Source: Candidatus Cloacimonadales bacterium (GTDB lineage Bacteria > Cloacimonadota > Cloacimonadia > Cloacimonadales > JAFGVF01). From it: DNA of 64,000 nucleotides. Below, in pieces: positions 1 to 64,000 of the stretch. Position 1 is the first letter of the stretch. Each line of letters begins with the position of its first letter. Location of the stretch: positions 832,001 through 896,000 of the forward strand of contig CAXXJV010000001.1 of NCBI GenBank assembly GCA_963663475.2, written 5' to 3'. The notes under the pieces were generated by a model. That model was not told where the DNA came from and ran no database searches. It saw nothing but the letters and a program-made list of their open reading frames with translations. The position numbers and the translations under genes were made by a program.

Positions 1-83
1 TTTAGCAATAGCCTTGGTAATAATATTTGATAGACATGATAGACATTTTATGGCTAATATAGTTAGTCATCGAGAGGACTAAA

Positions 84-584
84 ATGAAAAAAATTCTTGT
101 AGGCATAATACTTGTATTAATTTCAAACTTATTAATTGCTTCAGAGTATAGCTCACAGCACTTACCACCTTTAAATAGTGATAAGACTCTTGAAGTATAT
201 AATAATGAAACAGAAAGGGGTAGAGAATATTACGTCTTTTGTGATACCTTAGATTTAGAATATGAAGTTGAAGCAGGATATGAAGTTTATGGCTTTGTTA
301 GAACTATAGCAAGTGATGAAATTGAGCCTGATTTAAATATTTATTTAGACAGTACTCTCTCTATGCTACTATCAGTTCTGGTTGATAAGTCAGTAAAATA
401 CACTTCAGATAAGTATCCTGAACTCTCAAGAGCAAAAAAAGTATATATTACTCCTCAAAAAGAGTCATGTAAAATTAGATTAACTACTTCAAGCAAAAAT
501 CCTTTAATGATAAGAATGTATAAAAAGAAAGCAACTCTGCTAAATAAAAATGAAAGTCAAAGAAGTCAGGATTTGAGAATATGA
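84..584 (+). CDS. Secreted hypothetical protein
   Basis: 166-aa ORF with GAGGA RBS and an N-terminal signal peptide (MKKILVGIILVLISNLLIA); its stop overlaps the next start (ATGA). Confidence 0.7.
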   Translation: MKKILVGIILVLISNLLIASEYSSQHLPPLNSDKTLEVYNNETERGREYYVFCDTLDLEYEVEAGYEVYGFVRTIASDEIEPDLNIYLDSTLSMLLSVLVDKSVKYTSDKYPELSRAKKVYITPQKESCKIRLTTSSKNPLMIRMYKKKATLLNKNESQRSQDLRI

Positions 585-1576
585 AAAAAGTACTAATTGT
601 TGGAGTTTTATTACTAAGTTTAACTATTGCTCTTGCCGAGATATCAATGACTTTCACTAATGAGGTCTCTTATAGTGATAATGTTTTTCAACTTTCAGAT
701 GATGATTTAGACCAGCATGATGCAGGACAAGACTTTGATTACATAGAAACTAGTGATGATTTAATCAATAAGGCTAAACTTAGTATTTACAGTAGAAATC
801 AAGTGGGAAAAGTTAGATATGACTTTTATGTAAGAGGGACTTATGATCAATATTTAAAGAATAATGATAAGTCAAAACCTTCTATATCTACTGGTTTTGG
901 ACTTAATACTAGGTCTTTTGATACATCAATCATGTATGGCTATTATCCTGGAAATTATGTAAGAAAGTATAAAGATAAAGATGGTACTCAAAACTATGAG
1001 AAATTTGAGTACGATAAGAATTTATATAAGCTTGATGCTGAATACAGATTTACTAGAAAAGCCTATCTTCTTGCTTACCTTAAATTTGAACAGTATCATC
1101 ATAATGAATACTTCACTGAATATGATGGTGATGCTATTACTCCTGGTATTGGACTTAAGTATTCTTTCTCAGAATTATATTTAGAAGGTTGGTATTATTA
1201 TCGAGTTTATGAAACTCATGATGAAATCCTTCCTGATGATGAAATCTCAGATCAGTCTTATGAAAGTAATATCTATAGTGCTAGTATCAGAATGAAGAAA
1301 ATCAAGGGAAAAAACTTTGATTATCGCCCTGTTTTTGATTTTGAGTACGAAAAAAGATATTATGATGGCTGGGATAAATATCATAATGGTAGAGAAGATG
1401 ATACTATTACTATCAATCCTTGGATTAAAGTCTATTTAACAGACTATTTGAATATTACACTTGACTATACTTCAAAAATAAGGAATGTGTCATCAGAGAG
1501 TCAAAGTGTGGAAGATAGCAAAACATATCAAGAAAATGAAATGTCTATCACCTTTGAGGTCCCGATAAAATTTTAA
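581..1576 (+). CDS. Putative outer-membrane beta-barrel protein
   Basis: Signal peptide, Tyr-rich amphipathic strands, C-terminal Phe (FEVPIKF). Confidence 0.65.
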   Translation: MKKVLIVGVLLLSLTIALAEISMTFTNEVSYSDNVFQLSDDDLDQHDAGQDFDYIETSDDLINKAKLSIYSRNQVGKVRYDFYVRGTYDQYLKNNDKSKPSISTGFGLNTRSFDTSIMYGYYPGNYVRKYKDKDGTQNYEKFEYDKNLYKLDAEYRFTRKAYLLAYLKFEQYHHNEYFTEYDGDAITPGIGLKYSFSELYLEGWYYYRVYETHDEILPDDEISDQSYESNIYSASIRMKKIKGKNFDYRPVFDFEYEKRYYDGWDKYHNGREDDTITINPWIKVYLTDYLNITLDYTSKIRNVSSESQSVEDSKTYQENEMSITFEVPIKF

Positions 1577-1591
1577 TCTGAGGTGTGTATT

Positions 1592-1867
1592 ATGTTTAAG
1601 AGTGAGTCAAGAAAAGAGAAAATTAAAGAGTTTCTCTATCTAATAGAAAACGAAAAAATTGATTTACGACGTTTCACTCGTCCTGTACTAGTATGGATTA
1701 TTAAAGATCAAAGAGTATGTTATACAGTTTGGGAAGAGGATTTACTCAATAGATTCGGACTAGAAAATGTTGATGGCTGGGATTATGATGAAGATATATC
1801 TTTTGCTCCTGATTGGGTGTTAGATGATGATGATTTGTTATTTGATGATGACGATGATGATTTTTAA
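1592..1867 (+). CDS. Small hypothetical protein with acidic C-terminal tail
   Basis: The track starts at GTG 1583; ATG 1592 follows a GAGGTG RBS. Tail reads DDDDLLFDDDDDDF and a terminator follows. Confidence 0.6.
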   Translation: MFKSESRKEKIKEFLYLIENEKIDLRRFTRPVLVWIIKDQRVCYTVWEEDLLNRFGLENVDGWDYDEDISFAPDWVLDDDDLLFDDDDDDF

Positions 1868-1893
1868 AAAACAATAAGTAAAGTATTATATAG

Positions 1894-1923
1894 CAAGAGT
1901 GTTTTAAAACACTCTTGTTTTTT
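1894..1923 (+). terminator. Rho-independent terminator
   Basis: Perfect 24-bp palindrome CAAGAGTGTTTT/AAAACACTCTTG followed by a T run. Confidence 0.7.
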
Positions 1924-1944
1924 ATCTGAAAATGAGGAAAATTT

Positions 1945-2955
1945 ATGAATATTGCAATAATTGGTGGTGGATCATGGGGCTTAGCCTTAGCTAATCTTCT
2001 CCATGATAACGATAACATAGTTAAGGTTTGGGAATATAATAAAGACTATGTTGAGATGATTAAAATTAGTGGAAGAAATGATATTTTCTTACCTGATATT
2101 GATATCCAAGTAGAAGTTACTAGTAGCCTAGACCAAGTCATTCTACCAGAAACTGAAATGCTGATTCTCGCAACTCCATCTTCTTTCTTAAAGCAAGTTA
2201 TTCAAGAAACAAAACCCTTTATAGCAAAACTAAATAATTTAAAATACATAATCAATGTAGCTAAAGGTTTTGACCACTCAAATGGGGATATTCTCTCCCA
2301 AATGATTAAGAAAGAACTACCTGAAAAATTTACTAAGTTAATTTGCGTCCTTTCTGGGCCTAGTCATGCTGAAGAAGTTGCTAGAAAAAAACCAACTACT
2401 GTAACTATAGCTGGGGAAAACCTAGATTACCTGAAATCAGCCCAATTAGCCTTTAGTAACGACTACTTTAGAGTCTATTCTACTACCGATATAATCGGAG
2501 TTGAACTTGGTGGAGCTCTAAAAAATGTCATTGCTTTAGCTGCTGGTATTGTAGTAGGACTTGGCCTAGGAGATAATACCTTAGGAGCCTTGCTTACTAG
2601 AGGAAATGTTGAAATTAAAAGATTAGCTGTGGCCATGGGTGCAAAACCTGAAACCTTAGACGGATTAGCTGGAATGGGAGACTTGATAACAACGGCTATT
2701 TCTCCTCACAGTAGAAATAGGTTTGTAGGGGTTGAACTTGGGAAAGGCAGAAAGCTTAAGGATATTTTAGCTAATATGAAGATGGTTGCCGAAGGAGTCT
2801 TAGCTACCAATACTACATACCTTCTAGCTGAAAGATATCAGATTAATATGCCTATTGTAGAAGCAACTTATAAGATTCTCCACAATGAAATATCTGCCAA
2901 GGATGCTATTAAAGAACTGATGGTGAGAAAACTTAAGAGCGAAAAGTGGATGTAG
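1945..2955 (+). CDS. gpsA: NAD(P)H-dependent glycerol-3-phosphate dehydrogenase
   Basis: GGGSWG Rossmann motif; LSGPSHAEEV, GGALKNV, GLAGMGDL and SRN motifs. Confidence 0.96.
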   Translation: MNIAIIGGGSWGLALANLLHDNDNIVKVWEYNKDYVEMIKISGRNDIFLPDIDIQVEVTSSLDQVILPETEMLILATPSSFLKQVIQETKPFIAKLNNLKYIINVAKGFDHSNGDILSQMIKKELPEKFTKLICVLSGPSHAEEVARKKPTTVTIAGENLDYLKSAQLAFSNDYFRVYSTTDIIGVELGGALKNVIALAAGIVVGLGLGDNTLGALLTRGNVEIKRLAVAMGAKPETLDGLAGMGDLITTAISPHSRNRFVGVELGKGRKLKDILANMKMVAEGVLATNTTYLLAERYQINMPIVEATYKILHNEISAKDAIKELMVRKLKSEKWM

Positions 2956-2974
2956 AAGATAAAAGCCTTTAAAA

Positions 2975-3048
2975 AAATAGGGCAATAGACTTTTGGGAAT
3001 AGATCAATCTGCACCCTTCTCATAAATTCTACTCTATTGCTTGAATTT
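2975..3048 (+). repeat. Degenerate mini copy of family-B MITE-like repeat
   Basis: AAATAGGGCAATAGACTTTTGGGAATAG...AATCTGCACCCTTC...AAATTCTAC resembles the two ends of family B. Confidence 0.45.
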
Positions 3049-3080
3049 AACTACTGATCTTGCTCAAAGAAGGAAAAGGA

Positions 3081-4364
3081 ATGAATAAAAAGAATCAAAA
3101 AGAAGTTTCAATTGCTGATATATATTTCCCAAAATCTAAAAGAAATGTTGTGAGTATGAATAGCACAGGACAAGCAGCATTATCTTACTATATTAACAAT
3201 AATAGGTCTGCAATTGATGAGAAATTTAGAGTTGAGGCTATAAAGTATTATAAGGCAATTATTGAAAATCAACAACCTGATGAAGAAATTTCCGATGAAA
3301 TGGCTGAAAATGCTCTGCAATATTTAATAAAAGATTTTAAACCACTTATACCTTTTCCTGAGCCCTTAAATCCAAAATTTACCTTTATTGATTTGTTTGC
3401 AGGAATAGGAGGTTTTAGATTAGCAATGCAAAAATTAGCTGGTAAATGTGTATTTACTAGTGAATGGGATGAACAAGCCAAAAAAACCTATGCCACTAAT
3501 TTCGGAGATATCCCTTTTGGAGACATCACTAAAAACGAGACTAAGCGATTTATACCTGATGAGTTTGATCTTTTATGTGCAGGTTTTCCATGTCAAGCAT
3601 TCTCAATAGCAGGAAAACGAGGTGGCTTTGATGATACAAGAGGAACCTTATTTTTTGAAGTTGCAAAAATTATAAGTGAGAAAAAACCTAAAGCAATATT
3701 TTTGGAAAATGTTAAAGGGCTTGTGAATCATGATAGAGGAAAAACACTTAAAACAATTTTAAGGGTATTAAGGGAAGATTTGGATTATTTCGTACCTGAG
3801 CCAAAAATATTAAATGCTAAAGATTATGGCTTACCTCAAAATAGAGAGAGAATATATATTGTTGGATTTAGAAAGGACTTAGGCATAGAAAACTTTACTT
3901 ATCCAGAAGCTCTAAATCAGAAAGTAACAATAGAAGACATTAAAGAAGAAAAAACGGTTTCTGTTAAATACTATTTGTCAGATACCTATCTAAATACTCT
4001 TATTAAGCATAAGTTGAGGCATCAAAGTAAAGGAAATGGATTTGGATATGAGATAATTTCAGATGATAGTATAGCAAATGCTATAGTATGTGGAGGCATG
4101 GGAAGAGAGAGAAATTTAATAATTGACAATAGATTAACAGATTTTACGCCTGTAACAAGAATAAAAGGTAAGGTAAATAGAAAGGGGATAAGAAAGATGA
4201 CACCTAGGGAGTGGGCAAGACTTCAAGGCTTTCCAGATGAGTTCCTGATACCTGTTGCAGATTCGTCAGCATATAAGCAGTTTGGGAATTCTGTAGCTGT
4301 TCCAGTGATATTCAATACTGGAAAAGAGATTATAAAAAGGATAACAATGTATGTTAAAGGGTAA
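3081..4364 (+). CDS. C5 DNA cytosine methyltransferase, M.HpaII-like
   Basis: Motif I FIDLFAGIGG, IV GFPCQ, VI ENV, VIII QNRER, X FGNSV. The target-recognition region (HxSKGNGFGYEII, GMGRERNL) closely resembles M.HpaII as I recall it. ATG 3081 follows an AAGGA RBS (track start TTG 3060). Confidence 0.93.
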   Translation: MNKKNQKEVSIADIYFPKSKRNVVSMNSTGQAALSYYINNNRSAIDEKFRVEAIKYYKAIIENQQPDEEISDEMAENALQYLIKDFKPLIPFPEPLNPKFTFIDLFAGIGGFRLAMQKLAGKCVFTSEWDEQAKKTYATNFGDIPFGDITKNETKRFIPDEFDLLCAGFPCQAFSIAGKRGGFDDTRGTLFFEVAKIISEKKPKAIFLENVKGLVNHDRGKTLKTILRVLREDLDYFVPEPKILNAKDYGLPQNRERIYIVGFRKDLGIENFTYPEALNQKVTIEDIKEEKTVSVKYYLSDTYLNTLIKHKLRHQSKGNGFGYEIISDDSIANAIVCGGMGRERNLIIDNRLTDFTPVTRIKGKVNRKGIRKMTPREWARLQGFPDEFLIPVADSSAYKQFGNSVAVPVIFNTGKEIIKRITMYVKG

Positions 4365-5430
4365 TAGAGGTGAATGGAGTGAGCTATACACTTTATTCAA
4401 GATTATCTCTGATAGAAAACTATATGCTGGAGATAAGAACTTAAACAAAATAAGCAACCTTATCTACCCAATTATTAAAATTCTCAGAGAAGAATCAAAT
4501 GGGACTTATGATTATTCATTAGCTAGTGAAATAGTATTAATAACTGGCAATGATATTGATGTTAAGATACCAATTAATAAGTTTGAAGAAAATGCTAAGC
4601 TTCTTCTAGAAAGATTGTTATGTTCAACAAAAGGAGTATTTGAAGTACCAGAAATCGAGGATTTTCTAAAGATGTTTAATTGTAGTTCATTAAAAGCAAA
4701 ATCCAACAAGAAAAATGATATTAGGATTGTTATTCATGACCTTAGAACATCTTCTACAAAAGAACTAGGCTTTAGTATAAAATCTCAATTAGGATCTGCT
4801 TCAACATTATTAAATTCAAGTCAATCAACCAATTTTATATTTAAGATAAAGGGCAATGTATTATCAAATTCACAGATACAAGAGATAAACAATCTAAAAA
4901 CAAGAAGTAAAATCAAAGATAGAATAAAAGCAATATTGGATTTAGGAAATAAATTAGAATTTGATAGATGTGAATCAAGTATCTTTAGTAATAATTTAAC
5001 ATTAATTGATAGCTATTTAGCCAAAATTATTGGAGAAATGTTATTAACATACTTTTCCAGCAATTATTCTACTATCCCTGATTTAGTTAAAAGTATTTCA
5101 CAAGCAAACCCTTTAAACTATGATTTAAATTTTCACCACCCTTTCTATGAATATAAAATTAAACGGTTTCTAACTGATATATCTTTAGGCATGATGCCTT
5201 CAAAAGTATGGAATGGTTGCTTTGAAACGACTGGTGGATTCCTGGTAGTAAAAACAGATGGAGAAGTTTTATGCTATCATATATATAATAGAAATGAGTT
5301 TGAAGATTATTTACTAAACAACACTAAATTCGAAACTTCATCAAGCTCAAGACACAAATATGGTGAAATATTTTTGGATAATGGGAACTCATACTTTAAG
5401 TTGAATTTACAAATTAGGTTTATATTTTAA
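4351..5430 (+). CDS. Type II restriction endonuclease, HpaII family
   Basis: N-terminal GNRGEWSELY, LGFSIKSQLG catalytic region and C-terminal FKLNLQIRF are typical of RE_HpaII; overlaps the MTase stop. Confidence 0.88.
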   Translation: MLKGNRGEWSELYTLFKIISDRKLYAGDKNLNKISNLIYPIIKILREESNGTYDYSLASEIVLITGNDIDVKIPINKFEENAKLLLERLLCSTKGVFEVPEIEDFLKMFNCSSLKAKSNKKNDIRIVIHDLRTSSTKELGFSIKSQLGSASTLLNSSQSTNFIFKIKGNVLSNSQIQEINNLKTRSKIKDRIKAILDLGNKLEFDRCESSIFSNNLTLIDSYLAKIIGEMLLTYFSSNYSTIPDLVKSISQANPLNYDLNFHHPFYEYKIKRFLTDISLGMMPSKVWNGCFETTGGFLVVKTDGEVLCYHIYNRNEFEDYLLNNTKFETSSSSRHKYGEIFLDNGNSYFKLNLQIRFIF

Positions 5431-5584
5431 TCTTTTACCAAACTCGGATTGGGATGTCATAAGTAAATTATATCCTGGGCTTGAATCTTGTGATTAAATA
5501 TATAGAAGAACTAGTCTCTAGTAACTATTAGAATTTGTTTAATTATTAGCTTATCTGATTAGTGAAAAGGCCCTCATCTTTCCT

Positions 5585-5670
5585 TATCCATCATTTACTC
5601 TTCCTTTACAGTCTTTCGATGAAAGTCCGACTTTCATCGAAAGACTGTAAAGGAAGGAATAAGCATGCTA
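5585..5670. repeat. 86-bp palindromic element, family A, copy 1
   Basis: Perfect 28-bp arms 5600-5627 and 5629-5656 (CTTCCTTTACAGTCTTTCGATGAAAGTC). Confidence 0.9.
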
Positions 5671-5820
5671 AGAGAGACAGAAGATTATTTTCTCCAGAAT
5701 CCTGTCACATGAATTCAGGTTTTACTTTGGGTAAAAGTAAAAAAAACACTTTTTCGATTTATCCTTTGACAAAATTAGCTTGCATAATAAACTTTTACCA
5801 AACGTTTAAAAAGGATAATC

Positions 5821-6978
5821 ATGATCAGTCATAACATAGTTACAGAGTATATATCAGTATTTATTTTAGCTTTTGTATTTGTGTACAGTATAACACCTTG
5901 GATAATAAAATTAGCTCATAAAATTAATTTTGTAGATAATCCAAATGCCCGTAAAATACATAAAACAGCTATCCCTTTGATGGGGGGAATTAGTGTTGTT
6001 ATTGGATTTATATCATTAGTTATGTATGATGTGATAATTGTATCTAATAGATATTTTAATATGCGGTTAATAGGTTATCTTTTAGGGGTTGTTATCATAG
6101 TGTTAGTTGGTTTGATTGATGACAAGCGAGGAATGAATCCTATTGTAAAGATGGGAGGACAGTTTTTAGCCTGTTCTTCATTTATTCTAACAAATTTTGG
6201 AACATTAGTCTGGGTTAACCTACCATTTGGTAATGAATTATCCTTTCCTATTATTCTTTTAACTAATGATATAATGTTTAACAACTTTTTTTCTGTCCCA
6301 CTTCTCTATTTATGGATGATAGGCTTAATGAATGCTACTAACTTTTTAGATAATATGGATGGGATGATTACAGGAATTTCAGCAATTATAGCTTTGGGTT
6401 TCTTTGCTTTTAGTATGATTATAAATCCTGATAATTCAAGTTCAGCCTTGTGGTTAAGTCTGATGGGCTTACTCTCTTTATCTTATGCTGGTTCAGTTTT
6501 AGGTTTTCTTCCCTATAATTTCAATCCTGCCAAGATATTTTTGGGAGATGCAGGATCTATGTTCATAGGTTATTTCCTCTCTTCTATGGGAATATTGATG
6601 GCCAATTTTGCTTCCTTGCAGTTCCAGAGTAAGTGGTTTTATCTTCTACCAGTAATTTTAATTTCATATGCTATCTTTGATATCTGTTTTGTTTCTATTA
6701 CTAGAAAGAAGGATGGAAGATTGATTTGGCAGGGAGGTAAAGATCATACTACCCATAGAATAAAAAATATGTTTCAGTCTGTAAAAGTTACAGCTTTACT
6801 CATTTATGCAATAAATATCATAATTGTTATTCTTACCATTATGGTAACAATAATAGGTTCTTATGTATTATTACTAGGTATTTTACTAATCTGTCTTATT
6901 GGTTATATTCTTTTAGGAAGAAGATTATATGCAGTCGCAGTAGAGATACCAGCTAATCAGCTCAAGAAAAAGGTATAA
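5821..6978 (+). CDS. Undecaprenyl-phosphate sugar-1-phosphate transferase (WecA/TagO, MraY family)
   Basis: RKIH...PLMGG, GLIDD, NATNFLDNMDG, FNPAKIFLGDAGS and DHTTH motifs; about 11 transmembrane helices. Confidence 0.9.
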   Translation: MISHNIVTEYISVFILAFVFVYSITPWIIKLAHKINFVDNPNARKIHKTAIPLMGGISVVIGFISLVMYDVIIVSNRYFNMRLIGYLLGVVIIVLVGLIDDKRGMNPIVKMGGQFLACSSFILTNFGTLVWVNLPFGNELSFPIILLTNDIMFNNFFSVPLLYLWMIGLMNATNFLDNMDGMITGISAIIALGFFAFSMIINPDNSSSALWLSLMGLLSLSYAGSVLGFLPYNFNPAKIFLGDAGSMFIGYFLSSMGILMANFASLQFQSKWFYLLPVILISYAIFDICFVSITRKKDGRLIWQGGKDHTTHRIKNMFQSVKVTALLIYAINIIIVILTIMVTIIGSYVLLLGILLICLIGYILLGRRLYAVAVEIPANQLKKKV

Positions 6979-6979
6979 T

Positions 6980-7720
6980 ATGAAGCTAACTATTCTTGGC
7001 ACAGGGCCTGGAAAGTCAATTTTAGGTCAGAGTCATACTGCTTACTTTTTAGAAGATGATTCTCACAAGGTCTTGCTAGATTGCGGAGAGGGAACATGTC
7101 AAAAGCTGTTAGCTAGGTCATTGGTTAAGGATGAAATAGATTTTATTATAATCAGTCATTTGCATCCAGATCATGTAACAGGCTTATTTATACTTCTTCA
7201 GACAATGTATTTGAACAAAAGAAGCAAGGATTTAATAGTTTTTTTACCTGAAAGTTCAGAATCATTTAAAGATTTTATGGAAAAATTATATATATTTAAT
7301 GAAAGGTTTTCTTATAGGGTAATTATCCAGGAATATGATGAAAGAAGTTTTATTGAAATGGGCATATATCCTTTTAAGAATTCTCACCTTATAGGCTATA
7401 AAGAGCTTGTTAGAAAAAGAGGTGCAAGTAATAAATTACTAGCTTATTCAATGCTAATAAAAGGAAAAGAAAGATCTTTGTTACTCTCTTCAGATATTAG
7501 GGGAATAGATGATATAAGAGATAATATTGATAAATGTGAGGTTTTGATTTTGGATGGAATTCATCCATCAGAGGAATCAATCAAAGAAATTATTAACAAA
7601 AAAAAACAAGTCGAGGTTTATATTACACATGGAGATTATCAAAAACTACACCAAACATTCATTGACCAACTTAGTCAAAGAGTAAGGATAGCAGAGGAAA
7701 ATGATGAGATTATTTTATAG
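6980..7720 (+). CDS. MBL-fold metallo-hydrolase (RNase Z/BN-like)
   Basis: LGTG, LLDCGEG and SHLHPDH motifs. Confidence 0.85.
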   Translation: MKLTILGTGPGKSILGQSHTAYFLEDDSHKVLLDCGEGTCQKLLARSLVKDEIDFIIISHLHPDHVTGLFILLQTMYLNKRSKDLIVFLPESSESFKDFMEKLYIFNERFSYRVIIQEYDERSFIEMGIYPFKNSHLIGYKELVRKRGASNKLLAYSMLIKGKERSLLLSSDIRGIDDIRDNIDKCEVLILDGIHPSEESIKEIINKKKQVEVYITHGDYQKLHQTFIDQLSQRVRIAEENDEIIL

Positions 7721-9203
7721 CACTTTGTTTATTATCCTACTATTTCTTTTTGGATGTGAATCTAATCGTTACAGAAAAGCAGTATCTTCTTATTATGAAG
7801 GCAATTATACAATCTCAATTGAAGAGATTGATACCTATTTAAAAGAATCAAAGAATGGAGCATTTGAGACTAATGCCGAGCTTATTCGCAGTAAATCCTA
7901 TCAAAAATTAGCTCTTAGAGCTTATAATGCTGGCAATTTAGCTTTAGCTACAAGATTTAGTATTTTAGCTAATTCCTCAGCTGTAGATACTTTGTTAGCT
8001 AGATGTTATTATGATTTTGCTCAAGAATCATTTGCTAAAGAAGATATGGCTAAGGGACTAGCCTTTTATGACCAGATTTTGCTAGAGACACCAGAATCAA
8101 AGTTTGTCCCAGAAATTCTTTATTATAAAATGAATGATCTTTATAGCAGGCAACCTGAAGATTACTTAACTGTATGGGATTATTATAAGAACTTATATCC
8201 AAAATATGAAAATGATTATTACGAAATAAAAGCCAGAGAAATAGTAAAAGATTTTACTCCAGACCTTATAGAGGAAGCTTTAGTTATGGAATCTGAGCAA
8301 GGTTTAGAAGTCTTATTAAGTTTTGTAGATTACTCAATTGGCAACACTCGTGAAGTCAAACAAGCAATATCTCAAATTTATATTAGGTTAGCAGAAGAGG
8401 CAATTCTAGAAGATAAATATTTACAAGCAGATGAGAATTTCAAATTAGCAGTTTATTATAATCCTGAAGTTAAAGAATATGTTAAGCAAAGATTATTAGA
8501 TACAGCTGATCAATATCTAATAAAAGGTCAGGAATACGCAGATAAGAGAGATTTTGAGAATGCGTTCTTACTTTTTAATAGAACCTTTGAAGTAATTCCG
8601 GGCTATAAAAAAGCTTTGCAAAAAATTCAACAAACAACAATACTAGTTAATAAAATTGACCAGGCTCAAACTCTATATAATAGAGGGCAAAACTTAGAAA
8701 AAGCAAATCTTAGGTCTATTTTCCCTGATGTAAAGACTAAACTAACAGCTCGCGAAAGAAATGATTATGAAATCAAACGCTATCAGAGAGTCTTAAAGGT
8801 CTATGAAGAAGCCTATGAACTTGACCCATTACCCCTCTATAGAGACAATGTTTTGTTTACCAAAAATATAATTCAGTACTATAAAAATCCTGATAAATTC
8901 GCGGTTGAAGTAGTTAAAGAATATAAATCATTTATAGTAGAAAAAGCTATAAATCAAGCCAGAGATTATATCTATGAAAATAATAGTACATCTTCAGTTA
9001 CTGATAGTGGCTGGGAAATTCTAGTAGCTTCTGGTAATTATAATTATGAAGTTAGATACTCATTAATTAGTCTAAATGATAAGTTATATTTTAGGTGGTT
9101 AGTGAATCTAAGAAGTAAAGAGATTACTCCGATAAACACCCTTTCAGAACATGCCATGGAGGGTAAATTCATAATTGATGAGGAGGACCAAAATGAAGAA
9201 TAA
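7701..9203 (+). CDS. TPR-like lipoprotein
   Basis: Lipobox LFGC and multiple helical TPR-like repeats. Confidence 0.7.
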   Translation: MMRLFYSTLFIILLFLFGCESNRYRKAVSSYYEGNYTISIEEIDTYLKESKNGAFETNAELIRSKSYQKLALRAYNAGNLALATRFSILANSSAVDTLLARCYYDFAQESFAKEDMAKGLAFYDQILLETPESKFVPEILYYKMNDLYSRQPEDYLTVWDYYKNLYPKYENDYYEIKAREIVKDFTPDLIEEALVMESEQGLEVLLSFVDYSIGNTREVKQAISQIYIRLAEEAILEDKYLQADENFKLAVYYNPEVKEYVKQRLLDTADQYLIKGQEYADKRDFENAFLLFNRTFEVIPGYKKALQKIQQTTILVNKIDQAQTLYNRGQNLEKANLRSIFPDVKTKLTARERNDYEIKRYQRVLKVYEEAYELDPLPLYRDNVLFTKNIIQYYKNPDKFAVEVVKEYKSFIVEKAINQARDYIYENNSTSSVTDSGWEILVASGNYNYEVRYSLISLNDKLYFRWLVNLRSKEITPINTLSEHAMEGKFIIDEEDQNEE

Positions 9204-9780
9204 TAAAATAATCATACTAAGCTTTTGCTTCTTAATACTAATATTTCAAGCTTTTGCTCAAGGCTTTGACCTTAATAAGTTTTCAGATCCTAAGAAATAT
9301 GGCTGGGAAGATTATCAGGATAGAGCTCTATATAGAAAAGATTTAAATTCAAGAAAAGAAATGCTACAACTCTATGAAGTTAAGTCTAGAACTATTAGTG
9401 CAACTATGGCAAAGTCTGCTATCTTTCCAGGCTGGGGACATTATAGTATCGAGTCATATTCAAAAGGCCACACTTTCTTAACCAGTGGAATATTATTAGC
9501 AGGAGCAGGCTTATATTTTTATTCTCGTTCTCAAGATTATTATGATAACTATAAGAATGCTAGTCAGATTGATGAGATTAATAGCAATTATGATAAGGCT
9601 GAAGAGAACTATAATACTGCCATGATCTTTTTAGGTACTTATATTATTCTTTGGGGATATAACTTGTATGATAGTGCTGAATCTACTGAAAGGTATAACG
9701 CAACCCTATGGGATAATTTAATAAATAATAAATTAGATAATATATCTCTAACTCCAACTAGTTTTGAAGTGAGGTTTTAA
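9193..9780 (+). CDS. Hypothetical membrane protein (DUF5683-like)
   Basis: ATG 9193 after an AGGAGG RBS; signal peptide; SAIFPGWGHY motif plus two hydrophobic helices. Confidence 0.6.
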   Translation: MKNNKIIILSFCFLILIFQAFAQGFDLNKFSDPKKYGWEDYQDRALYRKDLNSRKEMLQLYEVKSRTISATMAKSAIFPGWGHYSIESYSKGHTFLTSGILLAGAGLYFYSRSQDYYDNYKNASQIDEINSNYDKAEENYNTAMIFLGTYIILWGYNLYDSAESTERYNATLWDNLINNKLDNISLTPTSFEVRF

Positions 9781-10220
9781 TGAAGTATATAAAATTTTTA
9801 ATAATAATTGGCATAAGTAGTATCTTTTTTGCTTGTGGTTTAGATAGGTCTAATCCTTTAGATCCTGAAAATGGTGATATAGGTATTCCCCAGTTAGTAA
9901 CGGGTATTGAGCTTAGTTCAAGTGGACAGGGAGCTGAGGAGAAGTATGTTGATATTACTTGGACAGAGTTAAATCCTGGTGAAGCAGATGGCTATTTTAT
10001 ATATCGTTCAGGATCTTATGATGGAACATTTGCTTTAGTTGAAGTTAAATATGGTGCTCACCATAATAGTTATCGGGATAGAGATAAAATTATTCCAGGA
10101 GCATATTTCTATAAGATGTCATCATTCTTATACTTAGATCCTGCTAATCCTAATGATAATGAAAGGCTTGAGGGTAAGTTGAGTCGACCTGGTGATTCAG
10201 GAATAGTAGTTCCACAGTAG
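9780..10220 (+). CDS. Lipoprotein with fibronectin type III-like domain
   Basis: Lipobox FFAC, RSNPLDP motif, and ITW...YFIYRS...YRD...YFYK pattern. Confidence 0.65.
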   Translation: MKYIKFLIIIGISSIFFACGLDRSNPLDPENGDIGIPQLVTGIELSSSGQGAEEKYVDITWTELNPGEADGYFIYRSGSYDGTFALVEVKYGAHHNSYRDRDKIIPGAYFYKMSSFLYLDPANPNDNERLEGKLSRPGDSGIVVPQ

Positions 10221-10223
10221 GGT

Positions 10224-12395
10224 ATGAATTTGTTAAATGAATTAAATAGAGAACAAGAGCAAGTAGTATCAACAACAGAAGGTGCTGTTTTAGTTCTTGC
10301 TGGGGCTGGTTCTGGTAAGACAAGAACAATAATTTATCGAGCTGCTTATTTGATAAATGTTAAGAAAGTAGATCCTTATAATATCTTGATTGTTACTTTT
10401 ACTAATAAGGCTGCCAGTGAATTGCGTGAGAGGTTGTATTCTTATTTCGGGATAAACCCTGGACGTCTATGGGTAGGTACTTTTCATTCAATTTGCTTAA
10501 GAATCTTAAGAAGTGAATATAGGTATACTAAGTTTAATTCAAACTTTACAATCTATGATAGTGATGATCAGAAGTCATTACTTAAGAAAATATATAAGAA
10601 ACTAGGGATAAATAAAGAGAACTTTCCTTTAGCCCAAATGAAATCATCTATAAGTCGAAGAAAAAATGATTTTCTCCTACCGGAAGACTTACAGTTCTTA
10701 AAAGATGAAGGTTTCTCTAACAGAATCTATTTACAAGTTTATACGGCTTACCAAAATGAACTGGTTAGTAATAATTCAATGGATTTTGATGATATACTTG
10801 TATATACTTTAAAACTTATGCAAGAAAATAAAGACGTCCTTTCGAAATATCAGGATATCTTTAAGTATGTTATGATTGATGAGTATCAAGATACAAATGT
10901 TATTCAGTACAAATTAACCTCTCTTTTAGCCCAGCCAGACAATAATATTTGTGTTGTAGGTGATGATGATCAAGCTATTTATTCTTGGCGAGGTGCTGAT
11001 ATTACTAATATCCTTAAGTTTGACAAGATACATAAAGAGACAAAAGTCATTAGATTAGAACAGAATTATAGGTCAACTAAGCAAATTTTAGATTTAGCAA
11101 ATCAGCTAATAAGTAACAATGAAGAGAGACATCCCAAGCAGTTAAGAACAGATCTTGATTCTAATCAAGAACCAGTTATGAGAAGACTCGAAACTGATGT
11201 CGATGAAGCAAGATATATTGTTGAAGAAATTATCAATATTCAAAAGAAATACGGACTAAGTCTTAATGATATCGCTGTTCTCTACCGAACTAATTCCCAA
11301 TCACGTTTGCTAGAAACAGAATTAATCAAATATAGCATTCCCTATAAGATTGTAGGGGGAATAAATTTCTACCAACGTAAAGAAATAAAAGACATATTAG
11401 CCTACCTTAAGTGTATTATTAATCCTTCTGATAATGAGAGTTTTCAAAGAATTATCAATACACCCACTCGCGGGATTGGTAAGACTAGTATTACTGCAAT
11501 TATAAATTATGCAATTGATAATAGATTAGCTCTTAGTCAAGCAATAAACCAAGTTGATAAGATTGATAGTCTTAGTTCAAGAGCAAAAACAGCAGTTAGT
11601 AAATTTGCCAGCTTAATGAATAAATGGAGAGATAAGGTTAATTATCTTAATTGTTTTGAGATAACTAACTTAGTTATTTCTGATATTGATATTATCCAGA
11701 AACTGGCTAAATCTGATGACCCAAAACTAAACTCACAAGCTGATAACCTTAAAGAATTTATTAGCTCTACTTCCCAGTTTAGGGAAGAGTTCTTACAGAA
11801 TTTTGAAGTAGAACCTCAACTAGATGACTTTCTTAATTCAGTCCAACTGTTAACTGATCTAGACCGGTTAGATAGAGATTCTGATTCCGTAAATCTCTTA
11901 ACAATTCATAATGCTAAAGGCTTAGAGTTTCAGGCAGTTTTTATTGCTGGTATTGAAGAAGGATTACTTCCACATAATAGATCAACCTTTGAGAATAAAG
12001 GGATAGAAGAGGAGAGAAGACTATTATATGTTGCTATTACTAGGGCAAAAGAATATCTTTATTTAACTTATGCGAATTATAGAAGAATTAATGGCTTAAA
12101 TGATGCATCAGCACCCTCTAGGTTCTTATCAGAAATAGGGGTTAAAACTTCCAATAGAAGTAATTATGTTATGCATCCACAAGCACCTAAAAGAAAAAGT
12201 TTGTCTTCTGTAAAGAAACCGAATAAAATAGTTAGTAGTGGTAAGTTCAGACCTGGTGATAAGATTCATCATGAAGTCTTTGGCCAAGGAATGGTTATAA
12301 GTTCTAATGGTCAGGGAGATAACATGATCCTAACCATATCATTTACTAGCGGCTTACTGAAAAAAATTAACGCAAGATATGTAGAACTCGTTTAA
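10224..12395 (+). CDS. pcrA: ATP-dependent DNA helicase PcrA/UvrD
   Basis: AGAGSGKT, TFTNKAA, DEYQD, VGDDDQAIY, LEQNYRS, TIHNAKGLEF and YVAITRA motifs; C-terminal Tudor-like domain. Confidence 0.95.
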   Translation: MNLLNELNREQEQVVSTTEGAVLVLAGAGSGKTRTIIYRAAYLINVKKVDPYNILIVTFTNKAASELRERLYSYFGINPGRLWVGTFHSICLRILRSEYRYTKFNSNFTIYDSDDQKSLLKKIYKKLGINKENFPLAQMKSSISRRKNDFLLPEDLQFLKDEGFSNRIYLQVYTAYQNELVSNNSMDFDDILVYTLKLMQENKDVLSKYQDIFKYVMIDEYQDTNVIQYKLTSLLAQPDNNICVVGDDDQAIYSWRGADITNILKFDKIHKETKVIRLEQNYRSTKQILDLANQLISNNEERHPKQLRTDLDSNQEPVMRRLETDVDEARYIVEEIINIQKKYGLSLNDIAVLYRTNSQSRLLETELIKYSIPYKIVGGINFYQRKEIKDILAYLKCIINPSDNESFQRIINTPTRGIGKTSITAIINYAIDNRLALSQAINQVDKIDSLSSRAKTAVSKFASLMNKWRDKVNYLNCFEITNLVISDIDIIQKLAKSDDPKLNSQADNLKEFISSTSQFREEFLQNFEVEPQLDDFLNSVQLLTDLDRLDRDSDSVNLLTIHNAKGLEFQAVFIAGIEEGLLPHNRSTFENKGIEEERRLLYVAITRAKEYLYLTYANYRRINGLNDASAPSRFLSEIGVKTSNRSNYVMHPQAPKRKSLSSVKKPNKIVSSGKFRPGDKIHHEVFGQGMVISSNGQGDNMILTISFTSGLLKKINARYVELV

Positions 12396-12406
12396 GGAGT
12401 TATAAA

Positions 12407-13363
12407 ATGAAAAGAATACTTATTCTCTTAGTAGTGGTCAATATATTTTCTTTACTAGTTGCTTTCGATAAATATGCAGGAGAGATATACGAGATACCTG
12501 TAGGGGTTCGTAATATTGCTTTAGGTAATACAGGGTTAACAGACACAAAGGGATACGCTCCAGCATTCTGGAACTCTGCTTTATTACCAGAATTAACTAG
12601 TTCTAGACTTGAGTTAATGCATGCAAAGGAGTTTGATGGGCTTTTTAAATATGATAGCTTTTCTTTCTATTATAAGTCACAAAATCCTGTAGCAATCAGT
12701 CTAACTCGTATTTCCATAAATGATGTTCCCTTAACAAAGCTGGAAAATGGTCAACTACCCTTATCAAATGACAACAGACCTTATGCTTATAAATATGTGG
12801 ATAATAACGATTACTTGCTCAATATTGCATTAGGAAGAAAACTGAATGATAAAATAAATTTTGGAATTAGCCCTAAGCTTACCTATAGAAAGTTGGCTGA
12901 GGAAAATGCCTGGGCTATAGGTGCTGATATAGGTTTACTTTATAAGGCTAGCCCTAACTTTAAAATAGCTTCCAAAGTCAATAATGTGCTTGCTACTCAT
13001 ATTCTTTGGGAAAATGGAAGTTATGAAATGGCTTCCCCAAAAGGACAGTTGGAGTTTCGTTATGATTTTAATATCTGGAAAGATAACTTGATTTTTGAGC
13101 TGGTTATGCGAAGTGATATCTATATGTTCGCTGATAGTGATATTGGCCAATATGATTTAGGCTTTACTTCGGTGAGCAATCATTATGGACTTGCTATTAG
13201 CCCCTACCCAAATATATCTTTTTTAGGTGGCTATGATGTAGATTCAATAACTGCAGGAGTAGATCTTAGAATAATGGACTTCTCCTTGTTCTATGCTTAC
13301 AAGAATAATGATGATGGTGAATTAGGTAATTCGCAAAAAATTTCCTTAGGATATATGTTTTAA
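12407..13363 (+). CDS. PorV/PorQ-like outer-membrane barrel
   Basis: Signal peptide, GVRNIALG...AFWNSA N-terminal plug motif, terminal ISLGYMF. Confidence 0.7.
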   Translation: MKRILILLVVVNIFSLLVAFDKYAGEIYEIPVGVRNIALGNTGLTDTKGYAPAFWNSALLPELTSSRLELMHAKEFDGLFKYDSFSFYYKSQNPVAISLTRISINDVPLTKLENGQLPLSNDNRPYAYKYVDNNDYLLNIALGRKLNDKINFGISPKLTYRKLAEENAWAIGADIGLLYKASPNFKIASKVNNVLATHILWENGSYEMASPKGQLEFRYDFNIWKDNLIFELVMRSDIYMFADSDIGQYDLGFTSVSNHYGLAISPYPNISFLGGYDVDSITAGVDLRIMDFSLFYAYKNNDDGELGNSQKISLGYMF

Positions 13364-14508
13364 TGAATAAAAAGAAAGTAGTTATACTAGGAATCACAGG
13401 TTCTATTGGTGATTCAACATGTGAAGTTATTAGGCAGAATAGAGATAAATTTGAGATAGTCTTAGCTAGTAGTCATAGAAATTTCCCTAAGATGATGGAA
13501 TTACAAGAGGAATTCTCTATAAGTCATGTGGTGGTTACAGGTGATGGCTTTTCTGCCAGAAAAGATGATTATGGATGTCAAATCTATCTAGGACAAGCAA
13601 GCTTACTTGCTTTACTGGAAGACCTAGATTATGATATTGTTATCAATGCTATTTCAGGTTCAGCAGGACTAAGGTCAACTATCACAGTTTTGGAGAGGGG
13701 AAAGAAACTTGCTTTAGCTAATAAGGAATCATTGGTAATGGCAGGACATTTGATTCAGAAATATACTAAAGATAATCCTATTCTTCCTGTAGATAGTGAG
13801 CATTCAGCTATTTTTCAAGCTTTAGGTAATCATAGCACAGAGGAAGTAAAAGAGCTAATCATAACAGCTTCTGGAGGTTCTTTTAGAGATAGAAAATTGG
13901 ATACCTTTAATTCAATAACCTTGGAAGATACCTTAAAACATCCAACTTGGAATATGGGGGCAAAGGTCACTATTGATTCTGCTACTATGATGAATAAAGG
14001 CTTAGAGGTAATTGAAGCCCACTGGTTATTTAATATGCCTTATTCAAAAATCAAAGCTATTATTCATCCCCAATCTATTATTCACTCGCTTGTGAAATTC
14101 AAAGATGGCTCCTTACTAGCTCAAATGAGTAAGCCAAGCATGCAAATACCTATCCTTTATGCCTTAACTCATCCTAAACATATAGAATTTAATAATGTGG
14201 AAACTGACCTTCTTAAGATAGGTGAATTAACTTTTAGAGAAATTGAAGCTAAACGTTATCCTCTCTTTTTCCTAGCCTTGGAAGTAGGAGAAGAAGCTGG
14301 AATTATGCCCACAATTATGAATTCTGCTAATGAAGCCTGTATAAAACTATTTACTGACGGCATTATTGCTTTTAAAGACTTTTATACCATAATATCTGAA
14401 ACTCTCTTAGCTTCCAAACAGGTGGTGAACCCATCTTTAGATGAAATCATAGAAATAAACGAAAACATTTATAAGCAAATTATTGATAGGTACAAAAACA
14501 AAAGATAG
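13363..14508 (+). CDS. dxr: 1-deoxy-D-xylulose-5-phosphate reductoisomerase
   Basis: LGITGSIG, LALANKESLV, PVDSEHSAIFQ, TASGG and HPTWNMGAKVTIDSATMMNKGLE motifs. Confidence 0.97.
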   Translation: MNKKKVVILGITGSIGDSTCEVIRQNRDKFEIVLASSHRNFPKMMELQEEFSISHVVVTGDGFSARKDDYGCQIYLGQASLLALLEDLDYDIVINAISGSAGLRSTITVLERGKKLALANKESLVMAGHLIQKYTKDNPILPVDSEHSAIFQALGNHSTEEVKELIITASGGSFRDRKLDTFNSITLEDTLKHPTWNMGAKVTIDSATMMNKGLEVIEAHWLFNMPYSKIKAIIHPQSIIHSLVKFKDGSLLAQMSKPSMQIPILYALTHPKHIEFNNVETDLLKIGELTFREIEAKRYPLFFLALEVGEEAGIMPTIMNSANEACIKLFTDGIIAFKDFYTIISETLLASKQVVNPSLDEIIEINENIYKQIIDRYKNKR

Positions 14509-14544
14509 TTAGTAATTAAAAGAGGGGAATAGGTTTGGTTAAAG

Positions 14545-16821
14545 ATGTTGAAGGTAATTCGTAGTAGAATTCATAATCTCTTCATACCTTTAATTTTTTG
14601 GATTCTTGGTATTTTGTTGGCTACAAAACTTAATTACCATTGGACTCTTCATTTAGTGGCATTAGTTTGTCTGATTTCTTTTCATCTTTTTCGCAAACTA
14701 AGATTTTTCCTAATTCTCCTTCTATTCACTTTACTTGCTTGGTTATATACAAGTAGTTTCCTAGGGGAATCTAGCCAAGATATTAGTTACTATTTAAGGC
14801 AAACAGAAGTTATTAGCGAGATGTTCGAATATAAAGTAGAAAATATAAAGAGGACTTCTAAGGGAAGTAGCTATTATATTATTAGTTTAAAGAAACTTAA
14901 CAACTTTCAAATTAAGGGGAAACTTCTCTTATATAGCAGAATAGATTCTTTACAGATTAATAACATCTATCAAAGTAATTTGCAAGTCTTTCCTATAGAT
15001 AAAGTTAAAAATCCAGGTGAGTTTGACTATCATAAGTTTTATAATTATCAGGGGATTAGGGGAAGGGCGTTCACAAATGGTTTAACTAAACATATTGCCC
15101 AGGAAGAAAATCTTTTACAAGCCCTTAAATCCCATATTGTTACTAAAATTCAAAGTATTTATACTGCTAAGTCTCCTCTGGCATTAGCTCTTTTCATTGG
15201 AGATAAGGCTATGCTCAATATTGAGCAGGATAAGCTTTCTCAGATGGGACTAATCCATATTTTTGCTGTAAGTGGCTTGCATGTAGGGATTATCTACCTT
15301 AGTCTTTTAACCCTGATAAATCTATTCTTAAATCAAAACAAATCAAGAATTATAGCATCACTCTTATTAATATTTTATGGTTTTTTGTGTTCTTGGTCAC
15401 CCTCAGTCTCACGAACGGTTTTAATAATCCTAATCTATAATCTTGCTCTTGTTTTTCAAAGGAAAATTTCTTTTCTGCAGATAATATCTATTAGTCTTTT
15501 TATCATCACTATCAGTAATCCCTTGCAAGTTTTTTCAGTAGGCTTACAACTTTCCTTAACAGCCTTTATCGCTTTATGGATTGCTGATCGTGTATTTATG
15601 CCCTATTATTACAAAAGCATAAGAAAATATTCAGTCCCGAAATATATATCTCGACTTGTGCAATATCTTGTCTTCACCCTATCAATAATTATCTTCATCT
15701 CACCACTCTCTGCTTATTATTTTAATATCATAACCTTTAATGCTATTTTAACAAATGTGCTTGCAACACCATTAGTTACCCTCATGTTAAATGTAATTCT
15801 TGTGTCTTTATTTCTCCCCCAAAATTTATTTGTCCAAGATTATCTAGCTGCAGCTTTTACCTTACTGGCAAGAGCATTTGAAGAACTAGTCGTCTTGGCT
15901 GAAAAACTACCTTTCTTTACAAGAAATATTAGCCTTACTGGGATAGAATTCCTAATTATTCTTATATCTCTTAGCTTGATATACCTGCTTCATAAGAAGA
16001 AAAAACTTTTAGCTTATCTTTTGTCTTTTACTTTAGCTTTATTGTTTATGGCAAGAGTCTTAGGTTTTTTTACATTCTACCATAATCAAGTTATCTGCTT
16101 TGCTGCAGGTAATGCAGATTGCTCATATCTAGAGTTTGCTGATGGACTAAACTTAGTAATTGATACTGGGTCTCAAGAGCAAAATCCCGTAATTGTTAAA
16201 ACAGCTCTTATCCCATATCTCAAGAAGAGACATATTACTTCCCTAGCTTGTGTTATGATTACTCACCCTCATGAAGACCATTATGGTGGACTTCCCTTAC
16301 TGGCTGATAATATCAAAATAGACCAGATTATTATTCATGAATCAGCTTTAAATGATGCTAAGTTTTCTACAATAATAAATGAATTGCCAACTGAAATTAA
16401 AGTAGTAGTCCTAACAGATACTATGTCTTTTTGGAATAGACGAGTAAATATCCTGCATCCTACTAAAGACTATAAGTCAGAAAATATGAATAACAATTCT
16501 CTTGTGGCTATGATTAATTATGCAGATAAAAAACTACTTTTTACAGGTGATATTGAAGAAGATGCTGAGAAACATCTTATTAAAGTCTATCATAATGAAC
16601 TTAATGCAGATTTTCTTAAAGTTCCTCATCATGGTTCGATTACTAGTTCAAGCTGGGATTTTCTCCAAGAAGTTGCAGCTAGTCAATCTTATATCCCAGC
16701 TGGGAATAGAGATAGAGAGCAGTTCCCCAATAAGCTTATCTTAGAAAGATTAAAAGCGCTGGAATCTATGATTCATAATGGAAATGAGGACGGGGCTTGG
16801 GAAATGAATTTTGGAAATTGA
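14545..16821 (+). CDS. comEC: DNA internalization competence protein ComEC/Rec2
   Basis: NPGEFDY, HIFAVSGLHV, and a C-terminal MBL domain (THPHEDH, TGD, KVPHHGS). Confidence 0.93.
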   Translation: MLKVIRSRIHNLFIPLIFWILGILLATKLNYHWTLHLVALVCLISFHLFRKLRFFLILLLFTLLAWLYTSSFLGESSQDISYYLRQTEVISEMFEYKVENIKRTSKGSSYYIISLKKLNNFQIKGKLLLYSRIDSLQINNIYQSNLQVFPIDKVKNPGEFDYHKFYNYQGIRGRAFTNGLTKHIAQEENLLQALKSHIVTKIQSIYTAKSPLALALFIGDKAMLNIEQDKLSQMGLIHIFAVSGLHVGIIYLSLLTLINLFLNQNKSRIIASLLLIFYGFLCSWSPSVSRTVLIILIYNLALVFQRKISFLQIISISLFIITISNPLQVFSVGLQLSLTAFIALWIADRVFMPYYYKSIRKYSVPKYISRLVQYLVFTLSIIIFISPLSAYYFNIITFNAILTNVLATPLVTLMLNVILVSLFLPQNLFVQDYLAAAFTLLARAFEELVVLAEKLPFFTRNISLTGIEFLIILISLSLIYLLHKKKKLLAYLLSFTLALLFMARVLGFFTFYHNQVICFAAGNADCSYLEFADGLNLVIDTGSQEQNPVIVKTALIPYLKKRHITSLACVMITHPHEDHYGGLPLLADNIKIDQIIIHESALNDAKFSTIINELPTEIKVVVLTDTMSFWNRRVNILHPTKDYKSENMNNNSLVAMINYADKKLLFTGDIEEDAEKHLIKVYHNELNADFLKVPHHGSITSSSWDFLQEVAASQSYIPAGNRDREQFPNKLILERLKALESMIHNGNEDGAWEMNFGN

Positions 16822-16942
16822 CTAAACCACTAATTACTAGCTTTTTGCCGAAAGTAAAAGACAATTAGTTTTTTTAAAATAATTCTGTACAAAAAGTGCC
16901 TAGAAAAATATCAGTAAGAAACTAAAAATTAAGGAAGAGAAA

Positions 16943-18145
16943 ATGAAACAAAAGTATCTATATATCATTTTAATTATATTATTTATAAATATCTCTAAAA
17001 TAGTAGCCTTTGATTTAAATCAAGCAACAAACTGGTTCAAGGAATACTACACAATTAGTGAAGAAGATACGCAAAAACTGATACCCTTTGGTTTTTATGT
17101 AAATGAAGCTGGTTTCATGGTGGGAGCTTTCTATTATAATACTAACATACTTGCCAGTGGAGCTCAAACATCACTAGTTGCCATGTACAGTCCAGAAACT
17201 CAAATTTCTACCTTTTGGGCTGATTTCGACAATATTTCTTTAACAGATAAAACAAGTCTCTATTCTACCATCAATATCCTTAAGTTTAATGATGTTCGTA
17301 TCTATTGGAAGGGTAATGATAGTCCTAATATTGAAGCAAGTTATACCCAGTTGCCTGATGGAAGCCTTATTCCCAAAAACAAAGGTTATCATGTCAAAGA
17401 AGGTTGGGCTAACAACTTCAAAGTAGGACTTAAACATCAATTATTAAGCAATAATGCTCTCTATGGAGAATACCGATATAATGTTTCTACTTCTAATAAT
17501 AGTGATGATTCTCTTACTGATGAAGTAATTCTGAGATTTGAATCTTCTTTTCTGGATAATAAAAATAATCCTCGCAAGGGAAGTAAATTCATAGCTGATA
17601 TTGCCAAAAGTATTGACCTTCTTGGACATGATGCTAATAATAATTGGGATTACTATCGCTTATCAGGTGAGATTATTCATTTTATTCCTCTACCTCAATC
17701 AGCAACTTTAGCTTTTAGACTATATAGTGTTCATATGGGAGGTAAGAAAGTTGTAGATGAAACTAGGACTGCTTTCATGAATAATATCTTAAATGATCAA
17801 GGTAGATATACAGAATATGCTCCTTTTATGGCCCAAGCTTATTTAGGTGATTTTGATAATTTCCGTGGTTATTATATGTACAGATTTAGAGATAATAATC
17901 TTTTATCATTACAGATGGAAAATAGATTTCCTATTTCTGGTAATAGACTTTATGGTGTTTTATTTGGAGAAGTAGGAAGAGTTGCTGAGGAATACAAGAT
18001 TAGTAATTTTCTACAAGATATGAAATATTCTTATGGAGCAGGTGTAAGATTCTATTTCAATCCTGATATTTTAGTGAGAGCAGATATAGGACATTCCAAT
18101 GAAGAATTAATGCAAGTGCGTATAATGTTTGGGCAGGCTTTTTAA
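16943..18145 (+). CDS. Omp85/BamA-TamA family barrel without POTRA domains
   Basis: Signal peptide; DNKNNPRKG, FRGY lid motif, YSYGAGVRF, terminal FGQAF; only 400 aa. Confidence 0.75.
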   Translation: MKQKYLYIILIILFINISKIVAFDLNQATNWFKEYYTISEEDTQKLIPFGFYVNEAGFMVGAFYYNTNILASGAQTSLVAMYSPETQISTFWADFDNISLTDKTSLYSTINILKFNDVRIYWKGNDSPNIEASYTQLPDGSLIPKNKGYHVKEGWANNFKVGLKHQLLSNNALYGEYRYNVSTSNNSDDSLTDEVILRFESSFLDNKNNPRKGSKFIADIAKSIDLLGHDANNNWDYYRLSGEIIHFIPLPQSATLAFRLYSVHMGGKKVVDETRTAFMNNILNDQGRYTEYAPFMAQAYLGDFDNFRGYYMYRFRDNNLLSLQMENRFPISGNRLYGVLFGEVGRVAEEYKISNFLQDMKYSYGAGVRFYFNPDILVRADIGHSNEELMQVRIMFGQAF

Positions 18146-18251
18146 ACCCATGGTAAAGTAATTTAAAAATATAGTAATAGGTTAACTTGCAGTAATTAAA
18201 CAAGTTATGTATTTATAACTAATCAATATTTTCCCATTTTAAAGATTATTC

Positions 18252-18285
18252 TTGACAGAAAATAACATCCATACCGTTTAGTATG
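18252..18285 (+). promoter_or_regulatory. TTGACA -35 box plus CATAC-N6-GTATG palindrome (probable TetR operator)
   Basis: TTGACA at 18252-18257; inverted repeat at 18270-18285, directly upstream of the tetR gene. Confidence 0.55.
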
Positions 18286-18317
18286 CTATAAAAAATAATA
18301 CTAAATAAAGGTGGAAA

Positions 18318-18935
18318 ATGGCACACAATAAAAGTGAAGCAGCAGAGACAAGAACAACAATAATCTTATCTGCTTTAAAGTTATTTTCGGAAAAAGGATT
18401 TGATGCAACTTCAATATCTGAGATTTGCAAGAAGGCAAACATCACCAAAGGGGCACTTTATTGGCACTTTAAGGATAAGCGAGACTTATATTATCAGCTT
18501 ATATCTGAAGTCATAAAAGAAATCTTAGGTGAATCAATGTTATTAATATCTGAAGAGAAGAGTCCTATTTTAAAGATGAAGAAACATCTAAACAATTATT
18601 TAACCAATATAGCTAATAATGAAAGTTATCAAGATGCTTATCGTTTAATGGTAAGGGAAATGCAGTTTGATCAGTTGGCAGATATTGAACAGATGTTAGC
18701 AAATATCAAGAAAGAATATGATTTTGAGTCAATTTTTCAAGCAGCAATAGATCAAGAAGAGTTATCTAATTTGCTTACGGCAAAGCAGTATTATGATATG
18801 TATGTACATATGTTTGATAGTATAATAATTAATTGGATTTGGCATGGTAAGAATTTTGATCTTCTCAAATGGGGAAATCAATATTTTGATTATGTTTATA
18901 GAGTAGATTTATTAAGGAGTAAAAATGAAATTTAA
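18318..18935 (+). CDS. TetR/AcrR family transcriptional regulator
   Basis: HTH region LFSEKGFDATSISEICKKANITKGALYWHFKDK. Confidence 0.95.
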   Translation: MAHNKSEAAETRTTIILSALKLFSEKGFDATSISEICKKANITKGALYWHFKDKRDLYYQLISEVIKEILGESMLLISEEKSPILKMKKHLNNYLTNIANNESYQDAYRLMVREMQFDQLADIEQMLANIKKEYDFESIFQAAIDQEELSNLLTAKQYYDMYVHMFDSIIINWIWHGKNFDLLKWGNQYFDYVYRVDLLRSKNEI

Positions 18936-20205
18936 GTATATCATACTTTTATTAATATTTCCGTTATTTTTAAGCGGATTAACACTGGAAGAGGCAGAGC
19001 AGATAGCTCAAGAAAACAATAAGGATATTAAAATAGCTCAAGAAGAAAAGGGAATGAGTTTTTCTAATTATAAGAGTATAAAAGGATCTTTATATCCTCA
19101 ATTGACTTTAAGTGGATCTTATGGTTTGAAGAAGACAGATGTACCAGAGATTCTACCTGCGGGTAGTATGGCAGAGAAAGAGATGCCTTTGAACACTGTA
19201 TTATCTATGAATCAGATTTTATTTTCTAGTGATGTATTTAATGGTTTAAAAGCAGCTAGAGTTTATAATAGCATTAATGATACTATGCTAGATATAACAG
19301 TTAGAAATGTTTTGTTTAAGACAAGAAGATTATTTAATAGTGCTCTTCTTAGCAAGCATGTTGTAGAAATTAATGAAGAAGCATTACAGATAGCAAATGC
19401 CCAGTATGAAAGAGTATCTAATATGTTTGAGCAAGGTCTTGTTTCTGAGTATGATAAATTGCGAGCAGACTTACAAGTCTCCCAATTACAACCTCAATTA
19501 CAGGAAGCTAAAAACAATTATCAGTTGGCCTTGCAAAGTCTGCAAAATCATTTAGGTGATGAAGTAGAGATTAAGGAAGTTGAGGGCCAATTAAGTGAGC
19601 CTAAAATGGAAGAGATAACTTTAGATTATGCTATTAAAGAGGGCTTAGAAAGGAGATTGGAGTTAGATGCTTCTCAGCTTAATGTGGATATCCTTGATAT
19701 TCAATATGAGAACCAGCTTAAGTCATATTTACCAAGTATAGCTTTAAACGGGAGTTTTACTAACTTTACTTCAACAAATGATTATGAAGTAGAAGCAGAT
19801 AATTTTGGTAATATCTATTCTTTAGGAATAGCTTTTGAGATGCCTTTATTTACAGGATTTTCTAATCTAAATAAAGCTAAAGAGTATAAGTATCAGTTGA
19901 AATCTGCAAGATTAGAAACATCGGTACTTTATGATAATATTAAGTTGGAGATTAAGAGTAATTATCTTTCACTAGAAAAAGATAAAAAGAATCTAGTAAC
20001 AGCTAAAAGGAATAAAGAGCTGGCTAGTCGTGGTCTAGAAATAGCTGAACAGATGTATGCTAACCAGTTAGGAACTTACTTAGATGTGCAAAGTGCACAG
20101 TTGACTTATAACCAAGCACAGGTCAATTATATATCAGCGGTTTATAGTGTGATTAATTCATACGAGAGCTTGCTTAATGCAATGGGAAAGAATTTTAAAT
20201 CTTAA
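18925..20205 (+). CDS. TolC family outer-membrane efflux protein
   Basis: Signal peptide, two OEP repeats (YPQLTL, PLFTG), operon context. Confidence 0.9.
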   Translation: MKFKYIILLLIFPLFLSGLTLEEAEQIAQENNKDIKIAQEEKGMSFSNYKSIKGSLYPQLTLSGSYGLKKTDVPEILPAGSMAEKEMPLNTVLSMNQILFSSDVFNGLKAARVYNSINDTMLDITVRNVLFKTRRLFNSALLSKHVVEINEEALQIANAQYERVSNMFEQGLVSEYDKLRADLQVSQLQPQLQEAKNNYQLALQSLQNHLGDEVEIKEVEGQLSEPKMEEITLDYAIKEGLERRLELDASQLNVDILDIQYENQLKSYLPSIALNGSFTNFTSTNDYEVEADNFGNIYSLGIAFEMPLFTGFSNLNKAKEYKYQLKSARLETSVLYDNIKLEIKSNYLSLEKDKKNLVTAKRNKELASRGLEIAEQMYANQLGTYLDVQSAQLTYNQAQVNYISAVYSVINSYESLLNAMGKNFKS

Positions 20206-20215
20206 GGAGAGATTA

Positions 20216-21244
20216 ATGATAAAGAAAATTTTTATATTAATAGTAACTGCCTCCCTCTTTTTAGTAGTAGGGTGTCAAAAGAAAGGACAAGAAATTGAGG
20301 CTAAATCATTAGAGGCTATTTACCGAGAAGAAGGTATTCCTGTAAAGGTAGAAGAAGTTTTAGAGCAAGATTTTACAAGATACCAGACATACTACTCAGA
20401 AGTTTTACCTAGTAAAAGTACTCAGATTTTTGCTAAATATGAAGATCGTATAGCAAAGATTAATGCTGCTGCAGGTGATTTTGTTAAGAAAGGACAAGTT
20501 ATAATCGAGTTTAATCCTAATAACAGGTTCGGAATTAAAGAAACACAGGCAAACTATGACATAGCTTTAGCTACTTATAATAGAATGACAGAAGTATTCA
20601 AGACTGGTGGAATAAGTCAGCAAGAGCTTGATACTTATGAAACTCAGTTAAAAGTGGCTCAAGCAGCAATTGAGAATATTAATGACATGTTAAGAGTAAA
20701 AGCTCCTTATGATGGATATATCACAGAATTACCTGTTTCTGAAAATGACTATATTTTCATAGATACAGCCTTATTTACTATATCGAATTTGAATAGCTTG
20801 AAGTCTGTCTTATGGGTAAACGAAAATGATATTAAGTTTGTCAGAGAAGGAATGTTTGCTTCCGCTAAATGGAATGGCCAAGAGATTAGTGGTCAAGTAG
20901 ATAAAGTTGCAATGGCTATGGATGCTCATAGAAGAGCTTTTAGGGTTGAGGCTTCCTTTGATAATGCAAAGAGATCAGTAAAAGCAGGAGTAACTTCAGA
21001 AATCAATTTACTTCTCTATAAGAAGGCTAATGTTATTGGTGTTCCTACTGTAATGGTCAGAGAAATTGAAAGCAGTCCTTATCTTTGGGTTGTGGAAGAT
21101 AATAAAGCAGTTAGAAAGAATGTTGTATTAGGTCAAACAGGTAATGATTTAATCGAGATATTAAATGGATTAAAAGCTGGTGATGTTTTAATAACAGAAG
21201 GCTATCATTTAGTTTCTGATGATGATAAAGTAACTATCAAATAG
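20216..21244 (+). CDS. RND efflux periplasmic adaptor (MFP) lipoprotein
   Basis: ATG 20216 after AAGGAG; lipobox VVGC; GDFVKKGQ, VKAPYDG and GLKAGD motifs. Confidence 0.9.
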   Translation: MIKKIFILIVTASLFLVVGCQKKGQEIEAKSLEAIYREEGIPVKVEEVLEQDFTRYQTYYSEVLPSKSTQIFAKYEDRIAKINAAAGDFVKKGQVIIEFNPNNRFGIKETQANYDIALATYNRMTEVFKTGGISQQELDTYETQLKVAQAAIENINDMLRVKAPYDGYITELPVSENDYIFIDTALFTISNLNSLKSVLWVNENDIKFVREGMFASAKWNGQEISGQVDKVAMAMDAHRRAFRVEASFDNAKRSVKAGVTSEINLLLYKKANVIGVPTVMVREIESSPYLWVVEDNKAVRKNVVLGQTGNDLIEILNGLKAGDVLITEGYHLVSDDDKVTIK

Positions 21245-21262
21245 TTTAAAAGTGGAGAAATA

Positions 21263-24200
21263 ATGTTTTTATCAAAAATGTCAATAAATAGACCAGTCAT
21301 GACAACTATGTTCATTCTGGTATTTATCCTCTTTGGACTCTTAGCATTTACCAAAATGCCAATTGACCTTTTCCCTTCGGTTAACATTCCTTATGTGCTT
21401 GTTACTACCGTATATCCAGGAGCAGGTCCAAGCGAGGTAGAAACTCAAGTAACAAATATAATTGAGGATGAGGTTGCTACTATCAGTGGATTAGATAATG
21501 TGCAATCCTACTCAATGGATAATGTATCAACTATAGTTTTAAAATTTGAATTGAGTAAAGACCCCAAGGAGGCTAATCAAGAGGTAAAGGATAAGATTAA
21601 TAAGATAATTAACAGATTGCCTTCTGATGCTGAGCAACCAACAATTGAGAAGATAGAGATGGATGCTTTCCCTGTTATTGATTTGGTCCTTACATCTAAT
21701 TCTCGCAGTGTATCAGCTATCGAGTTATTTGAGTTAGCTGATAATTCACTAAAAGATAGATTTGCCAAAATTGAAGGTGTTGCGAGAGTGGAAATCAATG
21801 GTGGAGAAGAGAGAGAAATTAGGGTTGAAACAAATAACAGAATCTTAAAATCTAATAATATCTCTTTATCACATATTAACAATATTATTACAATGAATAA
21901 CTATAATATAGCAGCTGGATACTTTACTAATAAGAATACTGAAGTGTCATTAACTACTAATGCTGAGTTTTCTTCTATAGAAGACTTACAGAACTTAGAG
22001 ATTCCTATTAATGGTGGTTCTAAGAAGTTAAAAGAAATTGCTAATGTATTTGATGGTAAGAAAGATATCAGAAGTATTTCTCGCTTCTTTGATAACATGC
22101 AGAAAAGTCAATATGATAAAATGGTAAAGATTAGTTTGATTAAGAGTTCAGATGCTAATACAGTTGCTTTGGCAGAAGAGGTTACTAAAGCTCTTCCTGA
22201 ATTGAAAGAATCTATCCCTAGTAATATTGAATTAAAACTGGCTTATGACAACTCAGTCTTTATTCAATCATCAGTTAGTGACACAATTACTAACCTTATT
22301 TTAGGGGTGTTATTAACAGGATTAGTGCTTTTCTTATTCTTGCATGATTTACGTTCTACCTTCATTGTTGCCTTATCTATGCCAACATCTATTATCTCAT
22401 CCTTTATGGTAATGCAGGCAATGGGTTTCTCCTTTAATATGCTGTCATTAATGGGATTATCTACTGCTGTTGGTGTTCTAGTGTCAAACTCTATTGTGGT
22501 TCTTGAGAATATCTTTAGGCATAAATATATGGGAAATAGCAATAAGGAAGCAGCCTTGTCTGGATCTGGAGAAGTTACAACTGCTGTTATTGCTTCTACG
22601 GCTACTAACCTAGTTGTTTTCTTGCCTATTGCAGCTATGTCTTCCATGGCAGGACAGTTCTTTAAAGAGTTTGCTTTAACTGTCTCTATTGCTACTGTTT
22701 TCTCTTTAATAATGTCTTTTACTCTTACACCTATGCTAGCTTCTCTAATTTTACCTAAAGAAGAAAAGTTAGACTGGTTTGGTAGGATAATGGAGAAAAA
22801 CTTCAGATTATTTGAAGGTCTTTACAAAAAAGTTCTCACCTCAATTTTAAGCAATAGGGTTAAGCCAGTATTATTTGCTATTTTCATGACTCTCCTTCTC
22901 TTAGGAACCTTCATATTTGTTGCTCCTAAGCTTGGTTTTGAGTTTATGCCAGAATTTGACCAAGGTGACTTGTTAATTAATATTGAACTTCCTGAAGGAT
23001 CTGACCTTACACAAACTTCTCAGAAACTAGCAGAAGTTGAAAAAATTGTATTAACTCACCCAGAAGTTAAACATATTATCTCAACTGTTGGAAATAACAA
23101 TAGAACTAATGTTGCTAGTGCTGAAATCAAGTTAGTAGATCCTGAGTTTAGAAATATTACTACTTCTCAGATGAATCAGGTATTCATAAATGAAGTATCT
23201 CATATCACTAATGCTAAGATCTTCTGTAAAGGTTCACGTGGTGAAGATGGCGATAGCCCTATTCAATACTATCTAATCTCACCTGATAAAGACTATCTTG
23301 ACTCAATAGTACCTGAGTTAAATAAAAGAATGAAACAGATACCTGGTCTGATTAACTATAATGTATCTTTAAGAACTGGTAAACCTCAGCTTACCCTACT
23401 TCCTAAAAGAAAAGAAATTGCTGATGCAGGTTTGACAGCTTATGATTTAGCTATGGTGGTTAGAGGAGCTTCTGAAGGATTAACTTCAGCAGTTTATCGT
23501 GATCAAGGTGAAGAATATGATATTAGAGTAACAATGGATGATGAATTTGTCTCTACTCCAGAAGAAATCGGAGCTCTAATTATCAATGCTCCTAAGGGAC
23601 AGTTTACTGTATCACAACTAGCAGAGGTTGATTTAACCCAAACTACTAGTCAAATTACCCATAGAGACAAACTTCCTTCTCTAATAGTTACTGGGGAACC
23701 AGGAACTGGCTATCCATTAGCAAACGTAACTAATAAAGTTATGCAGGTGTTTGAGGAGATGGATTTACAAGATGTGGATGTTAAAGCTGGTGGTAATGCA
23801 GAAATGATGGATGAAACTAATAAGGATATGGCTCAAGCTTTCCTCCTAGCAATTATTTTAACTTATATGTTGCTAGCATCTATCTTGGAAAACTTTACCC
23901 AACCATTCCTAATTCTCACAACACTGCCTATGGCAACTATCGGAGTTTTCTGGCTCATGTTTGCTACAGGTACTACAATGAACCTCTTCTCTATGATGGC
24001 GATTATTATGCTTATTGGTCTAGTTGTTAATGATGCTATTTTGATTCTAGACTATACAAAACAGCTTATGGCTAAAGATAATCTATCTGCCAGAGAAGCC
24101 TTGCTTATTGCCTGTCCTATTAAGATGAAACCTATCTTAATGACAACTTCAGCAATTATTCTTGGTATGTTACCTATGGCCTTAGGTATTGGTTCTGCAG

Positions 24201-24328
24201 GTAAAGAGATGAGAATCCCAATGGCTATGGTACAGATTGGTGGTATGGCTACATCAACTATGCTTACCTTACTCTTAATCCCATCGTTATTTTTCTTAAC
24301 TCACTCTAAGAAAAAGAAAAGTAAATAA
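21263..24328 (+). CDS. RND efflux permease (AcrB family)
   Basis: 1021 aa; RPV, YPGA, VVLENI and PILMT motifs; 12-TM layout. Confidence 0.95.
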   Translation: MFLSKMSINRPVMTTMFILVFILFGLLAFTKMPIDLFPSVNIPYVLVTTVYPGAGPSEVETQVTNIIEDEVATISGLDNVQSYSMDNVSTIVLKFELSKDPKEANQEVKDKINKIINRLPSDAEQPTIEKIEMDAFPVIDLVLTSNSRSVSAIELFELADNSLKDRFAKIEGVARVEINGGEEREIRVETNNRILKSNNISLSHINNIITMNNYNIAAGYFTNKNTEVSLTTNAEFSSIEDLQNLEIPINGGSKKLKEIANVFDGKKDIRSISRFFDNMQKSQYDKMVKISLIKSSDANTVALAEEVTKALPELKESIPSNIELKLAYDNSVFIQSSVSDTITNLILGVLLTGLVLFLFLHDLRSTFIVALSMPTSIISSFMVMQAMGFSFNMLSLMGLSTAVGVLVSNSIVVLENIFRHKYMGNSNKEAALSGSGEVTTAVIASTATNLVVFLPIAAMSSMAGQFFKEFALTVSIATVFSLIMSFTLTPMLASLILPKEEKLDWFGRIMEKNFRLFEGLYKKVLTSILSNRVKPVLFAIFMTLLLLGTFIFVAPKLGFEFMPEFDQGDLLINIELPEGSDLTQTSQKLAEVEKIVLTHPEVKHIISTVGNNNRTNVASAEIKLVDPEFRNITTSQMNQVFINEVSHITNAKIFCKGSRGEDGDSPIQYYLISPDKDYLDSIVPELNKRMKQIPGLINYNVSLRTGKPQLTLLPKRKEIADAGLTAYDLAMVVRGASEGLTSAVYRDQGEEYDIRVTMDDEFVSTPEEIGALIINAPKGQFTVSQLAEVDLTQTTSQITHRDKLPSLIVTGEPGTGYPLANVTNKVMQVFEEMDLQDVDVKAGGNAEMMDETNKDMAQAFLLAIILTYMLLASILENFTQPFLILTTLPMATIGVFWLMFATGTTMNLFSMMAIIMLIGLVVNDAILILDYTKQLMAKDNLSAREALLIACPIKMKPILMTTSAIILGMLPMALGIGSAGKEMRIPMAMVQIGGMATSTMLTLLLIPSLFFLTHSKKKKSK

Positions 24329-24352
24329 ACTAAATAAACTAAATAATAAAAC

Positions 24353-24386
24353 AGCCGGTTAGTTATTGCTATCCGGCTTGTATTTT
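24353..24386 (+). terminator. Probable terminator after the RND operon
   Basis: AGCCGG...CCGGCT stem followed by a T-rich tract. Confidence 0.5.
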
Positions 24387-24397
24387 GGAAGTAAATT

Positions 24398-25276
24398 ATG
24401 AATAAAACTCAGCTATGTAATATCTGCCCTCATGCATGTAATGTTGATAGAATAGACAGCCTAGGCTACTGTCAAGCACCTGCTAAACTTAGATATAATC
24501 TAGCCCAGCTTCACTTTGGGGAAGAACCCTTCTTGGTTGGTGAATCAGGAAGTGGCACAATTTTCTTTTCTCACTGTAATCTGTCCTGTTCTTATTGCCA
24601 GAATTGGGAAATATCAGCCTTGGGGAGAGGGCAGGACCATAAGCCAGAAGACTTACTGGAAACAATGTTTTCTCTTAAAGACAAGGGGGCGGTCAATATT
24701 AATTTAGTTTCTCCAACTCCGTATAGTGACTTGCTAATCCCTATTTTGCAAGAGAGTAAAAAACAAGGACTTAATCTTCCAATTGTCTGGAATACTAATT
24801 CTTATGAATCTCTGGAGACTTTGAGAAAACTAGAAGGATTAGTTGATATTTACTTGGCAGATTTCCGCTATTGGTCTAATGAAAACTCTTTAATTTACTC
24901 AGGTGTTACTAATTACCGTCAGTTTGCTAGTCAAGCTATAAAGGAGATGGTAAGGCAGACAGGTCTACTTAAACTTGATGAAGGACTAGCTTGGATGGGA
25001 ACTTTAATCAGGATTCTAGTCCTGCCCAATAATATTACTGGCACAAAGTCTATATTACAGTGGATAGCTGATAACTTGGGTACTGATATGACCATAAGTC
25101 TAATGTCTCAATATTATCCTACCTATAAGAGCAAAGATTTCCCTGAGTTAAACAGGATTATTACTCCTGAAGAATATTCTCAAGCTGTTAAAGAATTAGA
25201 AAGATTAGGCTTTTCTAATTATCTCTTACAAGAACTAAACCCTTCTGCAGACTGGACTCCTGATTTTAACTTATAA
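24398..25276 (+). CDS. Radical SAM protein, PflX-like
   Basis: CNICPHAC N-terminus, HFGEEP, SGTIFFSHCNLSCSYCQN and DIYLADF motifs. Confidence 0.88.
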   Translation: MNKTQLCNICPHACNVDRIDSLGYCQAPAKLRYNLAQLHFGEEPFLVGESGSGTIFFSHCNLSCSYCQNWEISALGRGQDHKPEDLLETMFSLKDKGAVNINLVSPTPYSDLLIPILQESKKQGLNLPIVWNTNSYESLETLRKLEGLVDIYLADFRYWSNENSLIYSGVTNYRQFASQAIKEMVRQTGLLKLDEGLAWMGTLIRILVLPNNITGTKSILQWIADNLGTDMTISLMSQYYPTYKSKDFPELNRIITPEEYSQAVKELERLGFSNYLLQELNPSADWTPDFNL

Positions 25277-25277
25277 G

Positions 25278-25351
25278 ACCAAATCAGGCAGTAGATCTTT
25301 CGAATACGAGATTCTTTACTCATCTCGATAATTCTATTGCATCATTGGGAT
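25278..25351 (+). repeat. Mini copy of family-B repeat
   Basis: CCAAATCAGGCAGTAGATCTTT...AATTCTATTGCATCATTGGGAT keeps both terminal inverted repeats. Confidence 0.6.
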
Positions 25352-25473
25352 AAACAAGAGTAGTTTTTTATTTGCTACTTACCTGTAGTTAGTAGAAAAA
25401 ATATGATGTTTTATCACAGGTATTTACTTATAAGGCCCAATTTCTAGTTAGCTAGAAAAACTCAAAGATACCC

Positions 25474-25559
25474 TATTCATCCTTAATCCTTCCTTTACAG
25501 TCTTTCGATGAAACTTGGACTTTCATCGAAAGACTGTAAAGGAAGGAACAAGCATGCTA
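25474..25559. repeat. 86-bp palindromic element, family A, copy 2
   Basis: 27-bp perfect arms 25487-25513 and 25521-25547. Confidence 0.9.
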
Positions 25560-26147
25560 CAAGAAGGTGAAGAGATTCTCCACTAAATCAAGACCTCTTT
25601 TTTTACTAGAATGGTTAGTTAGGGTTTGCGAGAAAAGTAGAGATTATTCAGCAAAATAGGTTAGAGAGTTTGCCAGTGAGTAATATAAATATAATATGAA
25701 AAATCGACTGTATCTTTCAGTTTTAATCTTTGTTTACACCTGTAACTATTATATACATATAAGTGAGTAGTTTTTACACAAGAAACAAAATTAGCCATAT
25801 TTGTCTCTCTGCTTTTCATCTTCTTATTTATGCTTTTCGCAATAGCTTATGAGCATTTCAGTAGAAAGATTTTTAAAAAAAATCATTTGTGGAACTAACA
25901 ATGCATTAGTATATGATAAATGATCTTTGAAAAATAGATTTTATAAATAAGGATTAAACCTAGATAAGGATTAGAATTTGTGAGAAGAGTATTTTCTTTA
26001 GTAGTCTTCATTAAAGACTAGTCATTCATCTGGGCTAAAGCTCATAACTAAAACTTAGGTCTCTTGTCGAGTTTTAAGATAATAATAAAGTTTAAGAGCA
26101 TTCTATGTAGTCTGTAGGGAAAAAGGGCTAAAAATAGATATAATCCG

Positions 26148-26285
26148 TATTGGCATAACAATAATTGGGAATGTTCCTAAGTGAAAAAAGTTTTGGAGAA
26201 TTATCACTCACGCTACCTCCTCAAAATTAACATAAGTTAATTTCACTTGCCAACCCAAGCATCCCAATTATTGTTAATGTCAATA
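26148..26285. repeat. 138-bp inverted-repeat element (family C)
   Basis: Perfect 15-bp core TAACAATAATTGGGA / TCCCAATTATTGTTA, extending imperfectly to about 26 bp. Confidence 0.7.
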
Positions 26286-26300
26286 TTTTTTTACCTAAAA

Positions 26301-27200
26301 TTAGAGGTAGAAATAGGCGTATATGCTTATAAACAAAAGAGATAAAAGCAAAGAGAAGGAAACAATTGTCGCTGCAAATTCTCTATCTAAGTCTTCTAGT
26401 TCAGAAAAGATTAAGGTGTTAAAACCCACAGGAGCAGAAGCACAGATTAAAACAATATTAGAAATAGGATCATTTAAAGCAAGCAACTTAACAATTCCTA
26501 AACCCAAAAGGAAACCTAAGACCATTCTTAAGGAAATGACAGTCAAAGTCAATCTTACATTAGCAATTTTAGGGTGAAAGTAGATACCCAGAGCAAAGAT
26601 AATTAAAGGCATAGTAGGAGAACCGATATAATTTAAGATATCGATATGCAGAGAATTTAGATTAAAAGGTAAGAGATTTATTAGCAAACCAATAATGATT
26701 GCCCAGATAGGTGGGAGAGATAGCATTTTCTTAATAGGTAATTGGCCATTTTCATTTTTCCCAAATTTTATAGCTTGATAATAAGCAAAAAGATAAATCA
26801 TAAAAGAATTACCTAAATCAAAGAGTGAGTAATAACCAAAAGCATCTTTGCCAAAAAAAGCATAAATGAAGGTAGAAACAAATCCTGTATTAATAATTAA
26901 AGAGCCAATAAGAAAAGAACCTTTTCTCTCTCTAGGAATTTTAAGTCTTTTTACCAAATAAGAGGCAGGTAGAAAGGTGAGCAAAACTATAAAAATAGGT
27001 AAAATAATCAAATAGATAAGATTTAGATCAAGAGATAGATTAGCTAAAGATACTAAAGTTAAAGCAGGTAAGCTAATATTTAGAACTAGCTGCAAAAATC
27101 TATCAGCATCTTTTATGTTAAATATTCTTAATTTTTTACTAAGATATCCTAAGGAAAACATGATTAATACAGGTAAAATCTTGACAAAATATGGGGGCAT
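26301..27200 (-). CDS. AEC (auxin efflux carrier) family transporter
   Basis: About 10 transmembrane helices; ISLPAL, NTGF, PPIWA and SAPVG motifs. Likely ATG at 27200 (track start 27284). Confidence 0.88.
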   Translation of the reverse strand: MPPYFVKILPVLIMFSLGYLSKKLRIFNIKDADRFLQLVLNISLPALTLVSLANLSLDLNLIYLIILPIFIVLLTFLPASYLVKRLKIPRERKGSFLIGSLIINTGFVSTFIYAFFGKDAFGYYSLFDLGNSFMIYLFAYYQAIKFGKNENGQLPIKKMLSLPPIWAIIIGLLINLLPFNLNSLHIDILNYIGSPTMPLIIFALGIYFHPKIANVRLTLTVISLRMVLGFLLGLGIVKLLALNDPISNIVLICASAPVGFNTLIFSELEDLDREFAATIVSFSLLLSLLFISIYAYFYL

Positions 27201-27222
27201 AGAAACTCCGAATAATTTATTG

Positions 27223-27251
27223 TTGACACCAGATAAACAGATCCACAGAAT
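27223..27251 (+). promoter_or_regulatory. Sigma70-type promoter of the decarboxylase operon
   Basis: TTGACA-N17-CAGAAT about 100 bp upstream of the carboxyltransferase start. Confidence 0.5.
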
Positions 27252-27350
27252 AAGTAAAGTTTTTTGTTTACAGGATTTGCACAATATTAATTTAGGCTAT
27301 ATAGAATTAGAAAAATATAATTATAATAAAAAGATGATCCCGGAGGATTA

Positions 27351-28901
27351 ATGAGTACAGAAAAACAGATTACTGAACTACGACTTAAACGATCCCAAGC
27401 TGAATTAGGTGGAGGGCAGAAAAGAATTGATGCTCAACACGCTAAGGGTAAGCTTACAGCTCGCGAAAGAGTCAATAATTTATTAGATCCAAATAGTTTT
27501 GAAGAGTTTGATCTTTTTGTTGAACACAATTGCCATGATTTTGGTATGGAAAAGAATATCATACCAGGAGATGGAGTTATAACAGGTTGTGGAACAATAA
27601 ATGGAAGATTAGTCTATATTTTTTCTCAAGACTTCACAGTATTAGGTGGTTCTTTATCAAAGACTTATGCTGAAAAGATCTGTAAGATTATGGATATGGC
27701 TATAAAAGTAGGAGCTCCTGTAATAGGACTAAATGATTCAGGTGGAGCAAGAATCCAAGAGGGAGTAGATGCTTTAGCTGGTTATGCAGAAATATTTTAC
27801 AGAAATGTTATGGCCTCAGGAGTTATTCCCCAAATTTCAGCAATTTTAGGTCCTTGTGCAGGTGGAGCAGTATATTCACCAGCAATAACAGATTTTGTTA
27901 TGATGGATAAAAAGAACTCCTATATGTTTGTTACAGGTCCTAAGGTGGTAAAGAGTGTTCTTAATCAAGATGTTACCGTTGATCAACTTGGTGGAGCAAT
28001 GGCTCACGCAACCAAGAGTGGTGTTACTCATTTCGTAACAGAAAATGAAGAGGAAACATTATTATTAATTAAGAAATTATTAAGTTATATCCCATCAAAT
28101 AACTTAGATGATCCTCCTTATATTCCTAATGCAGATCCGATCGATAGAGCTTGTGATAGACTTAATCAGTTAATTCCAGAAAACCCAAATAAGCCTTATG
28201 ATATGCTTGATGTTATTCATGAGCTAGCAGATGAGAATGAATTTTTAGAAGTATCTAGAAATTATGCTCAGAACATTATTGTTGGTTTTGCTAGATTTAA
28301 TGGTTACTCGGTAGGTATTGTAGCTAACCAACCTAAGGTTTTGGCTGGTGTGCTAGATATCAATGCTTCAGCTAAGGCAGCTAGATTTATTAGATTCTGT
28401 GATTCTTTCAATATCCCATTATTAGTCCTTGAAGATGTTCCAGGTTTCTTACCAGGACCTAACCAAGAGCACAATGGAATCATTAAACACGGTGCTAAAC
28501 TTCTTTACGCTTTCGCCGAAGCTACAGTACCAAAAATTACCCTTATCTTAAGAAAAGCTTACGGTGGTGCTTACTGTGTTATGAACAGTCGTCACATGCG
28601 AGCAGATATGGTATATGCTTGGCCATCAGCTGAGATTGCAGTTATGGGACCAGGTGGAGCTGTGGAAGTAATCTTTAGAAAAGAAGCAATGGCTTCAGAT
28701 GACCCTAAAGCAGCTCTTAAAAAGAGAGAGGATGAGTACAGAGATAAATTTGCTAATCCTTATAATGCTGCTAAGAAAGGTTATATTGATGATATTATTG
28801 AACCAAGTAGGTCAAGATTTAGAATTATCAGAACTTTAGAAATGTTGGCAAATAAGAAAGATTCAATTCCTCCACGTAAGCATGGAAATATTCCTTTATA
28901 G
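27351..28901 (+). CDS. mmdA: Acyl-CoA carboxyltransferase, alpha subunit of a Na+-translocating (methylmalonyl-CoA-like) decarboxylase
   Basis: [38 protein letters not shown] and KHGNIPL motifs; operon with delta, biotin-carrier and beta subunits. Confidence 0.88.
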
Positions 28902-28909
28902 GGGAAGAT

Positions 28910-29620
28910 ATGAAACACAGTAAAATAATATTAATCATCTTCCTTTTTCTGTTAGCATTTACTTGTTTGAATGCTGAAGAAGCTAAAGTTACTTTCAACA
29001 AGACAGGAAGAAAGGTTGAATTTACTATCAAGCAAGACTTCACGATGAAGGCAGTGGCTGATAGTATAAATATGCCAGTTAAGAAGCTCAAAGCTATGTT
29101 GGGCTCTGAGTTAATCAAGTACGGAGAGGACAATCCAGAATATGCTAAGTATAAATCGCAAAACAGAAAATGGGATGAACTTACTCTTTCTGAATTAGAT
29201 ATTGCTCCAACTTTAGTGGCAGAAAAGTTTGAAAAGTTTACTAAAGAAACTTTATCCTTCGGTTACAGTGTAACTTGGGTGGGGATTTTAGTTGTCTTCT
29301 GTAGTTTGCTTTTAATATCTGTTTTGATTAATCAATTCCAACATATTGAGAAAACCAAAGAGCTTAAAATAAAGAAGAAACCTGCAACTAAGACAGTTGC
29401 CAGTCCAGTAGGTAATATAACTGGTCCTGAATCTGCTATTAGTTCAAATGCTATTGTAGCAGTAATAGCTGCCTTACACAAACACAAATTATCAGTTGAA
29501 GAGAGGGTGAAAATTCAAATGACCTTCAGTAGAACTCCAGTTAATATGTGGAGTGCTTCAGCTAAGATGGATATGCCTAATAGAGTATATAATAAACCTA
29601 TTGATGGGAGTAAAAGATGA
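28910..29620 (+). CDS. OadG/MmdD-like subunit with extra N-terminal periplasmic domain
   Basis: Signal peptide, then TM segment GILVVFCSLLLI, AIVAVIAAL and a conserved distal Trp; operon position. Confidence 0.75.
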   Translation: MKHSKIILIIFLFLLAFTCLNAEEAKVTFNKTGRKVEFTIKQDFTMKAVADSINMPVKKLKAMLGSELIKYGEDNPEYAKYKSQNRKWDELTLSELDIAPTLVAEKFEKFTKETLSFGYSVTWVGILVVFCSLLLISVLINQFQHIEKTKELKIKKKPATKTVASPVGNITGPESAISSNAIVAVIAALHKHKLSVEERVKIQMTFSRTPVNMWSASAKMDMPNRVYNKPIDGSKR

Positions 29621-30342
29621 AATCATATAAAATGAAGATAAATGGTGAGACTTATGATGCAAGAATAATTTCCTTTGACTCAGAGAGTGCTAAAGTTGAG
29701 GTGAATGGAAATGTATTCTTAGTAGAGTTTGAAGATGATAATCAAAATATGATACCTAGGATTACTAGAACTTACAAGGAAGCTCCTGGAGCACCTCAGT
29801 TATCAGTAGATTATGCTGATGGAAGTGTAAAAGCTCCAATTCCTGGTGTCATTGTATCTATTAAAAAGAATGTTGGGGATAGAGTAGAAAAAGGCCAAGC
29901 TATTGTTATTCTTGAAGCAATGAAAATGGAATCTGAAATTGAAGCTCCAGCATGTGGTGTTATTGAAGAGATTCTAGTAAAAGAAAAGGCTGCAGTTCAC
30001 GAAGGTGATGTCCTTGTTAAAATTAAGTTTGATGCTGTTGAAGAAGCTCCTAAAGCTAAACCACAAGAAAGACAACATACTGCTAAGGCAGCCCCAATGC
30101 CTAGTCCAACACCTCGCCCTGCTGGTAATAATTCAATTACAGCACCTATTCCTGGAACCATCATAGATATCTTAGTTAAAGAAGGAGATAAAATTACTCC
30201 TGAAAAAGCTGTCATAATATTAGAAGCTATGAAAATGGAATCAGAAGTAACTTCAGACTTCGCCGGAACAGTCAAAAAAGTCCTTGTTAGTAAAGGTCAA
30301 GCTGTTCAAGAGGGTGAAGAGCTTATTCAATTAGGAGATTGA
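29617..30342 (+). CDS. Biotin carboxyl carrier protein with two biotinyl domains (MmdC-like)
   Basis: Two APIPG...LEAMKMESE domains joined by an Ala/Pro linker. Confidence 0.92.
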   Translation: MKSYKMKINGETYDARIISFDSESAKVEVNGNVFLVEFEDDNQNMIPRITRTYKEAPGAPQLSVDYADGSVKAPIPGVIVSIKKNVGDRVEKGQAIVILEAMKMESEIEAPACGVIEEILVKEKAAVHEGDVLVKIKFDAVEEAPKAKPQERQHTAKAAPMPSPTPRPAGNNSITAPIPGTIIDILVKEGDKITPEKAVIILEAMKMESEVTSDFAGTVKKVLVSKGQAVQEGEELIQLGD

Positions 30343-30344
30343 TA

Positions 30345-31472
30345 ATGGCTGAATTTATAAATTTCTTTGAAACTACAGGATTTTATAATATTAATTTTGG
30401 TTATGCCATGATGATAGTCATAGGATTAGTTTTCATCTATCTAGGTATTGCTAAACATTATGAACCCCTTCTTTTAGTACCTATTGGCTTTGGTATATTA
30501 ATAGGAAATATACCAGGTGTTGGTTTGCAAGGTCAGGGTGTGTACGATGAAGGTTCAGTATTATATTATCTTTATTTAGGTGTTAGTAAAGGTTATTATC
30601 CTCCACTAATTTTCTTAGGTATTGGAGCTATGACCGACTTCTCAACTCTCATTGCTAATCCTAAGTTGATTCTGATTGGAGCTGCTGCTCAAGCAGGTAT
30701 TTTTATTACCTTTATCGGCTCACTCTTGTTAGGATTTAACGTTATGGAAGCTGCCTCTATTGGTATAATTGGTGGTGCTGACGGACCTACTTCGATTTAT
30801 ATATCATCAAAGTTAGCTCCTCATTTATTAGGTGCAATTGCCATTGCTGCTTACTCTTATATGGCCCTTGTTCCTGTTATTCAACCTCCAATTATGAAAC
30901 TTCTTACTACTAAGAAAGAGAGACAAATTCATATGAAAACTCCACGTTTAGTAACTAAACAAGAAAAGATTATCTTTCCTATTGTCGGATTAATTGTTAC
31001 TTGTTTTATTGCTCCAGGTGGTATTGCTCTCTTGGCTATGCTCTTCTTTGGTAATTTACTTAAAGAATGTGGTGTGACAGAAAGATTAGCTGATACAGCT
31101 CGTAATGCTTTAATGAATATTATTACTATTCTTTTAGGTGTGACTGTTGGTGCTTCAACTGATGCTGGTAAATTCCTAAACTGGTCTTCTGTGAAGATCT
31201 TTATCTTAGGTGCCTTCTCTTTCTGTATTGCAACTGCTTTCGGTATTGTCTTTACCAAATTTATGAATTTATTCTTAAAAGAAAAAATAAACCCTCTTAT
31301 CGGAAATGCAGGTGTTTCAGCTGTTCCTGATTCAGCTCGTGTTTCTCAAATAGAAGGACAAAAATATAATAAACGTAACTTCTTACTTATGCATGCTATG
31401 GCACCTAATGTTGCTGGTGTTATCGGCTCAGCAGTTGCTGCCGGTGTGATGCTAGGTATCTTAGGTAATTAA
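30345..31472 (+). CDS. mmdB: Na+-translocating decarboxylase beta subunit
   Basis: EPLLLVPIGFG, IGIIGGADGPT, AAYSYMALVP and GVSAVP motifs; ATG 30345 after AGGAG. Confidence 0.92.
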   Translation: MAEFINFFETTGFYNINFGYAMMIVIGLVFIYLGIAKHYEPLLLVPIGFGILIGNIPGVGLQGQGVYDEGSVLYYLYLGVSKGYYPPLIFLGIGAMTDFSTLIANPKLILIGAAAQAGIFITFIGSLLLGFNVMEAASIGIIGGADGPTSIYISSKLAPHLLGAIAIAAYSYMALVPVIQPPIMKLLTTKKERQIHMKTPRLVTKQEKIIFPIVGLIVTCFIAPGGIALLAMLFFGNLLKECGVTERLADTARNALMNIITILLGVTVGASTDAGKFLNWSSVKIFILGAFSFCIATAFGIVFTKFMNLFLKEKINPLIGNAGVSAVPDSARVSQIEGQKYNKRNFLLMHAMAPNVAGVIGSAVAAGVMLGILGN

Positions 31473-31498
31473 TCAGAAATAATTACAAATGAAATATA

Positions 31499-31529
31499 AA
31501 TCCCCCATGGAGACATGGGGGATTCTTTT
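31499..31529 (+). terminator. Rho-independent terminator
   Basis: AATCCCCCATG-GAGA-CATGGGGGATT followed by CTTTT. Confidence 0.85.
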
Positions 31530-31530
31530 A

Positions 31531-31599
31531 GTCCAAATAATGCAGTAGATTTTTGAGAATATGCACTCTTATCTAAAGCTCTACTGTGTTATCTAGGTT
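31531..31599 (+). repeat. Mini copy of family-B repeat
   Basis: CCAAATAATGCAGTAGATTTTTGAGAAT...GCTCTACTGTGTTATCTAGGTT; both ends present, centre deleted. Confidence 0.7.
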
Positions 31600-32474
31600 T
31601 ATTTAACTATAATTGGTACATAGATATCGAACTTTGATGTTTCAGAATGATCTTCTGAAAATCTCTCATCAAAGATTTCTAACTCATGGCCCATAGCCCA
31701 TTCATAATCGACACTTTTAATCCATTCACAGCTAATATAACGATAAGTATCAGCAAGGCTAGCAGGACTTCCCTCATGAGTAAAAACGGCATAGGTAGCA
31801 GGTTTTACACAATAAGACTCAAGCTGGGGAATCTCTGGAGTATTTGCCTTCTTGATCATTCCTACGAAGTAAGAAAATTCATCATCAGGTCCAGGTGCCT
31901 TGTCCATAAACTGAGGGTGGGGAGGACAGATTGAGATATAAGAATCATTCTTGTAATCAAAATCTCTACCCAATACTTCCTTAAAATCCATCCATAACTT
32001 ATGAATAGATCCATCTCCATGCTTAACTTTTCTCATTAAACCAACAGCATTAATCTCTGACATCTCTTTGATCTTGTAGTTCATCTTTCTTCCTTTAGTT
32101 TGATTTTCACAGAACTGCGGTACTAGTTTTGGTGTGTAATTCATCAGCTGATTGTTCTTCTTATATACAAGAGGTGTATCACGAAATTGCTTTTTAAAAG
32201 CTCTAATAAAAGATTCTACCGAAATAAAACTATATTTGCCGGCTATTTGCTTTACCTGGTAATTACCCTCAATTAGATCCTTAGCAGCTTCAGATAATCT
32301 CCTCTCTCTTACATAACTCTTTAATGTATAGCCTGTAAAAGTATAAAATATTCGCATAAAATGATAGAGAGAAAAACCAACATTATCGGCTATATCTTCC
32401 ATCTGAATCTCTTGATATAGATTCCTCTCTATGTAATCAATGCTGTGTTGTATTACTCTATTATAATCAGGCAT
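31599..32474 (-). CDS. AraC family regulator with GyrI-like effector domain
   Basis: N-terminal double HTH (FSLYHFMRIF, ESFIRAFKKQF) and a C-terminal YAVFTHEG...DIYVPI domain. Confidence 0.93.
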   Translation of the reverse strand: MPDYNRVIQHSIDYIERNLYQEIQMEDIADNVGFSLYHFMRIFYTFTGYTLKSYVRERRLSEAAKDLIEGNYQVKQIAGKYSFISVESFIRAFKKQFRDTPLVYKKNNQLMNYTPKLVPQFCENQTKGRKMNYKIKEMSEINAVGLMRKVKHGDGSIHKLWMDFKEVLGRDFDYKNDSYISICPPHPQFMDKAPGPDDEFSYFVGMIKKANTPEIPQLESYCVKPATYAVFTHEGSPASLADTYRYISCEWIKSVDYEWAMGHELEIFDERFSEDHSETSKFDIYVPIIVK

Positions 32475-32508
32475 AACTTTCTTTTCCTTTCATTATTGAC
32501 TTTTTTTG

Positions 32509-32537
32509 CTTATACACCAGTAAGAGATAAGTGTCAA
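32509..32537 (-). promoter_or_regulatory. Sigma70-type promoter of the AraC gene
   Basis: Minus strand reads TTGACA-N17-TATAAG with an extended -10 TG. Confidence 0.55.
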
Positions 32538-32544
32538 TTTATTT

Positions 32545-32710
32545 AACCCAAATAATGCATTAGACCTCTGTGAATAGCAGAATATTCTTCTGCAAAAGTA
32601 AGATCCATAATTTCTCCGAATATATAAAATATATGCGTCAAAATTCTGTAAGCTATTTTGCTAAAAGAATCTAGCAATCTTCATCAAAGTTCAAATGCAC
32701 TATTTGAGTT
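32545..32710 (+). mobile_element. Family-B MITE-like element, full length (166 bp)
   Basis: Terminal inverted repeats AACCCAAATAATGCATTAGA / TCAAATGCACTATTTGAGTT; closely similar to 61989-62153. Confidence 0.8.
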
Positions 32711-32821
32711 TAACTTATAATTTTACCAAAAAATCTATTGGACTATTTGGGGGAAAAAATGCACTTGACAAATTTCCAGAAAAAACTAATAATAAAAAAA
32801 AGAAGAAAATTAGGAGAAGAA

Positions 32822-33670
32822 ATGAATTTCCAAGATATAATATTAACCTTACAAGGCTACTGGGCTAGTCAAGGCTGCAACATAGTACAACCTTACGATG
32901 TTGAGATGGGAGCAGGTACTTTCCATCCAGAAACTTTTTTTGGTTCATTAGCTAGCAAGAGTAAAAGGGTTGCTTATGCCCAGCCATGTCGTCGCCCTAA
33001 GGATGGACGCTATGGTGAGAATCCTAACAGGTTTCAGCATTATTATCAGTTTCAAGTTATTATTAAACCTTCTCCTGACAATATTCAAGCTCTTTATTTA
33101 AAGAGTTTGCAGGCAATAGGTATTGAGATAGAGAAGCATGATATTCGTTTTGTAGAAGATGATTGGGAATCACCAACATTAGGAGCTTGGGGTTTAGGCT
33201 GGGAAGTTTGGTTAGATGGTATGGAGATTAGTCAATTTACTTATTTCCAACAAGTAGGTGGCTTGGATGTATCTCCTATAAGTGTAGAGCTAACTTATGG
33301 GTTAGAGAGACTTGCCATGTACATTCAAGGTGTTGAGGATTATAGAGATTTAAAATACAATGATACTACTACTTATGGTGAGATATTTTTTCAAAGAGAG
33401 TTAGAGTATTCCCACTTTAATTTTGATCAAGCTAATGTTGATATTCTCTTCAAGGCTTTTAATGAATATGAAGCAGAATGTCATAGGTTAGTAGAAAATA
33501 ATTTAGTTTATCCAGCTTATGACTATTTACTGAAGTCTTCTCATTCTTTCAACCTACTTGATGCTAGGGGAGTAATTTCTGTAACAGAAAGGGCAAATTA
33601 TATTGGTAAAATTAGAAGAATGGCTAAAGCATGTGCTGAAAAATATCTTAAGGTGAGCGAGGGGGAATAG
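32822..33670 (+). CDS. glyQ: Glycine-tRNA ligase alpha subunit
   Basis: [38 protein letters not shown] and TYGLER motifs; ATG 32822 after AGGAG. Confidence 0.97.
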
Positions 33671-34450
33671 ATGCTAAATGCTCTTTTTGAAATGCGTTAT
33701 ACAAGTCCCATAATTGCTACTGCAATTCATAATGGTCATTATATTAGACCAGAACTCAAAGATAACTTAATAATAAGTGATGAAGATAGAAAAAGGGAAG
33801 AGGATCCTTATACAAACTCCATAATTAGGTCATATGATAACAGGATTGTTGTTAATACTTCCAGGTTTGAAGTTGAATTGAACAGGAACAGGGATAGGGC
33901 AATCTACAAAACTCCAGATGATTGTTGGGGACTGGAAGTTTGGAAAAGGGATTTAACTCAGGAAGAAATTGATCAATCTCTTGCCGAATATGATAGTTTT
34001 TATAGGAGATTGGATTCTGCTATAAGTGAGACTATTAGGTCTTTTGGTTATGCTATTGTTTTAGATGTACATTCTTATAATCATCATCGTTTAGGTATAG
34101 GTCAGCCCTATGATAGCCCAGAGGATAATCCGCAGATTATTTTAGGTACAAACAATATGCCTAGAAGATATATGGAATCTATTTATAAGATTCAAAAGAA
34201 GTTTCAGGAAAACATTTATGAAGGTAGAAAATTAGATTGTAGAATCGATATTAAGTATCCTGGTGGAACAATGTCTCGTCATTTACATAGAGAGTTTCCA
34301 GACAAGGTCTTTTCTCTAGCTATTGAGTTTAAGAAGACTTTTATGAATGAGTGGACAGGTGAACTATATAGAGATAAGATGGAGGATTTGATTACCGCTT
34401 TACAGTCTATAAGTCCACTGTTAAACAAGGATTTATTAATTGAAGATTAG
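33671..34450 (+). CDS. N-formylglutamate amidohydrolase family protein
   Basis: TAIHNGH, EEDPYT, SRFEVELNR, LDVHS and AIEFKK motifs. Confidence 0.85.
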   Translation: MLNALFEMRYTSPIIATAIHNGHYIRPELKDNLIISDEDRKREEDPYTNSIIRSYDNRIVVNTSRFEVELNRNRDRAIYKTPDDCWGLEVWKRDLTQEEIDQSLAEYDSFYRRLDSAISETIRSFGYAIVLDVHSYNHHRLGIGQPYDSPEDNPQIILGTNNMPRRYMESIYKIQKKFQENIYEGRKLDCRIDIKYPGGTMSRHLHREFPDKVFSLAIEFKKTFMNEWTGELYRDKMEDLITALQSISPLLNKDLLIED

Positions 34451-34468
34451 TAGATTTTTGGTGTAAAT

Positions 34469-35998
34469 GTGAGAAAAATAGGGCTACTTTTTGCTTTAGT
34501 TTTACTGGTAAATGTAAGTGAAGCTAAGGGAAAGAGTGTCTATTTTCTCTTGCACGGACTCTACAGCTCAAGTTATCATTGGCATGATTTATTAGAATCA
34601 GATGATTTTGCCAATAGTGAGTTTTTTTATGCAGGTAATATTAGGGTAAATGAAGGTCTTTTTTCTGATGAGAAGTTTATCATTACCCCTGAATTTGATG
34701 AAGAGATATCTGAGTTAGTGGAGCGAGATAATAGTGTATTTACTATTAATTTTGCCTCTGGTTTTCAGCATGATTTTAAGCAACAAGCCTTACAGATAAA
34801 GCAGGTATTAGAACTTTTTCCAGATCAAGCTTATGAATATTATTTAGTAGGACATTCAATGGGTGGTTTGGCTGCTAGGTGTTATCTGACTAGTTATTTA
34901 AATAGGAAGGTTAGAGGTTTAGTAACTGTTGGGACTCCAAATTTAGGTTCATACTTAGGAAATTCAGATACTTCCTTAACCGCCTTTTTAGGAGTAATGA
35001 CTGGAGTATTTACCAGGCCAGATAATTTAATTACAGGAATTGCTAGGCTATGGAAGGAAGACAGACGGAATGTCACTCCTGCTTTAGCTCCAGGATCTCC
35101 TGAACTTACAGAATTGAATGCTAAATACTTTCCTCAAGATGTTAAGACTCTCTGTCTTTTTTCTACTATAAATTCTCCTGAAGAAATTAAGGCACTGTCA
35201 AGAGATGAGCAGTTTGTTCACCAAGTTTTACAGATGGAGAAACTAAAATCTTTTCAATCAACTAACCCTAAGGACAAGGAAATTACCAGTCTCTATAATG
35301 ATCTTTATTATAATGATGGATTAGTTTCCATAGCTTCACAGAATATTACTAATGCCATTCCTAATAACTATGCAATTGAAGCCCATCATATGCCTACCAG
35401 AGTCTATCATGATAATGAACCTAAAGATGTTGAACATTTACTGCCTGCCATGCGACTAATCAAGGAAGATAAGTCTAAAAGGATATATAATCTGTTTATT
35501 TATTCTACTAGTAAAGAGATTATTAAAGAAGATTATTTCTTGTCTATTAGTAAATCATTCTTCAGAACAAGTTCTTATGATGCCAGTTTAGTAGTTGATT
35601 ATCAAGACAGCTTACAAGTGGTTCATCTTAGTAAATATCCACCAATATTTGATTATGGTATTTTTCTGATAAACAAGACAGATAAATTAAATGAAATAAA
35701 CAGTAAGATAGATTCAACTTGGATTTTTCCCATAATTGTAGATTTTTCTGTTAATAACAATATTAAGGGCTTTCTTGATAAAGATTGTATCTATATTAAA
35801 ATTATTTCAATTGAAGAGGCAGAATGTTTTTTCAAGTTTTTAGGGGATATTTTAAGTGGTAAAGTTCATGTCAAAGAGGGAGAATTAGAAAAAGTAAAAG
35901 AACAGATAGTTCGTTATTATTTCATAAGTTCAAATATGACTGAAAGATTAAAGATACCTGATTATTGGTGGGAAGCTAATCTTAAGTTTTTCCAATAA
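34469..35998 (+). CDS. Secreted alpha/beta hydrolase (lipase/PGAP1-like) with extra C-terminal domain
   Basis: LLHGL oxyanion motif, GHSMGG nucleophile elbow, GTPNLG and NDGLV. Confidence 0.8.
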   Translation: MRKIGLLFALVLLVNVSEAKGKSVYFLLHGLYSSSYHWHDLLESDDFANSEFFYAGNIRVNEGLFSDEKFIITPEFDEEISELVERDNSVFTINFASGFQHDFKQQALQIKQVLELFPDQAYEYYLVGHSMGGLAARCYLTSYLNRKVRGLVTVGTPNLGSYLGNSDTSLTAFLGVMTGVFTRPDNLITGIARLWKEDRRNVTPALAPGSPELTELNAKYFPQDVKTLCLFSTINSPEEIKALSRDEQFVHQVLQMEKLKSFQSTNPKDKEITSLYNDLYYNDGLVSIASQNITNAIPNNYAIEAHHMPTRVYHDNEPKDVEHLLPAMRLIKEDKSKRIYNLFIYSTSKEIIKEDYFLSISKSFFRTSSYDASLVVDYQDSLQVVHLSKYPPIFDYGIFLINKTDKLNEINSKIDSTWIFPIIVDFSVNNNIKGFLDKDCIYIKIISIEEAECFFKFLGDILSGKVHVKEGELEKVKEQIVRYYFISSNMTERLKIPDYWWEANLKFFQ

Positions 35999-36555
35999 GC
36001 AATAAGTTGGGGGATAATTTTGTGGGGAACAAGGTGGGAGATATCTGAATGTCTTTCTAATCTCTGTCTAATTTCTGTTGAAGATATATCATAAGGTGTA
36101 ATAGTAAGAATATTAAATCTACTATCAATTTGATGATTAGCTTGGTCAGGACTATTCCTAGAAACAACAGTAAAATTAGTATTATTTAGTAACCATTCAG
36201 CTTCATACCACTTTGCAAAATTAAGAGCATTATCATAACCAATTACGAAAGTAAAGTCTTTATTAGGATAAGCAGATTTAAGTCTTTTAATTAGATGAAA
36301 AGTATAACTGATTCCATAATCAGGACAATCTAAATTGCTAATAGACAAGTTAGGGTAGTCAGCAATAGCTGATTCAATTAAGGTAAATCTTTGCTTATAG
36401 GGTAAAACAAGAGGAGTGTTTTTAAGGGGGTGTTGACCATTAGGTATGAAGATAACTTCTTGAGCTACTTCTTGTTTTATGATTTCTTGAGCAATATAAA
36501 GATGCCCATTATGGATGGGGTTAAAAGCCCCACCCAGAATAGCAAAGTCATACAT
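35962..36555 (-). CDS. nadD: Nicotinate-nucleotide adenylyltransferase
   Basis: GGAFNPIHNGH, SYT, IGYD and ISSTEIR motifs. Confidence 0.95.
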   Translation of the reverse strand: MYDFAILGGAFNPIHNGHLYIAQEIIKQEVAQEVIFIPNGQHPLKNTPLVLPYKQRFTLIESAIADYPNLSISNLDCPDYGISYTFHLIKRLKSAYPNKDFTFVIGYDNALNFAKWYEAEWLLNNTNFTVVSRNSPDQANHQIDSRFNILTITPYDISSTEIRQRLERHSDISHLVPHKIIPQLIAYWKNLRLASHQ

Positions 36556-37277
36556 TAATCTAATTTCTTGATTATTTTTTTTGTTAGTTTTTCATCTGGA
36601 TAGGAAAGTCTAAGATATTCTTTGAAAGAGTTAGCTCTTTCCATATTTCCTTGTTCACGATAGATTAAAGCACTATAATAAGCGCTTTTTAAGTCTAGTT
36701 GGCTTTTAGAACCTGTAGCTAAAACTTCGGAAAAATAGAGAAGGGCAGCAGGATAATCAGATAACATATAATAAGTGTAGCCATTAAGGTAAGTTTTTTC
36801 TAATAGCTTTAATTCTGCTTGTTTAATAATTTCAATAGCTTCACTTCTGTATTTACCTGTAGGATATCTAGTCAAATATTCTTCTAAAGATGCAATAGCT
36901 GCATTAGTTTCTTCTTGAGTATAGCTAGCTGGTTCAGATGTTTTCCAAAAACATTCACCAATTCTGAAATAGGCTATTTCAAGCTGTTCCATATTAGATG
37001 AGTAGCGCATTAAGAATTGATATTCAAGTCTAGCATTTTCATACTGACCCATTAAGTAGTAACTTTCAGCAAGATTAGCTTGAGCCTTGGTAGTAATATC
37101 AGATGTTTTGAAGCTAACAATAGATTCATAGATAGGAATAGCTTTACGGTATTTTCCTTCTTGGAAATATTGGTTGGCTATTTTAAACCTTTCAGTTTCA
37201 GATTTGTTTTCATGAAGGTTGTTACTACAGGCCATTAGTAAGCCAACAAGTAAGATTAGTATAAGTGTTTTTTTCAT
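36555..37277 (-). CDS. bamD: Outer membrane protein assembly factor BamD
   Basis: Lipobox LMAC, TPR repeats, QEET..AI...YLTRYP motif. Confidence 0.8.
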   Translation of the reverse strand: MKKTLILILLVGLLMACSNNLHENKSETERFKIANQYFQEGKYRKAIPIYESIVSFKTSDITTKAQANLAESYYLMGQYENARLEYQFLMRYSSNMEQLEIAYFRIGECFWKTSEPASYTQEETNAAIASLEEYLTRYPTGKYRSEAIEIIKQAELKLLEKTYLNGYTYYMLSDYPAALLYFSEVLATGSKSQLDLKSAYYSALIYREQGNMERANSFKEYLRLSYPDEKLTKKIIKKLD

Positions 37278-37307
37278 TTTATCCTCTGTTCAGTATATAA
37301 TTAATAT

Positions 37308-37799
37308 TTATTCGATAGACCATAAAGAGTAAACTAGAGTTCCTGTGATTAGGGAAATTAAGACAGGTTTCCACAAGGTAATCGTTCCATCCTTAAGAGT
37401 CTCTTCTTTATTAATAGTATAGTTAATATGTTTTTCAATTTTTGATGTAGTATTATCTGTAATGATAGCTTGAGCATGGTAGTTTTCAACTTGAATTTGG
37501 CGGGAAAAGATAAGAGAGTGCTTTGTCTTATAAGAAATATCACTTGTCAGACTTACTTGAATAGATTTGCTAGCTAGCTGGGGATTAGTTCTCAAATCAG
37601 TGCCTAAAGCTATTAATCTTTCTTGGATATAAGACTTTAGTTTAGGGTTATCAGAATTAATTAAGTAATAGCTATCCTGTAACTTAATTTCGGTTTGCAG
37701 GTGCTGGAAAAGAGAGTCAGCAACTTCATGATTGAAGCTTGGTATTGCCAGAATAAAACTAGAGTAGATTAGTAGGAGAATAGTGATAATTCTTTTCAT
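37308..37799 (-). CDS. Hypothetical exported protein with C-terminal membrane anchor
   Basis: Signal peptide and hydrophobic C-terminus; translationally coupled to the upstream gene. Confidence 0.6.
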   Translation of the reverse strand: MKRIITILLLIYSSFILAIPSFNHEVADSLFQHLQTEIKLQDSYYLINSDNPKLKSYIQERLIALGTDLRTNPQLASKSIQVSLTSDISYKTKHSLIFSRQIQVENYHAQAIITDNTTSKIEKHINYTINKEETLKDGTITLWKPVLISLITGTLVYSLWSIE

Positions 37800-38515
37800 T
37801 AATTTAAGTCCTTAATTAAAGATTTTACTTTGTTAATTCTGATATAGTTGGGATTCTTATGTAAAATAGCTTGGGCTTGTCTAAGAGATAAGTCATAATT
37901 ACCCAATATTTTATTGATAAGGGCAATTTTAAAAAGACTATCAATAGCTTTTTCAGGGTTAGTTTTATCTTGAGAAATTAAGGTAAATTTATCAATGGCA
38001 GCTTGATACTTTTCTTGATCATAGTCAATTTCAGCTAGCCAATATTTACTATTTATGGCAAGCTCATGGCTAGGGTAGGCTATAATAAAGTCATTAAACA
38101 AGTCTTTAGCATTATTAAGTTGATTAGCAAGGTAAAGTTTACGAGCTTGGGCATAAAGGTCTTGTGGTCCTTTACTTTTAACTTGGGGTGAAGGACTTGA
38201 AACTGGGGGAGTTTTTATCCCTTGTAGGGCATTTATATTTCTAGTATTATTTGAAATAATATCAAGCATGGTATCGATTCTATCAGAATAAAAAGAGATT
38301 TGTTGGTCCATTAAGTCAAGCTTGTTTTCTAAGAAAATACTATTTGCTTCTAATTCACTATATTTTTCTTGGAAGAGTGAGTCTTGTTGAGCAAGACTAG
38401 TAGTTAATGAATCAATCATAGCATTTAACCTAGTAATTTGCTGATCATCCTGCTTATTGTGAGAGCAGGCAGAAATGAATAATAATGAGCAGAATAAGTA
38501 GATATATTTTTTCAT
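37799..38515 (-). CDS. CpoB/YbgF-like TPR lipoprotein
   Basis: Likely start ATG 38515 (MKKYIYL, lipobox ISAC); coiled coil, then TPR FIIAYPSHELAINSKYWLAE. Confidence 0.75.
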   Translation of the reverse strand: MKKYIYLFCSLLFISACSHNKQDDQQITRLNAMIDSLTTSLAQQDSLFQEKYSELEANSIFLENKLDLMDQQISFYSDRIDTMLDIISNNTRNINALQGIKTPPVSSPSPQVKSKGPQDLYAQARKLYLANQLNNAKDLFNDFIIAYPSHELAINSKYWLAEIDYDQEKYQAAIDKFTLISQDKTNPEKAIDSLFKIALINKILGNYDLSLRQAQAILHKNPNYIRINKVKSLIKDLN

Positions 38516-38524
38516 ATAATTAAT

Positions 38525-38556
38525 AAAATGAGGTGGTAATGAAAGCACTACCACCT
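38525..38556 (-). terminator. Terminator-like hairpin after the aminopeptidase gene
   Basis: Minus strand reads AGGTGGTAGTGC-TTT-CATTACCACCT then CATTTT; it lies inside the track's spurious 5' extension of the next ORF. Confidence 0.55.
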
Positions 38557-38571
38557 GCATTATTTATCATA

Positions 38572-39978
38572 TTATGCTTTGAGCATAAATGCTTTATATC
38601 CTTTATAAGTACTGAAGAGATCAGCTTTGCTAACTACTTCATAAAGAGAGTGCATTCCTAAAAGACTAGGACCGCAATCAATTACTTCAGCACCAAATTC
38701 AGCTAAGAATTTAGCAATAGTTCCTCCGCCACCTTCATCAACTTTACCAAGGGTTCCTGTTTGCCAAATGACTTTAGCTTCATTGAAGATTTTAATAACT
38801 TCAGCATTGAATTCAGCATTTGCATCATTAGAACCACCTTTACCACCAGCACCTGTATATTTAAGAAGGGTAACACCTTGACCTAAGACAGGAGCATTCA
38901 TTTTTTCATGAACGCTTGGATAATTAGGATTCATAGGAGCATTAACATCAGCAGATAAAACTTTTGTTTTCATAAGAGTTTTTCTGAGATTATAAGAACC
39001 ACAATCTTCACCATTTTGCTTTAAAACATCACCGATGAAATCTGAAATAAAGATAGATTTAGCACCAGTATTACTATCAGAACCAACTTCTTCTTTGTCA
39101 CTGAAATAAACAATTGAAGTTCTTTCAAGATCTTTAGGATCTAAATCAAGAAGAGCTTTTAAACCAGTGTAAGCACAAATTCTATCATCTTGTCCATAAC
39201 CCATAACCATGGATCTATCTAAGCCCATTTCACGTGCCTTTCCTGCTGGAACTAATTCTAATTCTGCAGAAAGGAAATCTTCTTCTGTAACACCATATTT
39301 CTCATTAAGAAGCTCTAAAACATGGTACTTAATTGCTTCTTTTTGATCTTTATCTTCAACAGGAATTGAAGCCATTACTAAGTTTAAATTATCTGCTGAT
39401 ATTGCTTCGCCAATTTTCTTGCCAGATTGAACTTTTCTAGCTAAGTGAGGAAGTAAATCAGGAATGATGAAAACAGGATCATTATCATCTTCACCGATAG
39501 AAACATTAACTACTTTTCCTGCTTTATCAACGAAGATACCGTGAATAGCTAGAGGAGTAGAAACCCACTGGTATTTCTTGATTCCACCATAATAGTGGGT
39601 ACGAGCCATACCTAAAGCACAGGCAGCATCTTCATAAAGTGGATTTTGTTTTAAGTCTATTCTAGGTGCATCAATATGGGCAGCAATAAGATTTACACCA
39701 TCAGATACTGGTTTTTTGCCAATGATAGCAAAAGCTAAAGTCTTATTACGGAAGATTGAGTAAACTTTTTTACTTGTTTTGTTTGCTAAAACTTCTTTAA
39801 AGCCACTAGCTTTAAGAGCTGCTTCTGTATAAGCAACAGTTTCGCGAACGTTTTTACATTGGTTTAAGAAATCGATATAATCTTTGGAAAATTCATGAGC
39901 TGCTTTGATATCTTTCTTATCAGCTTCTTTCCAAAAGTTTTTACGATTATAAGTAAGAACTTTTTTCTCTTTTTTCAT
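38572..39978 (-). CDS. M18 family aminopeptidase
   Basis: AHIDAPR, YYGGIKKYQW, GQDDRIC, EEVGS, SADV, GGGGTI and MHS motifs. Confidence 0.93.
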   Translation of the reverse strand: MKKEKKVLTYNRKNFWKEADKKDIKAAHEFSKDYIDFLNQCKNVRETVAYTEAALKASGFKEVLANKTSKKVYSIFRNKTLAFAIIGKKPVSDGVNLIAAHIDAPRIDLKQNPLYEDAACALGMARTHYYGGIKKYQWVSTPLAIHGIFVDKAGKVVNVSIGEDDNDPVFIIPDLLPHLARKVQSGKKIGEAISADNLNLVMASIPVEDKDQKEAIKYHVLELLNEKYGVTEEDFLSAELELVPAGKAREMGLDRSMVMGYGQDDRICAYTGLKALLDLDPKDLERTSIVYFSDKEEVGSDSNTGAKSIFISDFIGDVLKQNGEDCGSYNLRKTLMKTKVLSADVNAPMNPNYPSVHEKMNAPVLGQGVTLLKYTGAGGKGGSNDANAEFNAEVIKIFNEAKVIWQTGTLGKVDEGGGGTIAKFLAEFGAEVIDCGPSLLGMHSLYEVVSKADLFSTYKGYKAFMLKA

Positions 39979-39991
39979 ATTTACCTCATTA

Positions 39992-40459
39992 TTATTTTAT
40001 TGATAAAATCTTAAATTTTCTTTCACCCTTAGGGGCCTTAACAACAGCAATATCATTTACAGATTTGCCAATAAAGCCTTTGCCAATTGGTGATTCTATT
40101 GATATTTTAGTGAAATCATTTTCAGGAAAGTTGACTTCTGCGCTACCTACTAAATAATAATTAATAATTTCATCTGAGCCAACTTCTTGTGCTTCAACTA
40201 TAGCTCCAAATCTAACTTTATCCTTGGCAATATTAGCTGGGTCTAGAACTTTTAACTTAGCACTAATGAGTTTAAGCTTAGTTACTTCATTATCAATCTG
40301 TCTTTGTCTCTCTTTTGCTGACTTATATTCAGCATTTTCACTTAAATCTCCCATTTCACGAGCAATAGCAATAGCTTTTAAAATACTTGGTCGTTCTGTG
40401 AGAAGGTCGTTTATTCTTTTTTGAATTTGTTGCATTCCATAAGGAGTTATATAGCTCAT
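39992..40459 (-). CDS. greA: Transcription elongation factor GreA
   Basis: AREMGDLSENAEY and ISIESPIG motifs. Confidence 0.93.
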   Translation of the reverse strand: MSYITPYGMQQIQKRINDLLTERPSILKAIAIAREMGDLSENAEYKSAKERQRQIDNEVTKLKLISAKLKVLDPANIAKDKVRFGAIVEAQEVGSDEIINYYLVGSAEVNFPENDFTKISIESPIGKGFIGKSVNDIAVVKAPKGERKFKILSIK

Positions 40460-41277
40460 TATTTTCCTCTATTTTTCAGTCTCATTAAATGTCTATGGCC
40501 TGAAATGGCAGATTTTTTTAATCTTGCATTTCCGCTTTTAGTCCACTCTTCTAGGATTTTCTCAAGGCTAGGATGGTAAAAATTAATTGATCCAGTAAGG
40601 ATTTCTACCACATTAGGATCTCTACTATTATCGTAGAAATCGAAAGTATCAAGGTAGAGTTCTTTATCAATTTTTGCAACTTCTTTGAAGAAGTTTGATA
40701 GTCCTTTGAGTAGTTCTTGGGGAGCATAAGCCCATTTATTCTCTAGGTGCCTTAGGACCTGTTTTGTGTAGTCATTTTTTGCTTTACACAATTTAGTAAG
40801 TGTTTTTAAGGCAAGGATTTCAAGATCAAGCTGACCACTATTTGTCCATTGATAAGCAGTTGTTAGGTACTTATCAGGATATTTTTTTAATAATGGCAGG
40901 AAGATTTTATCAACAATAAGGGCTAGTTCATGTTGGTCATTAGCGTTATCTAAGAATTCTAGCATTTTAGCATAGTAGATTTCTTTATTTTTTGCATAAA
41001 TTTTGTTTAAGATAATAGAAACAATAAACTTCCCGTTATACTGGCCTTGGTACCAGAGATAGTCATAGAAATCCATATAGAGATCGTGTTTTTTTTCAAT
41101 GTTTTTTGCTATTTCTTTAGCGACTAATGTAAGTACTTCATTAGGGATATTGTGCCCTTCCCTAGCAGGGTAAGCATTGTAAATTATATCGACACAATAA
41201 TCTTTTTTATCTAATTTATTTTTACAGAAGTCATCAGCATCTTTAATTAATCTTTCTTTCCAATCTAATGATATCAT
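40459..41277 (-). CDS. Hypothetical alpha-helical (HEAT/AlkD-like) protein
   Basis: Helical repeats with spaced Trp residues; translationally coupled to greA. Confidence 0.5.
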   Translation of the reverse strand: MISLDWKERLIKDADDFCKNKLDKKDYCVDIIYNAYPAREGHNIPNEVLTLVAKEIAKNIEKKHDLYMDFYDYLWYQGQYNGKFIVSIILNKIYAKNKEIYYAKMLEFLDNANDQHELALIVDKIFLPLLKKYPDKYLTTAYQWTNSGQLDLEILALKTLTKLCKAKNDYTKQVLRHLENKWAYAPQELLKGLSNFFKEVAKIDKELYLDTFDFYDNSRDPNVVEILTGSINFYHPSLEKILEEWTKSGNARLKKSAISGHRHLMRLKNRGK

Positions 41278-41290
41278 TTAATCTCCTATT

Positions 41291-44200
41291 TTAGTTTAAT
41301 ACAGCGATTTTCCCTTTTTTCTCAGAGTCCCCCATAGTGATTACATAGAAATAAATACCTGAAGAGACTTTTTTACCACTATTATTAGTAAGTTGCCATC
41401 GGAAATTATCTATGCCATAGAAAGGTCCGATTTGTTTGGTAAAGACTAAGTCTCCAGATTTAGTATAAATTGAGATATTACCTTTGGAGTTTAAAGGGAA
41501 GTTGGTAAAGTTAATCTCATTGTCTCCCTCTCTTGGATAAGCTGGATTAGGGAACACTACCAACTTTGATAAATCAGTAATATCTGTCAAGCTGAAATGA
41601 GCTGTACTGAATTGAGCAAGCATCATATTAGCATTACTATCGATGATATTGTTAGTAACAAGTTTATAGGGATAGTTTCCGTATTGCAAGTCACGGGTAA
41701 AAGAGACCATAACTTCATTGTTACTATGAGAAATTGATTCGATAGAACTTAGAATATCATTTGGTGGATTTTTAAGGGTGAAGTTGGCTTCTGTTACAGG
41801 TTGAAAGTCACTAGCAAAGATATTCTCAGAGAAAATCAACTTCACTTGAGATCGATTAACAATTTCAATATGTTCGATTGTAGGTGCAACTACATCAGCG
41901 ATATTCTCGAATTGAGAACTCAATGATTCAACTAAGATACCATTTCTAGATTTGACATCGTAACAAGTAAGCACATAAGTTGGTGCTTCAAGCTCTTGTC
42001 TTAATCTAATAATTGCCCGATTAAATTGAGAATCTAGGATAACTGAGTGAGGGTTCCCAACATTATTATTGAGAGAATAATGCCCTATCCTAATCATATC
42101 ACTTGCTAGAGGTACATTAAAGACAACTTCTAAACTAAAATCACCTATTTTTCTAACATTAACTATTTGAGGTTGTCTGTTAGGAATAACAACTTTCCAA
42201 GGGGTTAAGAAACTCTCAGAGTTAGGAAAGTCTGGGTTATAACAAGAAACAGCATAGCTATATTCTTGGTTTGTGTTTAATCCTTGGTCATAGAAGTAAC
42301 CATTCTGGGTACTAGTAAGCAATCCTTCTTGACCATTGAAACGACGATAAATATTATATGTAGATGTTCCATCTGCTTGCCAGGTTAGTTTTGCCGTACT
42401 TTCATCAAGAGGTAGAGCAATAAAATTATCTGGTGTAGCTGGCTCATTATGATAATCACGTGCTGTTAAATAGACAGCTTCTATCTCTTCTCCATGTAAT
42501 TGATTACAGATTAACATAGGTTGAGAAGATTGGTCTTCTTGATAGAAAGAAATCTGGAAAGAGTTATTGGAGTTATGAACCGCTGTTGGGGTTAGTTTTC
42601 CTGACAGGAATTCGACTTTATAGAGAAAAGGAGTAAGAGAGAGGTAAAGCTCATCTTTGCCGTCTTGATCACTATCATAGACAAGCAGTGAATTATTCTT
42701 ATCTACATTATCAAAAGTAATTTTATCAATAACTTGATAGCTGTTGTTACCATTAGATTTATAGAGATAAAACTCAAAATAAGTGTTATCCATATTTTCT
42801 AAGTTCTCAACATATCCACCAACGATAAACTCATTTTCTCCGTCTCCTGTAAAATCACCATAATCAACATAGTAGGCATTTCTCACCCCGATTCTATCAG
42901 TCCAGGTAAGATATTCTTCAGCATTGGAGTTGATTTCATAAATCATTACATCACCGTCAGTATCAGCAGCTAAGATATCTTGATAGTTATCTCCATCAAG
43001 GTCTCCACATTTAACCCAGGGAATAAAGGTGTTTCTAGCAAAAGTCGAAGAGGTATTTACCAATCTTTCTCTTTCTTCAAAGCTATTAAGCTGTCTCTGA
43101 TAAATCTTAATAACAGTTTGGGCTGGTTCATTTATCACGCAAATCAAATCATCTCTTCCATTGTTATTATAATCAGCAAAAATAGCACCAGAGGCATTGT
43201 TAATGGACTGGATGTAAGCATTTAGGGGATAGGAATTGTCAGAATAAGTATCATAGAGATAGAGTGTTTCAAGATTTAATCCTACAATATCATAGCCTGA
43301 ATTATTTGAATCTCCAATATCAAGGGGACGGAAGTTATCAGTAAATTGGTGTTTGATTGCTAAACCTTGGTCATTTTTCTCATAGATGGCAACAGATCCG
43401 AAAGTACCATTCTCAATGGTCATAGCAAGAAACTCATTTTTCCCATTTTCATCAAAGTCAACATAATCTTTTGTGGGGATTATCTGTTGTGGTAAGAGGG
43501 GAGAAACTTGGAAATGATTGATAGGAGTAGATGAGTTATCTATCTGGCCTAAGTTAGGAAACAAGTCTGATTCATAGACTAATCCAGACCTATTTCTTGC
43601 AGTGTATTGCAGGCTAATTGCACCACTAGCTAGTGAATTTGGTAGGGGAACAAAGACTAGAGAATCGGCAAAAGATGAGAAAGCACTAAAGACTTCATTA
43701 TTGCTATCAGTGATACTAGCTTGAATATCAACACTCTCATTAAAATGGAATTTAAGATAGTGGTTTTTAGTATTAGACCTATAACGGGTTACAAGCTCAG
43801 GTTGACTTTTAACTTGAGGGATTGATTTATCAATGTAGATATTTCTTAAAATATTAAAGACTTTTCCACTATTATTTTGCACAGTTAATCTAATCCTGTA
43901 GTTTCCATCAGGTAATTCTGGTTCTACTCTGAAATCTCTAAGATGACCTGTGTAAGGAAGGTTTATTTCATTATTGTAATAATAGACAGGTGTTTGATTA
44001 TGAGTATAGCAATCTTTCCAGACAATGTCTTCAACTTCATCACCAGAAGAGAAGGTTACTGAGTAGCGGAAAAAATCATCAAGCTCAATCTTACCTCTGA
44101 TTTCAAATGAAGAGCTAAGACCCATTTCTTCATAAGGGTAACTGATTGAGATATCTTGATTAGTATAGGTGCTGAGCAGATTGTAAGCATTTATTAGACC

Positions 44201-45475
44201 ATAACCATATTGTAGGTTAAAGCCACTAGCTGCTACACTTCCTAAGGGTAAATATTCAGTAGTAGAATAAAGCATAGTTTTAAGCTCATCAAAGGTAGTA
44301 CCAGGGCGTTGGGAAAGAAGTAAACCTATGATTCCTGCTGCATAGGGAGCAGCCATAGAAGTTCCAGATAGTTCTGAGTAACCATTGCTTGTCCCTTCCA
44401 TACTATAAGTAGAAAGAATTTGCGAGCCAGGTGCAACAATATCTAATTCAGGTCCATAGCTAGAGAAACTTGACAGCTCTTTTGATTCATCTACTGATCC
44501 AACGGAAATTACAGTTGATAGTTTAGCAGGATAACTGATGTAAGGGCCAGGATCATTACCAGAAGAGGCAACTAAGATTACTCCATGATCATAAGCATAC
44601 TGACAGGCATCGGCAATAATTGGGGAGTAGTAGGAAGAACCCCAACTCATATTTATGATATCAGCTCCCATATCAGTAGCATAGATGATAGCAGCAGAAA
44701 CGTCATCATCTTGTAGGTAACCACCACCAGAAGTAGTTCTGAAACCAGCTCTAATAGCAAGCAATCTTTTTTTCCAGATGACACCAGCTATTCCAATGCC
44801 ATTATTAACTTCTGCTCCAATGATACCACTTACATGGGTTCCATGATAGTTTTCATCAGAAGCATCATTATCTCTAACAGTATAATCTCCTAAGGCAATA
44901 TTATGAAGGGTTGGAGCATCAGTAAAGTCCCACCCCCTCCAATCATCAATATAGCCATTATTATCATTATCAGTATTGGAATCAGCTATTTCATTCTCAT
45001 TGTGGAAAACAACGTTAGTTAAGTCAGGATGTTCATAAAGAATACCCGAATCTACTACAGCTATGATTAAATCATCATCACCACTTGTGAATGTCCAGGC
45101 GTCAGGAATCTGACATAGGTCATGCTGCTGTTGATTAAAATATGGGTCATTTGTTCTAGCATGGAAGACATTAAGGTAGTTTGGTTGAATATATTCAACA
45201 TTAGAAAAGTCATTCCTTTTGCTTTCAATTTCTGAAAGAGGTATTTCTCTATCTGTTTCAATAACAAAGAACTGATTATTACTTTTTTGAGTTAAAGGGC
45301 TTATCTTGCTAACACCGTAAGTTTTTAGCCATTTACTCATAAGCGGTAGGGAATCAACCTCAAGATTAGCTCTTGAGTCTTTTAACTTAACAATTATTTC
45401 TCTAGGAGAATGAGTTAAAGTAAAAGCACAGGTAAATATTGTTATAAGAAAGCTTATTAGAAATACCTTTTTCAT
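41291..45475 (-). CDS. Secreted S8 subtilase with FG-GAP repeats, FN3/Ig-like domains and a C-terminal sorting domain
   Basis: Catalytic triad AVVDSG / HGTHVSG / GTSMAAP; DxDGD repeats; C-terminal VFPNP...SGIYF. Confidence 0.92.
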   Translation of the reverse strand: MKKVFLISFLITIFTCAFTLTHSPREIIVKLKDSRANLEVDSLPLMSKWLKTYGVSKISPLTQKSNNQFFVIETDREIPLSEIESKRNDFSNVEYIQPNYLNVFHARTNDPYFNQQQHDLCQIPDAWTFTSGDDDLIIAVVDSGILYEHPDLTNVVFHNENEIADSNTDNDNNGYIDDWRGWDFTDAPTLHNIALGDYTVRDNDASDENYHGTHVSGIIGAEVNNGIGIAGVIWKKRLLAIRAGFRTTSGGGYLQDDDVSAAIIYATDMGADIINMSWGSSYYSPIIADACQYAYDHGVILVASSGNDPGPYISYPAKLSTVISVGSVDESKELSSFSSYGPELDIVAPGSQILSTYSMEGTSNGYSELSGTSMAAPYAAGIIGLLLSQRPGTTFDELKTMLYSTTEYLPLGSVAASGFNLQYGYGLINAYNLLSTYTNQDISISYPYEEMGLSSSFEIRGKIELDDFFRYSVTFSSGDEVEDIVWKDCYTHNQTPVYYYNNEINLPYTGHLRDFRVEPELPDGNYRIRLTVQNNSGKVFNILRNIYIDKSIPQVKSQPELVTRYRSNTKNHYLKFHFNESVDIQASITDSNNEVFSAFSSFADSLVFVPLPNSLASGAISLQYTARNRSGLVYESDLFPNLGQIDNSSTPINHFQVSPLLPQQIIPTKDYVDFDENGKNEFLAMTIENGTFGSVAIYEKNDQGLAIKHQFTDNFRPLDIGDSNNSGYDIVGLNLETLYLYDTYSDNSYPLNAYIQSINNASGAIFADYNNNGRDDLICVINEPAQTVIKIYQRQLNSFEERERLVNTSSTFARNTFIPWVKCGDLDGDNYQDILAADTDGDVMIYEINSNAEEYLTWTDRIGVRNAYYVDYGDFTGDGENEFIVGGYVENLENMDNTYFEFYLYKSNGNNSYQVIDKITFDNVDKNNSLLVYDSDQDGKDELYLSLTPFLYKVEFLSGKLTPTAVHNSNNSFQISFYQEDQSSQPMLICNQLHGEEIEAVYLTARDYHNEPATPDNFIALPLDESTAKLTWQADGTSTYNIYRRFNGQEGLLTSTQNGYFYDQGLNTNQEYSYAVSCYNPDFPNSESFLTPWKVVIPNRQPQIVNVRKIGDFSLEVVFNVPLASDMIRIGHYSLNNNVGNPHSVILDSQFNRAIIRLRQELEAPTYVLTCYDVKSRNGILVESLSSQFENIADVVAPTIEHIEIVNRSQVKLIFSENIFASDFQPVTEANFTLKNPPNDILSSIESISHSNNEVMVSFTRDLQYGNYPYKLVTNNIIDSNANMMLAQFSTAHFSLTDITDLSKLVVFPNPAYPREGDNEINFTNFPLNSKGNISIYTKSGDLVFTKQIGPFYGIDNFRWQLTNNSGKKVSSGIYFYVITMGDSEKKGKIAVLN

Positions 45476-45486
45476 CTTAAAGATCC

Positions 45487-46389
45487 TTAAAATTTGTATG
45501 ACAGACTTATTTTATGGACATCATCTAATCCATCAGTCATTTGTAAATATGCATAATTAATATTGAATGAATCGTAGTCTATACCGATACCATAGCTAAG
45601 TTCGTTGGAATCATTTTTAGCTTTATATCCTGTTCTTAGATAGAGAATTTCAAAAGTTTTTAGTTGGGCACCGAAATTATAGGCTAGGTCTGTATCTTGA
45701 GATTTATGAGTTTTTACATCAAGAGCTAAGTCATAATACTGAGAGATAAATTCTTTGGAAAGACCAAGTTCGTAATTAATAGGTAAATCTATTTTCTCTT
45801 TATCCATATTTGAAGTTGTTCCTAAGTTCTTAAGACTAGTATAAAGTTTCACATCTTTTAAAGGAGTTGACCAGACATAAGCTAAATCACTAGAAAAACC
45901 ATAGGCTGAAGCAGTTGATATTTTCTGATAAAGGATGTTAGCATTGATCCCGAAATAGTGGGTTGCACCCAATCTGTAAGCATAATTTACAGTACCTATG
46001 AAGTCAACAGGAGAGAATTCGCCTATGATATTACCGCTGTCATCGCGACTATCTAAAGTACCATAATTTAAGTGTCTAAAGGCATATCCCCAGTGATATT
46101 TTCTTTTATTTCGGGAGAGAGCACCACTTATAAGGTCAGTATCACCAATCCAAAAGTTTTGAGAAACAGTTATTATCTTGCTTTTATTAAAGAGACCTGC
46201 TGCAGGATTACTAGTGAAATTTAAAGCATCATTAGAGAAGAGTGCCCCAGTATCACCCATACCAGACATAGCTGGGCTACTTGTTATCTCTAAAATTTGA
46301 AATCCATACTCTCCTGCATTATCATTAAGGGCATTCAAGCTAGCGACAAGTGTAATTAACAGTATAGCGATTATTTTTATTTTATTCAT
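45487..46389 (-). CDS. PorV/PorQ family outer-membrane protein
   Basis: GMG...NPA plug motif, LRTGY, terminal HKISLSYKF. Confidence 0.8.
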   Translation of the reverse strand: MNKIKIIAILLITLVASLNALNDNAGEYGFQILEITSSPAMSGMGDTGALFSNDALNFTSNPAAGLFNKSKIITVSQNFWIGDTDLISGALSRNKRKYHWGYAFRHLNYGTLDSRDDSGNIIGEFSPVDFIGTVNYAYRLGATHYFGINANILYQKISTASAYGFSSDLAYVWSTPLKDVKLYTSLKNLGTTSNMDKEKIDLPINYELGLSKEFISQYYDLALDVKTHKSQDTDLAYNFGAQLKTFEILYLRTGYKAKNDSNELSYGIGIDYDSFNINYAYLQMTDGLDDVHKISLSYKF

Positions 46390-46401
46390 ATTTTTATCCT
46401 T

Positions 46402-49400
46402 CTATTTTTCTAAAGCAAATTTAATTTTTTTGTGTTTACCTTCAGCTTCAATTATAGCTAAGTAGATCCCTGAAGCCATCTTTCTAAAAGGTATATCAAA
46501 TTTATTCATGTTTTCTAAATAAGGGTCAAGTTCTTTTGTTGCGGTAAAGACTTTTTTCCCTGAGATAGAATAGATATTTAATTGGGCTAAGCAAGGTCTA
46601 GAAACCATAGCTTGGAAAATTAATTTATCATTAATAGTTGAATTGAATGGGTTAGGGTAAATGTAAACCTGCCCATCCACAAAAATATCTTCAGTCTCGA
46701 AAGTGTTAGTAAGCTGACTGTTAAATTCAACTGCATTTCTATGATAGTTCTTGTACTCAGTAAACCAGCTTTTAGAAGCTAAATCTAATTGGTTATCAGG
46801 GGACATATCTTGAATGAAGGCTCGGTTGATACTTGCTCCATCTTGAGTTGAATAAACATATAGTTTATCATCTTCTTGATGAAAGAAGGGATAGGAACGG
46901 CAGTTACTGTAATTTCCTACTGGGAAACCAGGAAGTGCTTGACCAGACTGATCCCAGACAGCGGTTCTATTTCGAGAGAAAGAACCAATGAAGTTATAGT
47001 TATCATCACCGGCCAGGTCAAGGGCATAAGCACCACCATAGACAATTAAAGAATCATTAGGGGTTGAGTAAACAGTGAACTTATTCTTATCTATCAATTC
47101 TCCATTATAGGCCAGGATTTTGATACCATCTTTGAAACCAATTATTAAGTCCCAAGTCCCATTCTTGTCATAATCAACAAGAGAAGGAGTAACAGTTGAT
47201 TTAACCGAAGATTCAAGATAGTTTATTCTGGTAAAGTCTTTACTAGTATAAGTGTAGAAACCATAAGGGCCTTGAACAATTAGCTCCATGGCTTCATGCT
47301 GGGGATTGAAATCGAAATACATTATATTATTTATCAAAGAATCAGCAGGAATATCAAGTTGGATATTTTCAATTAAGCCATCTTCTTCGTCTAATAAATT
47401 TAAGTAGTAGTTATCAGTCTTGCTAATAATCATAAGGTTATCAGCATAGAGGAGATTTGATTTAATTTTTCCTTGAATTTCAAAGATGGTTAACACATTT
47501 AAATCACTATCTACAACCTTGATAATACCTTGATTTAAGTCCGTATTACTCAAGGAGCAAAAGTAGCTATAAGTATTTTTGTCTTCTTGTTTATGAATCA
47601 AAACTGGTGAGGTCCAGCTGTAACCAGCTTGAGTAAAAATACTCTCAAGAGCCTGTCCATCATAGTAGCTGAGACTAGCTCGGGCAGTGGGTAAAATTGC
47701 TTGAGTTGGCAAGAGAAGTCTGTTAGCTATTTCATCATAACTGTGGTTACGGAAGATTTTATCTTCCATGGTGAAGTTATTAATTAATTGATCAGATTCA
47801 AAAATTGATAAGTTGTTGCCATTAGGTAGAATTATTTCATTCTGTCCATTTTGATTCATGTCTAATGATATAGCAGAATAATTAACAGTTCCAGTATAGG
47901 AGGTAGAGAGATTCCATTCAAACTTAACACTAAAGGTCATTGTATTGCTAGCTTGAGATATATTAAATACTTCAAAAGGAGTGCCTCCATAATAACTTAC
48001 AGCACTAGGTAAGTGGAGTTGGCTAGTATTTGGGTTTGGACTAAAGCCAATATAGTTATTCACATTCTCTCTAAAGGCATCTTCAGGTCCACCATAGCCA
48101 TATATAGATGCTTGAGGATTGCTATCTAATTGCTGGATACCATCTGCCTCTTCTAAATCAACGCCCTTATGATTGGCATCTCCATTAACTCTACTTAGTC
48201 CAATCTCTGGATCAAAGTTTGTTTCAATAATGTATTCATCAATATGCCAGATAAGCAGGCCTGAACCATCCACAGGTAAGTAGCCTCCACCTGAATAACC
48301 AGGTAAAAAGAAATCCCATTCGCATCCTTTAAGACGGTTTGTCATAAAGTTAAATTTTGGTACTAAATCTGTTTGCCCATCTTGTAAGGGGTAATATTCT
48401 TGCTGTCCTTCAGCTAGTAGTGGGAAGGTAAAAGAGGCTTGACCATTTAAGACTGAACCATCGGGATTTTGTGCTCTATTCTCAATCAAGAAGTATTCTT
48501 TTTCAGACATATTAATCTTGTAAATTTGGGGTTTAGTAGGGCTTTTATCTAAGAAGTGATCTATTTCAAGGTTATAAGTGTCTGCTGTAACTTCAACAGG
48601 AATATCCCAGCCTAAATAGTATCTTGACCAAGCAGAAAACTGAGCAGGTGTATAACCATTAGCATTCCAAGCACCTGACCCCATAATTCCCCAGTTACCT
48701 ATTCCTGCAGAAATGCCATTCTCAGAAATACCATCGCTTAAATTGGGAAGTCCTAAAGCATAGCCAAAGCTTGATGCTAAGACCCCTAAATTACCATAAG
48801 GAAGTTGACTACCATCTTGGGGAAAATAATCTTGCCATTGGTGTTCAGGAGCAATTACAAAATCTGTTACATAGCCACCATCAGCTGGAATACCTTGAAA
48901 ATCATCATTTTCAGGATCTAGACCTAACTGGAGATTTCTGCGTGATAAAAAAGTAGACCAGATTAAACCAGGCCTAATTTTACTTATATCTGATTCTTGC
49001 CCTGGACCTGCATGGAAGACAATGAAAGTATCCCAATTATTAAAATCAATAGTAGCATCTGATTTTTCTACTATTTCTTGAGCAAATTCAGCAATCCTCT
49101 GTCTAGTGTCTGTATCTGAACCATAATAAGACATAGGATTATCAAGCGTAATTACTTGAGGATAAAATTCATAGTTAAGTCTGTAATTTGTGTGTGAACC
49201 GTCATAAAGATAGTCGCTCAGTTGAATCATGTATCTATCAAAAAAAGCTTGATCATGAACTAGTGAATCTGGATATGAAGGTTGTGAAACAAAGCTAAGA
49301 TCACTAAATTGAACTAAATAAACTAATACGTTTTGAGGTAGTTCTTTTTGGCCCTTTCTATTTAATCGGGGAAATTTATCCGAAGGGAATGATGCCTTGC

Positions 49401-49497
49401 TTGATACCGGTTTATTCATCATTGGATGAGGCATAACCTCACCAATTAAGGTTATTACTAAGAAAAGTAATAAGGTCATAATTGAATATTTTTTCAT
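46402..49497 (-). CDS. Secreted M6 (immune inhibitor A-like) protease homologue with degenerate zinc motif and C-terminal sorting domain
   Basis: VFHAGPGQE, WGIMGSGAWN, EYFLIENR, GLLIWHID and VDLEEADG motifs; HEXXH position reads SSFGY; C-terminal YIYPNPF...SGIY. Confidence 0.85.
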   Translation of the reverse strand: MKKYSIMTLLLFLVITLIGEVMPHPMMNKPVSSKASFPSDKFPRLNRKGQKELPQNVLVYLVQFSDLSFVSQPSYPDSLVHDQAFFDRYMIQLSDYLYDGSHTNYRLNYEFYPQVITLDNPMSYYGSDTDTRQRIAEFAQEIVEKSDATIDFNNWDTFIVFHAGPGQESDISKIRPGLIWSTFLSRRNLQLGLDPENDDFQGIPADGGYVTDFVIAPEHQWQDYFPQDGSQLPYGNLGVLASSFGYALGLPNLSDGISENGISAGIGNWGIMGSGAWNANGYTPAQFSAWSRYYLGWDIPVEVTADTYNLEIDHFLDKSPTKPQIYKINMSEKEYFLIENRAQNPDGSVLNGQASFTFPLLAEGQQEYYPLQDGQTDLVPKFNFMTNRLKGCEWDFFLPGYSGGGYLPVDGSGLLIWHIDEYIIETNFDPEIGLSRVNGDANHKGVDLEEADGIQQLDSNPQASIYGYGGPEDAFRENVNNYIGFSPNPNTSQLHLPSAVSYYGGTPFEVFNISQASNTMTFSVKFEWNLSTSYTGTVNYSAISLDMNQNGQNEIILPNGNNLSIFESDQLINNFTMEDKIFRNHSYDEIANRLLLPTQAILPTARASLSYYDGQALESIFTQAGYSWTSPVLIHKQEDKNTYSYFCSLSNTDLNQGIIKVVDSDLNVLTIFEIQGKIKSNLLYADNLMIISKTDNYYLNLLDEEDGLIENIQLDIPADSLINNIMYFDFNPQHEAMELIVQGPYGFYTYTSKDFTRINYLESSVKSTVTPSLVDYDKNGTWDLIIGFKDGIKILAYNGELIDKNKFTVYSTPNDSLIVYGGAYALDLAGDDNYNFIGSFSRNRTAVWDQSGQALPGFPVGNYSNCRSYPFFHQEDDKLYVYSTQDGASINRAFIQDMSPDNQLDLASKSWFTEYKNYHRNAVEFNSQLTNTFETEDIFVDGQVYIYPNPFNSTINDKLIFQAMVSRPCLAQLNIYSISGKKVFTATKELDPYLENMNKFDIPFRKMASGIYLAIIEAEGKHKKIKFALEK

Positions 49498-49664
49498 GTT
49501 TACTCCTATTTTAAATTCTTTTTGGGAATTCCCTACAAATCGTCTGACCGGTTATCAATTACTCTATACTTTTCTCCTTTGAAATTCAGATATTTTTCTT
49601 TAAATACTATGATTGCAAATGCTATTAATTTAGTCAATTATTTTCTCTATTTAATTAGAAATTA

Positions 49665-49850
49665 ATCCAGCATCCTTGTCGGTAACTTATTTACTGGGAA
49701 GGCTAGCATCTTTGCTGGCATCTTTTCTTTTGTCGGAAGGTGGATTGTCTGCCTGCTGTAAAAACTGCTTCTTGTGACAGAAGCAAGAAAGCTATGGACT
49801 GAGACCATCCCTGGTCTCAGATTCTATTGTGCAAACAAGGATGTTTCCAT
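49665..49850. repeat. Cluster of short GC-rich REP-like hairpins
   Basis: GCTAGCA-TCTT-TGCTGGC, TGCTTCT-N6-AGAAGCA and CTGAGACCA-TCCC-TGGTCTCAG, enclosed by CATCCTTGT / ACAAGGATG. Confidence 0.6.
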
Positions 49851-49882
49851 TCTCTTCCCGTAAGTTCTACTACATAATTTTG

Positions 49883-50401
49883 TTAAAATATTAAGATACC
49901 TATTACGCCAGTTACAATAGTTATGATGATAGGGTTAGGTTTTTTATAGAAGGATAAGGTTAAGACTCCCAGAAAGATGAGTAAACTTTTCCAATCCACC
50001 AGAGTTTTATAGCCAATAAACCAGACAGCGCTGGCAATAAAACCTATAGTTCCTGGTTTTATCCAAGCAAGAGCTTCCTTGACATATTTGTTATTTGCAA
50101 AAATGAAGAAGAAAGAGGCAATTATGAACATTATTATTATTGATGGCATTACCACACCAGCAGTCGCAAATACACCACCTAGTATTCCTCCTGTTTTTTG
50201 GCCTATAAAAGTGGCTGCATTAACAGCTATAGGGCCAGGAGTAGATTGAGCAATTGCAACTAAATCAATAAACTCTTGTTCAGTTAGCCATTGATTATTT
50301 TCCACAACTTCTTCTTGAATTAGGGGCAGCATGGCCAGTCCGCCTCCGAAAGCAAAGAGACCAATTTTAAAGAAGATTAAGAAAAGTTTAAGAAAGACCA
50401 T
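49883..50401 (-). CDS. Short-chain chromate transporter subunit (ChrA family)
   Basis: FFKIGLFAFGGG and AQSTPGPIAVN motifs. Confidence 0.92.
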   Translation of the reverse strand: MVFLKLFLIFFKIGLFAFGGGLAMLPLIQEEVVENNQWLTEQEFIDLVAIAQSTPGPIAVNAATFIGQKTGGILGGVFATAGVVMPSIIIMFIIASFFFIFANNKYVKEALAWIKPGTIGFIASAVWFIGYKTLVDWKSLLIFLGVLTLSFYKKPNPIIITIVTGVIGILIF

Positions 50402-50933
50402 GATTTTTTACCAACCTACTAATAATACTAATTATAATTAAACTAATGATGATAATTATAGGTGAAAGAGAAGCAAAAGTAAGCAGGCCAAAAGAGATAA
50501 TCATGGTTGCAATAGACAGGTAGTTTTTCTTACTTTTTTTCAGGAGGTTAACTAAGGAGAAAGTAATCATTGCCCCTACTGCAGGTCGAATTCCTTTAAA
50601 GAATCTTTCCATATAGGGGTTATCTCCATACTCAAGAATAAAGCCTGTTAGAAAACTTATGATTAAAAATGCTGGTAAAATGGTTGCTAGAGCACAGATG
50701 ATAGCTGTTAAGTAACCACCTAAACGATAGCCTAAAAAGACTGATATGTTAACAGCAATAGGGCCTGGAGACGTTTGCGATAATGCTAAACCATCATGAA
50801 AACTGTCATAATCAAGTAACTTCTCTTTTTCTACTAATTCGTATTCAATAAGATGTAACATGGCATAGCCTCCACCAATAGTGAAGGCGCCAATCTTAAA
50901 AAATATTTTGAACAATTTCCAATTTTTATTAAT
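50388..50933 (-). CDS. Short-chain chromate transporter subunit (ChrA family)
   Basis: FFKIGAFTIGGGY and SQTSPGPIAVN motifs; start is either TTG 50915 or ATT 50933. Confidence 0.88.
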   Translation of the reverse strand: MNKNWKLFKIFFKIGAFTIGGGYAMLHLIEYELVEKEKLLDYDSFHDGLALSQTSPGPIAVNISVFLGYRLGGYLTAIICALATILPAFLIISFLTGFILEYGDNPYMERFFKGIRPAVGAMITFSLVNLLKKSKKNYLSIATMIISFGLLTFASLSPIIIIISLIIISIISRLVKNHGLS

Positions 50934-50951
50934 ATTAGCTCCCTGAGAGCA

Positions 50952-52751
50952 TTATTCTCTGTCTGCCTTGAGAACTTCTAAGAAAGCTTCCTGAGGTACT
51001 GTAACTGAACCAATTTCTTTCATCTTTTTCTTACCCTTTTTCTGCTTATCTAATAGTTTTCTTTTACGAGAGATATCACCACCATAGCATTTGGCAAGAA
51101 CATCTTTTCGCATAGCATTGATAGTAGAACGAGCAATAATCTTACCTCCAATAGTTGCCTGTAAAGCAATTTTAAAAAGGTGACGGGGAATAACTTCAGA
51201 TAATTTCTCTGTGACTGATTTTCCCCAATTATAAGCCTTATCAACATGGCAAATAAAAGACATAGCATCTACTTTCTCGCCATTAATAAGAATATCTACT
51301 TTGGCAACTTCTGAGGTTTGGTAGTTTTTAAAACTGTAATCAAAGGAAGCATAACCTCTAGATAAGGTTTTTAATTTATCGTAAAAATCAAAGATAATTT
51401 CTATCAAAGGTAGATCGTAGTGAAGAGCAACTCTTTTATCATCGATATATTGAATATCTTTTTGCACCCCTCTTCTATCTTGAGCTAACTGCATGATATT
51501 GCCAATGTATTCTGAGGGGAGAATTATTTCTACATTCATCACTGGTTCCTCTATAAAATCTATGACGGTTGGGTCTGGGAAATCAATAGGATTATAGACT
51601 ATTTTTTCCGAACCATCCTTGAGGTGAATGATGAATTTAACACTGGGTGTTGTAGCAATAATAGGTACATTATACTCCCTGAAAAGTCTTTCTTTAACAA
51701 TTTCTAGATGTAACATACCTAAGAATCCACATCTAAATCCGTAACCCAAGGCTAAAGAGCTTTCTTTTTCGTAAATGAGGGATGAATCATTGAGCTTGAG
51801 TTTACCCATTGCCTCTACTAAATTAGCATAATCATCACCATCAATTGGGAAAATACCACTATATACCATTGGTTTAGGTTCTTCATAACCCTTGATAGCT
51901 TGCTGACAACCATTCTTCTCTGAAGTAATAGTGTCACCAACTCTGGCATTAGCAATTTCTTTAATATTACAGATGAGATAACCTACTTCTCCTGTTGTTA
52001 ACTCTTTTGTAGGCTCTAGTTTCATTCCTAGATAACCAAGCTCTTCAATATCATATACTTTATCAGTTTGCATTAATCTGATGGAGTCTCCCTTGCGTAG
52101 CTTTCCTTCAAAAACTCTTACTAAGACTACAACTCCTCTATAAGTATCAAAATATGAATCAAAAATCACAGCTTTAGGGGGAGCATCTTCCTTGCCTTGA
52201 GGAGCTGGAATAGTCTCAACTATGCCATCTAATAGGTCTTCAACCCCAAGTCCACTTTTTGCTGAAACTTTAAAGATATGGTCTGGATCACAACCAAGTA
52301 ATTCTATTAAGTCATGTTCAGTGCCTTCAACATCTGCCTTGGGTAAATCAATCTTATTAATAACAGGAATAATCTCTAAATTATTATCCATTGCTAAATA
52401 GAGATTACTCATTGTTTGAGCTTCTATCCCTTGAGCTGCATCCACAAGAAGTAGGGCTGCTTCACAAGATGCTAATGATCTTGAGACCTCATAAGTAAAG
52501 TCAACATGACCAGGAGTATCAATTAAATTGAAAACATACTCTACTTTATCTTTAGTATGTTTCATTCTAATTGCATGGGATTTTATGGTAATCCCTTTTT
52601 CGCGTTCAAGATCCATATTGTCTAAGACTTGATCAACGATTTTAGTTCTATCTATAGTATTTGTCGCTTCTAATAATCGGTCAGCCAAAGTTGATTTACC
52701 ATGGTCAATGTGAGCAATTATACAGAAATTTCTAATATTTGTTTGTTTCAT
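50952..52751 (-). CDS. lepA: Elongation factor 4
   Basis: IRNFCIIAHIDHGKSTLADR, GITIK, DTPGH and KCYGGDISRK motifs; ATG 52751 after GAGG. Confidence 0.98.
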   Translation of the reverse strand: MKQTNIRNFCIIAHIDHGKSTLADRLLEATNTIDRTKIVDQVLDNMDLEREKGITIKSHAIRMKHTKDKVEYVFNLIDTPGHVDFTYEVSRSLASCEAALLLVDAAQGIEAQTMSNLYLAMDNNLEIIPVINKIDLPKADVEGTEHDLIELLGCDPDHIFKVSAKSGLGVEDLLDGIVETIPAPQGKEDAPPKAVIFDSYFDTYRGVVVLVRVFEGKLRKGDSIRLMQTDKVYDIEELGYLGMKLEPTKELTTGEVGYLICNIKEIANARVGDTITSEKNGCQQAIKGYEEPKPMVYSGIFPIDGDDYANLVEAMGKLKLNDSSLIYEKESSLALGYGFRCGFLGMLHLEIVKERLFREYNVPIIATTPSVKFIIHLKDGSEKIVYNPIDFPDPTVIDFIEEPVMNVEIILPSEYIGNIMQLAQDRRGVQKDIQYIDDKRVALHYDLPLIEIIFDFYDKLKTLSRGYASFDYSFKNYQTSEVAKVDILINGEKVDAMSFICHVDKAYNWGKSVTEKLSEVIPRHLFKIALQATIGGKIIARSTINAMRKDVLAKCYGGDISRKRKLLDKQKKGKKKMKEIGSVTVPQEAFLEVLKADRE

Positions 52752-52900
52752 ATATTTATACCTCAAACAAACCCTATTTTTTTGGGGGATTTTGTGTCAA
52801 TAGAAAAAAGTGGAAAGGGGGATTAGGACATTAGAGAAAGTCTTCAACAATCAAAATCCACTGGAAAAGTAATAATATTCAACTAATGTTAACCTCGTTT

Positions 52901-53095
52901 ATCTCAAATGGTGCAGTAGAACTTTGATACTACTTCGCTAAAGCTACTTATCACAGGTGAAGAGTGCAGATTATTCTTGCAAAATAACCTACAGAATTTT
53001 GACGCATATAATATATATATTCGGAGAAACTATGTAAGTTATTTTTGCAGAAGAATATAGTACTATTCGCAAAGGTCTACTGCATTATTTGAGTT
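52901..53095 (-). mobile_element. Family-B MITE-like element, long variant, inverted
   Basis: Reverse-complement match to 53423-53618, including the ~30-nt insert CACCTGTGATAAGTAGCTTTAGCGAAGTAG. Confidence 0.8.
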
Positions 53096-53223
53096 TATCT
53101 TCTACTCACTCTTATCAGGCAATATACACCTGTGAATAACTCAATTTTCCTCTTACAATATTAAGCCCCATTATTTTTAAGAATATATATTATTATAAGT
53201 AGACTAATTTATGATTTGTAGCT

Positions 53224-53309
53224 TATTCATCCTTAACCCTTCCTTTACAGTCTTTCGATGAAAGTCCGTGTTTCATCGAAAGACTGTAAAGGAAGGGTTA
53301 AGGATGCTA
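53224..53309. repeat. 86-bp palindromic element, family A, copy 3
   Basis: 36-bp perfect arms 53228-53263 and 53271-53306. Confidence 0.92.
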
Positions 53310-53422
53310 TAGGGATCTGAATAGGATTCTTATGATCAAGTTTATGTTTTGAAGAAAGATAAATGTATAAGATAAGGGCTAAGTTGATAAAGTAATTGCT
53401 AAAATATCAGTGATAGTGATTT

Positions 53423-53618
53423 AACCTAAATAACGCATTAGATCTTTGCGAATAGCAGAATCTTCTTTTGCAAGAGTAAGCTACATAATTTTCATGAATA
53501 TATATATTATATGCATTCAAACTCTGTAACTTATTTTGCTAAAAGAATCTAGCACTCTTCACCTGTGATAAGTAGCTTTAGCGAAGTAGTATCGAAGTTC
53601 AAATGCACTATTCTGGTT
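53423..53618 (+). mobile_element. Family-B MITE-like element, long variant
   Basis: AACCTAAATAACGCATTAGATC...TTCAAATGCACTATTCTGGTT. Confidence 0.8.
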
Positions 53619-53762
53619 TAAGAATCATCTTATCTAGCTACAAAATATATTATTAATGGTAAAATAACATTGATAACTTTATTTGATATAATTAATATGC
53701 TATTATTGATGTCTATTTTTTTTGAAATTATAAAAGGGTGTTTGCCAAATTTCACCAAAAGC

Positions 53763-53791
53763 TTGACAGCTTGTGGAATAGTCTTTATTCT
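53763..53791 (+). promoter_or_regulatory. Sigma70-type promoter of the 74-aa gene
   Basis: TTGACA-N17-TATTCT. Confidence 0.55.
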
Positions 53792-53928
53792 ATCTCACAA
53801 TAAGTTTATTAATAGAATACTCGTAGGATAATAATGTAATTTATCATTATTTACCTTGTTTAGTTAGGCAAGGTAAAGATTATAAGGAATGAATATTAGG
53901 AATATAACAAGTGTGAGGAGTATGGCTT

Positions 53929-54153
53929 ATGTTTTTTAAGATTAGAGAGATATTTAGTAGTTTTTTTTCTTCAATTAGTGGTTGGGGAAAGATAGTATTC
54001 ATTTTAAGTATTATTATCACAATTGCACTTGTGTGGCAACACAAGCTAGTCTTTTATTACCATTTACCATTTCTTTTACTAGGAATTCCTTTTGCTGTAA
54101 CCTACCTTTTTGAATTTATTTATAACTTATTCAGAAATAGACCTAGTAGTTAG
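53929..54153 (+). CDS. Small membrane protein (2 TM helices)
   Basis: GAGGAG RBS, upstream promoter, two hydrophobic segments. Confidence 0.65.
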   Translation: MFFKIREIFSSFFSSISGWGKIVFILSIIITIALVWQHKLVFYYHLPFLLLGIPFAVTYLFEFIYNLFRNRPSS

Positions 54154-54315
54154 CTGAATATTCTTTTGCAAAAGTAAGATCCATAATTCTTACGAATATA
54201 TAGGTTATATGCCTTCAAATTCTGTAACTTATTTTGTTAAGATAATATGCACTCTTCACCTGTGATACGTAGCTTTAGCGAAGTATTACTAAAATTCTAC
54301 TGCACCATTCGGGAT
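54151..54315 (+). mobile_element. Family-B element, long variant, truncated at the 5' end
   Basis: TAGCTGAATATTCTTTTGCAAAAGTAAGATCC...CACCTGTGATACGTAGCTTTAGCGAAG...TCTACTGCACCATTCGGGAT. Confidence 0.75.
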
Positions 54316-54492
54316 AATTTGGGAAAAGTGTAGTTTTTTTTCAACACTTTGCCAAGAGAGAGCTGAAAATTTCTCACCAAGGAAGATTATATGAAGAGTG
54401 ACGGGAGTTGCTCACGGAGTAGCGACTTCCGACACTCTTCACCCGAAGTCCCTTGCCTACGGCTGAGGAAGTCTGGTCTCCAACAAAAAGTA

Positions 54493-54970
54493 GGCTCAAG
54501 TTCAAGTCTGGTGGTAAATAAGAGACTTTCATTATAGCATATTGCTTGAATAATAGAAAGTTACAAGTAAGAATATACTGTTAAGAGTATGTTTTGTTTG
54601 ATGATAAGTACTAAATCCTGAAAGGATAAGTCTTAAATCCTCAAAGGGGATAAATAGTTTAGCCTAGGGTAAATTCCTGAAGGGAATGCAACCCTGGGTA
54701 CTGGTGATGAAAAACAAAGCCTAACCCTGAAAGGGTTAAATAACATCATATATACCATAGACTTATACAATAATATATTATTTATCATTTTATTAAACCC
54801 TTACAGGGTAACATCTTTGGGCTAGCCATCATTACCCAGGGTTGCGATACTTTCAGCATCTTACCCTGGGCTAAATTATTTTATCCCTTTCAGGGATTTT
54901 TGATGAATTAATATAGTAATGAAATATTCTAATTTTCCTATATTATTCCCACCAGACTTGAACTTGAGCC
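54493..54970. mobile_element. 478-bp non-coding element with perfect 22-bp terminal inverted repeats and a nested REP-like stem (family D)
   Basis: GGCTCAAGTTCAAGTCTGGTGG (54493-54514) / CCACCAGACTTGAACTTGAGCC (54949-54970); inner inverted arrays span 54635-54899. Confidence 0.75.
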
Positions 54971-55048
54971 AAAAAAATTAAAAAACTATTATAAAATCTT
55001 GACTAATTTAAATTAGCTAGTAAAATTAAATTGTTATTTGTAAGTATT

Positions 55049-55210
55049 ATCCCAAAATAATACAGTAGATCTTTGAGAATAGCAAAATATTTTTTTTGCA
55101 AAAGTAGCTTTCATAATTCTCTTGAATATATCTCATTCGTCCGAATTCTGTAAGTTGTTTTGCTAAAAGAATCTGCATTCTTCTTCAAAGCTCTATGTAG
55201 CAGCTGGGAT
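55049..55210 (+). mobile_element. Family-B MITE-like element
   Basis: ATCCCAAAATAATACAGTAGATCTTTGAGAATAGC...GCTAAAAGAATCTGCATTCTTC...CTGGGAT. Confidence 0.7.
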
Positions 55211-55416
55211 TATGATAAATAAGGTTTGGGATAGGACTTGTTATTATCAGTCTAAAAGAAAAAGAAAACAAGTACTATTAGTAGTTAAAGTAGAGTAGAG
55301 CTCTACTATACTTAAAATGTCACGAATAATAAAAAAACTAAACAGTGCATTAGCCACTAAAATTCTATTGCACTTGCTTGGTTTAAGACAAGTTAATTTT
55401 TTAACAAGGAGTAAAG

Positions 55417-58400
55417 ATGCATAGCAAAGAATGGAATAGTGATATTTTGGTTAAATTAAAGGCAATAGCACTTCATTTTGATCCAGAACATTTAACAACT
55501 TATACCCTAGGTTTAGCAGTTTTAGCTTTAGAAGAAAGCCGAGAAATTTTAATTAACAAGTTAAAGATAGACCCCTTTTGTTTGAGACAAGTAGATTTAC
55601 CTGATTATGAGATTCCTGAGAATCTAGCAGATATTCCTTGGCCGACTATCCTATGCGAATCAAATAGTAACTGGTTTGATAGTGATGATGATAATGATAA
55701 GAATTCAAGTGAAGATGATGAAATTGATAAAGAAATTAAGAGAATGCTGGCAGAGTTACAAGAAGATGATGATGATAATTTTGATGATTCTGATGAATTA
55801 ACTTATGATGATGAACATGATCAATGGGTCTTTAATAGAGATGATGATAATGATGAAGAAATAGACCCAGAGGATGATGTTTTTAAGTTCATGGAGTTTG
55901 CAGATGAAGAAGCTGAAGAAAATGAAGAAGCTGAAGAAGATGAAGCAGAGGAAACAGATGAAACTGAGAAAGATAGCACAAAAGCTTATGGAATAAAAAG
56001 TGAAATTGATGATGAAGAGTTTAAAATAGATAATCCAAAAGACTTAGTGGATAAAATAGTTGATACCCTTCACGGTAATTTCTGGTATAAGAGAGAATAT
56101 TATGCCAATTCGAATGAAGTGATAATGACCTTAAATACAATTTTTGAGGAAGTTGAAACAGAATTTTCCTATTACAAAGAACAACTAGGACTTTTAAAGG
56201 AGTTAATCATTAACCAAATTTTAGATGGTCAATTTTCAGATAATCAGATAAATCCTTTGCCTATTGTGATTTGCTCTTTTGAAGCCAATAATATTAGCCC
56301 CATACTCAACTATATAGCCAAAAAGATGCATTATAAATTTAACTTCATAGAAGAAACCCTTTCGCTTTCAGACCATTTTAACTATAATACAATGTTTCCT
56401 TTCACAATGGATGTCATTCGTTTTAGCGATAAAAAGACTGATTTTACTGATGAGATTCATAAACTTTTAGATTATTATGAAACAGGTATTTTTCAGCATA
56501 GTTTTGAAGCTGATTCAAGTGAGGATTTCTTTAATTTTCTGTCAGATAGTTCAAAGAAAGAAACTGACGATAAGGAGTTTAATAAAGACTTCTTCTTCAG
56601 AAATCATTTAATTATATTCTTATTACAGATAGATTCGGATATTGATGTTGATTTTCACATGAGTAATGAAAAGATAAAAACTACTATTACCTCTTTTTAT
56701 AAAGATAGTTATCTCGCTGACCAGCATGAAGGCATTTATAATACTTATAATAAATATAAAGCCCTTTTTAAAGCTATTAAATCTGAGAAGTTAATCCTGT
56801 TTGATTATGGCGAAACTAGACTGATTCTAGCAAAAATCAAGGACTTTGTAGATTCATTGCTAGCTAGATACCCCGAAATCAAGCTAATCTTGGCTAGGGA
56901 TATTGAAAAAATCATTTTTTTCAATGTTCTCAAAGTAGGAGGATTTGATCTAAATTCTCTCAAGCTTGCTATATCGCACTCCATTTATAAGCTAAATCAA
57001 TTATTACTTTTCCATAATTCTCAAGATAAGATAAACCGAGTACGTTTTGATGTTAAAAATACTAAGATTAAAGATTTTATGCAGATGCTTCATAATAATA
57101 AAAGTAGCTATGAAATTATCCAGTATATAGAAGATAATTTCTTAAAACATAGTCAAAAGTTAACTTACAGTATTGATTATGACCAGACACAGAAGGAATT
57201 CATCTTTACAGATTTGAACTTAGAAACAATAATCAGAGAAGGTTCTAATCTTACCCAAAGACCTGAGGTGAGGTTTAAAGATGTCATAGGTTGTGAAGAA
57301 GTAAAAAAACGCTTCGCTAAAATAATTGACTATTACAAGGACAAATCATTTTTCCTAGAAAAGGGAATTAAAATGAGTAATAGAATTCTTCTCATAGGAC
57401 CTCCAGGCACTGGTAAGACTATGGTTGCTAAGGCCTTTGCAGGAGAAATAGGACTACCTTTTTATGCTATTTCAGCTGCTGAAGTTACTTCTCAACAATG
57501 GGCAGGCTGGGGGGCTAGTCTCCTAAGAAAGATCTTTTACAAAGCAAAAAAGAACAAGCCCTGTGTAGTCTTCCTTGATGAAATTGATGCCTTTGGTAAT
57601 CGAGGTCAGTTTAATGGTGATGATGGGGGAGTTGGTTATGATGCAAAGAGTATTATGAATACCTTACTTGTTCTGCTAGATGGAGTTGAAGATAATAATG
57701 ATGTAATTGTGATTGGGGCTACTAATAGACCAGAAGATTTAGATGATGCTTTGATTAGATCAAAAAGATTTGGATTAAAGTTTGAGATAAAAGCCTTAAC
57801 TTCTGCTCAGAGAATTCAACTTATAAAACTTCATCTAAAAGAAAAAAATGTCCAGGGAGATTATGAAAAGTTAGTTACTCACATTAAAGACAGAACTTAT
57901 GGAGAATTCTCTGCAGCTAAAATTGTTGAATTAATTGAAGAAACCCAAATCTATGCCCTAATTGATAAGAAAACTAAAGTTACTGCTAACCACTTTGACT
58001 ACATCATTGATAAGTTTATTTTAGGTGAAAAAATTTCTAATCTAAATCCTGATTATAAGAAAAATGTAGCTATTCATGAAGCAGGTCATGCAGTAATTCA
58101 CCAAATGCTTTTCCCAGAAAATTCTATCCAGAGTCTGTCTCTTGGCTTAAGAAAATCCTCTGTTGGGATAACTCTCTACAAGAAAGAGAATAGCGATAAT
58201 GGTTATGAAGAACTTAAAAATACCGAAATAATTAATCATATTGTCATAGCCCTAGCTGGAATGCAAGCTGAAAAGATTATGTTCGGACATTGGGATTTAG
58301 GCTCTAGTGATGACTTTGTTGTTGCCACCCATATGAGCCTTCAACTTGCCTGTAATTTAGACTTAGGAAAAGGAATCTCTCCTGTAATTGATTATAGTTT

Positions 58401-58653
58401 AATGGTCTTAGATTTGGGAGGTAAAGAAATATCCCCAGAAACTAAGGAAATATTGCATGAGTTAGTGGAGATTTGCTCCCAGAAAGCTGGTGAATTGCTT
58501 AGGGGAAATTGGGAATATGTGCTGAAATTGGCTGGAGAATTAGAGGAAAAAGAAGACTTGAATTGGGAGGATATTAGACCGCTTCTAGAGGGATTGAAGC
58601 CTTATAGAGGAGCTTTGGTTGATAAGCTTATGGGGGTTGAGGTGAAGGTGTAG
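55417..58653 (+). CDS. FtsH-like AAA+ ATPase / M41 peptidase lacking TM anchors, with long acidic N-terminal region
   Basis: Walker A GPPGTGKT, Walker B VFLDEID, ATNRPEDLDDALIRSKRF, HEAGH, LAGMQAE and GSSDD; AAGGAG RBS. Confidence 0.88.
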   Translation: MHSKEWNSDILVKLKAIALHFDPEHLTTYTLGLAVLALEESREILINKLKIDPFCLRQVDLPDYEIPENLADIPWPTILCESNSNWFDSDDDNDKNSSEDDEIDKEIKRMLAELQEDDDDNFDDSDELTYDDEHDQWVFNRDDDNDEEIDPEDDVFKFMEFADEEAEENEEAEEDEAEETDETEKDSTKAYGIKSEIDDEEFKIDNPKDLVDKIVDTLHGNFWYKREYYANSNEVIMTLNTIFEEVETEFSYYKEQLGLLKELIINQILDGQFSDNQINPLPIVICSFEANNISPILNYIAKKMHYKFNFIEETLSLSDHFNYNTMFPFTMDVIRFSDKKTDFTDEIHKLLDYYETGIFQHSFEADSSEDFFNFLSDSSKKETDDKEFNKDFFFRNHLIIFLLQIDSDIDVDFHMSNEKIKTTITSFYKDSYLADQHEGIYNTYNKYKALFKAIKSEKLILFDYGETRLILAKIKDFVDSLLARYPEIKLILARDIEKIIFFNVLKVGGFDLNSLKLAISHSIYKLNQLLLFHNSQDKINRVRFDVKNTKIKDFMQMLHNNKSSYEIIQYIEDNFLKHSQKLTYSIDYDQTQKEFIFTDLNLETIIREGSNLTQRPEVRFKDVIGCEEVKKRFAKIIDYYKDKSFFLEKGIKMSNRILLIGPPGTGKTMVAKAFAGEIGLPFYAISAAEVTSQQWAGWGASLLRKIFYKAKKNKPCVVFLDEIDAFGNRGQFNGDDGGVGYDAKSIMNTLLVLLDGVEDNNDVIVIGATNRPEDLDDALIRSKRFGLKFEIKALTSAQRIQLIKLHLKEKNVQGDYEKLVTHIKDRTYGEFSAAKIVELIEETQIYALIDKKTKVTANHFDYIIDKFILGEKISNLNPDYKKNVAIHEAGHAVIHQMLFPENSIQSLSLGLRKSSVGITLYKKENSDNGYEELKNTEIINHIVIALAGMQAEKIMFGHWDLGSSDDFVVATHMSLQLACNLDLGKGISPVIDYSLMVLDLGGKEISPETKEILHELVEICSQKAGELLRGNWEYVLKLAGELEEKEDLNWEDIRPLLEGLKPYRGALVDKLMGVEVKV

Positions 58654-58691
58654 TAATGTGGAAGGAGAATTTCTTAATCAAAGAGGTATTA

Positions 58692-58741
58692 TTGCAGAAG
58701 AAAATTCTGCTAATCACAAAAGTCTACTGCGTTATTTGGGT
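58692..58741 (-). repeat. Half copy of family-B element
   Basis: TTGCAGAAGAAAATTCTGCTAATCACAAAAGTCTACTGCGTTATTTGGGT is the reverse complement of the family-B left end. Confidence 0.7.
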
Positions 58742-58836
58742 AAAATCGTGACTGGGTGATGGTAAATCCTATTGTTATCTCCAAAGGGAAGTACTTCTAA
58801 TTACGGAAGATATGAGGAATTATGATTATTATACTG

Positions 58837-58861
58837 GAGGGATAGATGACTTCTATCCCTC
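58837..58861. terminator. Hairpin between convergent genes
   Basis: GAGGGATAGA-TGACT-TCTATCCCTC. Confidence 0.45.
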
Positions 58862-59053
58862 TGTTATTAATTCAATATCATCATCTGATAATCTACTTCT
58901 TAATAATGAATCTATACAAATGATAGAAAAAGTTTTAAAGTAGGTGATTGTATAGTTGTCAGGAACCCTTTATGCTATATTAGTAGGAATGAGAAGGATT
59001 ATTTTATGGGCGATTTTTGTGTTGAGGTGTGAGATAAAAAGGGGGTAATTAGT

Positions 59054-59491
59054 TCAATAATCAGTATGATTACTAGGTATATCAGTATGACTTCTTCTAT
59101 TATGAGTATCTGTATGTTTAGATTTCTGTCCAAAATCCTTGTGTGAAGGTGACTTCACTCCACCATAATTGAAATCAGAATGATTAATCCAATCTCCTTG
59201 ATCAATGTGAGATGGTTTCTGGTGTTCTATTCCAAAATCAAAATCTGTATGATTGCCAATTGTAGTAGTATCAGTATGTGGCATTTTAATACCATAGTCT
59301 TTATGTTTCTGCCCATAATCTAAATGTTGTAACTCATAATTATTATGACTTCTATTATCATGCATATCGGATAAAATAATCTCTCGCTTTTGGATTGCTT
59401 CGTAACATTTTATCAAACGTTTGTTGGTAAAGGAAATTTTGTCATCAGATAGACAAAAATTAGCAATATACTTAAGTTTCTCTTTCATCAT
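59054..59491 (-). CDS. His-X-Asp repeat protein, putative RiPP precursor
   Basis: 43-aa His-free leader, then ten HxD motifs; the start overlaps the stop of the radical SAM gene (ATGA), with GAGGT upstream. Confidence 0.7.
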   Translation of the reverse strand: MMKEKLKYIANFCLSDDKISFTNKRLIKCYEAIQKREIILSDMHDNRSHNNYELQHLDYGQKHKDYGIKMPHTDTTTIGNHTDFDFGIEHQKPSHIDQGDWINHSDFNYGGVKSPSHKDFGQKSKHTDTHNRRSHTDIPSNHTDY

Positions 59492-60567
59492 AGTTTTACC
59501 TCTCTATAAATAACATTCGTGATTTTTTCAAAGATCATTTTATAAGACTCACAAAAAATATCTTTACTATCTAAATCATTATGACCTATTAGTGCGTTAT
59601 AAGGGCATCCAGAGTAACATATATTAAAATAGTCACATTGAAGGCATTTAGATTTCAAAAAACTTCTGTTCTTTAAAGCTTGTTTTGTTCTATGTTTAAA
59701 AATATCTTTAAGAGTTGAGGTGTTGATATTCCCTAGTTTATACTCTTCTAGATAATCGAACCTATTACAAGGATAAATATCTCCATTACTACTTATTGAA
59801 ATAAAATAATCTTGGCATGAAACTGAATGATTACAACTACAGGGCTCAAATCTTTTGTAGCTGAGAATATTTTCGATAAACTGTTCAAAAGTAATAATAG
59901 TATTCTCAATATTTTTATCATTATACCAAAGATCAAATAAATCTATCATAAACTGACCAAAATCTAAAGGAGATATTGCAAAATTTTTATTATTAGATAT
60001 CAGAGGATTAAATTTCCAGTTAATATTATTTTCCTTAAAAAAATCATAAATAGCACTAACATTCTGTGAACTTTTTTTAGATATTACTGCAATTGTACCA
60101 AATCTAATTTTTTCTTTTTGTAGCAATTTAATATTTGAAAAGACAGACGAAAAAGAACCCTTACCATTTTTATCTATTCTATAAAAATCATGAATTTCTT
60201 GTGGGCCATCTATACTTAGCCCTAAATTAATCTCATTATCCTTTATTAGGTCAACCCACTCCTTATTAATAAGAGTAGCATTAGTCTGTATGCAATTATG
60301 GTATTTATCATTAGGTAATATTCGTTTTTGATAATTAATTATTTTTTGGAAGTTATCAATACCTGTCAATAATGGTTCTGAACCATGCCATATGAAACTT
60401 ATTGTATTGCCTTCTTTAATTAATTTGTTGGCTTCTGTAAAGATTTTATTACATACAGAAAGACTAATTAACTCCTTTGATGAAATTGAACTATTGTCAT
60501 AGCAATACAAACAGTTCAAATTGCATTTGTTAATTGGCTTTATTATTATTTCATAGTGATTATTCAT
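59488..60567 (-). CDS. Radical SAM protein with SPASM domain (anSME-like / peptide maturase)
   Basis: CNLNCLYC, WHGSEP, QTNATL, SIDGP..HD..R; SPASM cysteines C...C...GDIYPC...CLQC-N5-CYSGC...C. Confidence 0.92.
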   Translation of the reverse strand: MNNHYEIIIKPINKCNLNCLYCYDNSSISSKELISLSVCNKIFTEANKLIKEGNTISFIWHGSEPLLTGIDNFQKIINYQKRILPNDKYHNCIQTNATLINKEWVDLIKDNEINLGLSIDGPQEIHDFYRIDKNGKGSFSSVFSNIKLLQKEKIRFGTIAVISKKSSQNVSAIYDFFKENNINWKFNPLISNNKNFAISPLDFGQFMIDLFDLWYNDKNIENTIITFEQFIENILSYKRFEPCSCNHSVSCQDYFISISSNGDIYPCNRFDYLEEYKLGNINTSTLKDIFKHRTKQALKNRSFLKSKCLQCDYFNICYSGCPYNALIGHNDLDSKDIFCESYKMIFEKITNVIYREVKL

Positions 60568-60719
60568 AATTAGTCCTTTATTAATTGAACTGATTTCATT
60601 GCCTATCTTTAGTTTTTACTATAAATTATGGGTATGAGAATAGCATTAAGTTGATTAAGGATAAATCATTAGTTAGATAATTCTAAGCTGAACAATTCAA
60701 TCTTATTAGTAATCAATTG

Positions 60720-61380
60720 CTTCACCTTGTTGTTGGCCATCAACGTAATTTACTAATTATCTGTAGTCCTATCTTCATTGTACAATATTTCTTCACCTTG
60801 TTGTTGGCCATCAACGTAATAGGTTTTAAGCATTATATTTCCATAAAGAGAATATGTTATTGTCTCACCTTGTCTTCTGCCATCAACGTAATTGGCTTTA
60901 GTCCGTATATTCCCATTTTTATAATACGATATTTCTTCACCTTGTTTTTTGCCATCAACGTAATTGGCTTTAGTCCGTATATTCCCATTTTTATAATACG
61001 ATATTTCTTCACCTTGTTGTTGGTCATCTACGAAATTGGCTTTAACTTTTATACTTCCATCTTCATGATAAAAAATTACTTCACCTTGTTGTTGGTCATC
61101 TACGAAATTGGCTTTAACTTTTATACTTCCATCTTCATTATAGAAGGATGCTTCACCTTGTTGTTGGCCATCTACGAAATGGGCTTTACTTTCTATAGTC
61201 CCATCTATACGAAACCATATTACTTCACCTTGTAGTTTACCATCTACGTAATTGGCTTTACCCTCTATATCTCCTCCTCCATTATACCATATATTTTCAC
61301 CTTGTTTTTTACCATCTACGTAATTGGCTTTGGTCCATTTACCTCTACACTCAGAAAACGTAATTTCTTCGCCATGCTTA
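60720..61380 (-). repeat. Tandem array of ~72-bp units encoding MORN-variant repeats
   Basis: Unit anchor CTTCACCTTG (or variant) at 60720, 60791, 60863, 60935, 61007, 61079, 61151, 61223, 61295 and 61367. Confidence 0.9.
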
Positions 61381-61865
61381 ACTCCATTTTTGAAATCATT
61401 TTCCACGATATAACACTCCGAATAACAATCTGATTGATCCCAGAGAGCAATAGTACCATTGAGAGGTAAATGAGAAATTTTGTAGTAAATCCTTGTAGTA
61501 TCATCTTCAACATCTAGTATATCTTCAAATTCTGAATATTGTTCACTATAAATGTCCTTTATATCTAAAGGTTCTACATCCTTGAATTCTGAATTTTGTT
61601 TGCTATACAATAATCCCCAAGTAAAATCTTCTTGCCATAAACTACTGGCTGTTATTATACCATTTTTAACATCTAACTCATACATTAGAATCTCATTATC
61701 ATCATAGTGCTGTATTGTCCCAGTAAAGGGTTTATTCTCGTCATTTTTAATAACAAAAATATCTTCTTTTTCATAATAAGCTATCTCATCTGAGCTTATT
61801 GTCTTTTCACAACTGGTAAGTAAAAATACAAGCAAAATTAATAAAATTATCTTAAAGATTTTCAT
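60753..61865 (-). CDS. MORN-variant (YwqK-like) repeat lipoprotein
   Basis: AGGAG RBS, lipobox LTSC, KPFTG, and 24-aa repeats GEEISYYKNGNIRTKANYVDGKKQ. Confidence 0.88.
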   Translation of the reverse strand: MKIFKIILLILLVFLLTSCEKTISSDEIAYYEKEDIFVIKNDENKPFTGTIQHYDDNEILMYELDVKNGIITASSLWQEDFTWGLLYSKQNSEFKDVEPLDIKDIYSEQYSEFEDILDVEDDTTRIYYKISHLPLNGTIALWDQSDCYSECYIVENDFKNGVKHGEEITFSECRGKWTKANYVDGKKQGENIWYNGGGDIEGKANYVDGKLQGEVIWFRIDGTIESKAHFVDGQQQGEASFYNEDGSIKVKANFVDDQQQGEVIFYHEDGSIKVKANFVDDQQQGEEISYYKNGNIRTKANYVDGKKQGEEISYYKNGNIRTKANYVDGRRQGETITYSLYGNIMLKTYYVDGQQQGEEILYNEDRTTDN

Positions 61866-61988
61866 AACATCTCCTTATTACGCATTATCAAAAACATCCA
61901 CATCATTGTTATTAAGTACAAGTAGCTTAGTAGAATTTTATAGAAACAATTGCACTTTTCTTAAAATTCTTCAGAAACATTTAGGTTA

Positions 61989-62153
61989 AACCCAAATAAT
62001 GCAGTAGACCTTTGTGAACAGCACTATATTCTTCTGCAAAAGTAACTTCCATAATTTCTCCGAATATATAAAATATATGCGTCAAAATTCTGTAAGCTAT
62101 TTTGCTAGAATAATCTGCACTCTTCACTAAAGCTCTACTACACTATCTGGGTT
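61989..62153 (+). mobile_element. Family-B MITE-like element, full length
   Basis: AACCCAAATAATGCAGTAGACC...GCTCTACTACACTATCTGGGTT; the centre is identical to 32545-32710 over about 50 nt. Confidence 0.82.
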
Positions 62154-62168
62154 AAAAATATTTGTATA

Positions 62169-62549
62169 TTATTTATCTCGGTAAGCCAGTTTTCCTGATG
62201 AGCTTCTTTCAAGCCTATGTATTTGATGATTTTGCTTGATAGAAATAGAAATTAATTTATAAAAGGAGTTACTATAAGTAATATTAATTGTAGCTCCAAC
62301 TTGCAGTTGTTTACCTATATCGAAATTATGTATAGTTTTATAGGCAGTTAAAGTTTCATCAATTTCTTCAAGGCTAAATCCTTGATTAAGCATGATTGAT
62401 TGAAAAAACATTCCAGATTTTATTACTATACTTGTATCTATGATAGTTTGAGCTTTTTCTTGGCTTATTACTTCTTGCTTTTCTTTACACCCCAAAAAGA
62501 ACAAGAATATAGATAGGAATAGAACAAATAGCTTCATATTTTTTTTCAT
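62169..62549 (-). CDS. Small lipoprotein, possibly the N-terminal part of an M23 peptidase-like protein
   Basis: Lipobox FLGC; IKSGMFFQSIM...LQVGATI resembles the LysM/OapA-like region that precedes M23 domains. Confidence 0.45.
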   Translation of the reverse strand: MKKNMKLFVLFLSIFLFFLGCKEKQEVISQEKAQTIIDTSIVIKSGMFFQSIMLNQGFSLEEIDETLTAYKTIHNFDIGKQLQVGATINITYSNSFYKLISISIKQNHQIHRLERSSSGKLAYRDK

Positions 62550-63376
62550 TTTATTAACACCACAGGTTTATGTTTTTCTCCATCACAAGTATATCCTAAT
62601 TTTAGTAGATAATAGATAGTATTTGCTGGCAAATCTCTGAATTTAGCATTCAATATAGGACTTACCTGTTCAGAAAGAATTTCATTCATTGGTGATAAAG
62701 TAGGGTAAGTAGTCATTTCTATTTCATTAAATTTACTAACAAGTATTTCAGGATAAGAAACTTGAATATTTATGTTTTCAAAAACAATATCCATAAAAGT
62801 AGATATATAGACTAAGTCTTCATAATTTATGTTTGATTTTCTATAAAATGTCCCGATATTTATTGTATCAAGTTGGTAGTAATTAATCAAGTTAGTAATC
62901 ATAGTCTTGAATGTAACTAGTTTATCAATGATAGTATTTTTTTTGTTAGCATCTTCTTTTAATCGACTTAAGTCATTTTCAAGAGATAAAAAACTATTTT
63001 GACTCGATAAGCATAAGTTTTGAAGTTGATTTAAATCTTGTGATTGATCGAAAGATAAAAGCTTAGGTTTAACAAATTTTAAAAGAGACTTCACTGTAAA
63101 TTGAATACTAAACTCATTATTTTTTTTACGAAGTTTATCATTTTCTTCATTTATTTTCCTAAGAGATAGATTGTTTTCTTTGATAATTTTGTTAAGTTTC
63201 TTGCACTTTCTAATTTCAAAAATGTGGAATATAAGGATATTCAAAATTACTATTATTACAAGTGAGATTTCAATGATAAGTCCATAATTGAAATTGACAG
63301 TCATGAATTGTGAATATATTAGTAATAATAATACAAGAAGTAAGAGTGAGTTGATCGTCATCTCAAGTGTTTTCAT
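62546..63376 (-). CDS. Membrane-anchored coiled-coil protein with GrpE-like C-terminal beta motif
   Basis: Two N-terminal TM segments, coiled coil, C-terminal LLKLGYTCDGEKHKPVVLIK. Confidence 0.45.
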   Translation of the reverse strand: MKTLEMTINSLLLLVLLLLIYSQFMTVNFNYGLIIEISLVIIVILNILIFHIFEIRKCKKLNKIIKENNLSLRKINEENDKLRKKNNEFSIQFTVKSLLKFVKPKLLSFDQSQDLNQLQNLCLSSQNSFLSLENDLSRLKEDANKKNTIIDKLVTFKTMITNLINYYQLDTINIGTFYRKSNINYEDLVYISTFMDIVFENINIQVSYPEILVSKFNEIEMTTYPTLSPMNEILSEQVSPILNAKFRDLPANTIYYLLKLGYTCDGEKHKPVVLIK

Positions 63377-63384
63377 TTGTTCTC

Positions 63385-64000
63385 CTAAAAGTATGGCCAG
63401 AGTTTTTTACAGGTGTGTTCGTTCCAGATTTTCCCCGATAAAGGGCTAATAGAATAATCAGTATTTGCGACAGAGAAGGTATAATATAAATTATTATATT
63501 GCAATGAATTATTTATAATCTCTTGTCCCCGAATAGGATCGTTATTTATTGTTAAATCACCATCAATTGCTTTAAGACACAAATCGTAATTAGTATCATT
63601 ATTCAATTTCAGGTTATCTAAAGAAATATTTAAGATGTCATTTTTACATAAATCATTAGGGGTACATATTTTTATTGGATCGACAAAACCATCAGCTCTT
63701 GAAAAAATCAAAGAGAAGAGAGGTTTGTTTGGAGTAAGATAGTCCATAGCTCTATTAAAATATTCATAAGCTCCTTGGGCAGTGACTATTTTAGACTCAT
63801 CAGAGTAAATATCAAAATTTAGAGATTTTTTTAGACATTTTTTTAGACATTTTTTTAGAATTGTTTTTGGAGACCAAAATTTACCAAGTACCTCTTCTTT
63901 AATATTTTTAATCATTTGCTTTCTAAGCTCTGGTAACTTTATGCTACGTCCAGAAAGAATGATTCGGTCAATTTTATATGATTGAATACCTTCTAGGAAG
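63385..64000 (-). CDS. C-terminal part of an actin/Hsp70-fold ATPase (5'-partial, runs off the window)
   Basis: The frame is open upstream of ATG 63915 to the window edge and reads IDRIILSGRSIKLPELRKQM; downstream DESKIVTAQGA. These match the adenosine and connect-2 motifs of the fold. Confidence 0.65.
   Translation of the reverse strand, partial: FLEGIQSYKIDRIILSGRSIKLPELRKQMIKNIKEEVLGKFWSPKTILKKCLKKCLKKSLNFDIYSDESKIVTAQGAYEYFNRAMDYLTPNKPLFSLIFSRADGFVDPIKICTPNDLCKNDILNISLDNLKLNNDTNYDLCLKAIDGDLTINNDPIRGQEIINNSLQYNNLYYTFSVANTDYSISPLSGKIWNEHTCKKLWPYF

Follow-up and report, generated by a model that had tools for sequence, protein, structure and literature searches.

The locus raises the question of what a radical SAM (rSAM) enzyme with a SPASM domain does next to a small protein in which the tripeptide His-x-Asp (HxD) occurs ten times. 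Our preferred reading, to which we assign a probability of roughly 0.6, is that the two genes constitute a horizontally acquired, translationally coupled RiPP-type cassette in which the rSAM/SPASM enzyme closes three-residue rings between His and Asp. In the following, "the window" refers to the whole stretch of 64,000 nucleotides that was analysed. The gene pair within it comprises:

59488..60567, minus strand: rSAM/SPASM maturase gene, a 359-aa ORF with the Pfam domains Radical_SAM and SPASM
59054..59491, minus strand: precursor gene (145 aa plus stop), an ORF call assigned to no Pfam or NCBIfam family
59488-59491, minus strand: ATGA overlap of the rSAM stop and the precursor start, read from the sequence

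On the plus strand, positions 59486-59491 are catcat, giving ATGATG on the minus strand, and the ATG of the precursor (59491-59489) overlaps the TGA of the rSAM gene (59490-59488). Judged from this overlap, the rSAM and the 145-aa peptide are a translationally coupled pair, in agreement with the arrangement and ORF sizes described in the earlier note. The pair is present as a single copy in the host genome, where the only other match to the enzyme is weak (E 1.4e-5). The earlier note had also described a neighbourhood devoid of sulfatases and peptidases. This holds for sulfatases, and even for the whole genome, but not for peptidases, as a 1078-aa AAA+/Peptidase_M41 protein is encoded convergently, its gene ending at 58653 with 400 bp left to the stop codon of the precursor; the same gene was found in a congener without the cassette. 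Scans of the locus yielded 18 sigma-70 promoter sites versus 24.5 expected, using a consensus that may not be that of the host, and one terminator versus 1.3 expected. PADLOC returned generic similarity only, namely for AAA (IetA) and rSAM (pVip).

Within the peptide, two regions can be distinguished:

59363..59491, minus strand: leader, residues 1-43, free of His in the sequence; residues 1-36 form the modelled interface
59057..59362, minus strand: core, residues 44-145, with ten HxD by motif count (H56 to D144) and no Cys

The ten motifs start at H56, 63, 72, 81, 95, 104, 117, 126, 135 and 142, spaced by 7-14 residues, and the peptide ends in HTDY. Position X2 is variable (five T, two K and one each of L, I and S), and the Asp is followed by Y or F in three motifs each, by T in two and by Q and I in the others, which bears out the observation in the earlier note that an aromatic residue often follows; its further description of leader, motif positions and spacing likewise proved accurate. 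Four His residues lie outside the motifs, including the first His of the peptide (H44 in HDN, H49 in HNN, H90 in HQK and H129 in HNR). The only two Cys, C13 and C29, are both part of the leader; since the core contains none, thioether chemistry of the sactipeptide or ranthipeptide type is excluded.

The number of motifs clearly exceeds the expectation from composition: shuffling gave 1.5 HxD on average for the whole peptide and 1.8 for the core, with maxima of 7 and 8, and 0 of 200,000 shuffles attained ten in either case. When all stop-to-stop ORFs of the genome (20,075) are ranked by HxD density, the 145-aa peptide comes first. The runner-up on contig 2 was rejected as an artefact, which arises when a tandem repeat within a 680-aa gene is read off-frame. 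No tandem repeat was detected at the DNA level in the precursor gene, and the HxD motifs are consequently maintained at the protein level only, as already suspected from the diverged spacers. In terms of sequence, a fixed His and Asp at positions i and i+2 around a variable X2 is the mark of a two-residue partnership. Searches for relatives of the peptide recovered only the peptide itself, both among the five candidates of a word-index search and in a full phmmer search over 1.84 billion representatives, and there was no usable match in the ESM Atlas.

The enzyme carries the Radical_SAM (62 bits) and SPASM (37.9 bits) domains of Pfam, with the following key positions:

60502..60525, minus strand: CxxxCxxC cluster motif C15/C19/C22; C19 and C22 invariant, C15 nearly so in alignments A1 and A2
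59551..59835, minus strand: SPASM region with eight auxiliary-cluster Cys (C245, C251, C267, C308, C311, C317, C321, C339) in conserved columns
59761..59766, minus strand: N268-R269, by alignment at and right after the position of Asp277 in anSMEcpe

All eleven cluster Cys are invariant or nearly so in A1 and A2. The best PDB match is the anaerobic sulfatase-maturating enzyme (anSME) anSMEcpe (4K36) with 179 bits; ChlB, a triceptide synthase of known structure, scores 75.6 bits. In the alignment to 4K36, C15/C19/C22 correspond to C15/C19/C22, and C245, C251 and C267 to C255, C261 and C276. As residue 7 of the window enzyme aligns to residue 6 of anSME at the start of the match, the enzyme has no N-terminal extension or RRE; the rSAM features given in the earlier note therefore agree with the domain, conservation and alignment data. 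Asp277 of anSMEcpe, which we take to be the catalytic Asp (base) after the third Cys of auxiliary cluster I, is replaced by Asn268 (C276-D277 versus C267-N268), and Tyr24 by Asp.

Based on the curated cut-offs of NCBIfam, the enzyme remained below the threshold of every model among the 25 of 66 matches listed, including all of the anSME, Hxs, GrrM, FxsB and Xye models suggested earlier. The highest scores were obtained with anSME (TIGR03942, 279.5 bits, cut-off 349.45) and DynA (NF041298, 264, cut-off 450). The others were clearly lower: YhhB (NF041707, 152.9/445), GrrM/OscB (TIGR04261, 146.2/310), AmcB (NF041718, 136.3/425), PapB (NF047865, 131.1/340), XyeB (TIGR04496, 118.1/450), FxsB (TIGR04269, 91.1/370) and HxsB (TIGR03978, 81.9/370). 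There was no YxdB model among these 25 listed matches.

We then compared the locus with those of related enzymes. The nearest relatives share 34-39% identity and derive mostly from DPANN archaea, apart from one close homologue (P0003, 83% identity), which is truncated ahead of the last SPASM Cys; run X5 contained a single 151-nt contig on this rSAM gene. No peptide orthologue is on record in the databases searched, and together with the truncation this suggests that the cassette is dispensable. The small ORFs beside the relatives are rich in HxD and aromatic-x-Asp repeats. With a threshold of at least four [HYWF]xD in 40 aa, which was set after the data had been seen, such ORFs adjoin the enzyme in 30 of 161 loci (33/531 ORFs) compared to 0 of 2,162 control ORFs, the loci being kin rather than independent samples. 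The co-occurrence of rSAM homologues with HxD-type ORFs that the earlier note had proposed to look for is thus found, and the opposite case it had named, homologues lying beside sulfatases without HxD neighbours, is restricted to a small minority at most: a sulfatase-motif ORF was detected in 3/161 loci, all of them from a separate clade whose catalytic position is occupied by Asp-His.

In 26 archaeal-type precursors, we counted 87 HxD versus 19.6 expected; Thr is the most frequent residue at X2, which also applies to the window peptide. Related precursors have Tyr, Trp or Phe in the place of His, many relatives of the enzyme, among them a Bacteroidales clade (31-36% identity to the window enzyme), lie beside small ORFs rich in YxD and WxD, and at two loci (L042, L100) leader and core are located within the same reading frame as the enzyme. 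The equivalents of residues 268/269, counted over kin rows and not over independent samples, are G/N/T plus R in 23/23 rows of the leader-type enzymes with aromatic-x-Asp neighbours, G/D/N plus R in 15/16 other enzymes with such neighbours, and D plus H in all three rows from loci with a sulfatase-motif ORF. The G/N-Arg pair is hence common to the window enzyme and the aromatic-x-Asp-linked enzymes. The window enzyme itself falls outside the leader-type clade, and its placement in the trees has little support (SH-aLRT 19 in a 62-row tree, basal polytomy in a 148-row tree). The archaeal HxD-linked enzymes score highest with the DynA model (321-332 bits, cut-off 450).

The archaeal-type aromatic-x-Asp precursors form an unnamed family (alignment A3), whose leader shows a Gly, a hydrophobic-Asp-Leu stretch and an Asn about eight residues further. 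The HMM of this leader did not match the window peptide in a search of 993 window ORFs at E <= 10, and hhalign of the peptide against the archaeal-type precursors gave a probability of 5.3%. A profile of the 26 precursors matched seven proteins, none of them informatively named and the window peptide not among them. Because homology was not detectable, the HxD theme shared by the window peptide and the archaeal-type precursors may be convergent.

A structural prediction of the enzyme-peptide complex reached an ipSAE of 0.87 (0.85, 0.87 and 0.87 in the individual runs) compared to 0.00 for the best control; among solved complexes 58 of 80 attain the corresponding mark, compared to 2 of 110 for mismatched pairs, a calibration that is approximate here in view of the custom alignment and the riding ligands. 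At least 28% of the contacts agree between runs, and the pLDDT of the partner is at least 41. All confident contacts lie in an interface between leader residues 1-36 and rSAM residues 214-240, 312-316 and 346-359, whereas the core has no confident position. The model thus predicts that the leader docks on the enzyme.

The analysis demonstrates the gene pair, the motif enrichment, the exclusion of a sulfatase role, the co-occurrence and a modelled leader-enzyme interface; the radical chemistry, the joined atoms and the number of rings are inferred. The rSAM/SPASM enzyme would bind the His-free leader via its C-terminal helix and residues 214-240, with no RRE involved, and would then proceed along the core. 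At each HxD, a 5'-deoxyadenosyl radical would abstract a hydrogen from the beta-carbon of Asp, and the resulting carbon radical would attack the imidazole of the His that precedes this Asp by two positions; with an auxiliary Fe-S cluster accepting the electron, a three-residue ring would close with a loss of 2 Da, up to ten times per peptide molecule. By analogy to the characterised His triceptides, the bond would most likely be His-C2 to Asp-C-beta, with a dynobactin-type link from His-N to C-beta as the alternative.

It could be argued that the enzyme is simply an anSME and the HxD ORF an unrelated neighbour, given its best NCBIfam and PDB matches and the automatic "anaerobic sulfatase maturase" names that its database relatives bear. 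Its score is, however, under the anSME cut-off, and Asp277 and Tyr24 are replaced by Asn and Asp, respectively. At the Asp277 site, Asp-His is found in the rows with a sulfatase-motif ORF, which belong to another clade, and the gene is translationally coupled to a peptide whose leader is placed on the enzyme by the complex model. Moreover, the 99.24%-complete host genome gave no match to the sulfatase family PF00884, in a search whose control was positive in 10 of 14 known genomes. On the sequence evidence, a sulfatase-maturating role appears close to refuted, in line with the earlier preference for a peptide maturase. A less distant but still unlikely explanation keeps the same enzyme-substrate pair and dispenses with the ring: Asp or His would be modified without a crosslink, for instance by oxidation at C-beta of Asp, by epimerisation or by a dehydrogenation like that of anSME, leading to a carbonyl or aminomalonate-type product. 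The proximity of the enzyme to anSME in the scores and the lack of a confident position for the core in the complex model speak for this, as do the formylglycine and aminomalonate side products that a 3-CyFE is reported to make (Ma et al. 2021, cited in PMC12186529). Against it stand the joint fixation of His and Asp around a variable X2, the occurrence of Tyr, Trp or Phe in the place of His in related precursors, which fits an aromatic acceptor, and the Asn at the position of the anSME base.

A further point concerns the origin of the cassette and whether it is still in use. Its absence at the protein and DNA level from six of six congeners, a GC content of 0.265-0.287 for the locus versus 0.33 for the genome, and the high-copy repeats on its flanks indicate that one bacterial species acquired it horizontally, into a variable, repeat-rich region. 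The same features, together with the truncation of P0003 as the nearest homologue, would be expected of an inert or decaying passenger that is unexpressed or inactive and has no present function in the host. We consider this improbable, and more so than a modification without rings, since both reading frames and the ATGA coupling are intact, all eleven cluster Cys are present, the ten motifs are preserved without homogenising DNA repeats, and runs from two samples of the same study show no difference at the locus. Returning to the ring-forming cassette as the preferred reading, a bolder version would unite it with its DPANN-archaeal counterparts in a subclass of His-to-Asp ring enzymes marked by loss of the anSME Asp and an invariant neighbouring Arg, with the window product remaining uncleaved as an intracellular multi-site metal chelator or buffer instead of a small secreted peptide. 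A polypeptide of about 100 residues with up to ten rigid His-Asp rings would leave imidazole nitrogens and the carboxylate free; we nevertheless regard this combined proposal as speculative and rather doubtful.

If the rings form, the His-Asp pair would extend the range of three-residue cyclophanes known to be made by rSAM enzymes, and the unusually long substrate with ten motifs, served by one small enzyme without RRE, would be handy for studies of processivity and leader recognition. Our survey also indicates that DPANN archaea and other uncultured lineages harbour a sizeable family of peptides with HxD and aromatic-x-Asp repeats that has escaped annotation. The contrast between G/N-Arg and Asp-His after the third SPASM Cys provides a simple marker for telling these peptide maturases apart from genuine sulfatase maturases, two groups that are presently confused in automatic annotation.

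Among the known systems, anSMEcpe resembles the window enzyme in fold, length, its three clusters, the lack of an RRE and as the top sequence match, but it has Asp277 where the window enzyme has Asn, and the window host lacks a sulfatase. Dynobactin is a secreted antibiotic of ten residues with one Trp ring and one His ring, the latter joining His-N to Tyr-C-beta. Its enzyme DynA, the second-best NCBIfam model, likewise makes three-residue rings, one of them from His, but dynobactin lacks both a repeat array and Asp as a partner, and the window score is below the cut-off. In the His-Xaa-Ser system (HxsA with HxsB and HxsC), tripeptide repeats of the form H-x-polar are also paired with SPASM rSAMs, though with two instead of one, and residue 3 is Ser instead of Asp; to our knowledge, the Hxs chemistry itself is uncharacterised.

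The arrangement that characterises triceptide synthases (3-CyFEs), a SPASM rSAM without RRE beside a peptide with repeated aromatic-X-X, is found here. YxdB joins Tyr-C3 to Asp-C-beta, OscB joins Trp-C7 to the C-beta of Asn or Asp, and dynobactin contains one C-C and one C-N crosslink, according to a review (PMC11002830). YxdB, compared by its description in that review, shares with our enzyme an adjoining aromatic-x-Asp peptide with Asp as X3 (YxD motifs), whereas the window motifs have His in 10/10. HaaB (HAA), YhhB (HNR) and HtkB (HTK) link His-C2 to the C-beta of Ala, Arg and Lys, respectively (PMC11499958), and a His5-Ser7 cyclophane on the HAS motif is reported for MicB (PMC12912966). 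All four share His at position 1, a ring to the C-beta of residue 3 and the lack of an RRE; they differ in that their X3 is not Asp, a residue unreported on a His motif in the literature searched, that their precursors hold 1-3 motifs compared to ten in 145 aa, and that their clusters usually have extra tailoring or processing genes. Most characterised triceptide clusters include a dedicated peptidase or exporter, and the window cassette has neither. A charged residue in the active site determines the X3 specificity of HtkB and HaaB, and the invariant Arg269 is, by analogy, a possible counterpart. No HxD class was found in the literature searched on triceptides and rSAM His cyclophanes; HxD families may already be listed in the 2022 triceptide landscape of 3,940 precursors and in Fig. 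S1 of PMC11499958. The novelty claimed in the earlier note is therefore smaller than proposed, as Tyr-Asp (YxdB), Trp-Asp (OscB) and His-Ala/Arg/Lys/Ser rings are known: with three-residue rSAM rings already characterised, the pairing of His with Asp is the only new element.

The candidate system consists of two overlapping ORF calls on the minus strand:

60567..59488, minus strand: window enzyme, a 359-aa radical SAM (rSAM)/SPASM protein
59491..59054, minus strand: window peptide, a 145-aa ORF directly after the enzyme ORF

Both ORFs have the four bases ATGA in common, so that the stop of the enzyme overlaps the start of the peptide. Residues 1-43 of the peptide contain no histidine, ten H-x-D motifs are found further on (H56, H63, H72, H81, H95, H104, H117, H126, H135 and H142), and the C-terminal end is HTDY. 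The middle residue of the motif varies (T five times, K twice, L, I and S once each) and no tandem repeat was found at the DNA level in the peptide gene, which leaves His and Asp as the conserved part; the residue following Asp is Tyr or Phe in 6/10 motifs. In every detail checked, the gene pair and its motifs are as the earlier note had described them. Shuffling of the protein yielded on average 1.5 HxD motifs with a maximum of 7, and none of 200,000 shuffles reached the observed 10. Of all stop-to-stop ORFs in the genome (20,075), the window peptide is the sole HxD outlier. The runner-up, located at 12971-13150 on C2, the second contig of the source genome (G000), was discarded as an off-frame reading of a repeated W-H-S-D, caused by a tandem DNA repeat within a 680-aa gene. 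Both a word-index search and a full phmmer search against 1.84 billion representatives matched the window peptide only to itself.

The window enzyme carries Radical_SAM and SPASM domains (Pfam), with C15/C19/C22 as the CxxxCxxC motif and eight further cysteines conserved in alignments. It aligns with the anaerobic sulfatase-maturating enzyme anSMEcpe (PDB 4K36) from residue 7 onwards, leaving no N-terminal RRE, the peptide-recognition domain. All 66 matching NCBIfam families (best 25 of 66 listed) score below their curated cut-offs. This includes the models proposed for scanning in the earlier note: anSME (279.5 bits; cut-off 349.45), GrrM/OscB (146.2; 310), XyeB (118.1; 450), FxsB (91.1; 370) and HxsB (81.9; 370), as well as DynA (264; 450) and YhhB (152.9; 445). 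Cysteines C255, C261 and C276 of anSMEcpe align with C245, C251 and C267 of the window enzyme, whereas Asp277, the proposed catalytic base, and Tyr24 are replaced by Asn268 and Asp24 in the alignment to 4K36. A role as sulfatase maturase was therefore ruled out, based on these two replacements and on a source genome (99.24% complete, 2 contigs) in which no PF00884 sulfatase was found by a search that was positive in 10/14 control genomes. Thioether chemistry is likewise excluded, because the core of the window peptide has no cysteine.

The closest database homologue of the enzyme, P0003, shows 83% identity over 79% of the window enzyme; all other relatives reach at most 40%. P0003 has 318 aa; its similarity ends past the conserved Gly-Asn of the SPASM region, so that the final SPASM cysteines are missing, and it is thus probably a broken, decaying copy in a related organism; no accompanying HxD peptide orthologue is on record.

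The window enzyme (72-row alignment) was modelled in complex with the window peptide, SAM and three 4Fe-4S clusters. The complex scored 0.85, 0.87 and 0.87 compared to 0.00 in all three controls. In calibration, the score mark was reached by 58/80 solved complexes and 2/110 mismatched pairs, counts that hold only roughly here because the custom alignment and the riding ligands differ from the calibration. Contact agreement between model runs was at least 28% and the pLDDT of the partner at least 41. Confident contacts involve peptide residues 1-36 only, with enzyme residues 214-240, 312-316 and 346-359, and the core takes no confident position. This modelled arrangement fits the earlier proposal that the His-free N-terminus acts as a leader.

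We analyzed 161 loci around relatives of the window enzyme, 160 from species genomes and metagenomes and one from the genome of a relative. The best-scoring relatives (34-39% identity) stem mostly from Woesearchaeota, Aenigmatarchaeota, Pacearchaeota and Methanosarcinales, and in many of their loci one to three small ORFs directly adjoin the rSAM gene. These small ORFs display a common leader and a core rich in HTD, HSD, HKD, HRD, YxD and HxE. A leader-only HMM built from 17 of them, whose own recovery is by construction, detected 12 more, giving 29 ORFs in 24/161 loci. The 26 aligned archaeal-type precursors contain 87 HxD motifs (19.6 expected) and 159 aromatic-x-Asp motifs (48.3 expected); like in the window peptide, Thr takes the middle position most often. 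Independently of the leader, at least four [HYWF]xD within 40 residues, a threshold set after seeing the data, were present in 33/531 adjacent small ORFs (30/161 loci) compared to 0/2,162 farther control ORFs of the same loci. The earlier note had suggested looking for co-occurring HxD-repeat ORFs; such a co-occurrence, with HxD or aromatic-x-Asp repeat ORFs, was found. Among the positives is a Bacteroidales clade in which YxD/WxD-rich ORFs lie upstream of the enzyme. No named NCBIfam family was reached by any of the five archaeal enzymes and five precursors tested; the best model for the five enzymes was DynA (321-332 bits, cut-off 450).

In two loci, both among the 12 additional HMM detections, enzyme, leader and aromatic-x-Asp core lie in one frame as a C-terminal fusion (L042, 3875-5413; L100, 3983-5308); unless sequencing errors account for them, these would be natural enzyme-substrate fusions. 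The sources of L042 and L100 are an Anaerolineales MAG and a metagenome contig. In five loci the archaeal-type precursors are followed by one recurrent protein (L007, 5526-6182; L019, 5544-6263; L041, 2777-4123; L051, 5170-5892; L098, 1660-2298). Present in 5/23 leader-type loci, it matches Peptidase_C39_2 at the borderline (L051: 24.5 bits, cut-off 24) and is a candidate leader peptidase for this family.

The leader HMM did not match the window peptide, and hhalign gave 5.3% probability for its relationship to the archaeal-type precursors. On the enzyme side, 23/24 leader-type rows form one weakly supported group (support 86) with the window enzyme outside; it sits on a long branch, in a basal polytomy (148-row FastTree) or with SH-aLRT 19 (62-row IQ-TREE). 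Since peptide homology is undetectable and the enzyme falls outside the leader-type clade, the common HxD theme may be inherited or convergent. In either case, the enzyme's group partners repeatedly with aromatic-x-Asp repeat peptides. This partnership is accompanied by a sequence marker, defined as the residue aligned to anSME Asp277 plus the one after it (window enzyme 268 and 269); as the rows are kin, the counts describe a pattern rather than test it statistically.

Residues at the 268/269 marker
Leader-type enzymes (23 rows): 268, G in 21, T in one, N in one; 269, R in 23/23
Other aromatic-x-Asp-linked enzymes (16 rows): 268, G in 13, D in two, N in one; 269, R in 15/16
Window enzyme: 268, N; 269, R
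Enzymes from loci with a sulfatase-motif ORF (3 rows): 268, D; 269, H

Because a charged residue determines X3 specificity in HtkB and HaaB (PMC11499958), we infer that Arg269 could read the Asp carboxylate.

The cassette is present as a single copy in the source genome and lies among the following features:

52898-53097 and 53419-53621: ~200-bp repeat pair directly behind LepA, the two copies inverted; also multi-copy across the genus
54485-54977: ~490-bp repeat element, many own-genome copies (87-99% identity), congener copies at 73-86%; looks like a MITE or IS remnant
55417-58653, plus strand: 1078-aa AAA+ ATPase/Peptidase_M41 (FtsH-like) protein, both domains in the C-terminal half
60753-61865, minus strand: lipoprotein-like MORN_2-repeat protein, same strand as the rSAM gene and immediately upstream of it
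61986-62156: intergenic ~172-bp short repeat, between the MORN lipoprotein gene and the one that follows

The cassette was found in 0/6 congeners, and 53/54 further relatives gave no match at E <= 1e-20, the lone exception being a distant 31% match in G025. Apart from the AAA+/M41 gene, which has a counterpart of 91% DNA identity in one congener only, elsewhere in the genome, LepA is the sole DNA-level match of the locus to other species of the genus. The GC content is 0.265-0.287 compared to 0.33 genome-wide, and high-copy short repeats surround the cassette: the ~172-bp repeat has 56 own-genome matches on both contigs, mostly 93-99% identical, with further copies in congeners and a contig word depth several hundred times that of its flanks. 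Low GC, absence from congeners, limited DNA sharing and repeats fit a horizontal acquisition into a variable region. The earlier statement that no transporter or peptidase is adjacent holds for an exporter, which was not found at the cassette, but not for a peptidase, as the convergent Peptidase_M41 gene is 400 bp away; the C39-like peptidase of the archaeal-type loci was not found here. The N-terminal ~600 residues of the M41 protein, including a long acidic stretch, match no family, and its AAA part resembles IetA models (PADLOC). Proteases neighbouring the cassette bear type IX secretion sorting domains, which were read as a sign of Bacteroidota. The MORN_2 gene has internal DNA repeats around 60840-61170, and the plus-strand ORF at 60717-61235 was rejected as its mirror-frame artefact.

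Of the readings considered, a triceptide-type reaction on the window peptide, forming three-residue rings, is best supported. The enzyme would abstract H from the Asp beta-carbon of an HxD motif, the resulting radical would add to the imidazole of that motif's His, two positions earlier, oxidation would proceed via an auxiliary cluster, and the cycle would be repeated up to ten times along the peptide. The dynobactin C-N crosslink is a His-nitrogen link, and a link of this type is a possible alternative. For the triceptide-type reaction, each element has precedents: in a review (PMC11002830), Asp C-beta is the acceptor site for YxdB (Tyr-C3 to Asp-C-beta) and OscB, and one C-N crosslink is stated for dynobactin. 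His-C2 is the aromatic partner for HaaB, YhhB and HtkB (PMC11499958), and PMC12912966 gives a His5-Ser7 cyclophane on the HAS motif for MicB. No description of an HxD class was found in the literature searched; the 2022 triceptide survey and its supplements, outside this search, may list such precursors. On the evidence seen, His-x-Asp is a new residue pairing within an established reaction class, making the cassette a good genome-mining lead, if no surprise for a field specialist. Compared to known systems, its unusual features are the ten motifs, the long, uncleaved-looking substrate and the minimal two-gene cluster; its archaeal counterparts form a family that is unannotated.
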